DNA of 63,830 nt, filler included, from Parasitella parasitica NRRL 2501 (taxonomy: Eukaryota > Fungi > Mucoromycota): assembly GCA_025201805.1 (NCBI GenBank). It is 14 parts of 14 records of this genome, joined end to end, with 100 filler letters (N's around TTAATTAATTAA, not from the genome) between each part and the next. Parts side by side here need not be neighbours in the genome. Positions count along the whole stretch, not along the records: positions 40,989 to 44,290 come from MU619505.1; 13 more parts are not named here. The stretch is one strand, 5' to 3'. Each line of letters starts with the position of its first letter. Positions within the stretch are counted from its first letter, which is position 1. The position numbers were made by a program, and so were the translations under genes. The notes beneath the pieces are model-generated. The model was not told the origin of the DNA. It made no database searches and was given only the letters and a program-made list of their open reading frames with translations. Below are positions 1 to 63,830 of the stretch, piece after piece.

Positions 1-420
1 ATTTGAAGTTCATATTGATACTATTTACGGAGATTCTTTTTATGTGATGATCAGTTTATACTGATCTATAACACTAATAAACAGAATACCTAAATATCTA
101 ACCGTGAAACCGCGAAGCATTTATAAAAAGAAATCGAACCACAAACCACATTTGGAACGCATAGACCAATGTAAGGACTGGTCCATGCATGTCATTTACA
201 AATGTGTCAGAAACATCGATATTAGAATACCGTACTTCATTATGTAAAATCAAATACAGAAAAACATGACTGAAAGTTACGGCATAACTGACAGACAGAC
301 CGTTTACAACAACGAATATAAATAGAGTTGAAATGTCTAACCTTTGCACGTTATCTTATATTCAAAAAAAATAAAGAAGGAAATAAATTGTATCTATTGT
401 TGTTTTACACTTTTTATTAC

Positions 421-817
421 AGTAAGAGATGAAAGATAGATCTTTATTCTTTTGTATTCAATTGATATTTATAATAGCTAAAAGTGTTACACACAAAGTC
501 TGTGTGTACCTGACACGTGCGCAGAGATGTGTTAGTTTTTTTGTGTTGTTTTAATAAGAATTGTATATAAAGTATAAAGTAAGAGAAAGATAGATGATGT
601 TTATTCTTTTGTATTCAATTGATATTTATAATAACTAAAAGTGTGTCAGATTCACACGGACCTTGTGTGTAACCTTTTAGTCAATGTAAATATCTATCAA
701 AGTACAAAAGAATAAACGGTATCTTTTTATCTCCTAAATATCTTATACTTATATCTTATAATAATCCCATCTCTGCTCACGACAAGTGTTACACACAAAG
801 TCTCTGTGTACCTGACA
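421..817. repeat. Cluster of nested ~140-160 bp mini-LTR-like elements (TGTC...GACA termini)
   Basis: Inner copy 644..784 (TGTCAG...CACGACA) sits in inverted orientation inside another copy, with 4-bp TSD AGTG (640-643 / 785-788). Same family at 52618-52934 and ~54270-54369. Confidence 0.75.
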
Positions 818-873
818 GTGGTGCTACATTTATGGATTTAGGTAAAAAGGGGGCACTTTTTGGATAATGCATA

Positions 874-1431
874 CACTATTTTTAGAAATTATTCGCACAA
901 GCTGAGGAAAAAATTGCTCACATTTCATTTTACTTTCTGCATGCTTTTTATTTTATTGTTTGCATACTTTTAATAATAATATTTGCACACTTGTAAGAAT
1001 AGTTTTTGCGCACTTTTTTAATTAATTCTGCACAGTCTTAAAGAAGACATTACTTGAATGAACTTCCAGTTTTACCACGAAGATGGACATGGCAACGCTG
1101 TCGATGAGTACGGCAGAGAGCCTGTCTCGATGGATGTAGACAATGAGGGTTATCCTTTAGCCGATACCGTAAGTTTCGACAGTTACTTAGATTCCAAACC
1201 ACCTGAAAAGCCTAAGACATTAAAAGCCCCCAAAAAAGGGGTTTCGTCTTCAACTGGACCTTCTAACTACTACAAAAAGCATGGAGACGATGTCAAAGGT
1301 CACTTTTTTTATTTGGTTTACGAAACAGGCCTCACTGCGGGAAAATCAGGAGAGCAACTCGGTATTGCTCGTCGAACTGCTTATGACTGGCTCAAGAAGG
1401 ATCAAAAAGATATTATGGAAAGAATCAATCC
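874..1431 (+). mobile_element. Tc1/mariner (IS630-like) transposon, 5' fragment: TIR plus N-terminal HTH of transposase (ORF 1058..1444)
   Basis: TA|CACTATTTTTAGAAATTATTCGCAC resembles the terminus at 51341-51366. The ORF is homologous to 50794..51240 (F.H.DG.GNA..E.G.E; KPPEK; HTH 'QLGIARRTAYDWLKK'). Truncated by an LTR-like repeat at 1432. Confidence 0.75.
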
Positions 1432-1935
1432 TGATCTGCCATAATCATAGACAGGGAGATCATGGCAATGTACTTCAATTGAAGATTGAAGATTGNNNNN
1501 NNNNNNNNNNNNNNNNNNNNNNNNNNNNNNNNNNNNNNNNNNNNNNNNNNNNNNNNNNNNNNNNNNNNNNNNNNNNNNNNNNNNNNNNNNNNNNNNNNNN
1601 NNNNNNNNNNNNNNNNNNNNNNNNNNNNNNNNNNNNNNNNNNNNNNNNNNNNNNNNNNNNNNNNNNNNNNNNNNNNNNNNNNNNNNNNNNNNNNNNNNNN
1701 NNNNNNNNNNNNNNNNNNNNNNNNNNNNNATAACCTCATATCGTACCCTGTCAAGTAGATTGTCACTGTGAATTAGTCTTGTCAATTAGTAATCTAAATA
1801 AGTCACCATAAATTTATGTAGTTGTAAAAAGTATACTGTAAATAGCAGATGCAATTTCGATCTTAAATAAAGTATCGTTAAGTTTTCGTATCTCGTTAAC
1901 ATTTGGTTTTTTCATTATCTTTTTTTGATCCAACA
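1432..1935 (+). repeat. LTR-like repeat family B (TGATCTGCC...GATCCAACA), spans a gap
   Basis: TG...CA ends. Related copies at 12397-14715 (interrupted), 47296-47550 (minus) and 54703-55130. Confidence 0.65.
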
Positions 1936-4124
1936 GAGTCTATGATAGCTGAATATGAAGCCAGCATTAGCAAGTTGGCATACAGAGAAATCCAGAAAGC
2001 TCGTGGCATCAATACCTCTTTAGCCTATTGCAATAAGCTGGTAGAATTTCTTTTGTTCTATGAAAAAGTCTACGCTGTTCATTCACTCGTCTTTCGTTTC
2101 CAAGTTAGGTGGAAAGCTGCTTGCGTTTCTTTTGGAATCGGTAAATATGAGGGATATGTCTATACACGCAGCTTATGATATTTTGTGCTGTTTAAAGGTG
2201 GTAGAACGTACACTTCGTAAAGCTAGAAAAACCTATATCTACGAATCAAACAAAGAATCAGCAGCGAATACGGAGACCTTCGAAAATGCGATTTCTTCAA
2301 CAAACAAAAAGCTTTCCCACAGCACTTGCAATGTATAGATCCTTGCAATCGTCGACATAGAACTATCAACGACATTTGGACAGCAATACCAATGAATCTC
2401 CCAGAACGAAAACAGTTTCTCAGATTCTTAAGTGGGTTCGACAAAGACAATCAAAGGAAAATAAAGACAATTATGTGGACCGCGCAGCTAACTCTCTATC
2501 GAACGGTTACTCGACCAACATAAAGGTTGCGTTGATAGCTCCATGCATGATGTACAATAGTCCTCAGCAAAACTACAAGTTTGGATTTAGAAATGCAATT
2601 TCATTTCTGCTGCGACATTTCTTGCTGCTTCGCGGAGAATCCGCAAAGAACCTGCAGTTCTCGGATCTACAATATATGGAGCTTCACAAAGTAGAAGCTG
2701 TGGGTACATACCCTTCTATTGTCTTTATCTTCAATCAGGGCAAGCGCAACAAGGATGGCAAGACCGAGTCTGGCGCTTGTATGCGGAATAAAATGGTCGA
2801 TATCTGTCCTTTCGTGGCCCTCAGTTTCCACTTTTTCTGGAGATGGAATCACGAAAAAGAAGAATTTCCAAACATGGATAGCAACAAAGACTGGTTCAAC
2901 ATGAAGGTAATCCATGGCGCAAGGCTCTAGTCAGCAACTGTAAAAGGTAACGTTACAACGCACTGTATAGGTTGAATTCACAATTATCAACATTGATTTT
3001 TTGCAGGTGACATTGATGCTGCTGACGATGTTGAATATGACTCTTCTAGCGACGAACGCAACTACCAAGAAAAATGTAGCCACTGGAAAACACCAATCTC
3101 AAGTGCCACTCAAACTAGGTTCATGAGAGAGGCTTTTAACCGTGCTGGTGTCTTTACCGCAGGAAAGGTTACGCACGCTCCTCGTATTTGTGCCACGCAA
3201 ATGGCTGATCTCTTTGGTATTCCTGCCGCGCAAACCCAGAGAATGGGCAAGTGGGGCACTGATGTCATGAAAAAGTCATATCTAATCACAATTCCCTCGC
3301 CAGTTCATGAGAGCCATTGCCGGGTTTGACAACGATGCCGCCTATCATATACCAAGGGCTATTGAGGAGCCTTGCCAAGGGCTGAAGGACTTGGTTTTTC
3401 CGATGGCTGACTACTGGTCTGAGCGGGTCTCCACCGATTCAGTCAAACAAAGCTCTGGCTCGGCAGTAAAATTCTAATGCTTATAAAATGCTTCAAGACA
3501 ACCTTTATGCAAAATGCGGCTGCTATGATGAACCTGATACCCGACCATTCAATCTGGAGGCACGAGATCTTTAAGACGCAACTATTTGCTGATTTCAAAA
3601 AGTAAGTTTTCATGAAAGTTGCTTTCCGAGATCCTGCATCTAAAATGCTCACTCTTCTTACAGAAAAGTGGATGCTCATTTAGATGCTGATAAAGAGCCA
3701 GACTCTCTGAACATCAGTGGGGTTGCCCTCGAGATTCTGCAGCAGCTTGAACAAATTAAAAGGCTAATCAATGCTGGAATGACCGAAAATAGTGAGAAGC
3801 AAAAAGCTGCACAAAATGAAGCCCAGATATTCCAGCAACGCATTCTGGATATTGTCAGTGGCAACAACGTACCAATCCCCAGCCCATGTTTACCATCTTG
3901 TGCTATTATCCCAACTGCAACTCTGCCAGACCATCTTCAGTACACTGCTGGCGGTATTCCTATTTACACAATGGCTTGTGAAATATCCACAGTCAAAGAC
4001 CTGTGGAAGGAATGGATATTGGGCAGTTAAAGAGTTGGAGAGGAAATGCAGCAGCAGTTATAGAGTAAAAGATACGAAATGGTTCAACATTCGAAAAAAC
4101 ATAATTGATGCAGTATTGTACTAA
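1936..4124 (+). pseudogene. Degenerate Crypton tyrosine recombinase (Ndc10 domain II-like plus C-terminal GCR1_C)
   Basis: Fragments carry LLRGES (Arg), GKRNKDG, CPF..L..HFF.RW, THAPR (HxxR), GKWG, SYL (Tyr) and YTM..EI.TVKDLWKEW (GCR1_C). Multiple frameshifts and stops; introns present. Confidence 0.8.
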
Positions 4125-4501
4125 ATTCACTAAACAAAAAAATAAAAAAGCATATGGAAACAACGTAAGATACGCAATTGTTAGTTAAACATCCCTATAG
4201 ACTACACATTTTATCGGAATGAGTTTATTGTACAGTAAATTGCTGCTCGAATGAAGCAATGGAAAGCAGTTGATACTAGCTATTGCATTGAGTGTCTCAA
4301 AATGATGAATATAATGTATTTTATTATCTGATTTATCTGATATGTGAGATCCACTGAAGATTATATGTCTGATTGCATGCCTAATATATCATAATATACT
4401 GTATTTCAGAAATGATCTCAAGGTTATCTTTGGTGGGCTATTCACTTCAATTTTGTTTTTACAGTTAAAAAAAAAATACAATCTTTATTAATATAAAGCA
4501 A

Positions 4502-7500
4502 CAGTATCATAACTAAAAAAATATTTATTTCCTCCAATTAAAATTGAGAAATCATCCAAAATAGTTTTCATATAAGGATTGTACCACTTAATGATACTGA
4601 AATCCACTTAACAATACTGAAAATCTACTGGTATTAGAAATTAAAAAAAGACAAACAAAGTTAATAATACTGAAATCCGGAAAATGAACCAATGTGATAG
4701 CTCTTACTTTTCAGTATTATTAAATCAAAAAAAGTATAAATGCTGGGCAGTCTGTAAGCTATCTACAAGTTACTTTTAACTTCTTATTTATCTTTCAATC
4801 TTAATAACTATGCAACCAATTTTACCAGCTACTCAACGGAAGATGCGTCTTATTAAGCGTGATTCTCCTGAATCTAGCTCGGATTCAGAACAAGTGCCTG
4901 AATCTACCTTTTTGCCAATTGAGAAGGTGGTTCGCACCGAAGAAAGTGGATCTTCGGTTCAAAAAGCTCGCCGTGGTCGTCCTAAGAAGGCTCGTGTCGA
5001 AATGGTCCCTTTGGAATCCTCTCAAAGTGAAGCCACTAGTGCTGCTCCTTCTGCCATTATTCCTACTAAAACAGGTGCTTCCCAGCAAGTTGATGAAGTT
5101 GTTCTTGCACTTCAAGACATTTTGAAGAACAAGCGGCCAAGTACCGAATTGGCTTATCGAATGCCTTTGGCTGTTTGGAAGGTATTGACATAATGAGTTT
5201 TGTTGGTGTACTTTTTCAAAAATAACCACTAAATTTTATATATGAATTAGGAATACTGCCAAAGCTTGGACCTTGGTAGATTTAGCGAAGATAATTTGCA
5301 TCCTTACACTGTTGGTCCGCCCGCTAAAGTAGCAGCCTTTTTTAACGAATGCGTATTCAAGAAAACGTACACAAAACATGTAACAATCGGTGCAGACGTC
5401 AGAACGCAAGTGTCATTGCAAAATGATGGAGATTCTGGACCATCAACCAGATTGATTGACTGTAAGGATTGCATTAAAATATACTATTGCATTTTCTTTT
5501 AACATTCAAACTATAGTGACAGAAGATGCCCCAACAAATAAATCTGGAAGAGCAAAAAAACTTCAAGTACCTATTGGCATTGAGGCTGTAAACCAGTACA
5601 AGAAGGCTTTGATGTCTTTGCATGAATATCAAGTAGCTACCAGAGGAATAACATGGCCATCTCCAAAAATATGCAAAGAGGTGAAAAACACAATCAAACA
5701 GTATGGCGCAAACTTGATCTACGACCAAGTACAGACAAATGCCGATAGAGCTGCTCATTGTATCATCCGGGATTCATATAAAATCGGCCAATTTATTAAA
5801 ATCCTACTAGACTTGTGGTGCTCAACTGACAAGCTTCATTTGCGAGAAAGGTTTTCAATTTCTGCTCGCCACCACATGCTTCTTCGAGATCAAGACTTAC
5901 GAAATTTGAATTTCTCGGATTGTTTTTCGGCTATTATTTCGCGCACGCAACATAGAGGTGTACAGCAAGCTGTTGCTCTCCTTTTTTGCTTGGATAAGGG
6001 TAAAAATCTGAAGGATGGTGAAGTAAAATTTGCGTGCGTGATGAGACATTACAATCTCTACAGATGTCCTTTCAGTGACTTTGCGTTTTATATGTTCAGC
6101 AAACTTCAGGTAACTATAAAGAAAAAGATTTCATAAATAGATTATTGAACTTTTACTTGTATTTGTCTTGTCTCAGAAGGAAGAGCCTGCGTTCCTGGAC
6201 GACACAAGATGGCATAATTTTAAAGTACTTGTAGACAAAGAAGAGGGTATAAGTAGTGTCCAGCAGTACAATGCAACAAAGAAAATCTTTTTAAAGCATG
6301 GAATTCATACAAGTAGAGTTACGCATGGTGGCCGTCATGCCGGAGCTATGGAAGCTGAATCCCTTGGTATCCCCACTGATATCATCAAAAAAGGCGGTGG
6401 ATGGAAGGATCGCTTGGGTCGCCTGGAGACTCATTACCTTGGCAAGCTGCCATCTGAGTTTGCTCGTGGTATGGCTGGTTTTTGGAATAAGCCATTCGTA
6501 CTTGAAAGAAATAGAGTGGATCCTCCCACTGAACTGCAGCAAGAAGTCTTCCCTTGGATTGAGGGTTGCTTTGGGGAGAATAATACCGATTGGAAGAAAG
6601 AATGTCTGGACGAAATGAACCAGATAGATGAAAATGAGTTTTACGAGGAAGATGTTGAGGCTGAATTTGTTGAAGACGATGTAAGTCAGTCGACTTTGAG
6701 GAAAGGAAAGAAAAGGCAAAAGCAAGCAGTGGTCGTACACAAGACCATAGATGCCGCAAAAAGAGGGTTTTTGAAATTGTTGATCAGGTGTAGAAGGATC
6801 ATTTTGCAAGACGCAGCTGCCTATCTCATTTTTAAAAAAGAAAACCACATTGTCAACACTCTCCCTTCATCGAACAACTTCTTTCTCTTGCCCCAGTTTA
6901 AAATATTCCAAGAACAAGTCAGACGTTCGATCAATACTCCTACCAATGATGACCGACTTCAAGATTACGAGAGCCTCGTCCCTCACATCGTAGACTCTCC
7001 AAATGAAGTATCCAGCCGGATCGCTGGTTTTGACCAGCAACTTACTCAAATTCAAAAAAACATCCAGCGAGATCTTAGGCAAGAAATACTTGAACTCAAA
7101 CAGCAATCACTTCTGAATCAGCAAAACGCCTCAAGGCAGATCAGTCAATTGCAACAGCACTTGCAACAATCCTTGGGTATGCAGCAGCTGATTCTGACCA
7201 ATTTACAATTTTTAACAAATCAGCGAATTGAGTCGATTGTTTCTACCTCTCCTACCGCTGCCACCTCAAATTCATCTTCTTTTGCTTCTTTCTCTGCTCC
7301 TGTTCCTGATCTTCCTTCTTCATCCGTTCCATCCAGTTCCGTTCCATCCAGTTCTACTTCCACTTCTTTCACGTCGATTGCATCTTCTTCGCGTGCACTA
7401 CTTCCAACTCCTGCCCAGCCAGAAAACACTGTTTCTGATAACAGTAGCTCGTCTACAAGAACGAGAAGAAAATACAAAAAAAAAGAGAAGGCAACAAAAT

Positions 7501-7988
7501 GGGTTAATTACAATTTATAGAATAAACAAAAAATATTATATATATACTATGAACGAGTAAAATCTCTAATAATTGTTGAGTCTAGCAAATATGCTTATAT
7601 AATGCTTCATAAAATGTTGAACTTCCTTAAGAAATACATCACTAATGAAAGCTCATGTCAGTTAATTTAATAATGATCATACTTTTACAATAACTTAACG
7701 TAATGGCAATCAAACATTAGTATGATTTGACTTAATAAAAAAACCCCATCCGTTATTATTTGCTATAAATTTAAAAATTAGCTTACAGGCGCAGATTGTT
7801 CAAAATTCAACAAAAAGTGCCTCTCGGTATTGAGATTTTGGTATTTTTGCAATTTTTTCCAAAAAAGTAAAAAAGAATGAACATCACCATTTAGAGTAAT
7901 TTTTTTGGCTTCTGGCCCAATAGAAATCTGATTTTTTTGATTGGCTGATTATTTTAATTTTTCTGTGGTTATTATACCGTTACAGTAT
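4502..7988 (+). mobile_element. Crypton DNA transposon, apparently full length
   Basis: Left end fixed by where homology with the second copy begins (CAGTATCATAAC at 4502 vs 49293). Right end inferred from the (A)CAGTAT direct repeat and inverted arm at 7968-7988. Confidence 0.65.
4810..7520 (+). CDS. Crypton tyrosine recombinase (Ndc10-II-like), 4 exons: 4810-5181, 5251-5461, 5517-6109, 6177-7520
   Basis: GT-AG introns join an open frame. AT-hook RRGRPKK. Catalytic set LLRDQD (R), KGK (K), THGGRH (HxxR), GGW (W), THYL (Y). C-terminal coiled coil and Ser-rich tail. Confidence 0.88.
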
Positions 7989-8124
7989 AAAACTACATAA
8001 CTATGCACTTCTTGGTTCTTATAGTACATGTACCATAATACTAACACAATGAACCGCTAGAAGGTGAGTGCACATCTGATTGCGGCCCCCAGAACTCAAA
8101 ACACCAGCTGCAAAGGGTAATTAC

Positions 8125-8432
8125 TGATGTGTCAATTTCCCAACCGGAAGTCAAACTCAAGTAAACTCAATCCTGAACACAATTCAGGAACGTATCACAA
8201 TGGATCACATTCCTTATTTATAACTCAACATGTCATGTTCATGGACAATAGATACGATCTATCGTTCCATTCTCTAAATCACACCATGTCTCACACTTGT
8301 ATCTTATCCTCCCATCAGTCCACTTAGATTTACTAGTATATAAACCATCATTTTTTCCATGTAATAAACGAGATCTTTACCTGATTAATCCACAACCGTT
8401 TTATTTGAATAATTCCTCATTCTGATAAATCA
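8125..8432 (+). repeat. Solo LTR family C (TGATG...ATCA) with 5-bp TSD ATTAC
   Basis: ATTAC at 8120-8124 and 8433-8437. Related copies at 16358-16671(-), ~18050-18368(-), ~25563, ~46689 and 47018-47275. Confidence 0.85.
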
Positions 8433-8594
8433 ATTACTTCCCACATTTACCGACATGGAGGACCAAACGCGCCATCTATCTAACGTTAAGAATGGAACAA
8501 GTTGAATTGTTCTTTTTAGTAAACCGTAACTAGTGCTAGTGCTGCCCGCCTACTTAAGTGCATTTACTAACATCAGCTCCAATCTGCGAGCCAT

Positions 8595-9277
8595 ATGTCT
8601 CCAGGGAAAAGCCTACCTAATACTACACCAATTGACGTACCTGTTCCTGCATTCGAAGAGGCAGAGGATCTTTTGAACGATACTGTACAATCTGGATCAG
8701 AGGACGAGGAGGAGATTGATTTGACTCCCGGTGATGGATGGAGCAATGGTGAAGTCTTTGTCGATAGTAGACTCTGCTCTGAATGCTACCAGCAAACAAG
8801 AGCTAAGCCTAACATGGAAGGCTTCAGAGATGCTTCTCCTTTGGACTATTTCCTGTTTTTCTTACTTCAAGAGTACTTCCATGAAATCATCAGGAACACC
8901 AACCATCATGCAAGAGATGTCAACCCCACATGGAGAGACATTACCTTCAACAAGTGTATGATGTGGCTGGCACTCTTGACCGTAATGACAGTGCTTGCTC
9001 ACTCAAACCTCAAGGCATACTGGAAGTTGGGGCATAGCCATTTCACCATGAACGTAGACTTTTGCCAATACATGTCTTTTAAAAGATTCAGCGACATCAT
9101 GCATATGCATGCTTTTGAAATTCCTACTGTGGAAAAACAAATCAATGATCCCTTGTATCAGATCCGTGCTCTCATCAAGGCCTTCAGTGACAAGATGGCT
9201 GACGTGTCACTCCTGAAAAGTACTTGGTCATTGATGAGTCAATGAACCAGTGGTTGGGTGTTGGGATGCCCAACTTG
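8595..9277 (+). pseudogene. piggyBac transposase fragment (DDE_Tnp_1_7-like)
   Basis: SPLDYF.FF, IIRNTN, MSFKRF..I, DPLYQIR, then frameshifted VIDESM (first catalytic Asp). Cut at 9278 by a CACCATGG-ended element. Confidence 0.8.
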
Positions 9278-9355
9278 CACCATGGCTAACTTGTGTGATA
9301 AAATCCTAACTACTGGTGATGCTTTAGCAACTAGGTGTCCAAAATAAGCACCAGT
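9278..9355 (+). mobile_element. Terminal inverted repeat of a CMC/EnSpm (CACTA-like) element (CACCATGGCTAAC...)
   Basis: Near-exact reverse complement of the ends at ~61210-61288 and ~61645-61723. Lies upstream (across a gap) of a Tnp2-type transposase. Confidence 0.65.
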
Positions 9356-9613
9356 NNNNNNNNNNNNNNNNNNNNNNNNNNNNNNNNNNNNNNNNNNNNT
9401 TAATTAATTAANNNNNNNNNNNNNNNNNNNNNNNNNNNNNNNNNNNNNNNNNNNNATAGAGTCATGTGCATACCTTCTTTTTACAAAAATTATGATATCA
9501 TAGCGATCAATGCAAAACAGTTGATCATTGTGGAGGATGTGAATATAAAAGGCCTCCACAACTTTTGTTAATACGAGCCATCTTCTCTTTTCAGTATACT
9601 AGTAAAAGCAAAA

Positions 9614-11220
9614 ATGTCCTTCCCCTCCCGTAAACGAACAAGATTCTCCAATGCCACTCTGAAGCAAGTTCGAGATCTTTTGGTGGAAAAATTGGATCCC
9701 AATTCATCAGTTCCTGCTCCAGTTACTCGTGAATCCTTATATTCCAATGAAACTGGCCATTACGTGTCTGGTGAACAGTCTTCTTCCAATGGTGATACTC
9801 AAGACAACAAAAATCCACTCTCTTTTTCTGGTCTATCTGATAATAGTAGTGATGTCGATGAAGGCAATGAGTACGAGGATGGTGAAGATGACGATGATGG
9901 CGAGGGTTATTCTGCAGCAGGGATATTTCTTCAAGATGAAGGTAGGTTTAGACATTGCAAGAGTGGATTGAATAAACAACTTACGGAAGTCATTGCGTAT
10001 GCATAAATACATCTGTAACAACAGATAATAGTGATGACGAGGCTGTGATGGATGATGTTGGAGGCGATCAAACCGACGACGATACTATTGAATATAAAAT
10101 TCAAATACCTGATCATCCATTCACGCCGGTTGAGACTTACAGCTTGATGTTGGAGGATGTCTGCAATACTTTCAACATTCCACGAGAAGGAGCACAAACG
10201 CTCAGGCATTTGATAAACAAAATTATAAACGATAATGACTTAGGTATGTTGTCTCTATAAATAATTTGAGGAGGGGTTTTAGTGAAATGGCTGCTGTGAG
10301 ATGACAAATTTTTCATACCTTGTTTTTTTTGTCCATGTAGACCGTTCAAGCCAGCTTTTAAGCCGTGAAGCTTGCAGTAACTTGCTCAAAAAGGTGATCC
10401 CCATAAAGATGACAAAGCCATTTCAAGTTTGCAGTAACGGGTGCTATTTGTACAACAACGATGGCACTTCTTCCTGCCCTGTTTGCCACAATTCTACCAA
10501 GAAAATGACAAAAATGGTTTCTATCACAGAGAAAGATGTTGAGATGCTATCATGCGACGATATTCGACAGAATTTGATACAAATGCAAATAGACCGCTTT
10601 GCTTGCAACAATGACAATACTGATTCCTCTTATGGTGATATATATGATGGTGCACTTTTTAAAACGTTATACAGCTCAAAAATGATAAATAACGATCCCG
10701 ATATCCTGAACATATATTTGAAGCTGGATATTGATGGTTTCACTTGTTCTGCTTCCCGATCGAGTATGGTGATGATTCATGCCGTAGTTCTGAACCTGGA
10801 TAGTGCTGAAAGGTACTGAGATATCATTGCAACCGCTATATTATACCTGTGTATTAATTTCAGTTTCACCTTTTTGTGCAAAAATTAGATATGCAAGACA
10901 TGCCACCTTCCAAGTCGCTATCTTACCAGGAAAGTCGAAATCAGATTTTGAATCTTTTTTGAGTCCAATTGTCGAAGAGATAATTTTGCTTAGCAAAAAG
11001 ACTCTGGTTGTTCAAGCCGGCAAAGCTCCACCTGTTCGTTGCAAAGTCTACGCACTTTTTATAAATGGCGATGGAGTTGAGATCAACAGACTGCTGCGAT
11101 ACTCAGGTCACACTCAGTAAGTGAATATCTGATGGAATGGCATTGTTGAATTAATGTGTTTTGGATACTGTATAATAGTAAATACGGTTGCCGTTTCTGC
11201 GTGACCCCTGGATCTCATAG
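9614..11220 (+). CDS. CACTA/EnSpm (Tnp2 / Transposase_21-like) transposase, spliced, truncated by gap, probably degenerate
   Basis: C.NGC.LY...CPVC, YGDIYDG, IDGF, FLSPIVEE, NGDG...H and YGCRFC motifs across ORFs 9614, 10045, 10301 and 10803. Confidence 0.75.
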
Positions 11221-11335
11221 ANNNNNNNNNNNNNNNNNNNNNNNNNNNNNNNNNNNNNNNNNNNNTTAATTAATTAANNNNNNNNNNNNNNNNNNNNNNN
11301 NNNNNNNNNNNNNNNNNNNNNAAATTGCATTATAG

Positions 11336-11695
11336 GCCTTTAAGCGGGGGAAACGTGGTATTTATGATTAAGAGGCATTTATTTAACCAAGTCATGAAGC
11401 TACATAAAAATAGCTTTTGAAGTCGCATTTCACGGCATCTTGGCTATTGATTCATATCAAGAGATAACCGTATTGCTTAAGGAGTTCATGTTTTGCTCCT
11501 CAATTGAAATAGGTGCTTCCCTGCTAAAGGCTTGTATTTGCAGTGGTGAATTCAAGCTCAGAAGCATGTTGCCATTGCAACTTGCACACATCCTAAATTT
11601 TCATGGCTTATTTTTCAAAAAATTACCTGTTATTTAGGATATGTTTACAAAGTGTTTTTGCAAGCAGCCTTTGAATTTTGAATCGAACCATATAC
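11336..11695 (+). repeat. Dispersed repeat family D (GCCTTTAAGCGGGGGAAA...CTCCTCAATTGAAATAGG...)
   Basis: Similar copies at ~17471-17727, ~55601-55870 and ~18570-18720 (minus). Confidence 0.6.
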
Positions 11696-12477
11696 GTAAT
11701 GATGGTGGTAGATGTTATATCAACAACTTCATCTCATAGGTCTTTCTTCTATAATTTCATTGAGCAATATTATATCATCCTAATGTATATTTTAGATATT
11801 TAAATGCAATAAAAGACTTGTAATAATTCACAGCTTTCAACTGTATTCGAGCAATAAAAGATTTATATCATTTGTTAAGAAGATATAATAAATAGAGGAG
11901 GGTATCTATATCTTCAATTATTTACTACGAGTGAGATGGTAACTGTAATAAAAAATTTACAGTAGATAAATGTGATAGTATGTTGTCAGTTTCGATGAAC
12001 GAATAGAGAACAAACCGTGTCAGCCATGGCAATTGCTTTGATATGTTTCATTTTTGAGATTGATCGAAAAATATGAGCTGATATAATATATATCAAATAG
12101 TTTGTTTGCACCTTGACATTTGAATAAGTCCGCATATCTTGTTAATGTCATGGCAGCCGAGATATTACGATGTCTAGTGACAGTTGAAATAATATACTAA
12201 TATTATGTATTTGATACAATCATATATATAATATATTTGCATTAAACCTGGAAGCGTAGTGCTTGGGTAAAGTTGTAGCAGTGCGTATACAGCACATCAT
12301 TTTTTTTGTATCATTGAAACCAGCATTTCGAGATGAAAAAAAAATAAGGTTTTGCCTTTTTATCCGTATATGGCGTCTATTTTTGTTTACCATTTTGATC
12401 TGCCATAATTATAGACTGGAGAATAAAGTCCCTGTTTCAAATCAAGAGGTTATTCCTGTAAGTAACACAGATCTGAG

Positions 12478-12935
12478 TGTTGTATCCATATAAAGGCTAC
12501 ATATGTCATATCTAACTTAGTCATAATGCACGGATCATGATATTAATTGTTGGTAATTCTTTTACAAATAAGGAATAAACTACAAGTTGTAATTCGACCT
12601 CTTGCAAGGTTCCAGGCTTATTCAAAGAATACATCTAGATCAGATCGCGGGATGTCGGGAAGACATCCTACCCAATTTTCTCTTTAATGTAAAATAGAAA
12701 GATAGGTCTGTCCTGGAAATGCTGTGATTTAATAAGGTTTGACACTTCTTGTCAAACATCAAATGTTATGTGGATAAACATTGATTGGGATATATTTTAG
12801 TATAAATAGAGATCATATCTTATGTCAATAAAAGTCTTCAGTTTTGTATCTGGTTTTATTCAGAAAAGTCTTATTACTTTATACAAATCATATTTTACAT
12901 AACATTACGCTGCGCCCTTTGACACTGGCACAACA
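12478..12935 (+). repeat. Solo LTR family A (TGTTG...CAACA, 458 bp) with 5-bp TSD CTGAG
   Basis: CTGAG at 12473-12477 and 12936-12940; terminal inverted TGTTG/CAACA. Confidence 0.9.
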
Positions 12936-13098
12936 CTGAGCACCAGGATAAAGGTTAAGGCACTGTCAGATCAAAGACGTGTAGCCCTTGTTGTATAATT
13001 TTACATCGTACCCTGTCAAGTAAATTGTCACTATGAATTAGTCTTGTCAATTAGTAATCTAAATAAGTCACCATAAATTCATGTAGCTTTAAAAAGTA

Positions 13099-14619
13099 CG
13101 AGAGCTGTCTCCAACCCCCGAACTAAGGTGAAAAAAATTCGACCTTCGCTTTGCTACGGTAATTTTTGTTCCAATGGGGGTGCTCAGCTCACGCCTGCAG
13201 CGGGCTATCTCATTTAATACAAAGCTAGGTAAACAAAATAAACGAAATTCCATTCTACATGCGAAGTAAGTGTTACAGATTCTTTTTTTTTTAATACGAT
13301 TGTTGAAAAACTTCTCGGAAGACAACATTGTTGGTGAATTTGCCAACTTGCTCTTCTATTTCTGAGATTTCGGAAGGAATCATCAACTTCAATGATCCGG
13401 GTTTTCGAACACGGGACAAAGCTACATATAATTGACCATGATGACCGAAAATATGGCACGGCAAATACAAACCTATAGAGCTGATTTTTGGCCTTGTGCC
13501 TTGTTAATGGTCATGCCAAATGCTAATCTTATGGGAAATTTAACCCTTTGAAAGTCAACTGGGCATAACCCTTCAGTGGCCAAGATGATAAATTTGATTC
13601 TCGGAATCAGAGCTATATTATTTTTGTTTGGGCCAGTAGCAATGGTAGCTTTAATAACATTTGTTTTCAGCGATTTGACAATCAATCTTGTGCCATTGCA
13701 AATGCCAGGGGCAGGGCCAATATTTCGAATAACCATTATTGGGGAGCCAATTTTCAGATTGAGTTGATGGGGTGTCACCGAACCATTCTCTATGGTATTC
13801 TAATTCAAAATCTCCACTGGCATCTCCATCTGACATTCTTCATCTGAAGTGCGATCATGGCTAACATAGGATATTGTATGACCTGGAAGACATTGTAAGA
13901 GGAGATTGTTGATGATTTTGACATCTTTGTTCTTCGCAGTTAAGATAGCTCTTTCAACAAAATACTCAGGAAGCTGTAGTCTCCAAATTTGTAGGGTCCA
14001 CAATGGCGACATATGACAGGAGTCGTATACGTTGAGTTGGTAGCATTATTGAGGTAAGCATCCAAATTATTAGGGTTCCTACCACAATTCCAATGAGTGG
14101 ATCCGAAATGTCTTTCTCTACCACACAAAGGGCATGTGACAATCAATGGGGTATTTATTGAGTTCATCATGGCACACTCTCTGTGAGTGATTTGGCTATG
14201 GCCCTGTCTTCCACAAAATAAACAGACAATGACTAATCAACAGTGAAATTATATATATTTATTAAATACTCGCTATTCTATGGTATAAACGTACTCTATT
14301 CAGCTAGGTTGTTCCCGCTACTTGAGTTCTTCTTCTTTGACCTTCTCCTCCGCAAGATGAACGTCTAACAGCTACTACTCGATCTGATAATTAATTTTAG
14401 AAGCTCATAATAAGTATGATGTATCCTACTCTCTTCTACTGTTGTATTCGAACTGAGCATATCAAGATTTCTTAAAAGATCAGAAGTATATTTTCGGCCC
14501 TGAATGTTTATCCCGTAACTCGATAACTTTTAATTTAAGCAGTGATTTTTGCTTTTTAAACCCTGGGACTGTGAACTAACTTGCTAAAACTACCTAATCA
14601 TTTTACATAAGTCATACAG
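13099..14619 (-). mobile_element. Helitron remnant (PIF1-family helicase C-terminus plus N-terminal Zn knuckle)
   Basis: ERAILTAKNKDV..IN, PHQLNLKIGSPIM.IRN..GICNGTRL, IPRI, FPIRLAFGMTINKAQGQ. CPLCG..H....H.NC knuckle in ORF 13940-14170. Internally deleted. Confidence 0.8.
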
Positions 14620-14759
14620 TATAAACAGCAGATGCAATCTTGATCTTAAATAAAGTATCTTTAAGTGTTCGTATCTCGTTAACATTTTGTTTTTATTATC
14701 TTTTTTGATCCAACAGTTCTGTATTCCCTGAATATTTTGTGCCTGGATCATAATTTTGT

Positions 14760-16357
14760 TCTGGAGACACCATGTCCATACTTCTGTAGCCAGTTCCAGT
14801 AGAGGAAGAGAGCGGGTTCCACCATGCTTGCTGATGTAGGAGAGGCTGGTCGTGTTTTCAGTCCTGATGAAAACTGTGGAGTTCGGTGGAAGAGGAAAAG
14901 TCTTGAGAGCTAGTCGAGCTGCTTTGAGCTACCTCCAATTGATCGATTGAGTCGCTTCCTTTGATGTCCAGTATACCCGTGAGCCCGATGATGGTTCCAT
15001 GAGCGACCCCAATCCGTTTTGCTGGCGTCCACAAACATTGTTTGATTCGGAGTTGGAGGGAGTATCGAACGGCCATTCCACTTGCAAACGTTGCCGTACC
15101 ACTATTGCAGTTCCTTCAAACTCGCTTGATCAAGAGATCCAGGACGATTCCAATCCGGATCTGATTTCACTATTTGATTCTTATAATACAAAAGGTGGCG
15201 AATGTACAAGCGAGCTGGGAAGATTGCAAATTCTGCTGGTTGTATCCGCATTGTCAAGCTGTGTATGATCCGGGGTTTGTTCATTACCTGTTTGATCGAA
15301 CGCCGAATATCACTCAGTTTATTTGCCGGAAGTAGGGCTGTCATGGACTGGGTATTCAGTGCAAAGCCTAGATGTTCGAATTGTTGAGTGGGAGCGAGAA
15401 CTGATTTATTGAAGTTAATAATCCAGCCAAGGGCGGTTGTCCAGTACTAGTGCACCTGATTCCGCCATTTCAGGCGTAAGAAACATCGTGACTCTGGGTA
15501 GAAACCTATTTGTAGAAAGGCATCGGAAAGGTCAATGGACACTAGGTAATCGTTCGGTTTTATTATGAGTGACACTTCCCTGATGGTTTCCATTTTGAAT
15601 GGGAAGCTTCCAAGTATTGATTGAGGTTCTTGAGGTTGTCTACTGGACGGACGCCGCCATTCTTCTTCCGAAGAATGACAATAATTGAGCTGTAGAAGTC
15701 TGGCGTTTGCCGTACCAGCTGAGGAATCACCTTTTCGATTGCTGATTTGGCCAAGAGATCTTGTATAGCTTCATCGATAAGGGTAGCTTGTTCGACTGAG
15801 AATGGAGCGATTGATGCTGGTGTTGTATGAAAGGGAATGCGATAACTGTGTTGAACTGTGTTGATAACGAACGAATTGTTGATGATATCGGTCGATTGAT
15901 GAAAATGCTTGCTGAGTCAACCGCCTACTGGGTCGGCTGTTGTTGCTGTTGGTGTAGGTGTTGTGATTACTAACGAAAGGGATTGTCTTTCCTCCACCTG
16001 TTGTTGTTACTTTTGCTGCTGCGATTGCTGAAGGTGTTATTGTTGTTGTTGTTGAAACCACCCTGCTGCGAGGGTGGACCTGGCCAAAAAAACTGCTGAT
16101 CCGTAAAAGTCGAGAAAGGACCCAAGACTGAGAGTCCAAGACTGAGAGTTGCCATTGTTAGCATGGCGACGTTGACGTTTATTAATAGTCGCCTCACGAG
16201 TAGCCTTGCGCGCAGCCGTTTTCTGAAGCAATGCTTTCCGAAATTCAACAAGAGAAAGAGTGTATTTAATCTCATTACCTGATTTCAATGTAAAAGAAGG
16301 ATCGATAGCACGAAGAGCAATGTTGTCACGAGAATGCGTGATAGAGGCTCTTACATC
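14760..16357 (-). mobile_element. Degenerate DIRS-type retrotransposon (gag-like plus RT/RNase H fragments)
   Basis: AIEKV...FYSS.....KKNGG.RPV.NLK.LNQYL and SIDLSDAF RT motifs; upstream gag-like frame ending in an Asn-rich tract; overlapping frames; many indels. Confidence 0.7.
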
Positions 16358-16671
16358 ATGTTGATTTATCAGAATGAGAAATTATTCAAATAAAACGGTT
16401 GTGAATTAATCAGGTAAAGATCTCGTTTATTACATGGAAAAAGTGATGGTTTTTTATATACTAGTGAGTCTAATTGGACTGATGGGAGGATAAGATACAA
16501 GTGTGGGACATGGTGTGATTTAGAGAATGGAACGATAGATTGTATCTATTGTCCATGAATATGTCATGTTGAATTATAAATAAGGAACATGATCCACTGG
16601 GATATGTTCCTGAATTGTGTTCGGGATTGGGTTTACTTGAGTTTGACTTCCGATTGGGAAATTGACACATC
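16358..16671 (-). repeat. LTR family C copy
   Basis: Reverse complement of 8125-8432. Confidence 0.8.
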
Positions 16672-18049
16672 ACAGATCATCATAGTGAATGCATTGCAAA
16701 GTGCATAATATTTTTATTATTTTTGTTTTTCTCATAAAAATACGATTAATTTGGCTAAGTCAACACCAAAATTNNNNNNNNNNNNNNNNNNNNNNNNNNN
16801 NNNNNNNNNNNNNNNNNTTAATTAATTAANNNNNNNNNNNNNNNNNNNNNNNNNNNNNNNNNNNNNNNNNNNNACAGAGAACAAAGTTTCAAAAAGATTT
16901 TAATAATCACTCAAGCCAAAGTGTCATAATAGCTTTTGGAGAAACAAGCAGACAAATTTTAACGTAAAAAGACAAAATTGGCCCAAGCTTGTCAAATTTG
17001 AGCTTGAATACAACATGTTTATTACCAGTAGGTGTACCAAAGCGTGCTTTATTCCTTTACTTAGGAACTTGAACACGAGTTAATTGCAAAATTTTGTACT
17101 TGTTATAGGACCATATGCTGTAAAATTTGGAAAATCTGCAAAATTTGGTTTTTGGCGATATCTTGACAGCAAAGATAGATATCGAGAATCGGAAGTCGTA
17201 GTGAGGTACAGTTATCATACCAGTATTTGGATGTATACTTGGCTTGAACGCCAAAACCGTACCTAAAAATGACCCTGAAGGTTGGCCCAAAGTTGAAAAC
17301 TGAAAATCGAATATGAGGTTTGGGCTCCAAACATAGCAAAATCTGAAAAATGGCCATACGTACATAAAACTCGGATATGTTGTAAAATGCTGCAAAAAAA
17401 GAAGATTTTGGCTGAAGGATGTGTCTCTGTCGCTTAATAGTTTGTAAAGATTTCAGAGATTGTAGATTATGCTTTTAAGCGGGGGAAAAAGGTGATGGTC
17501 ATGATGAGGCGGCAATTATTTTAACCAAAACATAAAGCTACATAAAAATAGCTTTTCAAGTCATATTTTACAGCATCTTGGCTACTGATGTGTATTATAA
17601 GACATAACTATATTGTTTATGAAGTTCATGCTGTGCTCCTCAATTGAAATAGGTGCTTCACCGCTAAAAGCCTATATTCGCAGTGATAGATTCGAGCTCA
17701 GAATATGTCGCTATTGCAACTTGCGCTAATATCCCCAGAAATAAAAAAGTATATATTGATTTGAGTGACTAAGTTCGATCTGAAAATAAAGACGGTTTTA
17801 TAAACGAAATATATGAACCAACTTTTATAAACAATAGTATTTGTAGTGAAAGTATAATATAAGCGAATTATTGCTGTTGGTAGTAAATTGCTGAGATGTT
17901 AATGTGGTATGGAAAAGGTGGACTGGATGATCAGAGTGGGGTAGTAGTATTTATATTTTATTTATGGGCGATCTTGTAACACGCTCTTTTGGCGGGATTA
18001 TTGTATTCTGAGGCTTGCCTCAGAACAATATAACAATGCGTATTTCTGG

Positions 18050-18567
18050 GTTTATCAAAATGAGGAATTATTCAAATAACACGGTTGTGAATTAAAATCA
18101 GGTAAAGATCTCGTTTATTGCATGGATAAATGATGGTTTATATACTAGTGTATAGAACCCAAGTGGACTGATGGGTGGATAAGATACAAGTGTGAGACAT
18201 GGTGTGATTTAAAGAGTGGAATGATGATAGATTGTATCTATTGTCCATGAAAATGTCATGTTGAGTTATAAATAAGGAACATGATCTATTGGGATATGTT
18301 CCTTAATTGTGTGTTCAAGATTGAGTTTACTTGAGTTTGACTTCCGGTTGCGGGAAATTGATATATCAGGATGTCTTCCCGACATTTCGCGATCTGATCT
18401 AGATGTATTCTTTGAATAAGCCTGGAAACTTGCAAGAGGTCCAATTACAACTTGTAGCTTATTTCTTATTTGTAAAATAATTACCAACAACAATTAATAT
18501 CATGCTCCGTGCATTATGACTAAGTTAGATATGACATACTGTATGTAGCCCTTATATGGATACAACA
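18050..18567 (-). repeat. Fused LTR family C (18050-18368) and LTR family A 5' part (18369-18567)
   Basis: Reverse-complement similarity to 8125-8432 and 12478-12670. Confidence 0.75.
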
Positions 18568-19328
18568 CTAATAACGTATATAGAATATAGTTCGATACAG
18601 AATTTAAAGTCTGACAAAAAAAATTTAACTAAAATATGCAAGGTAATATTTATTATTTTGGAGATATTAGCGCAAGAAGTTGCAATGGCAACATATTTCT
18701 GAGCTCGAATTTATCATTGTGAATATAAGTATAATGAAATGGTGTTATGCGCAGAAGTTATATAAATATGATCTGCTCAAAAAATGTATAACTTTATAAA
18801 ATAAAATCAGACACAAAAAATTAATGACTTTATTGATAAGAAAATGCCATCTTTTTATACTAGATTATATCTATTGTAACAATATTTGTTATCATGGTTA
18901 AACATTGAACTTGGTATTTAATACCAAGTTGTTTATTACATGTTCTACTGTACATTAATAGCTTATTCCTTGTCATTGTATACAAAGAATTACCCATCTA
19001 ATAATTGCTTAATCTGATGCCTTTCTGGCACAACAAATGGCACCTATTATATGGCACCACAATTACATTAAAATAAAATCCAGATGGATCATGGCTACTC
19101 CATCCAAGAAAGAAATACATGAAAAGCACAACGAGTAAACAGTAACAAGTGTTGGTAGAAGCTTGGACTCCTGATCAAAGTACAATCTCCTACAACCCTG
19201 GCACATGCTAATTGTTGTATCCATATAANNNNNNNNNNNNNNNNNNNNNNNNNNNNNNNNNNNNNNNNNNNNTTAATTAATTAANNNNNNNNNNNNNNNN
19301 NNNNNNNNNNNNNNNNNNNNNNNNNNNN

Positions 19329-19370
<42 letters not shown>

Positions 19371-20041
19371 CGCTCAGCTGGTTTTTCAATGATTGACTTT
19401 CTAGGTTCTACAGCAGTTGGTCTTTGCTGAGTAATGGGCGATGCTAGTGCAGGCATTGGAGGTGATACATTGGCTCTCTTGGGTGTTGGTATATCTTGGT
19501 TAATGGTTGTTGCACTTTTGATGGATGATGATGATGATAAAGTTGGTTTGGAAGGCTTTCTTGTGCGATGCCCACCGCCAAACAAATCATCTTCGTCTTC
19601 CAGATCGTATTTCGTGTCCCTCAGCGCAGGAGAGTGTATAGTGTGCTTCCTACCAGTAGGAGTGCCTAGTTTAGATACATCGATATTTCCAAAAATGCTG
19701 CTGCTGGGGCTCTTGGTAGCATTGGTTGCGATAGCTCCACCACGACGAGGTGATAGAGGAGTGCTACTACTAGTGTCCGTAGGACGCGAGAGTGGATCAT
19801 CGGGGATGGGCGAATTGGTTCGACTACTTTGGCTTTGAGGCTTGCTTTTCATAATGGGAGAAAATAGTGGATCATCTAAAGTGGCGCTAAGAGGATCTGT
19901 AAAAAGCTGTTACTCATTTGCAGGTATTGGGAATCGTCGAATTGAGAAAAACCTCCACAAGCGAGGGGTTCTCAATTAAACTTACGTACCATCGCCAAAT
20001 AAATGGCCATGCTTAACTCTTTGCTTCGACTTGAATGACAT
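19329..20041 (-). CDS. Hypothetical protein, 5' part (exons 20041-19990, 19896-gap); Ser/Pro-rich with polyQ
   Basis: ATG at 20041 gives MSFKSKQRVKHGHLFGD; GTACGT...TTTACAG intron; then DPLSATLDDPLF..., DDLFG motifs. A (CAA)n polyQ runs into the gap. Confidence 0.7.
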
Positions 20042-21366
20042 TTGATTTATCGACTTTTCTGGCTAAAAATGCAGAAGGATATCGAAAGAAAGGGAGAGAA
20101 AAGAGAAAAGAGAAAAGGAAAAGGAAAAGGAAAAAAAAAGAGAGCTCGAGCTTTATTTGTACATTCAGCTTTGCAAATGGCAGGCGATTACGGCACTCCA
20201 AAACTATCAATGTGTTGAGGGGCTCACACGTGTTTCATTAAACTTTGAACAATGCAAACAACTTGAGATGTACTGGTAGGACTATTGATAGGTACAAGAT
20301 TCCCGGGTGGCTAGAATTCGCCATTGTATACTCTCTTCAGCACGCAGCCGACATCGTGGAGAATATGTGCTATTATATAGAGATAAAAAGGAGCTTCACA
20401 ACTGTTGTTAATTGGCATGTGTGGCATGTTTGTGTATTTATAGCTTTCTTTCATTGTAAATGAATGAACAATGAGAACTTTGAATTAGCAAGACATCAAA
20501 ATATTCTCATATAATTAACCGGATCGGGGGTGGTGATTCAGTAAATACATACTACTTGCATTCTTCTCGACATCTATTCTTTCACGGAAATTGCAGAAAC
20601 AACTGTATACTGTAGTAAGGTTATAACGGACGTTAGTCATCAATAGAAATATGTAACCCAATTTTTTTTTTTTTTTTGACTTGTGGCCNNNNNNNNNNNN
20701 NNNNNNNNNNNNNNNNNNNNNNNNNNNNNNNNTTAATTAATTAANNNNNNNNNNNNNNNNNNNNNNNNNNNNNNNNNNNNNNNNNNNNAGTTAGAAACAA
20801 AAAATCATTAGATTACCTTTCAAAAAATAGTGATTTAATTTTTACATTACTCTAAATAAAAAAAGTCTTTTACACAATATATTAGTTTTTTTTGTGATGT
20901 ATAAAGTTATAGTTATATAGCAAAATATTTGAGGCATCATATATCATCTGCTATATAAACTAATAAATTTATTACAGGTTTCCCAACCTTCAAATAAGTC
21001 GACTTATTGAAGTTTCCTCTTGAATAAGTTCAATTAATTGCCTGCGGGATATGAAATCAGAGGTTTCCTTTTGGTCTCCTCAGGTTTCCCGACCCACATA
21101 TAAATAGATATATCTCAAAATAGACAATATTTAAACATACAAATATAAACGAAAATTTTTAAAATAAGTAATATTCCAATGTCTTTTTTCTATAAAAATG
21201 ATAAGAGAGCAAACAGTTGGGATGAATTTGTGTTTGTAAAATGAATTAGAAAAAAAAAGGGGCTCTTATACCGTGTATTCGATATAAAAAAATATGTATA
21301 GTTGTAAATTATAGCACTAATAATTGATTTTGATGGGAAAAATGAAGTGATTTTGTTTTTTTTTGT

Positions 21367-22782
21367 TTATACAGCAACCAAAAGTAACCCAAAAAGTGCA
21401 GCAATGAAAAGTGGACCATTATAAAAGTTAGTGTAAGGTGTAACTGAATTACCCGAGCTAGGAGCGCTGGAGGCACCAGGGATGACACCCGAACCTGTAG
21501 CTGTACCGGCATTGCTATTTACACTTGCATCAAAACTAGGGAAAGTAATCACCTTTTCGAGGTAAGGATGAGCAATGTTCATACAGGTAGCAACGTCAGC
21601 GACATGCTTGTAGTTCTTTTTGATATCAGGGTAGTGGTTGACAAAGAAGTCCATAGTCATGTTGTTAATCTCATGAGAGAGGACAATGTTACCAGAGTCT
21701 TTGTAGGTGCCATTACTACCCATCTGAATAAAGTCCTTGTATCTTTGGTTGACAGTATCTGCAGTGATGCCAGGAGTTGAGCCAGCAGCCCAATCATCAG
21801 TATCAAGGTTCCAGAGAATAGCGGTCATGTTCAATTGAGAAGCAATCCAACGAACACGATCATCAAGATCACCAAGAGCCTGTTCATAATACTATTAGAT
21901 GTGGATAAAGATATACAAGAAAAAATACTTACAGGACGCCAGTGCAGGGGAGTTACACCTGTAACATACTTGATTGCCTTTGCCGTATAGTAGAGTTCAG
22001 CAAGGACTTCTTGATTACTCAAAGTTGTCATCATCCTGTGAGACCATGTATGGCCACAAAGATGGTGCCCATCCTTGAGACCACGAAGAGCACCAAAGGG
22101 CCAGTTGAGGACATTGGAGCCGATATAGAACATGGAAGCTCTTTGCTTGTTGGTTTCAAGGTAATCATAGAATGCATTGTGAGAACAGTTTGGCCCATCG
22201 TCAAATGTCTAAATGAGAATATGCAAGGAGATTTGGTAGGAGTAATTATAAAAAAAATTAAGGAGTAAATCGAGATTATTAATAAAGATGAGCAAAATAA
22301 TAAATGGCTGTATAATCAATACTTACGAGACCCCATGTTTCTGGCTCAGGACAAGCATAGATATCAGGATTAACACCATTAGCCTTTGGTTTAACACATT
22401 GAGAAGCGGACCACCAACAGTCTGGGTCATTCACAGTATCATAGCCAGTCAAGTCGAGACCTCCTGCAGCAGTAAGTTTACGAACTGGAGCAGTAGGGAC
22501 TTTGGTCCAGTCGATAGCGTTGTACACACTCATAAATTCAGCAGAAGTGTTCATGTTGTTGCTAGTAGCAATGTCCCAGACAGTAGGCCATTGGGTCTTG
22601 TCAATAGTGAAGTTGGATTGATAGTATTGACATTCTGTTGCTACATCGTGAGATGTTGTTTGTGGAATACTAGGGATGGTGAAATGAGTGGGATCTGTCT
22701 TTGAGGGAAACTTGGATAGATCGACAGCAGCAAACGCAGCTGAGCTTGCCAATGATACAATAAGTGCTTGATATTTCCACAT
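21367..22782 (-). CDS. Chitin deacetylase (CE4/NodB polysaccharide deacetylase), secreted, probably GPI-anchored; exons 22782-22327, 22208-21933, 21879-21367
   Basis: Signal peptide MWKYQALIVSLA; WGLTFDDGP, HTWSH, WRP.LGD, LWNLDTDDW and IVLSHE motifs; hydrophobic C-terminal GPI-like signal. Confidence 0.93.
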
Positions 22783-24772
22783 TTTTATATAATGAAATAG
22801 AAAGGAAGAGGATGAAAAATGCAAATAAATAAAATGCGATCGTTTTATACTAGTTTGGATTCGGGGAGCTTTCTTTGTGTCTTGGTTCCAGGGGATCTAC
22901 AAAGAACCTAAACTAGTAATAAAAAAAAACTGCTTAAAATTGAATCTTCTAAAATTAGATAATATACGCAAATGTGAATGTAATAATTTAAACCCTTGAA
23001 CATACTTGATCTCTCAAGTTTCATGATCATGCTCTGAAAATCAATCGATACAAGTCCCTCCTTGACTTGTGCTTCTGTCTGTTTTTGCTGTTGTTTCGCT
23101 CAATCAGCTAGGCTATACAGTCTCCACAGTTAATTGTTTATTTCAAACTAAATAAAGAAATAGTCTTGCGTAACTAACGGAAACAGAAAAGCCTTCTCAG
23201 CCAGCTAAAATTATCTTTATTATGAGTAATAAATTATAGCAAATAAATTGCTGTTCTAGTTCATTATTATTAGTACCGGTAAAGCAGCAGTAATTTGTGA
23301 ACATAGCGATTGAAAACGATGCTATATTTTTATATATATTTAGAAAATCAACATCTGATGTGCATACCATTCATTTTTTGCACTTGTTTTTTTTTTTTTT
23401 GCCACGAGGATTTTCGACAAAGGAGAGAAGAGGGGCTTTGTCACACTACTTGATTCAATGGAACAAATTATCACTGAATCAACCAACACTGAATTTTTCC
23501 AGATGAATAGATATCTAGAAAAAAAAACATTCACAAGTATATATATTTCATACGAACACATAGCGTGATGTCAATTATTAACTAGTATTACCCAACTCTA
23601 TTAGTATTGAGATACAGTTACTGCTGCTATCTGGTAATTTCTATTGTCAGAAAAAAAATGATATCATCCAAAATTATGTGCGAAACATATCCATTTTTGA
23701 ATATTACAGCCAGAATGAGGCGTAAAAAAATAAGTGGAGAGGATTGTGTCCAATTTTGTCATTACCAAAGGCTTTTTATTATTGTTCTCAAGGTAAAAAG
23801 TGTTGGCGAGTCTGCGTGTACTGCCACACATTGAAGTCAACAGGATCAAATGACAGTCTTTTTGGTTGGACAACTTGGGATCAACAAGAGCAAAAATGTA
23901 ACGGAAAAATGATGTACTTGTAAGTTTTGATAATTGTTTTATAGTAGAACTATCTTTAGAGCATGTGTAACGTTAATTTCCAACATTAGCATGGCTTGAC
24001 CCAATGTAAATATTTGACATAGATCATTCACATCGATTTCCGCTATCTACAATATGGCCGATTTCTTTGTGGAAATAGAATTCTTAGCCAGACCCTATTT
24101 CTAAGTATATAGTCTTGGCATTATAGGATCTTGCTGCAGATATCCCGGGTTCATGGCACAGCTCTTCTTTACTCGGTAATTTAACGGCGATTGCGTATGT
24201 TTTTGTCACATCTTTGGTTAGGTATAACTATTTATATCAATTAAGTCAGAAAACCTTTTAGCTCTAGTGGATCTAGCATAGCTGTACTATAACGGCCAAG
24301 ACATTCACCGAAAAACATCGGATGTGACCTACTTGCGTCCTTTGCCCATTCAAGCAGACTCTTTTTTTAAGGAGTGTGATGCCTTTTCTTCAAGATAACA
24401 GTATAAAACATTGCTATCACGCATATAAATAGACAGATGCACCCAATTATGAAAGCGACTTTCTTTTGATTGTTTATAATCCATCCAAAGTTCATTCCAT
24501 TGGACAAATGCGATTTTCATTGTGCCTTGTTACTGGAAAGCGAAGTACTTCTGGCTTGCTAAAACAGGATAAAGGCGTTCTTTTCACTGAGGAGGCTAAC
24601 ACCACATTTACTCCCTTTGTGTATACACAGGAGTGTGTATACACTCATCTTATAGTACAGAATTTGAAGCATAAACAAGGAATGTGTATAATGCTAATAT
24701 ATTAACTTCAAAGTTTCTGTTATTCTAATCGTGTTTGCTCGGTTATTTTGGATTTGAACAGTGAATTGGAAA

Positions 24773-25172
24773 TGTTGTGTAAATGTTTTATGAAAAGAAG
24801 TTAATAAGAATTTCTCGGAATAAAACCAGATACAAAAATGAAGATTTTTATTGATATTAGATATGACTTATCCACATCACATCTGATGTTTGACAGGGAG
24901 TGTCAAACATTATTAAATTACAGCATTTCCAGGAACAGACATCTTCTCTTTAATGTAGAATAGAAGAATAGGTGAGCAGGATGCCTCCCAGACACCTCAC
25001 AATCTGATCTTGATGTAGTCTTTGTAGAATAAGCCAAGAACCTTGCAAGAGGTTTAATAACAACTTGTAGCCTATTCCTTATTTGTAAAAGAATTACAAT
25101 CAATTAAATATCATAATCCGTACTTTAAGACTATCTTAGATATGACATATGTAGCCTTTACGTGAATACAAC
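24773..25172 (-). repeat. Diverged LTR family A copy
   Basis: Reverse-complement similarity to 12478-12905. Confidence 0.7.
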
Positions 25173-26339
25173 TGGAAATACTTTTCTTAAAAAACTAGCA
25201 GAAGTTAATAGCGCTGCCAACCGCTTCAACATCAAGAGCTACTGAACAATGTACTGTGGAAGTTAATGGAAGAACCAAGCACGTCGATGCACAATGTTGT
25301 GCCTGGTCTTGAAAATGAGCACATCAGCGATTGTATGTAAAAAAGTAATAGAAACTTAATTTACCAGATGCAAAGCTATTGATTTTATTAATTGGTAAGA
25401 AGCTGTCTATTTATATCAGACTAAATCTATATGAATGAATCTATAAATACAATCAGATCATTTTGACATTTAATTATTGTCAAACAAGATTACAAAGTAG
25501 TAGTTAGAGCAAGGCATATCATTATATTTAATCAGCTAATCATTGTGAATGTGAATCATTCTGATGTATCAATTTCTCAACCTGAAGTCAAAATCAAGTA
25601 AACCCAAGTAGATGGTTTCCTATACAAGACATTCTGTCGATTACTTCTATTTACTACATATAATAATCAGTGACATTTAACCTTAGATCCGATCAGGAAC
25701 GGTTACCATGACAACTAAGTTGAAATAATGGTAACCATGGTGTTTTATGGATAACAACAATTTATACTGTATTCTCATAACTGTCGATTTGAATATAGGG
25801 ATTGACCCTAATAATGAGAAAACCAACAGTAAAATATTTATTTGAAATTTATCTAACCTATCACTAACCTCTTTATTATCTAGTGAACGATCATACTATT
25901 CCTCTTCTGTTGAAAAAAAAAAAAAGTAAAAAATCATCTACTAATAAAATGGAATTCAACCTAACGCTGATATTCCACGGAAGACAATTTACCATGACAG
26001 ATTTTAATTAAAAATAGTTAAAGTAGGTTCTACCAAAGCATTGAATGAGAGTGTCAAAAAGAATAACACTTTAAAATCTACGCTTTTAAATCTTCCAAAC
26101 ACTGCTCTTCTACTTGAATTGCAGTTGAGGGTATGATAATGTCAGATACGTTCAACTTTAGTTTTGAAAAGTTAGTTAATACTAGAATGGATGTTTAGGA
26201 TAACTTCTTCCACATGGTCAACCCCAATGTTTATGATGGTTACAAAAAAAAAGCAAACTTATCAGTACATATGACGTTTTTCTAAATAATAAATCTAGAT
26301 TCAACTCAATCTACTGTTGTATGATGCGGGAAATTATGG

Positions 26340-27577
26340 CTCAATCAAGATGTTACTATCTTGGATAACTCTGCAAGAGCAAAAGTCAAGGCCATACTGC
26401 AGCCATTCCCCTTCCCTCCAACAAATACAAATTTGAAAAGGACTCCACCTTTTACGACGTAAAAATCCAATCCCGAATGCAACTGCAGGGCCTTTATGAA
26501 AATAGTTGAACTCTTCGATTCAGAATGTTGCGCCAATTTTCTTGCTTTCCCCTGCGAACCACGTTCATTTCTTGTTTTATGACTTTCGACTTCAAGGTTA
26601 TTCATTATAATATATCAAAGTATAAGATAGTACCAAAAATTGGCAGCAATTCTCAAACTTGGGGCTCTATAGTCATTACAAACAACAGGGCCTTTAATAA
26701 CCAAGGAATTAACACGTCGCTGCGCTTTGAGACCGATGGTGTAGTTGTTTCTATAATTAAGCAAAACACTCCTAAAAATAGAAAAGCGCACAACTCAAGA
26801 CAAAGCGTGAGGATTTTAAAGATGTTGTAAGATACATGGAGAGTTTGGCTCAGGAGGATTTAAATGAAAATCAATAGTAAGTTTGTCTTGATGAATCCAG
26901 GAAGACGAGACATACTCCACTGTATGAAAGAGACAAACGCTGCGCAGAATAAGCAGGCCATGGCTTACACAAAGATGACAAGAACAAAACTTTCAAGGAA
27001 TTACAGAATTCTACTGAAGAAGACCAAGTCTGCCTCCCTACATCAGAAGCAAAGCTCGCAACGACCAGGTCGTCCTCTGTCAAGATTGAAGAGTACGAAA
27101 TGTATATCAAGACGAGAGCTTCGTTGAAAAAGTACTTTGCTCAAATTATGGAAATGAAGCATTACAAACAAAGCAAGCTTATTTCCCCAACTGTTGCTTT
27201 GACTTTCGTTTGGGAAACAATAGGTTAATTTGTACTTTAGGCATTTGTTCGTTGCAAGAATCAGAGGACAGTACGCAGCAGAATGCAATCCAAAATTCTA
27301 TAAGAGAAAGACTAGGCCTACATGGATTAAAACGGTAAAAATGATGCTAGTATTAGACATTAGTTATGAGATTCCTAATCACAGTGATTACTGAGCTATT
27401 AGATGCACGAACTCTGTCTGCCTAGGATAATCAAAGCTAAGATTGTGGTATCAGGATCTTGCAGCCGCATTGAATTTCAAGAAAATCCTAACCAGCTTGA
27501 GAGAAATAGGATCACGCCCTGAATTGCTTACTCGCACACAACCAGGAGTCCTCTACCAAGGTTATCGCCAGATGTAG
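26340..27577 (+). pseudogene. Degenerate Fanzor (eukaryotic TnpB-family RNA-guided endonuclease)
   Basis: Pieces in shifting frames: KFEKDSTFYDVK, FSCFPLRTTFISCFMTFD, FETDGVVVSI, FVLMNPGRRDIL (RuvC-I DPG mutated to NPG), RCTNSVC and LWYQDLAAALNFKKIL...G.RPELLTR (RuvC-III, WNRD..AA.N consensus). Frameshifted and deleted. Confidence 0.78.
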
Positions 27578-27901
27578 TCAACTTTTGGTTACAATCGCTT
27601 CGTTATTTCAAAGAATTAACTAATCGTCAATTCGATTCAGTAGGTTTGTGTCATTTTTTTTTCTGCTAACCGACATTCAATTTTTACTAGCAGAAATTTG
27701 TTTTATCAAGACGGCTACTATTTACCGTAGAATAACTCATAAACGGTAAAACCCTGTTGGCCAGCCAAGCTAAAATGATGACTCTAATACCGTAGTGTAA
27801 AGAGCTTGGCATTAAGAACCCGCCAAGTGTAAATATCAACTTAATTCAAAGTACACCAATCTTTATATCCTTTATTCTATTCCAATAAGAAAAAAAAAAG
27901 T

Positions 27902-30900
27902 ATGAAGAGCACCCTCAACGTTTTCCTGTTGGGATTGTTTTTATTACAGTTCGCCTTACCATCAGCGGCTATATATGAAAACCAAGCCGGTACATTCGAT
28001 TGGTAAGCCCATTATGTGATAAGGAAAACGCGAAAAACTAACATATGATAAAAGGCATCATACTTGGATAGGCCATCCCCGTGAAGCAATAAAGATAGAC
28101 TTTGAACATATTGCAGTTTACTCTGAAAGAAATATTATAGCTTCTCTCAACATTGAAAATGGCGCAGTGGGTAATGCTATTCTGCACAAAAGGACCACGC
28201 ACAACAATCACTCATGACTGATTTACAAAACATAGTGTGGAGACAGGTTCTTGAAAATCAATTAGACCATTTCGTAGCAACAGAAGCAGGTACTGCCATG
28301 ACGCCATGCGCTTATAGATAGCGACATATATTAACATTTTATTAAGGAATTCTTACCGTCGCTAGTAGCCCTGAGCGAGCTCAGTTTTGGAATAGCACAA
28401 ACGGTCAATTAATATGGGAGCACACTCTTCCTCAAAACGAAAGTTACGGAAATACTAAGCCTATTACTTGGGACAATGGAGACGTTGCTTTATTTGTGGA
28501 AAGAACTAAACTCATTAAACTTTCAAAAGATGGAGAGGTGCTTTGGACTTGGACTAGAGAAGCAAATGATGGGTAAGTTTCGACCGCTTGAATAGAACCA
28601 TGTGGTTGCTAATGTGCAAATGTATAGTCAAGTGTTTGAAAAAATGAAGCTGTTTGAACGAGGCGATTTGGTTTATGTCGCTGTTGAACCTAATGACGAA
28701 AAAAAATCGCCATTCTTCCTTATCAATGTTATTCACGCAACAACAGGAGAGATCTCCTCGACATTCGAAATCCCTTGCAACTCCAATTATGACGATGTGA
28801 CATATACTGGCGATTATATACTTTGGACAGAAGAAGATATCCTCAAATGGACACTTATAACCAAAAAGCAAATTGCGAGTACTTCCATCAAATCTCTCGT
28901 CAAATCCCTCCCAACAGCAGAAAAATTCATTCCTAGTAAAATCAGTCTTTTTGGTGCTGATGATGCTGAAGTTGCTTCGTTTATTCTTTCTACCGAATTT
29001 GAAAACGACGACGACATATTATTTTCAGCATCTGTGCTTGTGGATATACAAGAAAAAGCAATGAGCTTAAATCTTTACTACGGAGAACACGCTTCTTACG
29101 GTGGGGCAGATTTCTTCAATAAGTCTGCAGTTCGTGCTATCAGATCAGATTCTCAAGAGTTAACTGTCCAGATCATACCCGAAGGAAAAGAGTTGAAGAT
29201 CAAGCATGATTTCTCATTGAGTGGTGATGTCAATTACATCAAATTGATTGACATGGACCCCTTCCGCCTATTTGTCATTACTGAAGGTTCTTCGGTCTTC
29301 TTGTACAATGAATCATCCATCATCTGGTCCCGTGAGGAAGCCTTAAGTGCTATTGCTGCATCCGAATTCTTGGATCTTCCTGAGCAAAAAATGTGGACGC
29401 AAATGGCAGATGAACTTGATGAAACTGCCTCTGAACAAGCTGCAGAAAGCCCTGTTTCTCGTTACATTCGTAGGCTTAGTGCGCACACATTAGAGCTTCG
29501 CCGCTTGCCTAGTTGGATCATTTCTCACTTCATTGGCATGTCTAGTTCGACTATAAAGATCGATAATAGCAAGGTCAGTAATTTGGAGGCACAATCTTGC
29601 TGGTTAAATAATACAGAACCCGAGATCTTGTACCGTGATAACTTTGGGTTGCGCAAGCTCTTGATTTCTGCTACAAAAAGTGGTAAAATTATTGCTCAGG
29701 ATACATCTCGCAATGGTAAAATCGTTTGGAGTCGTTATATGGATTCCTTTTCCTTTACCCAAATTTATGTGGTGCGTGCTGCCGCTGTTAAATTACCTCC
29801 TCTTATTGTTGCTATTGGCAATACCTTTGATGAGATTGGCGGTCAAGCCGTTGGCTTTGTTCGTTTGAATGCTTTAACTGGCGACGATTACTTTACTGCC
29901 ATACCTGATGTTGCTGATTTCTTCGAGCCAATTGTCTCTACCAATATTGGCGTTGATAAGGTTATGCGTTTACCAGTGGAGGACCCTGATGAGCATACTC
30001 ATTTATTAGCCGTCTATGAGGCTGGCTCTGGGCGTGTATACATCTATCCTGATACCCTCGGCTCTCAAAACAAGTTTGTTACTGAATTCCTGTCGACATT
30101 CTATTTCTCTGCACAGAACGCCGACGGAAATATGCAAGGCTTCAAGGTTGTTGAAGGGTACAGAGGTAGTTTGAAAGCTGAACCTGTTTGGAAATTCATA
30201 ATGCCCCAAGACGAAACGACTGTCGCCCTCAGTCGTAATCAGCCTAATGAAAAGGTCGCCTCTCTTGGTCGTGCCTTGGGCAACAGAAATGTTTTGTACA
30301 AATACTTGAACCCTCATATGTTTGCTCTGATTACAAAAAATACCGAGAAAAAGCTGATCAAGGTTCGCATCATGGATTCTGTCAAGGGCTCCATTTTGTA
30401 TGAAACTATTCATGAGAACGTTGATACTGAATACAATGATGTCCATGTCATTCAATCTGAAAACTGGTTTGTATATCACTTTTGGAGCGACGATTCAAAG
30501 GCCAGAGGTTATCAAACAGCTGTATTGGAGCTGTTTGAGGGCCAATATGAAAACGAACGCATTGAAAGGTAGTACTGAGAGGATATCGTCTGCAAATTGG
30601 TATACTAACAACTCAATACTAGCGCTAATTTCTCTTCCTTTGACAATATTGAGCCTCATGTTCTTTCATCAGCATTTGCTTTCCCTTACCCCATCACTAC
30701 AATGGGTGTTACCATCACTAAAAATGGGATTTCCACCAAAGAAATCCTTTTTGGTTTGCCTACTCACCAAATTATGGGTGTTAACAAGAGATTATTCGAC
30801 CCTCGTAGACCCAGAGAGAAGCCAACTAAGGAAGACCAAGAAGAGCAACTTTTCCCCTATGGCCCTATTCCAGATGAAAAGCGCCTCTTTTTGACATATG

Positions 30901-31145
30901 GCTTAGATGTTGCAGGTGTCAAATCCATCATCACTAGTCCTTCTCTTTTGGAATCAACAGCCCTTGTTTTTGCATATGGCCTTGATTCTTTCTTCACAAG
31001 ATCCTCTCCTAGTAAACAATTTGATGTATTATCCGAAGATTTTTCCAAAATTCAGCTGCTATTAACCATCACTGGTTTGATTGTTGGTATTTGGATTACT
31101 GGGCCTATAGTTCGCAGGAAACGTGTCAATGCTCTATGGAAATGA
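27902..31145 (+). CDS. EMC1: ER membrane protein complex subunit 1 (multi-exon)
   Basis: Signal peptide then IYENQAGTFDW; WSREEAL, DNFGLRK, GRALGNRNVLYKYLNP, ENWFVY, T.NGISTK, LESTALVFAYGLD.FF, PSKQFDVLSEDF; C-terminal TM and W end. Confidence 0.96.
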
Positions 31146-32030
31146 TTGTAGCATAATTATACAGCAATAAAATTATTATATCAAAACGTATTTTATCCCA
31201 TGGACGCATAAGCTCCTTGGATTATGATTCTACAAGAAATCCTTACTTGGCTATATTGCACTGTTGGACATTTCTTAAAATCTTTTTAATGCAAATCAAC
31301 ATATCTGTTTGTAGACAAAATTTACTATATCCCATGATGCTCCTGTTTTATTCATGAGGCCTCGTCCCTGATTCAGGCACCAACTGCAGCAGTCAACAGA
31401 GGCAAAATTTGAATCCTTTTAGACGTTTATCAAGAAAAGACGTATAAAAAATTAAGACAATTTTGTAGATATATCAATGGTGCATCTGATTATCCACATT
31501 TTAAATAGCTTTCTTCCTAGGTAATTAATATTCAAAAGAAAAACACGTCTTTTGACTAAAATCTATTATTGGGTATAACAAAACACTTAAAAAAAGCAAC
31601 TTCAAATGAATTTTAGAATAAAGCAATCGATTTTCCATAGCATATTTTTTTTTGGTGCGAGTGAAATGGCTTGGGAACAAGTTTGCCTCTTGAATCGGCC
31701 AACAAATTATACTATCAAAGTTGACTTCTGTATGCATATTCGTATTGTCTGGTTTATAGTAATATTATTTGTTGTGTGAAAAAAAAGCAGGTTTCTGATA
31801 TTGACAAGTTGCTTTTATCCAAGATTTGAAAATTATGAGTCATATATTGCCAGGAAGCAGGTTAAAACTATGGTGAGATACCGTTTGAGATCAGTGTAGA
31901 TACTCAACTTTGATAATATCAATGTGGGGAAGGGGGGGGGGGTTTCTTTAACCGGGCATATTATATTGATAGTTGAGAAAGAAAATCTTTTGCCCTCTTT
32001 TTCTTTCATAACGCGCACTTTCACAGCATC

Positions 32031-33645
32031 ATGGAGATAAGTGAAGAAGAGTATAAATTGGCCAAGGAAGCACATGTAGCCAACTGTACTGGCGGAGGTA
32101 TTCATGAAATTAATCTAGTGTGCGCATCTCTTGTGGTAAGCAATGTTGTCTTTGTAAACAAGTAGGTATGAGTATATAACATTCACTCTCTCGCATTTAG
32201 AGTTCTCACATGTTGTGGACTTCGCTAGTCCAAGCAAATATTATCAGTCAAGATACCTTCTTGCCAGAATTTATGATATACGTCTTACCGGTACTAAGTT
32301 GCCTAACAATAGCATCCAATTATGCATCTTATGTCACAATTGCGATGGCGACAGTAGCCGTGTTTGTATTCTCATCAACAAAGACTACTACCGCAACAAT
32401 AGCAACAACAGAAGAAACACAGTATAAATCTTATTTGACCGTTTATCGCGCTGGCACGATGATCTTGACATGCATCGCAATTTTAGCAGTAGATTTTCAA
32501 TTTTTCCCTCGACGATTTGCCAAGGTGGAAACGTTTGGGACATCACTGGTATTTACAGTATGTTTGGCGCAATGAAGAGTATATCATTAAATTACAGAAA
32601 GATGGATGTAGGTGTTGGGTCTTTTGTATTTTCATCCGGTGTAGTTGCATCTAGGGCATATCTCAAGCAACAAAGCGGATCATTTATCAAAAGTTTGACC
32701 AAATCAACTCGATCTGCATTTCCAATTTTGGCGCTGGGATTTGCACGGTTTTTCTTGACCAAAAGTGTCAATTATCAAGAGCATAATTCAGAATATGGAC
32801 TTCATTGGAATTTTTTTTTTACATTGGGGTTTTTACCACCTTTTGTGACAATATTGGGCTTCTTGAGACGATTTGCTCCCTTTTCGGTGATCGCCACAAT
32901 GATTGCAGTAGGATACCAGCTGGCATTGTGTCAAGGGCTGCAAGATTGGATACTGGAAGCGCCCCGTGTGGATATCTTGAGCGCCAACAAGGAGGGAATT
33001 TGCAGCTTTGCTGGTTACTTAGCCATCTTTATGTTTGGGCTTGAGTGCGGATCTATTATATTCCAAGATAATTTATCGACAACCAGATTATCCAAAGCAT
33101 TTGGCATCGGACGGCAAATGCATATCCAGCAACTAGCTGTTCATTTATTTACATTCAGTGCTATAATGTGGAGTGCATTTGGTTTGTGGATCAGCGCATT
33201 TCACGAGTATTACGTCTCTAGACGAATGGTATAAAAAAGTGGATAAGTGAGGAGTGCTTGCAAACATTCCTTATTCAATAATTATCTAGGCAAATCTACC
33301 GTATGTGTTTTGGGTGATTGCTTTCAACCTCACGCTGCTATCGTGCATAGTTTTGGTAGAGTCGAGGTTTCAAGTCAAAGGCAGAGGCCCCCCAATGTTG
33401 GATGCAGTAAACATCAACGGACTATTCACATTTCTATTGGTAGGATAGATTCGTTATCTTATATAATCCCAACTTACGTAATATAAACATAGGCCAACGT
33501 GTTGACAGGCACAGTAAATTTGAGTATCAGAACTTTATATGCAAACGATGCCCAGTCCAGCTTGATCAATGTCATCTACATGTGCATCGTTACTATGGTT
33601 CCTTGGATAATGTGGAGATCATTCAAGATTAGAGTCAAATTCTGA
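32031..33645 (+). CDS. GWT1: GPI inositol acyltransferase (GWT1/PIG-W), multi-exon
   Basis: [15 protein letters not shown]; [42 protein letters not shown]; [18 protein letters not shown]; ANKEG; VSRRMANLPY. Confidence 0.96.
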
Positions 33646-34006
33646 GTTTCATACGAAAAGTAGCTGATGAAGAAAAGTCTCACCATCAACATCGGCCACC
33701 GGCAAATGATAATAATAAAAATATTTTCTTTTTTGAGGATTTCTCTTTTTTCCATTTTCCAACACTTGAATTTTTTTTTTAAAACATACACAAGTACGCA
33801 GATATAATCCACAAATTATATCAATTACTCTTTGTGCCTAAATCAAAAGAGACAATAAACCCTTTTTTGTAATAGCTAAAAGTTTAAAAAAAGCTGTTAG
33901 GCTCAGAGAAATTGAAATTTAAATCTTTGGTAATACTGGATTTTCTACACGCGTGTAAACAAATTCCACTAAACCGCCTTTCGAATGCTAGGTCAACAAA
34001 CTAAAA

Positions 34007-37000
34007 ATGAGTTACCGCAGGAAAACCACTATTTTCACTGATTCTGAATCAGAGCATGAATCAGACAATAGCAACCGACAGCGACAATCAAATACCACTC
34101 CTTCATCCCCTTCTTCATCCTCGTCTATTACCAATTCGCCATCATCCCCCTCCAATCACCATCTCCAAATGCAATCAGACACTGACGACGAGAACATTCT
34201 TTCGCCTCAGGGGTCATTATCCCCAATCAATTCTGCAGACGAGGAGGACGAAGAGGAAGAGGAAGAGTTCGAGGAAGTAGCGCAACCGCAGAAGCACCGC
34301 CAGCAATCTCGACAAAACTACTACGATCCAGACCTCTACTGCCTGCGTCGTTCCAGCCGTCGAAAAGAGAAAGAAAGTGCAAGCGTTGGTATCAAATGAT
34401 TCTTTTGCCGCAGATTGATTGACACTTTTCACGTAGAACGAAGACGAGTCTGAAGAAATGACATATACAACTGACGAAGATGCTCAGCAAAGCAGTTCGG
34501 ATGATGACTATGGAGCCTCATCATCAACTCAAAAGAAGAGGTCTTCTACCCGTCAACATTCAAAGAAGAAAGGTAAGACCGCATTGCCTGTGTATTTAAT
34601 TGTGTTGACTTGAGCAAACTTTGGTAGTAATTTATGATACCGAAGATGAGGACGATCTTGTCAATAAAAACGATCAAGACGATGATGAAGAGGAGGATAC
34701 CAACTCTGATGACGACTGGGGAGCAGCATCCAAGAAGCGAAAAAGCAGATTAAAACGTAGAAACGTCAAAAACTCGAAAAACAGCATTAATCGATCACGT
34801 AAGTAGCAAATCTCAGCTGCACAATACGGGCGCAAGTCTAACAGAAAAACACAACAGGCGCTATTTCACCGAGCGATTATGCCAGGCATTCCACCAGAAA
34901 CAAAAAAGTAACAAACTACAATGAAGACAACTCTGAGCTTTGGGGGCTGTCTGATGAAGAAATGGCCGAATCATATACCCCTGTTGCAGCCGAAGAAGAA
35001 GAGGGCGAAGTGATCGAAGCCGTTCTTGACCATCGCAGACGAGAAGGTTATGGTAAATATAAGCATGTGCAATATAAAAAAAAAAAATGGCTATGTTTGT
35101 TCAATTCAATTCTATAGAATCTGGGTCCGACGAGCCAGAGCGTAATTTGGAATATCTCATCAAATGGAAGACCTGGTCTCATTTGCACGATACCTGGGAT
35201 AGATATGAGTATTTAAAACCTTTCAGAGGTTTCCGAAAGCTGGAAAATTATGTTCGAGGCCGCATCTATGCCGAGCAAAGCTTCAGAGCCAACAGCGAAA
35301 CCACAAAGGAAGAGATCGAGCAGCAGGACATCAATATTTCCCGACGCAGAGACGAGATTCAGGACTGGCAGACAGTAGAACGTATTATTGCCGCTCGTGG
35401 ATCCCCGCCCAATGTTGAATATTTGATAAAATGGAAGCGACTCCACTATGATGAATGCACTTGGGAAGAGGTTGATCTGATTTCGCCCGACTACCAAGCT
35501 GAAATTGACGACTTTTTGAACCGAGAGCAGAACGTCCATATTCCACATAGATCGAAATCATATCCCAACAACAGCAGGCCTGAATTTGTCGCTTTCAAGT
35601 CACAGCCTGCCTACATTTCGGGAGGAGAGCTCCGTGAATATCAATTACATGGTGTGAATTGGATGTATTGGCTTTGGTGCAGAAATGAAAACGGCATCTT
35701 GGCAGACGAAATGGGTCTTGGAAAAACTGTACAGACTATCAGTTTACTGAATGTTCTCTACAATACATGTCAGCTCTATGGTCCTTTTCTCATTGTCGTC
35801 CCTCTGTCTACCTCTGACAACTGGATGCAAGAATTCAAGCAGTGGGCTCCTCAAATGAACGTCATTTGCTATTTAGGCAACCGTGCTGCTCGTGCTACCA
35901 TCCGCGACAACGAATTCTATCTTGCAGGGACTAAACGACTCAAATTCAACGTCCTGATCACAACTTACGAAATTGTTCTTAAAGATAAAGACTTTATGGG
36001 TGGTATTCGCTGGCAATACTTGGCTGTTGACGAAGCACATCGTCTCAAGAACTCGGAGTCACAATTATACGATGCTCTTTCCAGCTTCCAAACTACAAAC
36101 CGTTTGCTGATTACGGGTACGCCACTGCAAAACAACATCAAAGAGCTGTTAGCCTTGGTTCGTTTCCTTATGCCCAATATGGATCTAAGCGCCTACTACT
36201 TTGACTTGGATGTGGGAGACAAGGATCAAGAAAATAAGATTAAAGCGCTGCATCAGAGTTTAAAGAGTCTCATGCTGCGTCGATTAAAAAAAGCTGTCGA
36301 GAAATCGTTGCCCAACAAATCCGAGCTGATTCTTCGTGTAGAAATGAGTGAGCTCCAACGAACATTTTACAAGCACATCCTTGCTAAAAACTTTGAACTT
36401 CTCACCTCAAATTCTGACAACAAAAAGCAATGGCTGAACATTGCAATTGAACTCAAGAAAGCCAGCAATCACCCTTTCCTGTTTCCCGATGTCGAAGAGC
36501 CTTCTGAAAGCCGCATCACTCAGCTCAAAGGGCTTATTGAAAACAGTGGAAAAATGGTCCTGTTGGATAAGCTGCTCACTCGTCTGAAGAGCAATGGGCA
36601 CCGTGTCTTGATCTTTTCGCAGTTGGTCATGATGCTGGATATTTTGTCTGATTACATGACGCTACGTGGACATCCTTTCCAGAGACTAGACGGTTCTATG
36701 AAACCTGAAGACCGTAACAAGGCCATTGAACATTACAATTCTCCTGGAAGTCCAGATTTTGCTTTCTTATTATCCACGCGTGCTGGTGGAATGGGCATTA
36801 ACTTGGTTACGGCAGATACAGTGATTATCTTTGATTCAGACTGGAATCCCCAGAATGATTTACAAGCCATGTCTCGCGCACATCGTATTGGCCAAACCAA
36901 ATCTGTGAATGTTTATCGATTTGTGACAAAGGGCACCATGGAAGAGGATATCATTGAGCGAGCCAAGCAAAAAATGATCCTGGAGTACTGTATTATCAAG

Positions 37001-39142
37001 CAGATGGATACGTCTGGAAAAGCAATCATTCAAGGCCAAACACTCACAACTTCCACCGGCAAGAACAGAGACATTCCGTTTAATCGTGCCGAGATGTCTG
37101 CCGTCCTTAAATTTGGCGCCAAAAACATGTTTGAGACTCTTGATAAAACCCAAAACATTCAAGACATCGATTTGGATGATATCCTGTCTCGTGCTGAGCA
37201 GACAGAGACATTGGACGAAGAAGCAAGTGCACTAGGCTCCGAGGACTTTTTGGCCCAATTCAAGATTACCGATTACGGAGGGACAGCAGAGGATTTGAGC
37301 TGGGACGACATTATTCCTGAATCCGAGCGTGCAAAGATCGACGAGGGAAAGAAGCTAGAAGACCAGGCTGCATTGTATGATCGTGCTGCAAAGAAAGGAC
37401 GTGTTCATTATTCCGAGAATGTCGAGGAAGAAGAAGAAGATGAAGCAGTGGAAGGCGGCAACGAGAATGGCTCCAGGAAACGACGAAAAGCTGCTACCAT
37501 TGGAAGTTCCAGAAAAAAGCAAAGAAGCAATGGAAAATCTAATGAGTTTGGCGACCGCGATCGTCGTGCTATTATGCGTGCGGTTCTCAAGTACGGTGAT
37601 TTAGAAGCTAGATATACAGAGGCGGTAGCAGACTTTGATTTAGACCAGAAAGATAGAGAAAGTGTTTTAGAATTATACCAAGATTTGATATCTGTTTGTA
37701 AAGAAAAGGTGCGCGAGCAAGCCGAAGCCAACAATACAATTCCTAAAGGAGCCGTGATTACTGACGATATGCTCTTGCGTGATCTTCGACATACTAAGCA
37801 AAAAGCAATTTTGTTTACATGGCGAGAAATTCAAATGGTAAACGCAGGCCAAATCCTCCAACGGCACCATGATATGAAGGTTTTAGCTCGTCGCCTAAAA
37901 GCTGCGCCTAACATTTACAACTTCCGTGTTCCACCCACTGCTAAACATGTACAAGCTTGGTCTTGTGAATGGGGGACAAAAGAAGACTCGATGCTGCTGG
38001 TCGGTGTCCACCAGCATGGCTTTGGATCCTGGCCTCTTATTGAACAGGATACTCCATTAGAACTCTTTGGCAAGTTCTTTTTAGGTTCTGGAAAAGAAGA
38101 CGAAAAGAAATCCCCAAAGGCCATCCATCTAGTCCGCAGAGCCGATCAAATGCTGAAGATATTAGCCGAAGAAGACAAAAAGAACGTCGATGTGACGACC
38201 GCTGCGAATGGAAAAGCTGCAGCATCCTCTTCTTCGAAAAAGGGTCCTCGATTCAAACAGCAACAACGAAAAGAAGCCGAGAAACATCAAAGGCACAAAG
38301 AGCAGCACGAAGAACAGCAATTGCAGGAACGACAAAAGCGTGAACAGAAATCAAAAACTGATCTAGCTCATCACAAGCTTAAGCATGATCAAAATAACCA
38401 AAGCAATAAACATCATACTAGTACCAATCATACCAAGTCATCCACTCCTGCTTCAGTGAAATCTGATAGAAAAAAGAGACCTCACCGTTCAGAAGATACA
38501 ACGCCCCGCCCAACTGCAAAACGAGCTGAAAAAGAGAACAAAGTTCCTGAACGAGCTTATGAGAGCTACGATGAAGATGCTGCGTATTCGACCATGCGAC
38601 CTGTCAAATACCTGTTAAACAGAATGCGCGATGATTCAGCAAAAGCAGAGGGTCACGAAAAGGCTGCCATTATTAAGGATTGCTTGTATCGCATTGGAAA
38701 GCATATCGACCGAGAAGTCTCCAGTCACCGCCGTGACTCCAACATGAAGCGAGATTTATGGCTCTTCACCCTTAACTATTGGCCTGGGCATAATGTCAGT
38801 TATAAAGATTTAGTTGTAGTTTATGACAAAGTTGTGGAAGCCAGGAACAAGGAAAGAGATGACCAGCATCACTTTAACGGTCGCAGCCGAAGCAGTAACT
38901 ATGAGCACCACAGACATCATGAATCTTCGTCCTCAAAAGACGCTTCAAGCAGCCGACGAAGCAGCCACAGCCATCATCATAGTGGTGGAAACAGCAGCAG
39001 TCGGCATAACGATAACAATGAAAGCAGTGGCAACAACAGCCATCGTCGAAGAAGCTCGTCCTCGTCGCACAGAAGCAGCAAAAACGAAGATCACCACCGC
39101 CGAGATAAAAAGCATGATCGCAATGAGCGACGTCGACGCTGA
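34007..39142 (+). CDS. CHD1: Chromodomain helicase DNA-binding protein 1 (Chd1/Hrp1/Hrp3), multi-exon
   Basis: Double chromodomain (EYLIKWK..SHLH.TW; [15 protein letters not shown]), SNF2 ATPase ([38 protein letters not shown]), SLIDE-like [17 protein letters not shown]. Confidence 0.96.
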
Positions 39143-39276
39143 TATCTAAAAAAAAGTTTTCACGCAACCCTCACCTTTTTCTAATTTGATTTTCTTCCGC
39201 CCTTCTTAATTACTGTACTCAATCTCCCTTCCCTTTCGTTTGCATTTTTCCGTTTGCTTTTATACGTCATTCAAAA

Positions 39277-40295
39277 ATGAATAAAGAGAAAAATATTATA
39301 AACAATGTAAGCGCAACAACTGCGATTGATTTGAAAGCAGAATTAGTACAACATGTTGAACAATTTGAAAAAACAAGAGCGAGTTTAGGCAAACAATCAA
39401 CTGCAAAGCGACCGGATAAAAAGCCAACCGTCTGGACAAAGCAGAATAAGGGTGTGAACGAGAGAAACCAAAGGGATAAAGCACAGCAGTTGGAAGCGGT
39501 GGAGGGCGACGTACTACGACAAAGTAGAGAACAGCTCGAAAAGAAGGCCAGGCTATACGAAGCAATGCAATCTGGGGAGGTCAATGCAGATGAATATGAC
39601 GAAGAAAAAATGCCACTTGTTGATTTTGATAGGAAATACTTTCAAGAGGTATAGTGTGTTGACTAATTTTTCTGGGATCGATCACTGATGAATTTTAGCG
39701 TGAGTTGGAAAGACAAAGAGAAGACGCAGTAGTAGAGAACAAGCGAAAAAAGAGAAGGCAAAACAATAATGATGACGACGATCCTTGGGTAGAATTTGAA
39801 GATGAATTTGGCCGTACTCGTATTGTCCGTCGTAGTGAGCTACCGTCTACAGAGCAACAGCAAACGCAACAATATTCTGACTATGATTCTGAAGAGGAGA
39901 ATTATGCTTATTTACAAAAACAGGAGCGGTATAAGGCAGCAGATAGATCCGACATGAGCCATTATGAAGCCGACAGAGAAATTCGAACCAAAGGTGTAGG
40001 TTTCTATCGATTTTCCAAAGATGAACAAGAAAGAAGGGCTCAGATTGACAAATTAAATCGCCTAAGAGCAGAAACCGAAAATGCACGAAATTCACAAGCA
40101 AGCGCTTCCTCTAAGCGAAAACAAATGCTGGCGCAAAATGCAGAAAAGATCCGTGCGAAAAAAGCAGCACTGAAGGCTAAAAAACATCATCAACTGAGGC
40201 CTGAACAACAAATACCCTCAGATCAAGGTCCCGTAAATGTTACCGAAGATAGTGTCACGGATTTCTTAAAGTCTATACGTAAACAACTTGAATAA
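39277..40295 (+). CDS. CCDC174-like (DUF4078) protein, 2 exons
   Basis: DLKAEL, QNKGV.ER..RD, LEKKARLYE, LVDF, WVEFEDEFGRTR, HYEADREIRTKGVGFYRFSKDE.ER motifs. Confidence 0.85.
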
Positions 40296-40988
40296 AAATA
40301 CTAGTGTGGTACATATAATTATACATTTGTGTTTGCACTGATGTCTTTTTTTATACGGATGCGATGGAATTTGAGATAATTGGAGCTAAAATTTGCACTT
40401 TTTTGTCAATATTAATAGGTGGATATAAAGCAAGTTTTTAATAAAGAAAAGTTTTAAGATGGTTTAATGGCGAAAAATCCAATCCACAATGCCCCACAAT
40501 CATTTTAATTGCTGATGATAGAATCGTTTAATTTACCAAAGTCCTGATGAACGCTTCTGAGTTTGAGCTACGGTTGACATATCTATGACAGGTACTTAAT
40601 GTGTTTGCGTGATAGTGTTGCTATCTGTAGTCTCTATCTAATGTTTCCCAACATTCCGTATGTGGATTAACAGTTACCTTTAGAAGAATGCCGAAATTAT
40701 GACTAGAGCAAAATCAGTCCTTCAAACATGGTGACAACGTCACCAAAACAAAAAAATTATACACACTGTGGAATATGCTTGATGTAAGGATATTCACAGA
40801 AAAAAAAGTATAAAAAAAACAAGATAAGTCAACTAGATAACGTATAGATTTATTATTTAGTTCAGACTGGAGAACTCTAATCATTACANNNNNNNNNNNN
40901 NNNNNNNNNNNNNNNNNNNNNNNNNNNNNNNNTTAATTAATTAANNNNNNNNNNNNNNNNNNNNNNNNNNNNNNNNNNNNNNNNNNNN

Positions 40989-42474
40989 CGTGGGCTCTGT
41001 ATCAATAGTTTGCTTTTCGCTGATGATGTTGCCGTCTTTGGGTCTAAAGCTGATGTCCAAGCGATGCTGAATCTGGCTGAAGAACATTCCCTGTCCCTTG
41101 GTTATCGATGGAACCCCAGCAAATGTGCTGTGATCTGTGCTCCTTCGACGTCGACTCGTAATCCTCTTAGGATATATGGTGAGCCTCTTGCGGTCGTTGA
41201 AGAATTCACGTACCTTGGTATGCCTTTTCGTTACAAGGGTCTATATGCTCCTGGGATCCTTACTCTGCGCGCCGCTGGTGCTATTAAGACAATGGCATTG
41301 TTGAACTCGATTGGCGTAAATCGTAATGGTTTTTCGTTGCTGCTCTGTTCTCGTCTGTACAAAAGCTTTATTCGTCCAAAACTGGAATTTGGATTAGCTA
41401 TATCACATTTTTCGTTCCGTGACTTTAAAGCTTTGGATGATCTGCAAAACCGGCTGGTGGGTATGTTTGTTGGTGGTACATGGTACAATGTTGCAAAACA
41501 TATAACCTGTATCCCAAGCATGAAGCATCGCTACAATGTTCTGGCTACTCGCTTTGCTCTGCGTGCTGATACGCTTCCTGAGGACTGCTTACTGGTGCTA
41601 ATTCGAAACAGCATGCTATACAACAGGCTAGACAAATTTATTTGTCGAAACCCAATGTATATAGCCCTCCCTGATCCTCTGCCATCTTCATCTGGTCTTA
41701 CTAATTTCTTTAGTGACTACTGGCAAGATCAGGTTGATCGTCAACTTGCTTCTGCTGCTGTTTCTGGCTCTCAGGTTCTCCTTCGTGCTTGTCGCTCGTC
41801 TGCCTCTCGCCCAGATCCCGTTCTCTACCTGCCCATTGGTCGATCTGCTCGAAGTCGTCTTGTTCGTTGGCGTCTTGGCCGGTTCACAAACCGTAGAGAA
41901 GAGTGTCCCTGTGCCACAGGCGCTTTTATCTCTCGCGATCACTTTTTGACTTGTCGTGCCCTGGATCCCACTATGTTGGATGCTTTGCCCTCTGCTCCTC
42001 CTAGTAGTGTCAACCGGATTGACCATGCTCTCAATTGCCTTCCCACAAAGGCATCTGATGGTCCTCCGAGGTTCTGGTCTGCTTTGCTTGCTCTCCTACA
42101 TGCCATTGATTGCCTCGTGCATCCTTTGGCTACCATTGCACCAGATCCTGATCCAGGATTTTCGTGGTTCACAGCTAGATTGTCTGTCCAATGATGAAAG
42201 TTTGTTGTGTTTGTCTTCTTTGTGCGGTGCCTCGGTGGTAAGTCATATCAAAGTTCCCAGCCGTTGGCCATCCCTCAAGATCAAACCAATATCCCGGTAT
42301 TCATGCCGCTCATTTGCTACTACCACACTTTCTTTTTTCCCCTTTTTATCTTTCGTTAGTGCACTGATAAGGGTTTTTGTAACTGTTTCTTTTTATTTTC
42401 TGGAATTCTAGGCTTATGCTCATATCGAGTGCCCATTGAATTCATGTAATATATTAATAAAAACAACCATTAAA
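40989..42474 (+). mobile_element. Non-LTR retrotransposon (LINE) 3' half: RT C-terminus, CCHC finger, 3' UTR
   Basis: LLFADDV, WNPSKC, FTYLG, FIRPKLEFG, CPC...H..C. ORF open to 42194. UTR ends AATAAAAACAACCATTAAA. Confidence 0.92.
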
Positions 42475-42712
42475 CTGAGCTACATCCCCATCTCTTTCGT
42501 TTTTTCATCACTTTTTTCCTCACTTTTCGGTTAAAAGTTTTACTCTCCTACAAAAAACGAATTTTCTCAACAGTCAGCAACGCAATCAACTCGAAATTAT
42601 ACCAGTATACTTGCCTTTAGTGATAGTCTATTGTGTTATAATTTCAGTATCGTCGAACACCTGCCTCATATTTTTTTTAGATTTTAAAAATTTATAAAAA
42701 ATATACACCGCC

Positions 42713-43666
42713 ATGGACAATCCACTACAGCATTTGGACATGAATCAGTTTCCTTTGGTACTGCAACAACTTCAACAACAACTTACTTTAGTCACAGAGA
42801 AAGTTAATCAACATGATGAGCTGCTCACACGTTTATCTGTTCTTGAGCAAGAAAATAAGGAACTGAAAAAATTTTTACACGACAAGGAGCTTATAATTGA
42901 AAAACTCCAGGCTCAAATTCCAAGTCACGAAAATTCTTCCGCTTCGGGTCGAACCGAGGGGGGGAATAATCTCAACACTCAAGGCTCTCCCAAGCCTAAC
43001 AATACTGTACCAAACTATAGTACAGTTGCTTCTGCTGCTGCTCACAAGCCAGATCCCCTTGCTACTGCAAACAAGAAGGGTAAAAAGCGCCTGGCTGCTG
43101 GTCGTGTCTTTCGAACTCCTGCTACCAAAGGTCCTCAAGGCTATGAATATGTTTATATTGGTAGATCTCGTAAGATCCAACGTTCTGAAGTTAGAAAAAT
43201 TCTCAGAGACTCTGGTGTTGACTTGGGTCGTGTCTTGGATATCTGTTTTCCTGCATCTGAGGTTATCGGCATTCTGTTACACACCCAGTATGTACAAGAT
43301 TTTACTGAACTCATGAAGGCTGCTGACGCCGAGCTTGTCTCCGGTTTTGACCCACTGGATCCTGCCAATATTGCTGACCCCAAGTATGCCACTCTTGGTG
43401 TATCTGAGCGTTCTAGTCTGATTTTGGAATTTACTGCTACTCGCTGTCTTCAAACACTGGCTTTCCTGCGACCATTGAATGTTAGTGGTGTTGGTAAGTA
43501 CTTCGTCGAGCAAGGCTGGATCTGTGAAGAAGACCTTTCTGTCTCTGTTGCGGCAGCTGTCAAGCGCTTTGCTGTCAAGGAGCCCAAGCGGGCTAAATTT
43601 CTGTTCCGTCGTCAACTGTCTAGCGACTCTGACTCTGAGGATAATGGCTCTGTTATGGAACAATAA
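42713..43666 (+). CDS. LINE ORF1 protein (N-terminal coiled coil)
   Basis: 317-aa ORF directly upstream of an APE-containing ORF2; heptad-rich N-terminus; YSTVAS motif common in ORF1p. Confidence 0.85.
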   Translation: MDNPLQHLDMNQFPLVLQQLQQQLTLVTEKVNQHDELLTRLSVLEQENKELKKFLHDKELIIEKLQAQIPSHENSSASGRTEGGNNLNTQGSPKPNNTVPNYSTVASAAAHKPDPLATANKKGKKRLAAGRVFRTPATKGPQGYEYVYIGRSRKIQRSEVRKILRDSGVDLGRVLDICFPASEVIGILLHTQYVQDFTELMKAADAELVSGFDPLDPANIADPKYATLGVSERSSLILEFTATRCLQTLAFLRPLNVSGVGKYFVEQGWICEEDLSVSVAAAVKRFAVKEPKRAKFLFRRQLSSDSDSEDNGSVMEQ

Positions 43667-44290
43667 TGTGTTCCATGCCTGCACCTCCGTTACTGTCTAA
43701 TATTTATGTCAACCCAGTCCGCTCCTTGTTTGTCTCTCTTTCCCTCTGGAATGCTAACGGTCTTCGCCAATCAGTAATTCATGATGTTCTCTCTCATGCT
43801 CTTAATACTCATGTGCTACTGGTTACAGAAACCTGGCTTACCTCTGGCTCTTTCCCCACCAGCTGGTCTCAATTTCATCTCTATGGTACAAAAGTTCCTG
43901 GTGCATTTAATCGAGGTTCTGGTGGTATTACTGCTTTTGTCTCTCCTTCCTGTCCTTATAATGTCTCCCAACTCCCGTCATACAACCCGCACACTCTGTC
44001 CCTAAAGGTTGGCACCCTTACGGTCCATTGTGTATACTTACCTCCACCCCTATCATCTGATAAGGTGCTCTCAATCCTCAGTTCTTTGCCTATGGCTCAG
44101 GATACTATTCTGTGTGGTGATTTTAATGCTAGATTGGGCTCTCTAACTGGTGATACTATTGCTAATGCTCGTGGTAATGCTCTAAAGCCTTGGCTTGAAG
44201 AGTATAATTTCTGTGTTCTGAATACGTCTTTGGCTTTTGGTGTTCGAACCTTCTCATCCTTTCGGCGTCAACAGGAACTGAGCAGTATTA
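43666..44290 (+). CDS. LINE ORF2 N-terminus: apurinic-like endonuclease (truncated by gap)
   Basis: LWNANGL, LVTETW, VYLPP, CGDFNAR, NARG..L motifs of the APE/EEP domain. Confidence 0.9.
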
Positions 44291-44390
44291 NNNNNNNNNN
44301 NNNNNNNNNNNNNNNNNNNNNNNNNNNNNNNNNNTTAATTAATTAANNNNNNNNNNNNNNNNNNNNNNNNNNNNNNNNNNNNNNNNNNNN

Positions 44391-45446
44391 CTACAACGGA
44401 AAGCCATTTTTTGCCAAAATAGACTTCATTTCATTATCGAATTCCAATAATGGCTTTCTAACAGGAGCTGGACACATTACGTTATAGCTTCGAACCCTCA
44501 TATTGACACGTCCGAGTTCCTTGTCTAAGAACGACTTTTCCATTTTTTCAAATTGTTTCAAAACTAGCGACGTATTCACCACGGATCTCTCATGCTTGAC
44601 TTGATCTAAGCAGCGTTTGATAGCAGAGTTCATTCGAGAGCGAATAGCCGAAACCTCAGTATCCACTTCCTGCTGCATCATGACCCAAGGAGGAGCAGCA
44701 CCATTTCGTTGAATGATACGGTTCAGGAAATACTCTGTTCGATCAACATAGGGATTGTTTAACAAGGGGTCTTCTGCAATGGGCTTTCCACGGCCAGGCA
44801 AATCCTCAAATTCACCTCTAGCTCTTGCAGCTCGAATGCGCTCATCAGACAAGAGACCCAATTCGTTAATGTGTCTTGGCTTCTCTTCCAAGTCCCAATC
44901 TTCCCAATCGATATCTTTCTTTGATTTTGATCGTCCAATATTATCAGCAACATGCGATTTTTCTTCGTCTATAGGATACTGTCTATTCATGGCATAATCG
45001 AAAGCTGTGTCCTTGGCACTCAAGATTCGATTTTGCTTTCTTTCCCGTTCATTCTTTTCTCGTTCGAATTTCTTGAGTTGAGAGCTTTTTTCCTCTTTCT
45101 GAGGTGGAGGAGGGACGTAGGATGATTGCGGCTGTGGTATGTTTCTGCGCGCAGCACCTGCCACTCTTAATGGTGTGCGATATTTATCGATAATCATTCT
45201 CAGAACAGAATGGTTGACAGGCTCGTCGCCGTCCCAAGGTTTATCATCAGGCAGTTGCTGTTTCTTGTTTGCATTAGTAATATCCTGTAGTTCTTGCTCA
45301 TCCTTATCAGCATCAAAGATAGTCCTGGCCGCATAGTTATGGTTACGACGAACGAGTAGCAGTGTGGCTGGTAAATGAGTCAGAGCAGCCATTGGGACAA
45401 GTCTTGTGAGTGAGGGTAAGTTGGTTGTGCAGATAGTGCGAAGCAT
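44391..45446 (-). CDS. DUF1992 / DNAJC28-conserved-domain protein, probably mitochondrial
   Basis: ERIRAARARGEFEDLPGRGKP, NRIIQRNGAAPPWV, N..VRSYN..CP motifs; Arg-rich presequence-like start MLRTICTT. Confidence 0.85.
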   Translation of the reverse strand: MLRTICTTNLPSLTRLVPMAALTHLPATLLLVRRNHNYAARTIFDADKDEQELQDITNANKKQQLPDDKPWDGDEPVNHSVLRMIIDKYRTPLRVAGAARRNIPQPQSSYVPPPPQKEEKSSQLKKFEREKNERERKQNRILSAKDTAFDYAMNRQYPIDEEKSHVADNIGRSKSKKDIDWEDWDLEEKPRHINELGLLSDERIRAARARGEFEDLPGRGKPIAEDPLLNNPYVDRTEYFLNRIIQRNGAAPPWVMMQQEVDTEVSAIRSRMNSAIKRCLDQVKHERSVVNTSLVLKQFEKMEKSFLDKELGRVNMRVRSYNVMCPAPVRKPLLEFDNEMKSILAKNGFPL

Positions 45447-45729
45447 AGTGTTTATGCAGGCCTTTTTCTCTACAACAGGTGAATCAAGGGTATTTATATA
45501 GAGAAGAATCGAGAAAATAATTCGGTTTCTTCGATGACACATAAATGAGTTCCGAGTTTTTCTCTCATTCTGAAACGATCAAGATAAGCGAGGCATCTAC
45601 GAAATCACCTTATTTTTGTGACCTGCTTGAAATGATTAAAGGACAAAGTTGAGAGGATGGCCCTGAATCAAGCACCAAAGCATGGGCCAGAAATCAATTC
45701 AGAAAGTGGGGTCAATTTATTATTGTTTA

Positions 45730-45764
<35 letters not shown>

Positions 45765-45864
45765 NNNNNNNNNNNNNNNNNNNNNNNNNNNNNNNNNNNN
45801 NNNNNNNNTTAATTAATTAANNNNNNNNNNNNNNNNNNNNNNNNNNNNNNNNNNNNNNNNNNNN

Positions 45865-46363
45865 TACCCAATCTTCTCTTTAATGTAAAATAGAAAGATA
45901 GGTCTGTCCTGGAAATGCTGTGATTTAATAAGGTTTGACACTTCTTGTCAAACATCAGATGTTATGTGGATAAACATTGATTGGGATATATTTTAGTATA
46001 AATAGAGATCATATCTTATGGCAATAAAAGTCTTCAGTTTTGTATCTGGTTTTATTCAGAAAAGCTTTATTACTTTATACAAATCTTATTTACATAACAT
46101 TACGCTGCGCCCTTTGACACTGGCACAACAGGTCTGTCCTGGAAATGCTGTGATTTAATAAGGTTTGACACTTCTTGTCAAACATCAGATACTATGTAGA
46201 TAAGCATTGATTGGGATATATTCTAGTATAAATAGAGAACACATCTTATGTCAATAATAAAAGTCTTCAGTTTTGTATCTGGTTTATTCAGAAAAGTCTT
46301 TATTATTTTATACAAATCACATTTACACAACATTTCGCTGCGCCCTTTTACACTGGCACAACA
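45865..46363 (+). repeat. LTR family A 3' part with tandem ~230-bp duplication
   Basis: GGTCTGTCCTGG...GGCACAACA at 45901-46130 and again at 46131-46363. Confidence 0.85.
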
Positions 46364-47017
46364 AGGATATTTTTCACAACACAATAACTAAAATATGACG
46401 ATAGCCATTCTCACGCGGCCAAATAATATTACGCAACTCTCTATCGATGGTAAAAGCATTTCAGCATAATTTGCTTCTTCTTAAAACCTAAATTGAACAA
46501 TAACAGATTAACGCATTTGATGTGAACTACGGACAGCCTTTCACACATGTTATTTGAATTAGCAAGTGTATATGTTATAGATATCAGTATAAACTGATCA
46601 TCACTCATAAAAAGAATCTCCGTAAATATTATTATGAATATGATGAACTTTGGATTACCCCAGAATATTCCACAAAGATCACAATCATTGATGTGTCAAT
46701 ATCCCAACCGAAAGTCAAATTCAAGTAAACTCAATCCTGAACACAATTCAGGAACATATCCCAATGGATCATGTTCCTTATTTATAACTCAACACCTTTC
46801 TTTCATCTAAAGATCACTTTAGTACGTTAGTCTGGTCAACCTAGGTGTTGCTCTGGATTTTGTTTATGATCCCTTGCTGAAGGTTTTGATCGTACGCGTC
46901 GTCAAAGGCCCCAGTGCCAAGTAGATGTAGACATTTTGGAATGGTGACTATTGCTTGTGGTTTTGCTATGGCCATGAAAAGTACTTTGAGCTGGATGGTG
47001 TCGTATTGGATAGCTAG

Positions 47018-47275
47018 TGATGTATCAATTCTAAAACCGGATGTCAATATAATATAAACTCATACTGAAGAGTAAAACATCAGATCATAAAATAATATGA
47101 CATGACATTTGGGATAGATACAATCTACCCTATCTTCCGGATCTCATCACTGAAACCTTTATCCTCACATCGCTTCCCTCAGCTCATAGAAAGTATATAA
47201 ACCCTCTATTTTTGAATGTAATAAACGGATCCTTACCTGATTAATTTCTATTTGAACTTTTCTGATAAATCATCA
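47018..47275 (+). repeat. Solo LTR (family C relative) TGATG...CATCA with 5-bp TSD GCTAG
   Basis: GCTAG at 47013-47017 and 47276-47280. Confidence 0.85.
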
Positions 47276-47295
47276 GCTAGAACTAACAGAATGCA

Positions 47296-47550
47296 TGTTG
47301 GATCAAAAAGATAATAAAAAAACCAAAGGTTAACGAGATACGAAAACTGAAGATACTTTATTTAAGATCGAAATTGCATCTGCTATTTATACTTTTTACA
47401 ACTACATAAATTTATGGTGACTTATTTAGATTACTAATTGACAAGACTAATTCACAGTGACAATCTACTTGACAGGGTACGATATGAGGTTATACAGCAA
47501 GGGCTACACGTCTTTGATCTGACAGAGCCTTAACCTTTATCCTGGTGCTC
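47296..47550 (-). repeat. LTR family B 3' part
   Basis: Reverse complement of 1731-1935 and 12936-13098. Confidence 0.8.
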
Positions 47551-47651
47551 ANNNNNNNNNNNNNNNNNNNNNNNNNNNNNNNNNNNNNNNNNNNNTTAAT
47601 TAATTAANNNNNNNNNNNNNNNNNNNNNNNNNNNNNNNNNNNNNNNNNNNN

Positions 47652-49293
47652 AGTTTGCTGAACATATAAAACGCAAAGGCACTGAAAGGACATCTGAAGA
47701 GATTGTAATGTCTCATCACGCACGCAAATTTTACTTCACCATCCTTCAGATTTTTACCCTTATCCAAGCAAAAAAGGAGAGCAACAGCTTGCTGTACACC
47801 TCTATGTTGCGTGCGCGAAATAATAGTCGAAAAACAATCCGAGAAATTCAAATTTCGTAAGTCTTGATCTCGAAGAAGCATGTGGTGGCGAGCAGAAATT
47901 GAAAACCTTTCTCGCAAATGAAGCTTGTCAGTTGAGCACCACAAGTCTAGTAGGATTTTAATAAATTGGCCGATTTTATATGAATCCCGGATGATACAAT
48001 GAGCAGCTCTATCGGCATTTGTCTGTACTTGATCGTAGATCAAGTTTGCGCCATACTGTTTGATTATGTTTTTCACCTCTTTGCATATTTTTGGAGATGG
48101 CCATGTTATTCCTCTGGTAGCTACTTGATATTCATGCAAAGACATCAAAGCCTTCTTGTACTGGTTTACAGCCTCAATGCCAATAGGTACTTGAAGTTTT
48201 TTTGCTCTTCCAGATTTATTTGTTGGGGCATCTTCTGTCACTATAGTTTGAATGTTAAAAAAAAATGCAATAGTATATTTTAATGCAATCCTTACAGTCA
48301 ATCAATCTGGTTGATGGTCCAGAATCTCCATCATTTTGCAATGACACTTGCGTTCTGACGTCTGCACCGATTGTTACATGTTTTGTGTACGTTTTCTTGA
48401 ATACGCATTCGTTAAAAAAGGCTGCTACTTTAGCGGGCGGACCAACAGTGTAAGGATGCAAAGTATCTTCGCTAAATCTACCAAGGTCCAAGCTTTGGCA
48501 GTATTCCTAATTCATATATAAAATTTAGTGGTTATTTTTGAAAAAGTACACCAACAAAACTCATTATGTCAATACCTTCCAAACAGCCAAAGGCATTCGA
48601 TAAGCCAATTCGGTACTTGGCCGCTTGTTCTTCAAAATGTCTTGAAGTGCAAGAACAACTTCATCAACTTGCTGGGAAGCACCTGTATTAGTAGGAATAA
48701 TGGCAGAAGGAGCAGCACTAGTGGCTTCACTTTGAGAGGATTCCAAAGGGACCATTTCGACACGAGCCTTCTTAGGACGACCACGGCGAGCTTTTTGAAC
48801 CGAAGATCCACTTTCTTCGGTGCGAACCACCTTCTCAATTGGCAAAAAGGTAGATTCAGGCACTTGTTCTGAATCCGAGCTAGATTCAGGAGAATCACGC
48901 TTAATAAGACGCATCTTCCGTTGAGTAGCTGGTAAAATTGGTTGCATAGTTATTAAGATTGAAAGATAAATAAGAAGTTAAAAGTAACTTGTAGATAGCT
49001 TACAGACTGCCCAGCATTTATACTTTTTTTGATTTAATAATACTGAAAAGTAAGAGCTATCACATTGGTTCATTTTCCGGATTTCAGTATTATTAACTTT
49101 GTTTGTCTTTTTTTAATTTCTAATACCAGTAGATTTTCAGTATTGTTAAGTGGATTTCAGTATTGTCAAGTGGATTTCAGTATCATTAAGTGGTACAATC
49201 CTTATATGGAAACTATTTTGGACGATTTCTCAATTTTAATTGGAGGAAATAAATATTTTATTTCTAAAAATATTTTTTTTAGTTATGATACTG
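47652..49293 (-). mobile_element. Second, near-identical copy of the Crypton at 4502-7988 (5' half; runs into gap)
   Basis: ORFs 48564-48947, 48255-48491 and 47600-48301 differ from 4810-6136 by only a few residues; same introns and upstream region. Confidence 0.93.
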
Positions 49294-51366
49294 AGTATTT
49301 ACAAAAGCCCTTTAAATCACTCAAAAGAACACTATTACAAGCATCCCTAATACGTGTAGTTAAAGTTTCTTCTTCCAAGAGTGCTTCTCTTTTGAGTTTG
49401 CTTTTACAAACACACCAAAATTGTTCAATTGGGTTTAGCTCAGGGGAGTAAGATGGCAAATAAATGCAACCATAAACACGTACTTGGATCAGATTTCTGA
49501 TATCTTCATGTTTGTGAATAGGTACGTTATCCATGATCAAATAATGGCCTTTAAAGAGCTCGTATTTGTCCATGATGTCCAAGGTGCTGGAGATAAAGTT
49601 GAAATAATGGCCAGTAACTGTGCCACCTTTGCCTTTTACAATTGAAACCGCTGTGCTATTACCATCTACCTTTCTTTTTTTGGATGAGGCAGTGCTTACA
49701 ACCTTTGGGACTCTGACCTTAATGTTAACAACACCGTGTGGTGATACCGCAACAAGAATAGTAGTTGTCTTTGCTCTTGTCTTAGGTGTTTTAACAACTG
49801 CTCTTGTTCCTTTTCGTGACCAGGCGTAAGTGCGCTTCATATTAATATGAAAAGCAGCTTCGTCGATAAATACGCAGTTATTTTCATAATCCAAGTCTGT
49901 GTGATTGTGCCAGTAATCAACCCATTCAAAACTTTCTTGGATTTTCTCCGGACTATTCCTTTCCAATGAATGAAAATGTGCCCACTTGCATGTAATAGAG
50001 CACTTTTTGGTAACGAAAGTATGGAACGCAGATTTTGAAACTTTGAGATCAGCAAATTTATCAGTCATCCTGTCCAACATTTGATCGAGGGTCAATCCTG
50101 CATCATCATCAACGATCTGAAGTAGATGCTCTTGATGTTCGTCTGTGAGAGTTGAAGCGGATATATGAGAACTGTTCGCGATATGATCGGTTTGATCAGG
50201 TGGTAATCTTTTAACTTGAGGGATTATGGATTCAGATGTAATTAACAAGCTAAAAATTACGAAATGAATTAGAGCTATATTAATAAACATCATCCAGTTG
50301 ATCCTCTCTGTTATCATCATGTAACTTACAAATAATAAAGCAACACATGATTTTAACGTCAAATGTTGTCTTGTCAAATGAAACCAATAAGCAAAAAAAT
50401 ATAAGAATCAAATGTTACTTCTTTATTAGAATCTTGCAATTGAAAGAGATAATTATACTAAATGACTAACTAGAAAATGTTGCAATCTGTGCGGCAGATG
50501 CTTGAATATGATAAGGAATTAAAATAAAATAAAATAAAATAAAATAGAAGAATGTGATTGAAGAGATGATTTTGTTGACATTATTCTTGTTGTTTCTGTT
50601 GTAAGAAAGATATATATGTTGTTATTGCTATCGTTAATTAGATGAAATCCAAATTGAGAGCCTTTCATTCCATATTTTGAACCCTTTCCACCAATTCGAC
50701 CTTAATAACATCAAAGAAATTAAACATCATCAACTGTCAATATCCTAGTGAGCTTCAAAAATAAAAAGAAATATGCTACAAACACCATTTCTCTCATGTC
50801 AGAGTAGCTGGTCTACCTACAGGTCGCCCACTACCGGATTTTCTTTGCTGAACAAAATCGTCACCAACCTCAAGACTTTTCTTATACCAGTTGTAGCAAG
50901 TATTGTGGCGAATCTTGAGCTTAGTTGCAGCACCTCGGATTGACATTCCTTTTTCATTTATGAGGAAGAAAAAAAAATCCATATCTTCTTTCTTGTAGTT
51001 TCTATATGTTCCAGGGCTCGAAGTATCTTCGGTCATTGATTCTTTTGTTGTGTTGCTGTAGACCCTTTTCTTTGATGCGCTTGCTGTTTTCTCTGGAGGT
51101 TTAAGATCGACATAGTGATCAAAATCTGTTACATCATTGAGAGGATAATTATCATTATCTACTTCCTTTCCAATTACAACAACTTCTTCGCCTTCTTCGT
51201 TATATGCATTTCCCTTTCCGTCTACGTGTACAAATTCCATTTTGTTTAATAGTAATAAAAAAGTTCTGAAATTGAACGAATAATTTTCATTTTATTGCGC
51301 CTTTTTTTAAGCTTTTCTTGTCTCTAATTTTTTTTGTAAGTGTCCCAATAATTTCAGGATTTAGTG
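49294..51366 (-). mobile_element. Tc1/IS630-like DD34E transposon, interrupted by a solo LTR and truncated by the Crypton
   Basis: TIR 51341-51366 next to TA; ATG at 51240; FIDEAAF, IMDNVPIH, YSPELNPIE. Removing 50153-50801 plus one TSD restores ...GRPATLTDEHQ... Confidence 0.9.
50153..50801 (-). repeat. Solo LTR family E (TGACATG...CTTCA, 649 bp) with 4-bp TSD
   Basis: GAGT at 50149-50152 and 50802-50805. Second copy begins at 56818 (+). Confidence 0.88.
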
Positions 51367-52493
51367 TATAAATAATTATTGCAGTAAACAGATCAATCCC
51401 GAGACTAATTCATCTGTTTTGCTGTGGTTTAAGTGTATATTAGATCGAATAACTTAAAAATGGATGATATCTCACTGATGGAATAACAATTAAGTATAAA
51501 TACAGTATAGAACAGGAGGATTTCAAACATAAGAAAGATCAATCTATTTGAAATATACAGCATTATTCAATACATATCTCCAAGGTGAGGCGTTCTCAGT
51601 ATTCAACACCAGATTCAGGAAAACATAGTTTCCATTGGCTTGAACTTTGATCACGTGTAGATAATTAATCAACGCGACAAAAACAATTTACACTTGTTTT
51701 AAATATGATTGACAGCACAAAATATATGCATGTATCATAATTGATACTCTGCGGTGCGGGTTTTGTGAAATTGGTAGCGATTTTTTGGAAAGATCTTGCA
51801 GTAAACAGGTCAATGCCGAGACTGATTAGACTGTTTTGCTGTTGTTTAAGTGTATATTATGTCGAATAACTAGGATGGTATGGTATCTCAGCGATAGAAT
51901 AGCAAATAATTATATATGACAGTATGTTAAACGTAAGAAAGTTCGATTTATTTCAAGTATGAAGCATAATTCCATATATATATATAAGATGAGACGTTCC
52001 CAGAATTCNNNNNNNNNNNNNNNNNNNNNNNNNNNNNNNNNNNNNNNNNNNNNNNNNNNNNNNNNNNNNNNNNNNNNNNNNNNNNNNNNNNNNNNNNNNN
52101 NNNNNNNNNNNNNNNNNNNNNNNNNNNNNNNNNNNNNNNNNNNNNNNNNNNNNNNNNNNNNNNNNNNNNNNNNNNNNNNNNNNNNNNNNNNNNNNNNNNN
52201 NNNNNNNNNNNNNNNNNNNNNNNNNNNNNNNNNNNNNNNNNNNNNNNNNNNNNNNNNNNNNNNNNNNNNNNNNNNNNNNNNNNNNNNNNNNNNNNNNNNN
52301 NNNNNNNNNNNNNNNNNNNNNNNNNNNNNNNNNNNNNNNNNNNNNNNNNNNNNNNNNNNNNNNNNNNNNNNNNNNNNNNNNNNNNNNNNNNNNNNNNNNN
52401 NNNNNNNNNNNNNNNNNNNNNNNNNNNNNNNNNNNNNNNNNNNNNNNNNNNNNNNNNNNNNNNNNNNNNNNNNNNNNNNNNNNNNNNNNAAAC

Positions 52494-52567
52494 GGTTTCT
52501 TGGTGTAGTTGGTTATCACACGTGCCTAACACGCACGTGGTCGCCAGTTCGAGCCTGGCAGAAATCA
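52494..52567 (+). tRNA. tRNA-Val(AAC)
   Basis: Acceptor stem GGTTTCT/AGAAATC, D arm, anticodon arm CGTGC-CTAACAC-GCACG, T arm with GTTCGAG, followed by an oligo-T Pol III terminator. Confidence 0.95.
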
Positions 52568-52617
52568 TTTTTTTGAGACTTTTTTTTTTGCAAAAACGTC
52601 TTACGCTTCACTTATGG

Positions 52618-52934
52618 TGTCGTGTGCAGAGATGTGTTAGTTTTGTGCTTTTTTATTTTAAGTGTATATGTCAGTTGCTCACAGACTTTGTGTGTAACCA
52701 TTTTAATTAGTATATAAATATCAATTGTATCTTAAAATAATAAAGGTATCTTTTTATCTCATATATAACATTTTACATACTTCCTATAATTCTACTCTAA
52801 AACATATTTATCTGCACACGACATATATAAAATATGAGTAAGAGATGAAAGATAGATAATCTTTATTCTTTTGTGTTCAATTGATATTTATAATAACTAA
52901 AATTGTTACATACAAAGTCTGTGTGCACCTGACA
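52618..52934. repeat. Mini-LTR with an inverted self-insertion (52669-52823, TSD TATA)
   Basis: TGTCGTG...CCTGACA outer copy; inner TGTCAG...CACGACA flanked by TATA. Confidence 0.8.
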
Positions 52935-52949
52935 TAAGTAAAAGATATT

Positions 52950-54268
52950 AGAGACTTTGCTAGGTTATAAATATTTGAAATTTTTACAATATTTTTATAA
53001 AAATCATGCCATTTTTGTAAAAAAAAGTAACATTGTCATTTAAAGAAAATAGGATATTACAACAAAATGGTATGAAATGTTGCAATTTATTAAATTTTGG
53101 CTTTAGGCCAAAATTTTGATGAAAAAGGTATTCAAGCCGTCTTTTCTCTACTAAAAGCAAAAATCAACAATATGTGCCCTAAAATAAACAAAACAAAAGC
53201 AAGCTTTATTGAATAGACCCTCAACATAATGAAACTGATGGCAGAAGAAAACGTCAAAGATCAGGAACCAGTTGCCATGTGTTGATAACAACAGTAAAGG
53301 CAAACAAGGCTCCTTGTTGCATTAATTTAGAGAGGTGTATGGACAAGTACAACGACACTAGAGCTTCTTCAGGCTTATGTGAAATTTCGACCACATGGTG
53401 TAGTCCACGGTGAACAAATACAACAACGGGAGAAGGTAGTTGAGGATGTGAACAGTATAGATAGTGACCAAATAGTTTAAAGAGACAAGCTGTTCAAGAA
53501 AGGATTGAAAAATTGATGAGCACCTTTACGGAAAAACTTAGAACAACAAGTCAGGTAGTGGTGACTCTACTCCTGAGATGGAGGAAGCAGCTCGCAAAAC
53601 TTGGAAGTGGCAAATGCGATGTTAACAAATAAGACGATACAGTAATTTTCACATTCTCATGTAGAGAAGCGATGATAAAGCCGCTGCTGCCACGCACAAA
53701 AGCAAGAGAGCTCAAGAGTTGAAAGATAAGGAGGATGCCGCTAAGATGTTGCAGAAGATGTCTTTGGAAGGAGAAATTCATCACAGCGAGAAGACAAAGG
53801 ATAAAGACAAAGGAAATGACAGTATTAATAATATTAAGACAATGAAGACTCCCGTCTTTACTTCACCTAGTCCAGTCATTGAAAGAAGAAGTGATGACTT
53901 TACTGGATTGTTATAGCAATCATTTGCTCAACGAACCAAGAAGAGGCCTTAGGCGGCTTTGATCTGTCAATCCCTCCAAAATTAAACGCTCAATACTTTA
54001 CTCTTTGTCTTTTGGTAGATTCACGCATACTTCTAGCATGTAATAAAAAAATCAAATCATTTTCAATAGTATTGTGGACCATATTGTTAGTGATTATTTT
54101 GCTTTGTGTATTGATAATGGGGAAAATGTAATAATTATGACATGCACAAGTTTTTACAAGTTTCTTTCCAATTCACGTAATTTCCATAAAGAACTTGTCG
54201 TAGTACAGGTATTACACAAATCGTACTGTTTTAGAAATCTAAAAAATTTATAACCTAGCAAGGTCTCT
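52950..54268. mobile_element. Non-autonomous TIR element with 3-bp ATT TSD (PIF/Harbinger-related)
   Basis: TIRs AGAGACTTTGCTAGGTTATAAA / TTTATAACCTAGCAAGGTCTCT; ATT at 52947-52949 and 54269-54271; flanks rejoin into a mini-LTR sequence. Confidence 0.7.
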
Positions 54269-54702
54269 ATTTAAGAGATAAAAAAAGATGCTCTTTATTC
54301 TTCTTTTGTACTTCGATAGATATTTATATTGACTAAAACGTAACACACAAGGTCAGTGTAAACCTGACAACTTTTGTTGCTTCTGTCGTGGTAATTGTAA
54401 ATTCCATAAGGCAAATATATGTATCAGTTTAAAAGATGAGGTTCATTCAATTTGGCATATGATCTGATGAGTGAACTACTGGCAGTCTTTCACACATCTT
54501 ATTTGAATTATTAAGACATTTCTTTATTAAGAACCGTGTCCTTGAAAACAACATTGAAAATGACAAATATCACCATTAACATTCAACATATAAAGACAAT
54601 TGTACACCTTTGTGCTCCTTATGAACCACAATCGTTACTGCTTTCCCATGAAGCCTAAATTGGAGACAATCCAGTTACTGCATTAGTAACATGAAATATA
54701 CA

Positions 54703-55130
54703 TGATCTGCCATAATGTAGGTTAGGAGATCATGATACTGTACTTCAATTAAAGATTGGAGATTGTCCAATGATGTGTTGTTATAATGGTCGAAACAGGA
54801 GAATAAAGTCTTTGTTTCAAATCAGGAAGGTTGTTATATGCAACACAGATCTGTATGATTGACAAACAATAGGGTACTGTCAGATCAAAGATCAATAACC
54901 TTGTAGTATAATAATATATCGTACCCTGTTAAGGATATGATGTTGCTTGCAAATTATTCTTATCGATTAGTATCGACTAGTATTTTAAATAAGTCACCAA
55001 AAATTTATGTTGTTGTAAAAAGTATATAAATAGCAGATGCAAAGTTGAATCTTTAATAAAGCAATCTCAAGTTTTCGTATCTCGTTAATTCAACGTTTTA
55101 TATTATACTTTTCTTATTTCGATCTTGCAG
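54703..55130 (+). repeat. Diverged LTR family B copy
   Basis: TGATCTGCCATAAT start and shared internal blocks with 1432-1935. Confidence 0.65.
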
Positions 55131-56310
55131 ATCTCCACAATACAGATTATATTTTATATTAATACATCCAAAATCTTTCAACTTGATGGATCTTGTCATG
55201 AACTGGCTGGGGGTAGAGGGCAAGGTAGTGCAGAGTGATATCAGGGAGATACCTTACGATTAATGTTTGCTTGATTGCTTGTATTTTGAATGTTTATTGA
55301 TATAAATATAACAAGATAACTGATGAGGAGAGAATGAAAGATGTGTCCAAGTGGCAGGTATTTATAAGAAAGAAAAGTGCAAGACTATTAATACATGAAA
55401 CGTATTAACATCTGATTTATCTGATAGAGTGCAGCTGATGTTGCTGATTATGCATGCAGGTGGGCGTGGGTACATGAATTGGCCTTTGTTATGCATGGTT
55501 NNNNNNNNNNNNNNNNNNNNNNNNNNNNNNNNNNNNNNNNNNNNTTAATTAATTAANNNNNNNNNNNNNNNNNNNNNNNNNNNNNNNNNNNNNNNNNNNN
55601 TTTTACAACATCTTGGCTATTGATTTATATTAAGACATAACCAGATTGTTTATGGAGTTCATACTTTGCTCCTCAATTGAAATAGTGATGCTTCACTGCC
55701 AAAGGCCTTTATATAAAACATTAAATTCAAGCTCATCAGAAGTATGTTGTTTCCATTGCAACTTGCGTACATCCCAAATTTTCATTGCTTAATATTTCAA
55801 AAAATAATAAATATAATATTGCATATGGTTGCTAAATGATTTTTGTCAGCATTTAAATTCTGCATCAAACCATATTAATCTAAGTATGCTCTAAAAACAT
55901 TTTTTCGTATTCCAAAAGGCTTTGCTCTTGCAATTTTTGACGTTTTTGTTTCGCAACAAAAACACCTTATTATCTGAGCATACAAACGCATGCAGTCAAC
56001 CAAACAATCCATCACATTAATATATTATATCCATAGTTTTACTATTTGCCGTCATAATCTTTGAAATCTCGTGTTGACTGAAATAAATCCCCTCTGGTTT
56101 TTTTTTTCTATGATTGTAGGGGGTGGAATAGGTAGTCAACTTGATTATGGAATTTTTCAATATTTTTTAATGCAAGGGTGGAATGGATATACATTTCGAA
56201 AGAAAGGCATCATGTTTATTGTCATCATTGATGCAGTGCATTTTATTTTTCTTCAGGTAGAGTGCAGCTAGAGTATGCACTGCAACAACTAATGTGGCAC
56301 ACGTTGTTAT

Positions 56311-56560
56311 CACCATGGCTAACGTCAGTGCTATTTTTTTTCACATTTATCATCAGTTCTAATGACTAGTGATTAGGTGTATTACTGGATGACTGGTGAT
56401 AAACCATTTTATCACTAGTGATGCTTTTATCACAAAGACTAAATTCATGACCAGTGATAAATACGATAATCGCTTGCGATTAGCAATTAGCAGCATTGAT
56501 AAATCAATCACTGGTAAAACATCAGTAATTTTGCCTATATATCAATCACTACGGGATGAT
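56311..56560 (+). mobile_element. CACCATGG-type terminus with ATCAC/GTGAT subterminal repeats
   Basis: Starts CACCATGGCTAAC as at 9278; many short direct and inverted repeats. Confidence 0.5.
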
Positions 56561-56817
56561 TCGTAATCAAAAAAAAAAATATACTGCTGATACTGTTCAT
56601 CTACTAAACCATTGATAGACATTTATTGCAAAATTAGCCATAACACTGCATGTATAGGGCTAGAGTTTTTGTTTTACAATTACAATTTTATTTAAAAATG
56701 AATATATATTTTCAACTAAAGATATTATTGAGATTCATAGAAACATATATGTTAGATGGAAGATGATATATATAAACAAGAACAATTTATGAAAAAGAAA
56801 ATATTAAGACAGCATTG

Positions 56818-57040
56818 TGACATGAGAGAAATGGTGTTTGTAGCACATTTCTTTTTATTTTTGAAGCTCAATAGGATATTGACAGTTGATGTTTATTTTC
56901 TTTGATGTTATTATGGTCGAATTGGTGGAAAGAGTTCAAAATATGGAATGAAAGGCTCTCAATTTGGATTTCATCTAATTAACAATAGCAATAACAACAT
57001 ATATATATCTTTCTTACAACAGAAACAACAAGAATAATGT
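56818..57040 (+). repeat. LTR family E 5' part (to gap)
   Basis: Reverse complement of ~50577-50801. Confidence 0.85.
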
Positions 57041-57142
57041 NNNNNNNNNNNNNNNNNNNNNNNNNNNNNNNNNNNNNNNNNNNNTTAATTAATTAANNNN
57101 NNNNNNNNNNNNNNNNNNNNNNNNNNNNNNNNNNNNNNNNTA

Positions 57143-57378
57143 GAGCAAGAAGCTGAATCTTCACAACAGCAGGTAGGTATTAGCGAAGAAGAGGATGTTG
57201 ATTCACCTCCTTCTTCCGGGCCATCAGTTGGTAGATCAAGACGTCATAGTAGCCCAGGTACAGAAGAAGCAGCAGTAGCTACCAGCAATAAAAGAGTCAG
57301 AGGTGGTGCCAGAGGCCGAGGCAGTACGCGTGGTACAAGAGGTGCAGGAAGAAAAAGCAAAGGCAAAGGCAAACAATA
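57143..57378 (+). CDS. 3' end of an unknown ORF (acidic/Ser then RGG-like basic tail)
   Basis: Open frame from the gap: EQEAESSQQQ...KRVRGGARGRGSTRGTRGAGRKSKGKGKQ*; AATAAA downstream. Confidence 0.55.
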
Positions 57379-59623
57379 ATCCTGCCATCACCAGGTCTAT
57401 TTTTTTTCTATAAATTTGCTCTTTTTTTTTTCTTTCTTTCTTTTCCTTTTAAATAAAATAAAATTTATTCTCTCTTAACACGGAAGCTACAAGCATTGAA
57501 ATGGTATAGGTGGTACAGTACACATACTCCTTTTTAATATGTTTCTTATTTTTTCTATGTCTTTACATTATTTAGTAGGCTTTCTACACTGCTGTTTACT
57601 CTTCTATAGGTAATAGATGTTTTGGTATGTCATAAATACCGAGTTTTTATTATCAAATAGTTCTTATTACTGACAATACAATGCATTTGTAGTATGTGCC
57701 CAAGCGACTTCTTTTTTATTAGCCTTTGGACCTTCTTCTAATGTTAGCTCTGTCATTCTCTATATTTATCAATAAAACTAGCTAACGACAGACGTACTCT
57801 ATTAAACGTTGCCTCCAGAATTTTTTTTGTTTATCTTTTATTGAAAAGCGCCTAAATATTAATAAATTAAACCATACTATAACGATGTAATGTAGCGTCA
57901 TCATAGTTACAAAACAAAAGTTAAAAGGTTTTTCAAATAAACATCATTATCTCGAATATGATCAAAGAAGCAGCTAATCAATTCGATGTGAATTCTTCAA
58001 TGAACCAATCAATCGCTCGACTATCTGACCTATAACGCTAATCGCGTTGCTGCGTCAATTCTCAAAATGACAATATAATCAATTCCTTGATGTTTTTGTC
58101 AATGTTGTTGACTTGTTTGTCAATCCATTGATCATTTTATCGTCGATGATTCATCGATTAAATATATTATCAATAATCAAAACAGACTCATTTGTCAATC
58201 TATTGATGCTTTTGTCATCGATGATCGATTGATCAAGTGTATTATCAATAATCGAAATTGACTCGTTTATCATTGCATTGACGATTTAATCAATAACAAT
58301 CAATTGATTAACTAAATTATCAATGATCATCAATGACAATATTATCATTTCATTGATAATAATAGTATTTTATCAACACTGATTAGCACTGTTGACAATT
58401 CAGTCAATATTTTTCGCCATGGTGACCTCTAATTTGACAAGCGTTTTGACCAAAACTCTACTAACGAAACACTTTGGTGCAGAGCTCGTTGAAAGATTAA
58501 CACCTGCACCACAAATACCAAGGAATCCTGTGTCTGGAAGTGTCGATGCGTACTTCTCTGCTTCAACAAATATCGATGATATAAACTTTGAGCAGGATAT
58601 ATCAGAAATTAAGTTTCTTTTAATGAATCTTAATAGCAATGTTCTTTTCCGGGTAGCAGTTATGCTAACCATGTCCAAGACAAGTTTCCAATACCAGTCA
58701 AAGAAGATTACTATTGGACCTTATCAAAAAAGCTGTTTTCTTCAATGGAGCTGTCAGATCCTCATTTGCCAACAAGATTATTTGTTGAATTGTTCTTCTT
58801 GGAGCATATTCAACATTTCAATGCTTGGCCCAAATATATAAACAATATATCAGCGTTGCAAGGCTTGCCATTCGGCCAAGAGGTTCCAGTAGAGCAACAT
58901 CTGAAAAACTTAGGACACAAACTCTTTCTGCAAGATTTCTCGCTAAAAAAATTCTGTAAACGAAACGCAATCTTCTTTTGTTTTGTAATGAAATGGCACC
59001 ACAATTACTTTGAGATAAAATCCAGATGGATCATGGCTGATTCATCCAAGAAAGAAATTCATGAAAAGCTCATAATCACATATAAACAAATTCCAAACAT
59101 GTATAATCAATGCAATTGTTTTTGCAATGGAATGGTATAACTAAAAGCAAGTATCTAAAAAAAAATAAGACTCAAATGTCACGCATAGTCAATTCGTGCC
59201 ATTCGAGTTCGCTTAACATGTTAAGTCATATGAATCAAATCGAATTACAAATACAATTTAATAAGACCTTATCAATGAATGTCGTGTGAAGGAAAACACT
59301 CCTGATCAAAGTGCTTTCCCTTACACAATAGACATTCAGAATAAGAATAACAATGACAAAGATATTAATTATGGCAGCTCGTCATTCAATGAGTTTTTCC
59401 CATCACTTTAGATAAGGATATCTTTAACAGAATAACTAAAGTATGACGATAGTCATCCTAACACGGCCAACCAATGTTACGCAAATCTTCATCAATGGTG
59501 AAAGCATTCAGCATAATTTGCTTCTCCTTAAAACCTAAAATTAAACAACGACAAATTAACGCATTGACTCTAGGATCAATGCTTCATTCATGAGAACTGA
59601 TATACAACAATTCAAATCCTATA

Positions 59624-60103
59624 CAGTAGCCGCTCGATTTAAGGCTGTTCGATATAAGGCTATTCACGATATAAGGCTAAAATTTTTGTGAATTTTTTTT
59701 TTAAGCAGGGAGTTAGCCTTATTAGCCTTATTCGATATAAGGCTGAAAAATTTCGAAATTTTAGCCTTATTTTACAGTAAATTGACGGTATTTAAATTTG
59801 TGTTGTGTTGGAAACTGAGCATTATGCTACAGATTTCGTACTTTTGCTCGATAGTGAGACGCTCTCTTGATTGTTGATTAATGCTCATAGTATAATTGTT
59901 TGTCAAAATATGCTTTTTTAAGAATAAAGAAGTAAATGGATTTGACTGGACATGTGTCAAATTAATCTAATAGCTGTAGTACCGTATCAACTATGCCTGT
60001 GACTGTTTTAAGAGTAATAGTCACATGCACGATATAAGGCTATGTTCGATATAAGGCTAAAAAAAGCTTGCAAAAAAAGTAGCCTTAAATCGAGCGGCTA
60101 CTG
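59624..60103. mobile_element. pogo/Tigger-like MITE (480 bp) with TA TSD
   Basis: Perfect TIRs CAGTAGCCGCTCGATTTAAGGCT; TA on both sides; empty site in paralogue at ~62200-62230; internal remnant RERLTIEQKYEIC (CENP-B/psq HTH start). Confidence 0.93.
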
Positions 60104-60943
60104 TAAATACTAAGATGTTTTTCTCTAGATAAAACCTCAGTATACTTTTATAATAAAGAACCCCAAACTTGATTATAATTGTAATTTCATATCGCTTTTA
60201 TTTTTATTTATTTTTTTTATTTCGTAAATCTTTCAAATTTACTGCAGTTTTAACAATTATTGCAATAATTCTAGATGCAAGAAATGGTTTGTTTATTACA
60301 CAATAAGGGGAAAGCTCAGTCGCATTAGAAATAATCAGGATCCTCAAATATTACAATCCTGCCCAAAAGCATAGTATCAATTTCAATACCAACATATCGA
60401 AATCTCAACTACAATACAACAAGTGAGAGAATGTCAACAAAAGTCATTCTTCAAATAAGCTGTAAAATAAGCATTCTCACTGTAGTGAGGCAATTTTACA
60501 AAGTAGTATAAATACAAGCTCTCTTAAAGAGCATGTATCTTTTCTTCAGTTTTGTTTTAATCGAAAATAAAGGTGGAAAGACTATAATTGTATTTCTTTG
60601 GCTTTATTTTTTTACTTTTTTTATTTTCACATAAAAGTGATCCCAATTTTATTGAAAGTGGAATGCAGATCATCATAGTGAATGTATTTCACAGCTGCTT
60701 CAATTTCAAATCGGGTATTAGCTAACCTTGAACTGTGTCAACCAAAGGCTACATAATCAAGGCAATATTGTATTTGACAATATGAAATCCAAGCAATAAT
60801 AAATTACTGGTCCATACTAGAAAAATTGAGAAATAAACAAAAGNNNNNNNNNNNNNNNNNNNNNNNNNNNNNNNNNNNNNNNNNNNNTTAATTAATTAAN
60901 NNNNNNNNNNNNNNNNNNNNNNNNNNNNNNNNNNNNNNNNNNN

Positions 60944-61723
60944 GATGCATTTTTGTTTCTGGCGATAATTTTGAATAATACGTGATAAATCAATCACTTT
61001 TTTTAGTTTCTGTGATTATTTTGAATGTTTGGTGATAAATCCATCACTTTTTTTTTTTTCAGTGATGATTTTCAATTTTCAGTGATAAATCAATGTCTGA
61101 TGGCAATTTTTCAAATAAAAAGTTGCGAGAAAAAAACTAAAAGGGAGTTTCAATTAATGGTTACGATACTTCAGTGATTAACTTTCACATTTTGTGTGTA
61201 AAATCTAATCACTGGTACTTATTTTGGACACCTAGTCGCTAAAGCATCACCAGTAGTTAGGATTTTATCACACAAGTTGGCCATGGTGATCAAGTATTCT
61301 ACTAGTTATTTTTATGTGATGTAGTATGTATATAATGAAAATTTCCTAATATAATTGAAGAACATCTTTTTTTATTGCCTTAGTGTTACCTTCTCAGTGA
61401 TTTTTTTGAGTTCTTGGTGACAAATTAAGCACACTTCTTATTCACAGTGATATTCTTAAATGCTTGGTGATGAATCAATCACTTATTCTATTTTTAGCGA
61501 TTGTTTTTAAAGTTTAGTGTTGAATAAACGTCTGATCGCAATTTTTTGAGCATAACATCAGTGGAAAATGGTTCGCGAAAAACTAAAAAGGAGTTCTAAT
61601 TAAAGCTTACGATTGAGTTCTACATTATGTGTGTAGAATCTAATCACTGGTGCTTATTTTGGACACCTAGTTGCTAAAGCATCACCAGTAGTTAGAATTT
61701 TATCACGCAAGTTGGCCATGGTG
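60944..61723 (-). mobile_element. Two tandem CMC/EnSpm-like ends (...GGCCATGGTG at 61288 and 61723) with subterminal repeats
   Basis: Reverse complement of 9278-9355; ~40-bp periodic GTGAT/ATCAC repeats. Confidence 0.65.
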
Positions 61724-62075
61724 TTTTATGAGAGGTACATACAATACCAATAGTATAATTCTTTTTTGATATTGTGCACAAACATGCATATTGGCACACA
61801 CAGGCTTTTCAAATATTAAGCACGAGTAAGCATAATATTATAACCATATAGGCATATTATGTGAAAATCACATGAGCTTAACAGTAAGCACATGTGCTGT
61901 TTGTATATTATGCACATTGTGCATATAAATGTATTTTAAACCATATTCACTGTGCAAAATATTTAAGGCTTTTGTGGTATGCTCACTTGGTAGTAATGCG
62001 CATACTATCTCGGCCGTAGTGGTTGCAAATACCGAGAGAGCTGCTTCAACCAGCAAGGCAAGAAACAATCATAGT

Positions 62076-62469
62076 TGCAGTAAATTTGAAAGATTTACGA
62101 AGTAAAAAAAATAAAAATAAAAGCGATATGAAATTACAATTAAAATCAAGTTTGGGGTTCTTTATTATAAAAGTATACTGAGGTTTTATCTAGAGAAAAA
62201 CATCTTAGTATTTATAGGATTTGAATTGTTGTATATCAGTTCTCATGAATGAAGCATTGATCCTAGAGTCAATGCGTTAATTTTTTTGTTGTTTAATTTT
62301 AGGTTTTAAGGAGAAGCAAATGATGCTGAATGCTTTCACCATTGATGGAGATTTGCGTAACATTGGTTGGCCGTGTTAGGATGGCTATCGTCATACTTTA
62401 GTTATTCTGTTAAAGATATCCTTATCTAGAATGATGGGAAAAACTCATTGAATGACGAGCTGCCATAAT
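62076..62469 (-). repeat. Inverted paralogue of 59369-60246 lacking the MITE
   Basis: Base-by-base reverse-complement match. Part of a family also seen at ~46363-46650 and 1-75. Confidence 0.85.
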
Positions 62470-62569
62470 NNNNNNNNNNNNNNNNNNNNNNNNNNNNNNN
62501 NNNNNNNNNNNNNTTAATTAATTAANNNNNNNNNNNNNNNNNNNNNNNNNNNNNNNNNNNNNNNNNNNN

Positions 62570-62803
62570 GGGGAAATCATCATTAGGGCTGGAATTATCC
62601 AGATCCAGAGCATATGAAGTTTGCCTGCCATTAGACTGGGCGATATCGCCATCATTTTTGATGGTATAGGTTACTGGCGAGACATTAGGATGGCTGCGTG
62701 AATGATTGTTTCTAGCAACATAGCCATCAAGTTCAGTTTGACAAATGTTGCAAACGTAAACGTTTCTTTGTCTTTGGAGAGGAGCTGATGAATTGTAGTT
62801 CAT
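62570..62803 (-). CDS. C2H2 zinc-finger protein N-terminus (probably transposon-encoded), truncated by gap
   Basis: YVCNICQTELDGYVARNNHSRSH. Confidence 0.6.
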
Positions 62804-63051
62804 TGTAGATAGTAAATATTGCTTTTGTATAAAATTATGTTTGAATGTAAAACAAAGTGAACTCGACTTGTCTTTTAAATAAATACAGTATCTTTTTTCA
62901 TGTTGTCACATTTAAGCTATTATAGCTTGTGTTCATGCATTAATTATGTCATGCATACTGTAAATAGCTGGATTTACTAGTGGCGTTAAATATCATCATA
63001 ATGAGCACAGAAAATACGCCTTTTTTATTCTTCTTATTATTTAGTGTAAAA

Positions 63052-63790
63052 ATGAACAACTCAATGAACAACGGCAATGGCAATGGTAACATCAACTACA
63101 ACCATAACAGCAACTACAACTCGATTATGGATGCTATTACAGCTTTGCAAAACCGAATCGATCAGCAAAACCATCAAATTCAAAATTTGATGAACCATCA
63201 ACTATTGCCTGCAGCAACAAGCAACGACCAGTTGCCAGCGTATAACAACGCCCCTTTAACCCCATTAGTTGGTATAGTATATCATATCTATAAANNNNNN
63301 NNNNNNNNNNNNNNNNNNNNNNNNNNNNNNNNNNNNNNNNNNNNNNNNNNNNNNNNNNNNNNNNNNNNNNNNNNNNNNNGGATGTCTGCCAGCTTATTGC
63401 TTCCAAGTACTCGCCTGGACTTGTTCACTGGGGCAAGGTCGATAAAGTAGATCGAGCTTACTTTTGCCTCGTATTCGAAGATGTCGCAGCCAAAAAAATA
63501 GAATTTGGAAAAATTCATCGCTGTGAAGCACGTTGGGGAGCAAATGCTTTTTTGACTTTGGGATTCAAAGCTATCAGGCAAAAGCACGGAAGGCAACAAA
63601 AGAAACTGCAAGCTACACAGGATAATGTAATATCATACATTTAATAATATCGGTATATGAATGCTAACAGGATTTTTTTATGCATAGCAGACACCACGCT
63701 TTGCAACTTATGATGACGGTGAAAATGCTATTTTAAGCGATGATAGCAACGAATATCAAGACGATGATGGGCCCTTGGTTGATGAAGAGT
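63052..63790 (+). CDS. Hypothetical Asn-rich/coiled-coil protein, spliced, partial (probably transposon accessory ORF)
   Basis: MNNSMNN...ITALQNRIDQQNHQIQNLM; later exon-like segments with GT/AG ends; divergent from the C2H2 ORF. Confidence 0.4.
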
Positions 63791-63830
63791 GAGTGCATTT
63801 ATAAATGTATGAAATCAATGCGTACCTAAA

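What the first reader, a model, noticed from the sequence alone, without database searches (positions are those of the whole stretch)
42440..42520. Tandem LINEs joined by the antisense 5' end of a tRNA: candidate tRNA-gene-targeting retrotransposon
Seen: one LINE's 3' UTR ends ...AATAAAAACAACCATTAAA. It is followed by CTGAGCTACATCCCC (42475-42489), then the pyrimidine-rich 5' UTR and ORF1 of the next copy, head to tail. Known: the reverse complement GGGGATGTAGCTCAG is the first 15 nt of many eukaryotic tRNA-Ala genes. Sequence-specific APE LINEs (e.g. Tx1 clade on 5S, U2 or tRNA spacers) build tandem arrays separated by one TSD. Inference: this 15-mer is the TSD of an element that inserts at the tRNA 5' boundary, leaves one intact tRNA gene at the array's 5' flank and stacks copies upstream as a safe harbour. 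I know of no such element described in Mucoromycota. The ACCAT just before the A-run also matches the tRNA D-loop antisense, which could be priming microhomology.
Basis: partly seen in the sequence, partly recalled or inferred. Interest (0 to 1): 0.85.

Follow-up and report, generated by a model that had tools for sequence, protein, structure and literature searches.

The report
tRNA-gene-targeting LINE arrays in Mucorales
The short spacer between two head-to-tail jumping genes is a duplicated piece of a tRNA gene, showing that this fungal LINE family always inserts at one exact spot inside tRNA genes, rebuilds the gene and stacks copies beside it.

Summary
CTGAGCTACATCCCC lies at 42475-42489, between the 3' UTR of one APE+RT LINE and the 5' UTR, ORF1 and APE domain of the next.

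I fetched ten related loci from six Mucoromycotina genomes. They hold 26 such spacers. Each spacer's 14 nt are the antisense of nt 1-14 of a tRNA, and the sequence changes with the array:
- Ala, in two variants
- Lys
- Phe
- Thr
- Ile
- one unidentified tRNA-like 5' end

All six array ends I could see begin with an intact tRNA gene. It has the same orientation in every case, and its nt 1 directly abuts an element's 5' end. LINE copies 99.8% identical sit at tRNA-Lys and tRNA-Ala in the window's own genome.

The element therefore nicks the tRNA-sense strand after nt 14, inside box A (TAGCTYA), and nicks the other strand at +1. This makes a 14-bp target site duplication (TSD) that regenerates the gene.

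- The TSD is 14 nt, not 15. The leading C is not copied from the local tRNA gene.
- The ACCAT "microhomology" is not conserved.
- Tx1 membership is unproven.

A SINE-like element and an ORF1-only derivative share the site. I found no published description of this in fungi. I rate it a new variant of a known kind.

The parts
40989..42194 (+). C-terminal part of ORF2 of the upstream LINE copy. It runs from RT motif FADD through the C-terminal C-x-C...H...C motif to the stop codon. The left edge is cut by the scaffold's N gap.
   Evidence: ORF 41010-42194. It aligns to full-length ORF2s of relatives carrying Pfam RVT_1 and Exo_endo_phos.
42195..42475 (+). 3' UTR of the upstream LINE. AATAAA lies at 42456-42461, followed by 14 nt ending TTAAAC. 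There is no poly(A) tail. The last base, C42475, is not copied from the local tRNA gene.
   Evidence: the tail block ..ATGCTCATAYCGAGTGCCCA..AATAAAAA..TTAAAC is conserved in M. velutinosus and M. circinelloides copies.
42476..42489 (+). 14-bp target site duplication, the antisense of tRNA-Ala nt 14 to 1 (sense GGGGATGTAGCTCA).
42490..42712 (+). 5' UTR of the downstream LINE copy. The first ~33 nt (ATCTCTTTCG...) are nearly invariant across species. A conserved inverted repeat and TATAA block lies at 42593-42645.
42713..43666 (+). ORF1 (317 aa). It has an N-terminal coiled coil, a disordered linker, an alpha/beta domain and a helical domain. It has no zinc knuckle and no Pfam family.
43666..44290 (+). 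Start of ORF2, the APE endonuclease domain. The N, E, Y and D/N catalytic motifs are present. Its ATG overlaps the ORF1 stop (TAATG). The right edge is cut by the contig end.

Best explanation
The piece is the inside of a tandem array of a tRNA-gene-specific, APE-type non-LTR retrotransposon of Mucoromycotina. Shown: every element (LINE, internally deleted ORF1-only derivative, SINE-like element, 5'-truncated copies) is followed by the antisense of nt 1-14 of a tRNA. At the array's 5' end a complete tRNA gene of that same kind, in the opposite orientation, touches an element's 5' end with its nt 1. At the far end the last 14-mer is followed by non-element flank sequence. This is the footprint of target-primed reverse transcription. 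The first nick is in the tRNA-sense strand between nt 14 and 15, inside box A (TAGCTYA^R). The second nick is in the other strand 14 bp away, at the -1/+1 boundary. The resulting 14-bp TSD restores the whole tRNA gene next to the element's 5' end. Inferred: the restored gene is again a target, so new copies insert between the tRNA and the older copies and build the array. The endonuclease or ORF2p reads the box-A sequence directly, which would explain single-nucleotide precision across at least five isotypes that all share TAGCTYA. Transcripts end a few bases into the downstream spacer, since AATAAA lies 14 nt before the element's end. The RNA's terminal UGAGCUA would then pair with the nicked ...TAGCTCA-3' primer, and synthesis would start at the element's last C. 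That would explain the precise tail-less 3' junction and the constant C at 'nt 15'. Multicopy tRNA genes would thus serve as a harmless landing site.
For: The window junction is. The junction catalogue lists 26 spacers in 10 loci from 6 genomes: the window's assembly, M. velutinosus, M. circinelloides, Helicostylum pulchrum, Rhizopus stolonifer and Umbelopsis isabellina. They comprise 7 different 14-mers, and in all six loci that hold the tRNA the 14-mer equals nt 1-14 of that adjacent intact tRNA: Lys-CTT L001, Phe-GAA L003, Ala-AGC L006 and L008, Thr-TGT L007, Ile-AAT L009 (ARAGORN; Rfam tRNA 62 bits). In Umbelopsis the tRNA's box-A variant TAGCTTA is copied into the spacers, so nt 8-14 come from the target. 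The base before the 14-mer is C in 25 of 26 spacers, although the Ala and Lys genes have A15. LINE copies at tRNA-Lys (L001) and tRNA-Ala (L002) in the window's genome are 99.78% identical over 1801 nt. Element 5' and 3' ends are conserved while the spacer varies. ORF2 has APE and RT domains. A confident APE model (pLDDT 88) matches L1-EN and TRAS1-EN. Logan contigs of four runs break at exactly 42475/76 and 42489/90, with the alternative neighbours predicted by the model: tRNA-Ala body, a second LINE tail, and a second 5' end.
Against: There is no genome-wide census. The 10 loci were reached through ORF1/ORF2 proteins and cover about 170 kb, so copies outside tRNA genes cannot be excluded. 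A distant relative in Circinella (37% identity, L011) has no tRNA nearby. L005 and L006 may be one array assembled twice. Direct DNA recognition by the endonuclease, the read-through/annealing step and the order of insertions are inferred, not shown. Transcription and current activity were not tested. Whether the array-flanked tRNA genes are still expressed is unknown.
Confidence: 0.9

Rival explanations
1. The outcome is the same but the aiming mechanism differs. The element is tethered to the RNA polymerase III pre-initiation complex (TFIIIB/TFIIIC), as for Dictyostelium TRE5-A or yeast Ty3. The fixed position would then reflect the geometry of that complex rather than endonuclease sequence recognition.
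For: Several tRNA isotypes are used, and their first 7 nt differ. The orientation is opposite to the tRNA, as in TRE5. The second nick falls exactly at the mature 5' end whatever the sequence there. NLTR-A of D. purpureum sits 2-6 bp upstream of tRNA coding sequences.
Against: Known tethered elements insert within windows of several bp outside the gene. Here 26 of 26 junctions are at the same nucleotide, inside box A. All seven target sequences share TAGCTYA at nt 8-14.
Confidence: 0.25
2. The 15-mer is a fixed internal part of the element's 5' or 3' end that merely resembles a tRNA, and the real TSDs lie outside it.
For: Within the window alone both spacers of the scaffold are identical.
Against: The 14-mer changes to match the neighbouring tRNA (Lys, Phe, Thr, Ile, Ala variants) while the element ends stay constant. 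This holds even between 99.8% identical copies.
Confidence: 0.01
3. A single insertion next to a tRNA was amplified into an array by unequal crossing-over or segmental duplication. No repeated site-specific insertion occurred.
For: L005 and L006 show alternating, near-identical units, which recombination could expand.
Against: Arrays mix different element types, each bounded by the spacer: LINE, ORF1-only derivative, SINE-like element, a 74-nt tail fragment, and two LINE lineages only 39% identical in ORF2. Their 5' junctions carry different extra bases. Independent arrays occur at 5 or more isotypes and in 6 genomes.
Confidence: 0.03
4. The tRNA piece comes from an RNA primer. A 5' tRNA fragment would prime reverse transcription and be carried into the cDNA.
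For: The tRNA piece is attached to the element's 3' end in the orientation a primer would have.
Against: The piece always matches the tRNA gene physically adjacent to the array. The remainder of that gene (nt 15-73) continues seamlessly on the other side of the array. This is a TSD footprint, which an RNA primer does not explain.
Confidence: 0.02

Closest known systems
Dictyostelium tRNA-gene-targeted non-LTR retrotransposons: TRE5-A (~48 bp upstream) and D. purpureum NLTR-A (2-6 bp upstream of the mature coding sequence)
   Same: They are APE+RT LINEs with two ORFs. They are found upstream of tRNA genes of many isotypes, in the opposite transcriptional orientation, and successive insertions stack at one tRNA gene.
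   Different: Those elements integrate outside the gene, in a window of several bp. TRE5-A is aimed by an ORF1p-TFIIIB contact. Here the first nick is inside the gene at one fixed nucleotide in box A, the TSD is tRNA nt 1-14, and the distance to the mature 5' end is 0 bp. The host is fungal, not amoebozoan.
Sequence-specific APE LINEs of the R1 and Tx1 clades (R1, TRAS/SART, Tx1L, Keno, Mutsu, Dewa in a tRNA-Leu spacer)
   Same: They insert at a fixed nucleotide position in a multicopy target, have precise tail-less 3' junctions and form head-to-tail arrays separated by target sequence. The APE fold resembles TRAS1-EN and L1-EN. From memory, the ORF1/ORF2 UAAUG overlap resembles SART1.
   Different: The target is the conserved box A shared by several tRNA isotypes rather than one repeat unit. 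The TSD regenerates the target gene instead of splitting it. Clade membership was not established here.
tRNA-gene-specific RLE elements of the NeSL group (NeSL-1_TV in tRNA-Pro; LIN15_SM in tRNA-Arg; LIN25_SM in tRNA-Glu)
   Same: They are non-LTR retrotransposons inserted at specific sites in tRNA genes.
   Different: Those encode a restriction-like endonuclease and each uses one isotype. This family has an N-terminal APE and uses at least five isotypes.
Grem-LINE1 of Mucor (pericentric LINE1-like element)
   Same: Same host group, and a two-ORF APE+RT LINE.
   Different: Grem-LINE1 has a zinc-finger ORF1 and a zf-RVT domain and is defined by pericentric location. This family's ORF1 has no Pfam hit and its ORF2 has no zf-RVT hit. 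Its location is defined by tRNA genes.
Ty3 (yeast LTR retrotransposon at Pol III start sites)
   Same: It integrates within a few bp of the tRNA 5' end without destroying the gene.
   Different: Ty3 is an LTR element using an integrase aimed by TFIIIB. It makes a 5-bp TSD outside the coding sequence.

Membership tests
Target-sequence-specific APE-type non-LTR retrotransposon (general kind) | ORF2 with an N-terminal apurinic-like endonuclease and a reverse transcriptase | tested here: met
   Pfam Exo_endo_phos, Exo_endo_phos_2 and RVT_1 hit full-length relatives. The window holds the APE start and the RT end. The APE model matches L1-EN and TRAS1-EN at TM 0.75-0.77.
Target-sequence-specific APE-type non-LTR retrotransposon (general kind) | Independent copies occupy the same nucleotide position of the same kind of target, in one orientation | tested here: met
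   26 of 26 spacers and 6 of 6 proximal array ends fit, across 7 target variants and 6 genomes.
Target-sequence-specific APE-type non-LTR retrotransposon (general kind) | Few or no copies outside the target, genome-wide | tested here: inconclusive
   Only 10 protein-anchored loci were sampled. No whole-genome search tool for fungal assemblies was available. One distant relative (L011) is not at a tRNA.
Target-sequence-specific APE-type non-LTR retrotransposon (general kind) | The endonuclease nicks the target sequence specifically in vitro | not testable with these tools
   This needs recombinant protein.
Tx1 clade (L1 group) | RT phylogeny places the element inside Tx1/L1 | tested here: inconclusive
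   The family profile aligns colinearly to human L1 ORF2p (E 3e-48) and better than to R2, but no R1, I, Jockey or Tad RT is in the PDB for comparison. The isolated TRAS1 EN is detected by sequence (5e-6) while the isolated L1 EN is not. The nearest non-fungal relatives often carry RNase H. No labelled reference set was available.
Tx1 clade (L1 group) | L1/Tx1-type ORF1 (RRM with CCHC knuckle, or Transposase_22) and a zf-RVT-like C-terminus | tested here: not met
   ORF1 has no Pfam family and no zinc knuckle. Its model has no PDB match at E<=0.001. ORF2 has no zf-RVT hit, although it has a conserved C-x-C..H..C motif.
TRE5/NLTR-type Pol III-complex-directed LINEs | Integration upstream of tRNA genes of many isotypes, in opposite orientation | tested here: met
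   compared.
TRE5/NLTR-type Pol III-complex-directed LINEs | The insertion point lies outside the coding sequence within a distance window set by TFIIIB/TFIIIC | tested here: not met
   The first nick is inside the gene after nt 14, the position is invariant, and the element sits 0 bp from the mature 5' end.
TRE5/NLTR-type Pol III-complex-directed LINEs | ORF1p-TFIIIB interaction, and dependence on box B | not testable with these tools
   This needs genetics or biochemistry.
Grem-LINE1 | Zinc-finger ORF1 (PF00098/PF16588) and zf-RVT (PF13966) in ORF2 | tested here: not met
NeSL-group tRNA-specific elements | A restriction-like endonuclease C-terminal to the RT | tested here: not met
   The endonuclease is an N-terminal APE.

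The most novel reading that the evidence does not exclude
An ancient LINE lineage, older than the Mucorales-Umbelopsidales split, has an endonuclease that reads the Pol III box A itself. It cuts after nt 14 and again exactly at +1, so the tRNA gene is rebuilt with the element's conserved 5' end as its new upstream region. Element and tRNA gene would then form a divergent unit. The nearly invariant first ~33 nt of the element could serve both as LINE promoter or start and as tRNA upstream context. The lineage supports its own SINE and ORF1-only parasites at the same site. It would be the first fungal, box-A-reading, gene-regenerating tRNA-targeted LINE, and a natural safe-harbour insertion system.
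Probability: 0.35. Interest if true: 0.75.

Novelty: new variant of a known kind. Interest (0 to 1): 0.66.

Why it matters
Retrotransposons that aim at tRNA genes are textbook examples of "safe-haven" integration, but the known non-LTR cases are amoebozoan (TRE5, TRE3, NLTR) or single-isotype RLE elements.

This fungal family adds a third solution. It cuts inside the gene at a conserved promoter box, and the geometry restores the gene. Several points then become testable:
- how an APE endonuclease acquires sequence specificity for box A;
- whether Pol III factors help;
- what replacing the upstream region does to tRNA expression.

The work would be done in Mucorales, where genetic tools exist. 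The family also explains assembly breaks and repeat arrays next to tRNA genes in Mucorales genomes. It is of practical interest as a natural site-specific insertion system.

Tried and rejected
1. The exact-protein look-up of the 317-aa ORF1 found nothing. The 308-aa form, P0001, worked.
3. An Rfam scan of the piece found only a chance sub-threshold miRNA hit and no tRNA. ARAGORN found no tRNA in the piece.
Of 120 loci, none carried the element. These loci (L012 onward, one from a gut metagenome) were not used further.
5. Clade assignment remained unresolved. Sequence search of the APE domain against the PDB was uninformative. The protein atlas gave only generic RVT/APE clusters. The profile search and the fold search did not separate L1 from R1-like affinities.
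6. The ORF1 model (pLDDT 77) has no PDB match at E<=0.001, so an L1-ORF1p-like fold could not be shown.
7. I first took L002:1-713 for the ORF1-only element. It is instead the ORF2 C-terminus of a second LINE lineage.
8. The Circinella locus L011, a 37%-identity relative, shows no tRNA or spacer and was uninformative.
9. The ACCAT microhomology idea is rejected, because sister tails lack it.

Full report
**What is in the window**

The piece (40989-44290) equals positions 4221-7522 of a 7.5-kb scaffold, MU619505.1 of assembly GCA_025201805.1 (locus L002). It starts just after a 2125-N gap. Its parts are, in order:

- the C-terminal 394 codons of a LINE ORF2, from the FADD motif to the stop at 42192-42194;
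- a 3' UTR with AATAAA at 42456-42461, ending TTAAAC at 42475, with no poly(A) tail;
- TGAGCTACATCCCC at 42476-42489;
- a pyrimidine-rich 5' UTR;
- ORF1 at 42713-43666 (317 aa);
- the start of ORF2 at 43666, overlapping the ORF1 stop as TAATG.

ORF2 here carries the N, E, Y and D/N motifs of an APE endonuclease. The 15-mer occurs twice in the scaffold (714 and 5707) against 0.00 expected.

**Is it a tRNA piece?**

No tRNA lies in the piece. I laid Logan contigs of four runs of the same organism on it. Contigs break exactly at 42475/76 and 42489/90, and three alternative neighbours appear:

- before 42476, CGAGCGCTCTACCATT, the antisense D-arm of a tRNA-Ala, so the organism has a tRNA gene beginning with this 14-mer;
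- before 42475, ATTTTCGC, another element tail;
- after 42490, CCTTTCTTT, another element 5' end.

**Other copies**

ORF1 has 77 relatives, all in Mucoromycotina. ORF2 relatives reach Rhizopus, Cokeromyces, Dichotomocladium, Circinella and Umbelopsis. Identity then drops to 29% or less outside the group. I fetched ten informative loci.

| Locus | Genome | Proximal end | Spacers |
|---|---|---|---|
| L001 | window's genome | intact tRNA-Lys(CTT), minus strand | one, with the Lys 14-mer |
| L002 | window's genome | not in locus | two, Ala 14-mer |
| L003 | M. velutinosus | intact tRNA-Phe(GAA) | four, identical Phe 14-mers |
| L004 | M. circinelloides | not in locus | one, Ala 14-mer |
| L005 | M. 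velutinosus | not in locus | five, Ala 14-mer |
| L006 | M. velutinosus | intact tRNA-Ala(AGC) | four |
| L007 | M. circinelloides | intact tRNA-Thr(TGT) | one, Thr 14-mer |
| L008 | Helicostylum pulchrum | intact tRNA-Ala variant | two |
| L009 | Umbelopsis isabellina | intact tRNA-Ile(AAT) | two |
| L010 | Rhizopus stolonifer | not in locus | four, tRNA-like GGTCGCTTAGCTCA |

Details of individual arrays:

- **L001:** the tRNA-Lys is followed by a 74-nt element tail, then the spacer, then GG and a full-length LINE.
- **L003:** the tRNA-Phe directly abuts a SINE-like element. A second SINE-like element, a LINE and a 3.4-kb element follow. All are separated by the Phe spacer, and the last spacer is followed by non-element flank sequence.
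- **L006, L007:** the tRNA directly abuts a LINE 5' end.
- **L008:** both spacers are followed by non-element flank sequence; the one at 3577 lies upstream of this tRNA and probably closes a separate array.
- **L009:** the spacers copy the tRNA's own box-A variant, TAGCTTA.

In total there are 26 spacers and 7 different 14-mers. All six array ends in view begin with an intact tRNA in the same relative orientation. All six tRNA genes that ARAGORN found in loci L001-L011 are of this kind. The spacer is therefore target sequence, not part of the element.

The element ends stay constant while the spacer changes. In the window's own genome the LINE at tRNA-Lys and the LINE at tRNA-Ala are 99.78% identical over 1801 nt. 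One active subfamily therefore uses several isotypes.

**Anatomy of the insertion**

In tRNA orientation each array reads: upstream flank, then repeated units of [nt 1-14 + antisense element], then the complete tRNA. The element's 3' end is joined to the strand ending ...TAGCTCA-3'. The priming nick is therefore in the tRNA-sense strand after nt 14, inside box A. The second nick is 14 bp away, at the -1/+1 boundary. The 14-bp TSD restores the gene.

The base next to the 14-mer is C in 25 of 26 spacers, whereas the intact Ala and Lys genes have A15. This base is therefore not copied from the local tRNA gene, and the TSD is 14 bp, not 15. All targets share T8-A-G-C-T-Y-A14. Their first seven bases differ and follow the local gene. 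The Umbelopsis case shows that nt 8-14 are also target-derived.

Extra C or G bases (0-3) at some 5' junctions are the usual untidy LINE 5' joins. They also argue for independent events.

**Mechanism: inferred parts**

- The regenerated gene can be hit again, which builds arrays with the newest copy next to the tRNA.
- Single-base precision inside a conserved promoter box favours direct recognition by the endonuclease or ORF2p. Tethering to TFIIIB/TFIIIC, as in TRE5-A or Ty3, remains a live rival at about 0.25.
- AATAAA lies 14 nt before the element's end, and the next element's U-rich 5' end follows the spacer. Transcripts may therefore end within the spacer. Their terminal UGAGCUA could pair with the nicked primer so that synthesis starts at the final C. 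From memory, this is like the read-through templates described for R1. It would explain the tail-less, exact 3' junction.

**Proteins**

- **ORF2 (about 1120 aa):** it has APE and RT domains and a conserved C-x-C..H..C motif near the C-terminus, with no RNase H or zf-RVT hit. The APE model is confident (pLDDT 88) and matches L1-EN and TRAS1-EN about equally, with R1Bm-EN slightly lower.
- **ORF2 family profile:** it aligns colinearly with human L1 ORF2p (3e-48). By sequence it detects TRAS1-EN but not the isolated L1-EN.
- **ORF1:** it is a coiled coil followed by an alpha/beta domain and a helical domain. It has no Pfam family and no PDB match.

The family is not Grem-LINE1, which has a zinc-finger ORF1 and zf-RVT.

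**Companions at the same site**

- A ~420-nt element with a tRNA-like head (Rfam tRNA 22 bits, box A TGGCTCA, box B) shares its tail with a LINE-like element in the same array.
- A 1.96-kb element has an ORF that is a 30%-identical ORF1 homologue. It carries the tail ..AAATTTTCGCC.
- That tail belongs to a second LINE lineage, whose ORF2 end is L002:1-713.

**What is known**

Reviews and primary papers list these tRNA-associated non-LTR elements: TRE5, TRE3, NLTR-A and NLTR-B of dictyostelids, Dewa (a tRNA-Leu spacer), and the RLE elements NeSL-1_TV, LIN15_SM and LIN25_SM. For Mucorales I found only a note that Ty3-like LTR elements co-localise with tRNA genes in Rhizopus, and Grem-LINE1. Five targeted full-text searches found no description of a tRNA-targeting LINE in fungi. 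Repbase entries could not be checked.

**Verdict**

This is a real, well-supported, site-specific LINE family. I rate it a new variant of a known kind. It differs from known cases by its fungal host, by cutting at box A, by using several isotypes and by regenerating the gene.

Noticed in passing
L003:8905-9326 and 9342-9764 (M. velutinosus): A ~420-nt SINE-like element with a tRNA-like head (box A TGGCTCA, box B GGTTCGAATCC; Rfam tRNA 22 bits, below threshold). Its 3' tail matches the LINE-like element at L003:14608-17989. It is inserted at the same tRNA-Phe site. Its own box A differs from the TAGCTYA target at one base.
   Followed up: partly
L005:4555-6518, 11329-13290, 13307-15269; L006 likewise: A 1.96-kb non-autonomous element whose 390-aa ORF is a distant ORF1 homologue (30% identity, E 6e-27). 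It carries the 5' end ACCTTTCTTTCC and the tail ..AAATTTTCGCC, and alternates with full LINEs in tRNA-Ala arrays. It looks like an ORF1-only ('half-LINE') derivative.
   Followed up: partly
L002:1-713 (same scaffold as the window piece): The end of a second LINE lineage. Its ORF2 C-terminus is only 39% identical to the window's, and its tail is ..AAATTTTCGCC. It is followed by the same tRNA-Ala spacer, so two diverged lineages share one array.
   Followed up: partly
window 43662-43668: The ORF1 stop and the ORF2 start overlap as TAATG. The same one-base overlap is kept in M. velutinosus and M. circinelloides copies. This suggests termination-reinitiation, as I recall for SART1.
   Followed up: no
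window 42593-42645: A conserved 5'-UTR block with an inverted repeat (GAAATTATACCAGTATA / TATTGTGTTATAATTTC) containing TATAA. It is kept across species whose ORF1s are only ~50-65% identical. It may be a promoter element or an RNA hairpin.
   Followed up: no
window 42490-42522: The first ~33 nt of the element are nearly invariant in all LINE copies from three species. In every proximal copy they become the immediate upstream region of the regenerated tRNA gene.
   Followed up: no
window 40989-44290 versus Logan contigs: 8 of the 14-15 single-base differences per run between the window copy and the collapsed contigs are C>T. This may be copy or strain variation, or a mutation bias on repeats.
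   Followed up: no
L002:2096-4220: A 2125-N scaffold gap lies immediately left of the piece. The apparent 4993-bp spacing of the two spacers is therefore an estimate, not sequence.
   Followed up: yes
L005 (end of a 2.35-Mb contig) and L006 (start of a 483-kb contig), M. velutinosus: Long tRNA-Ala arrays sit at contig ends. These arrays probably cause assembly breaks, and the two loci may be one array.
   Followed up: no
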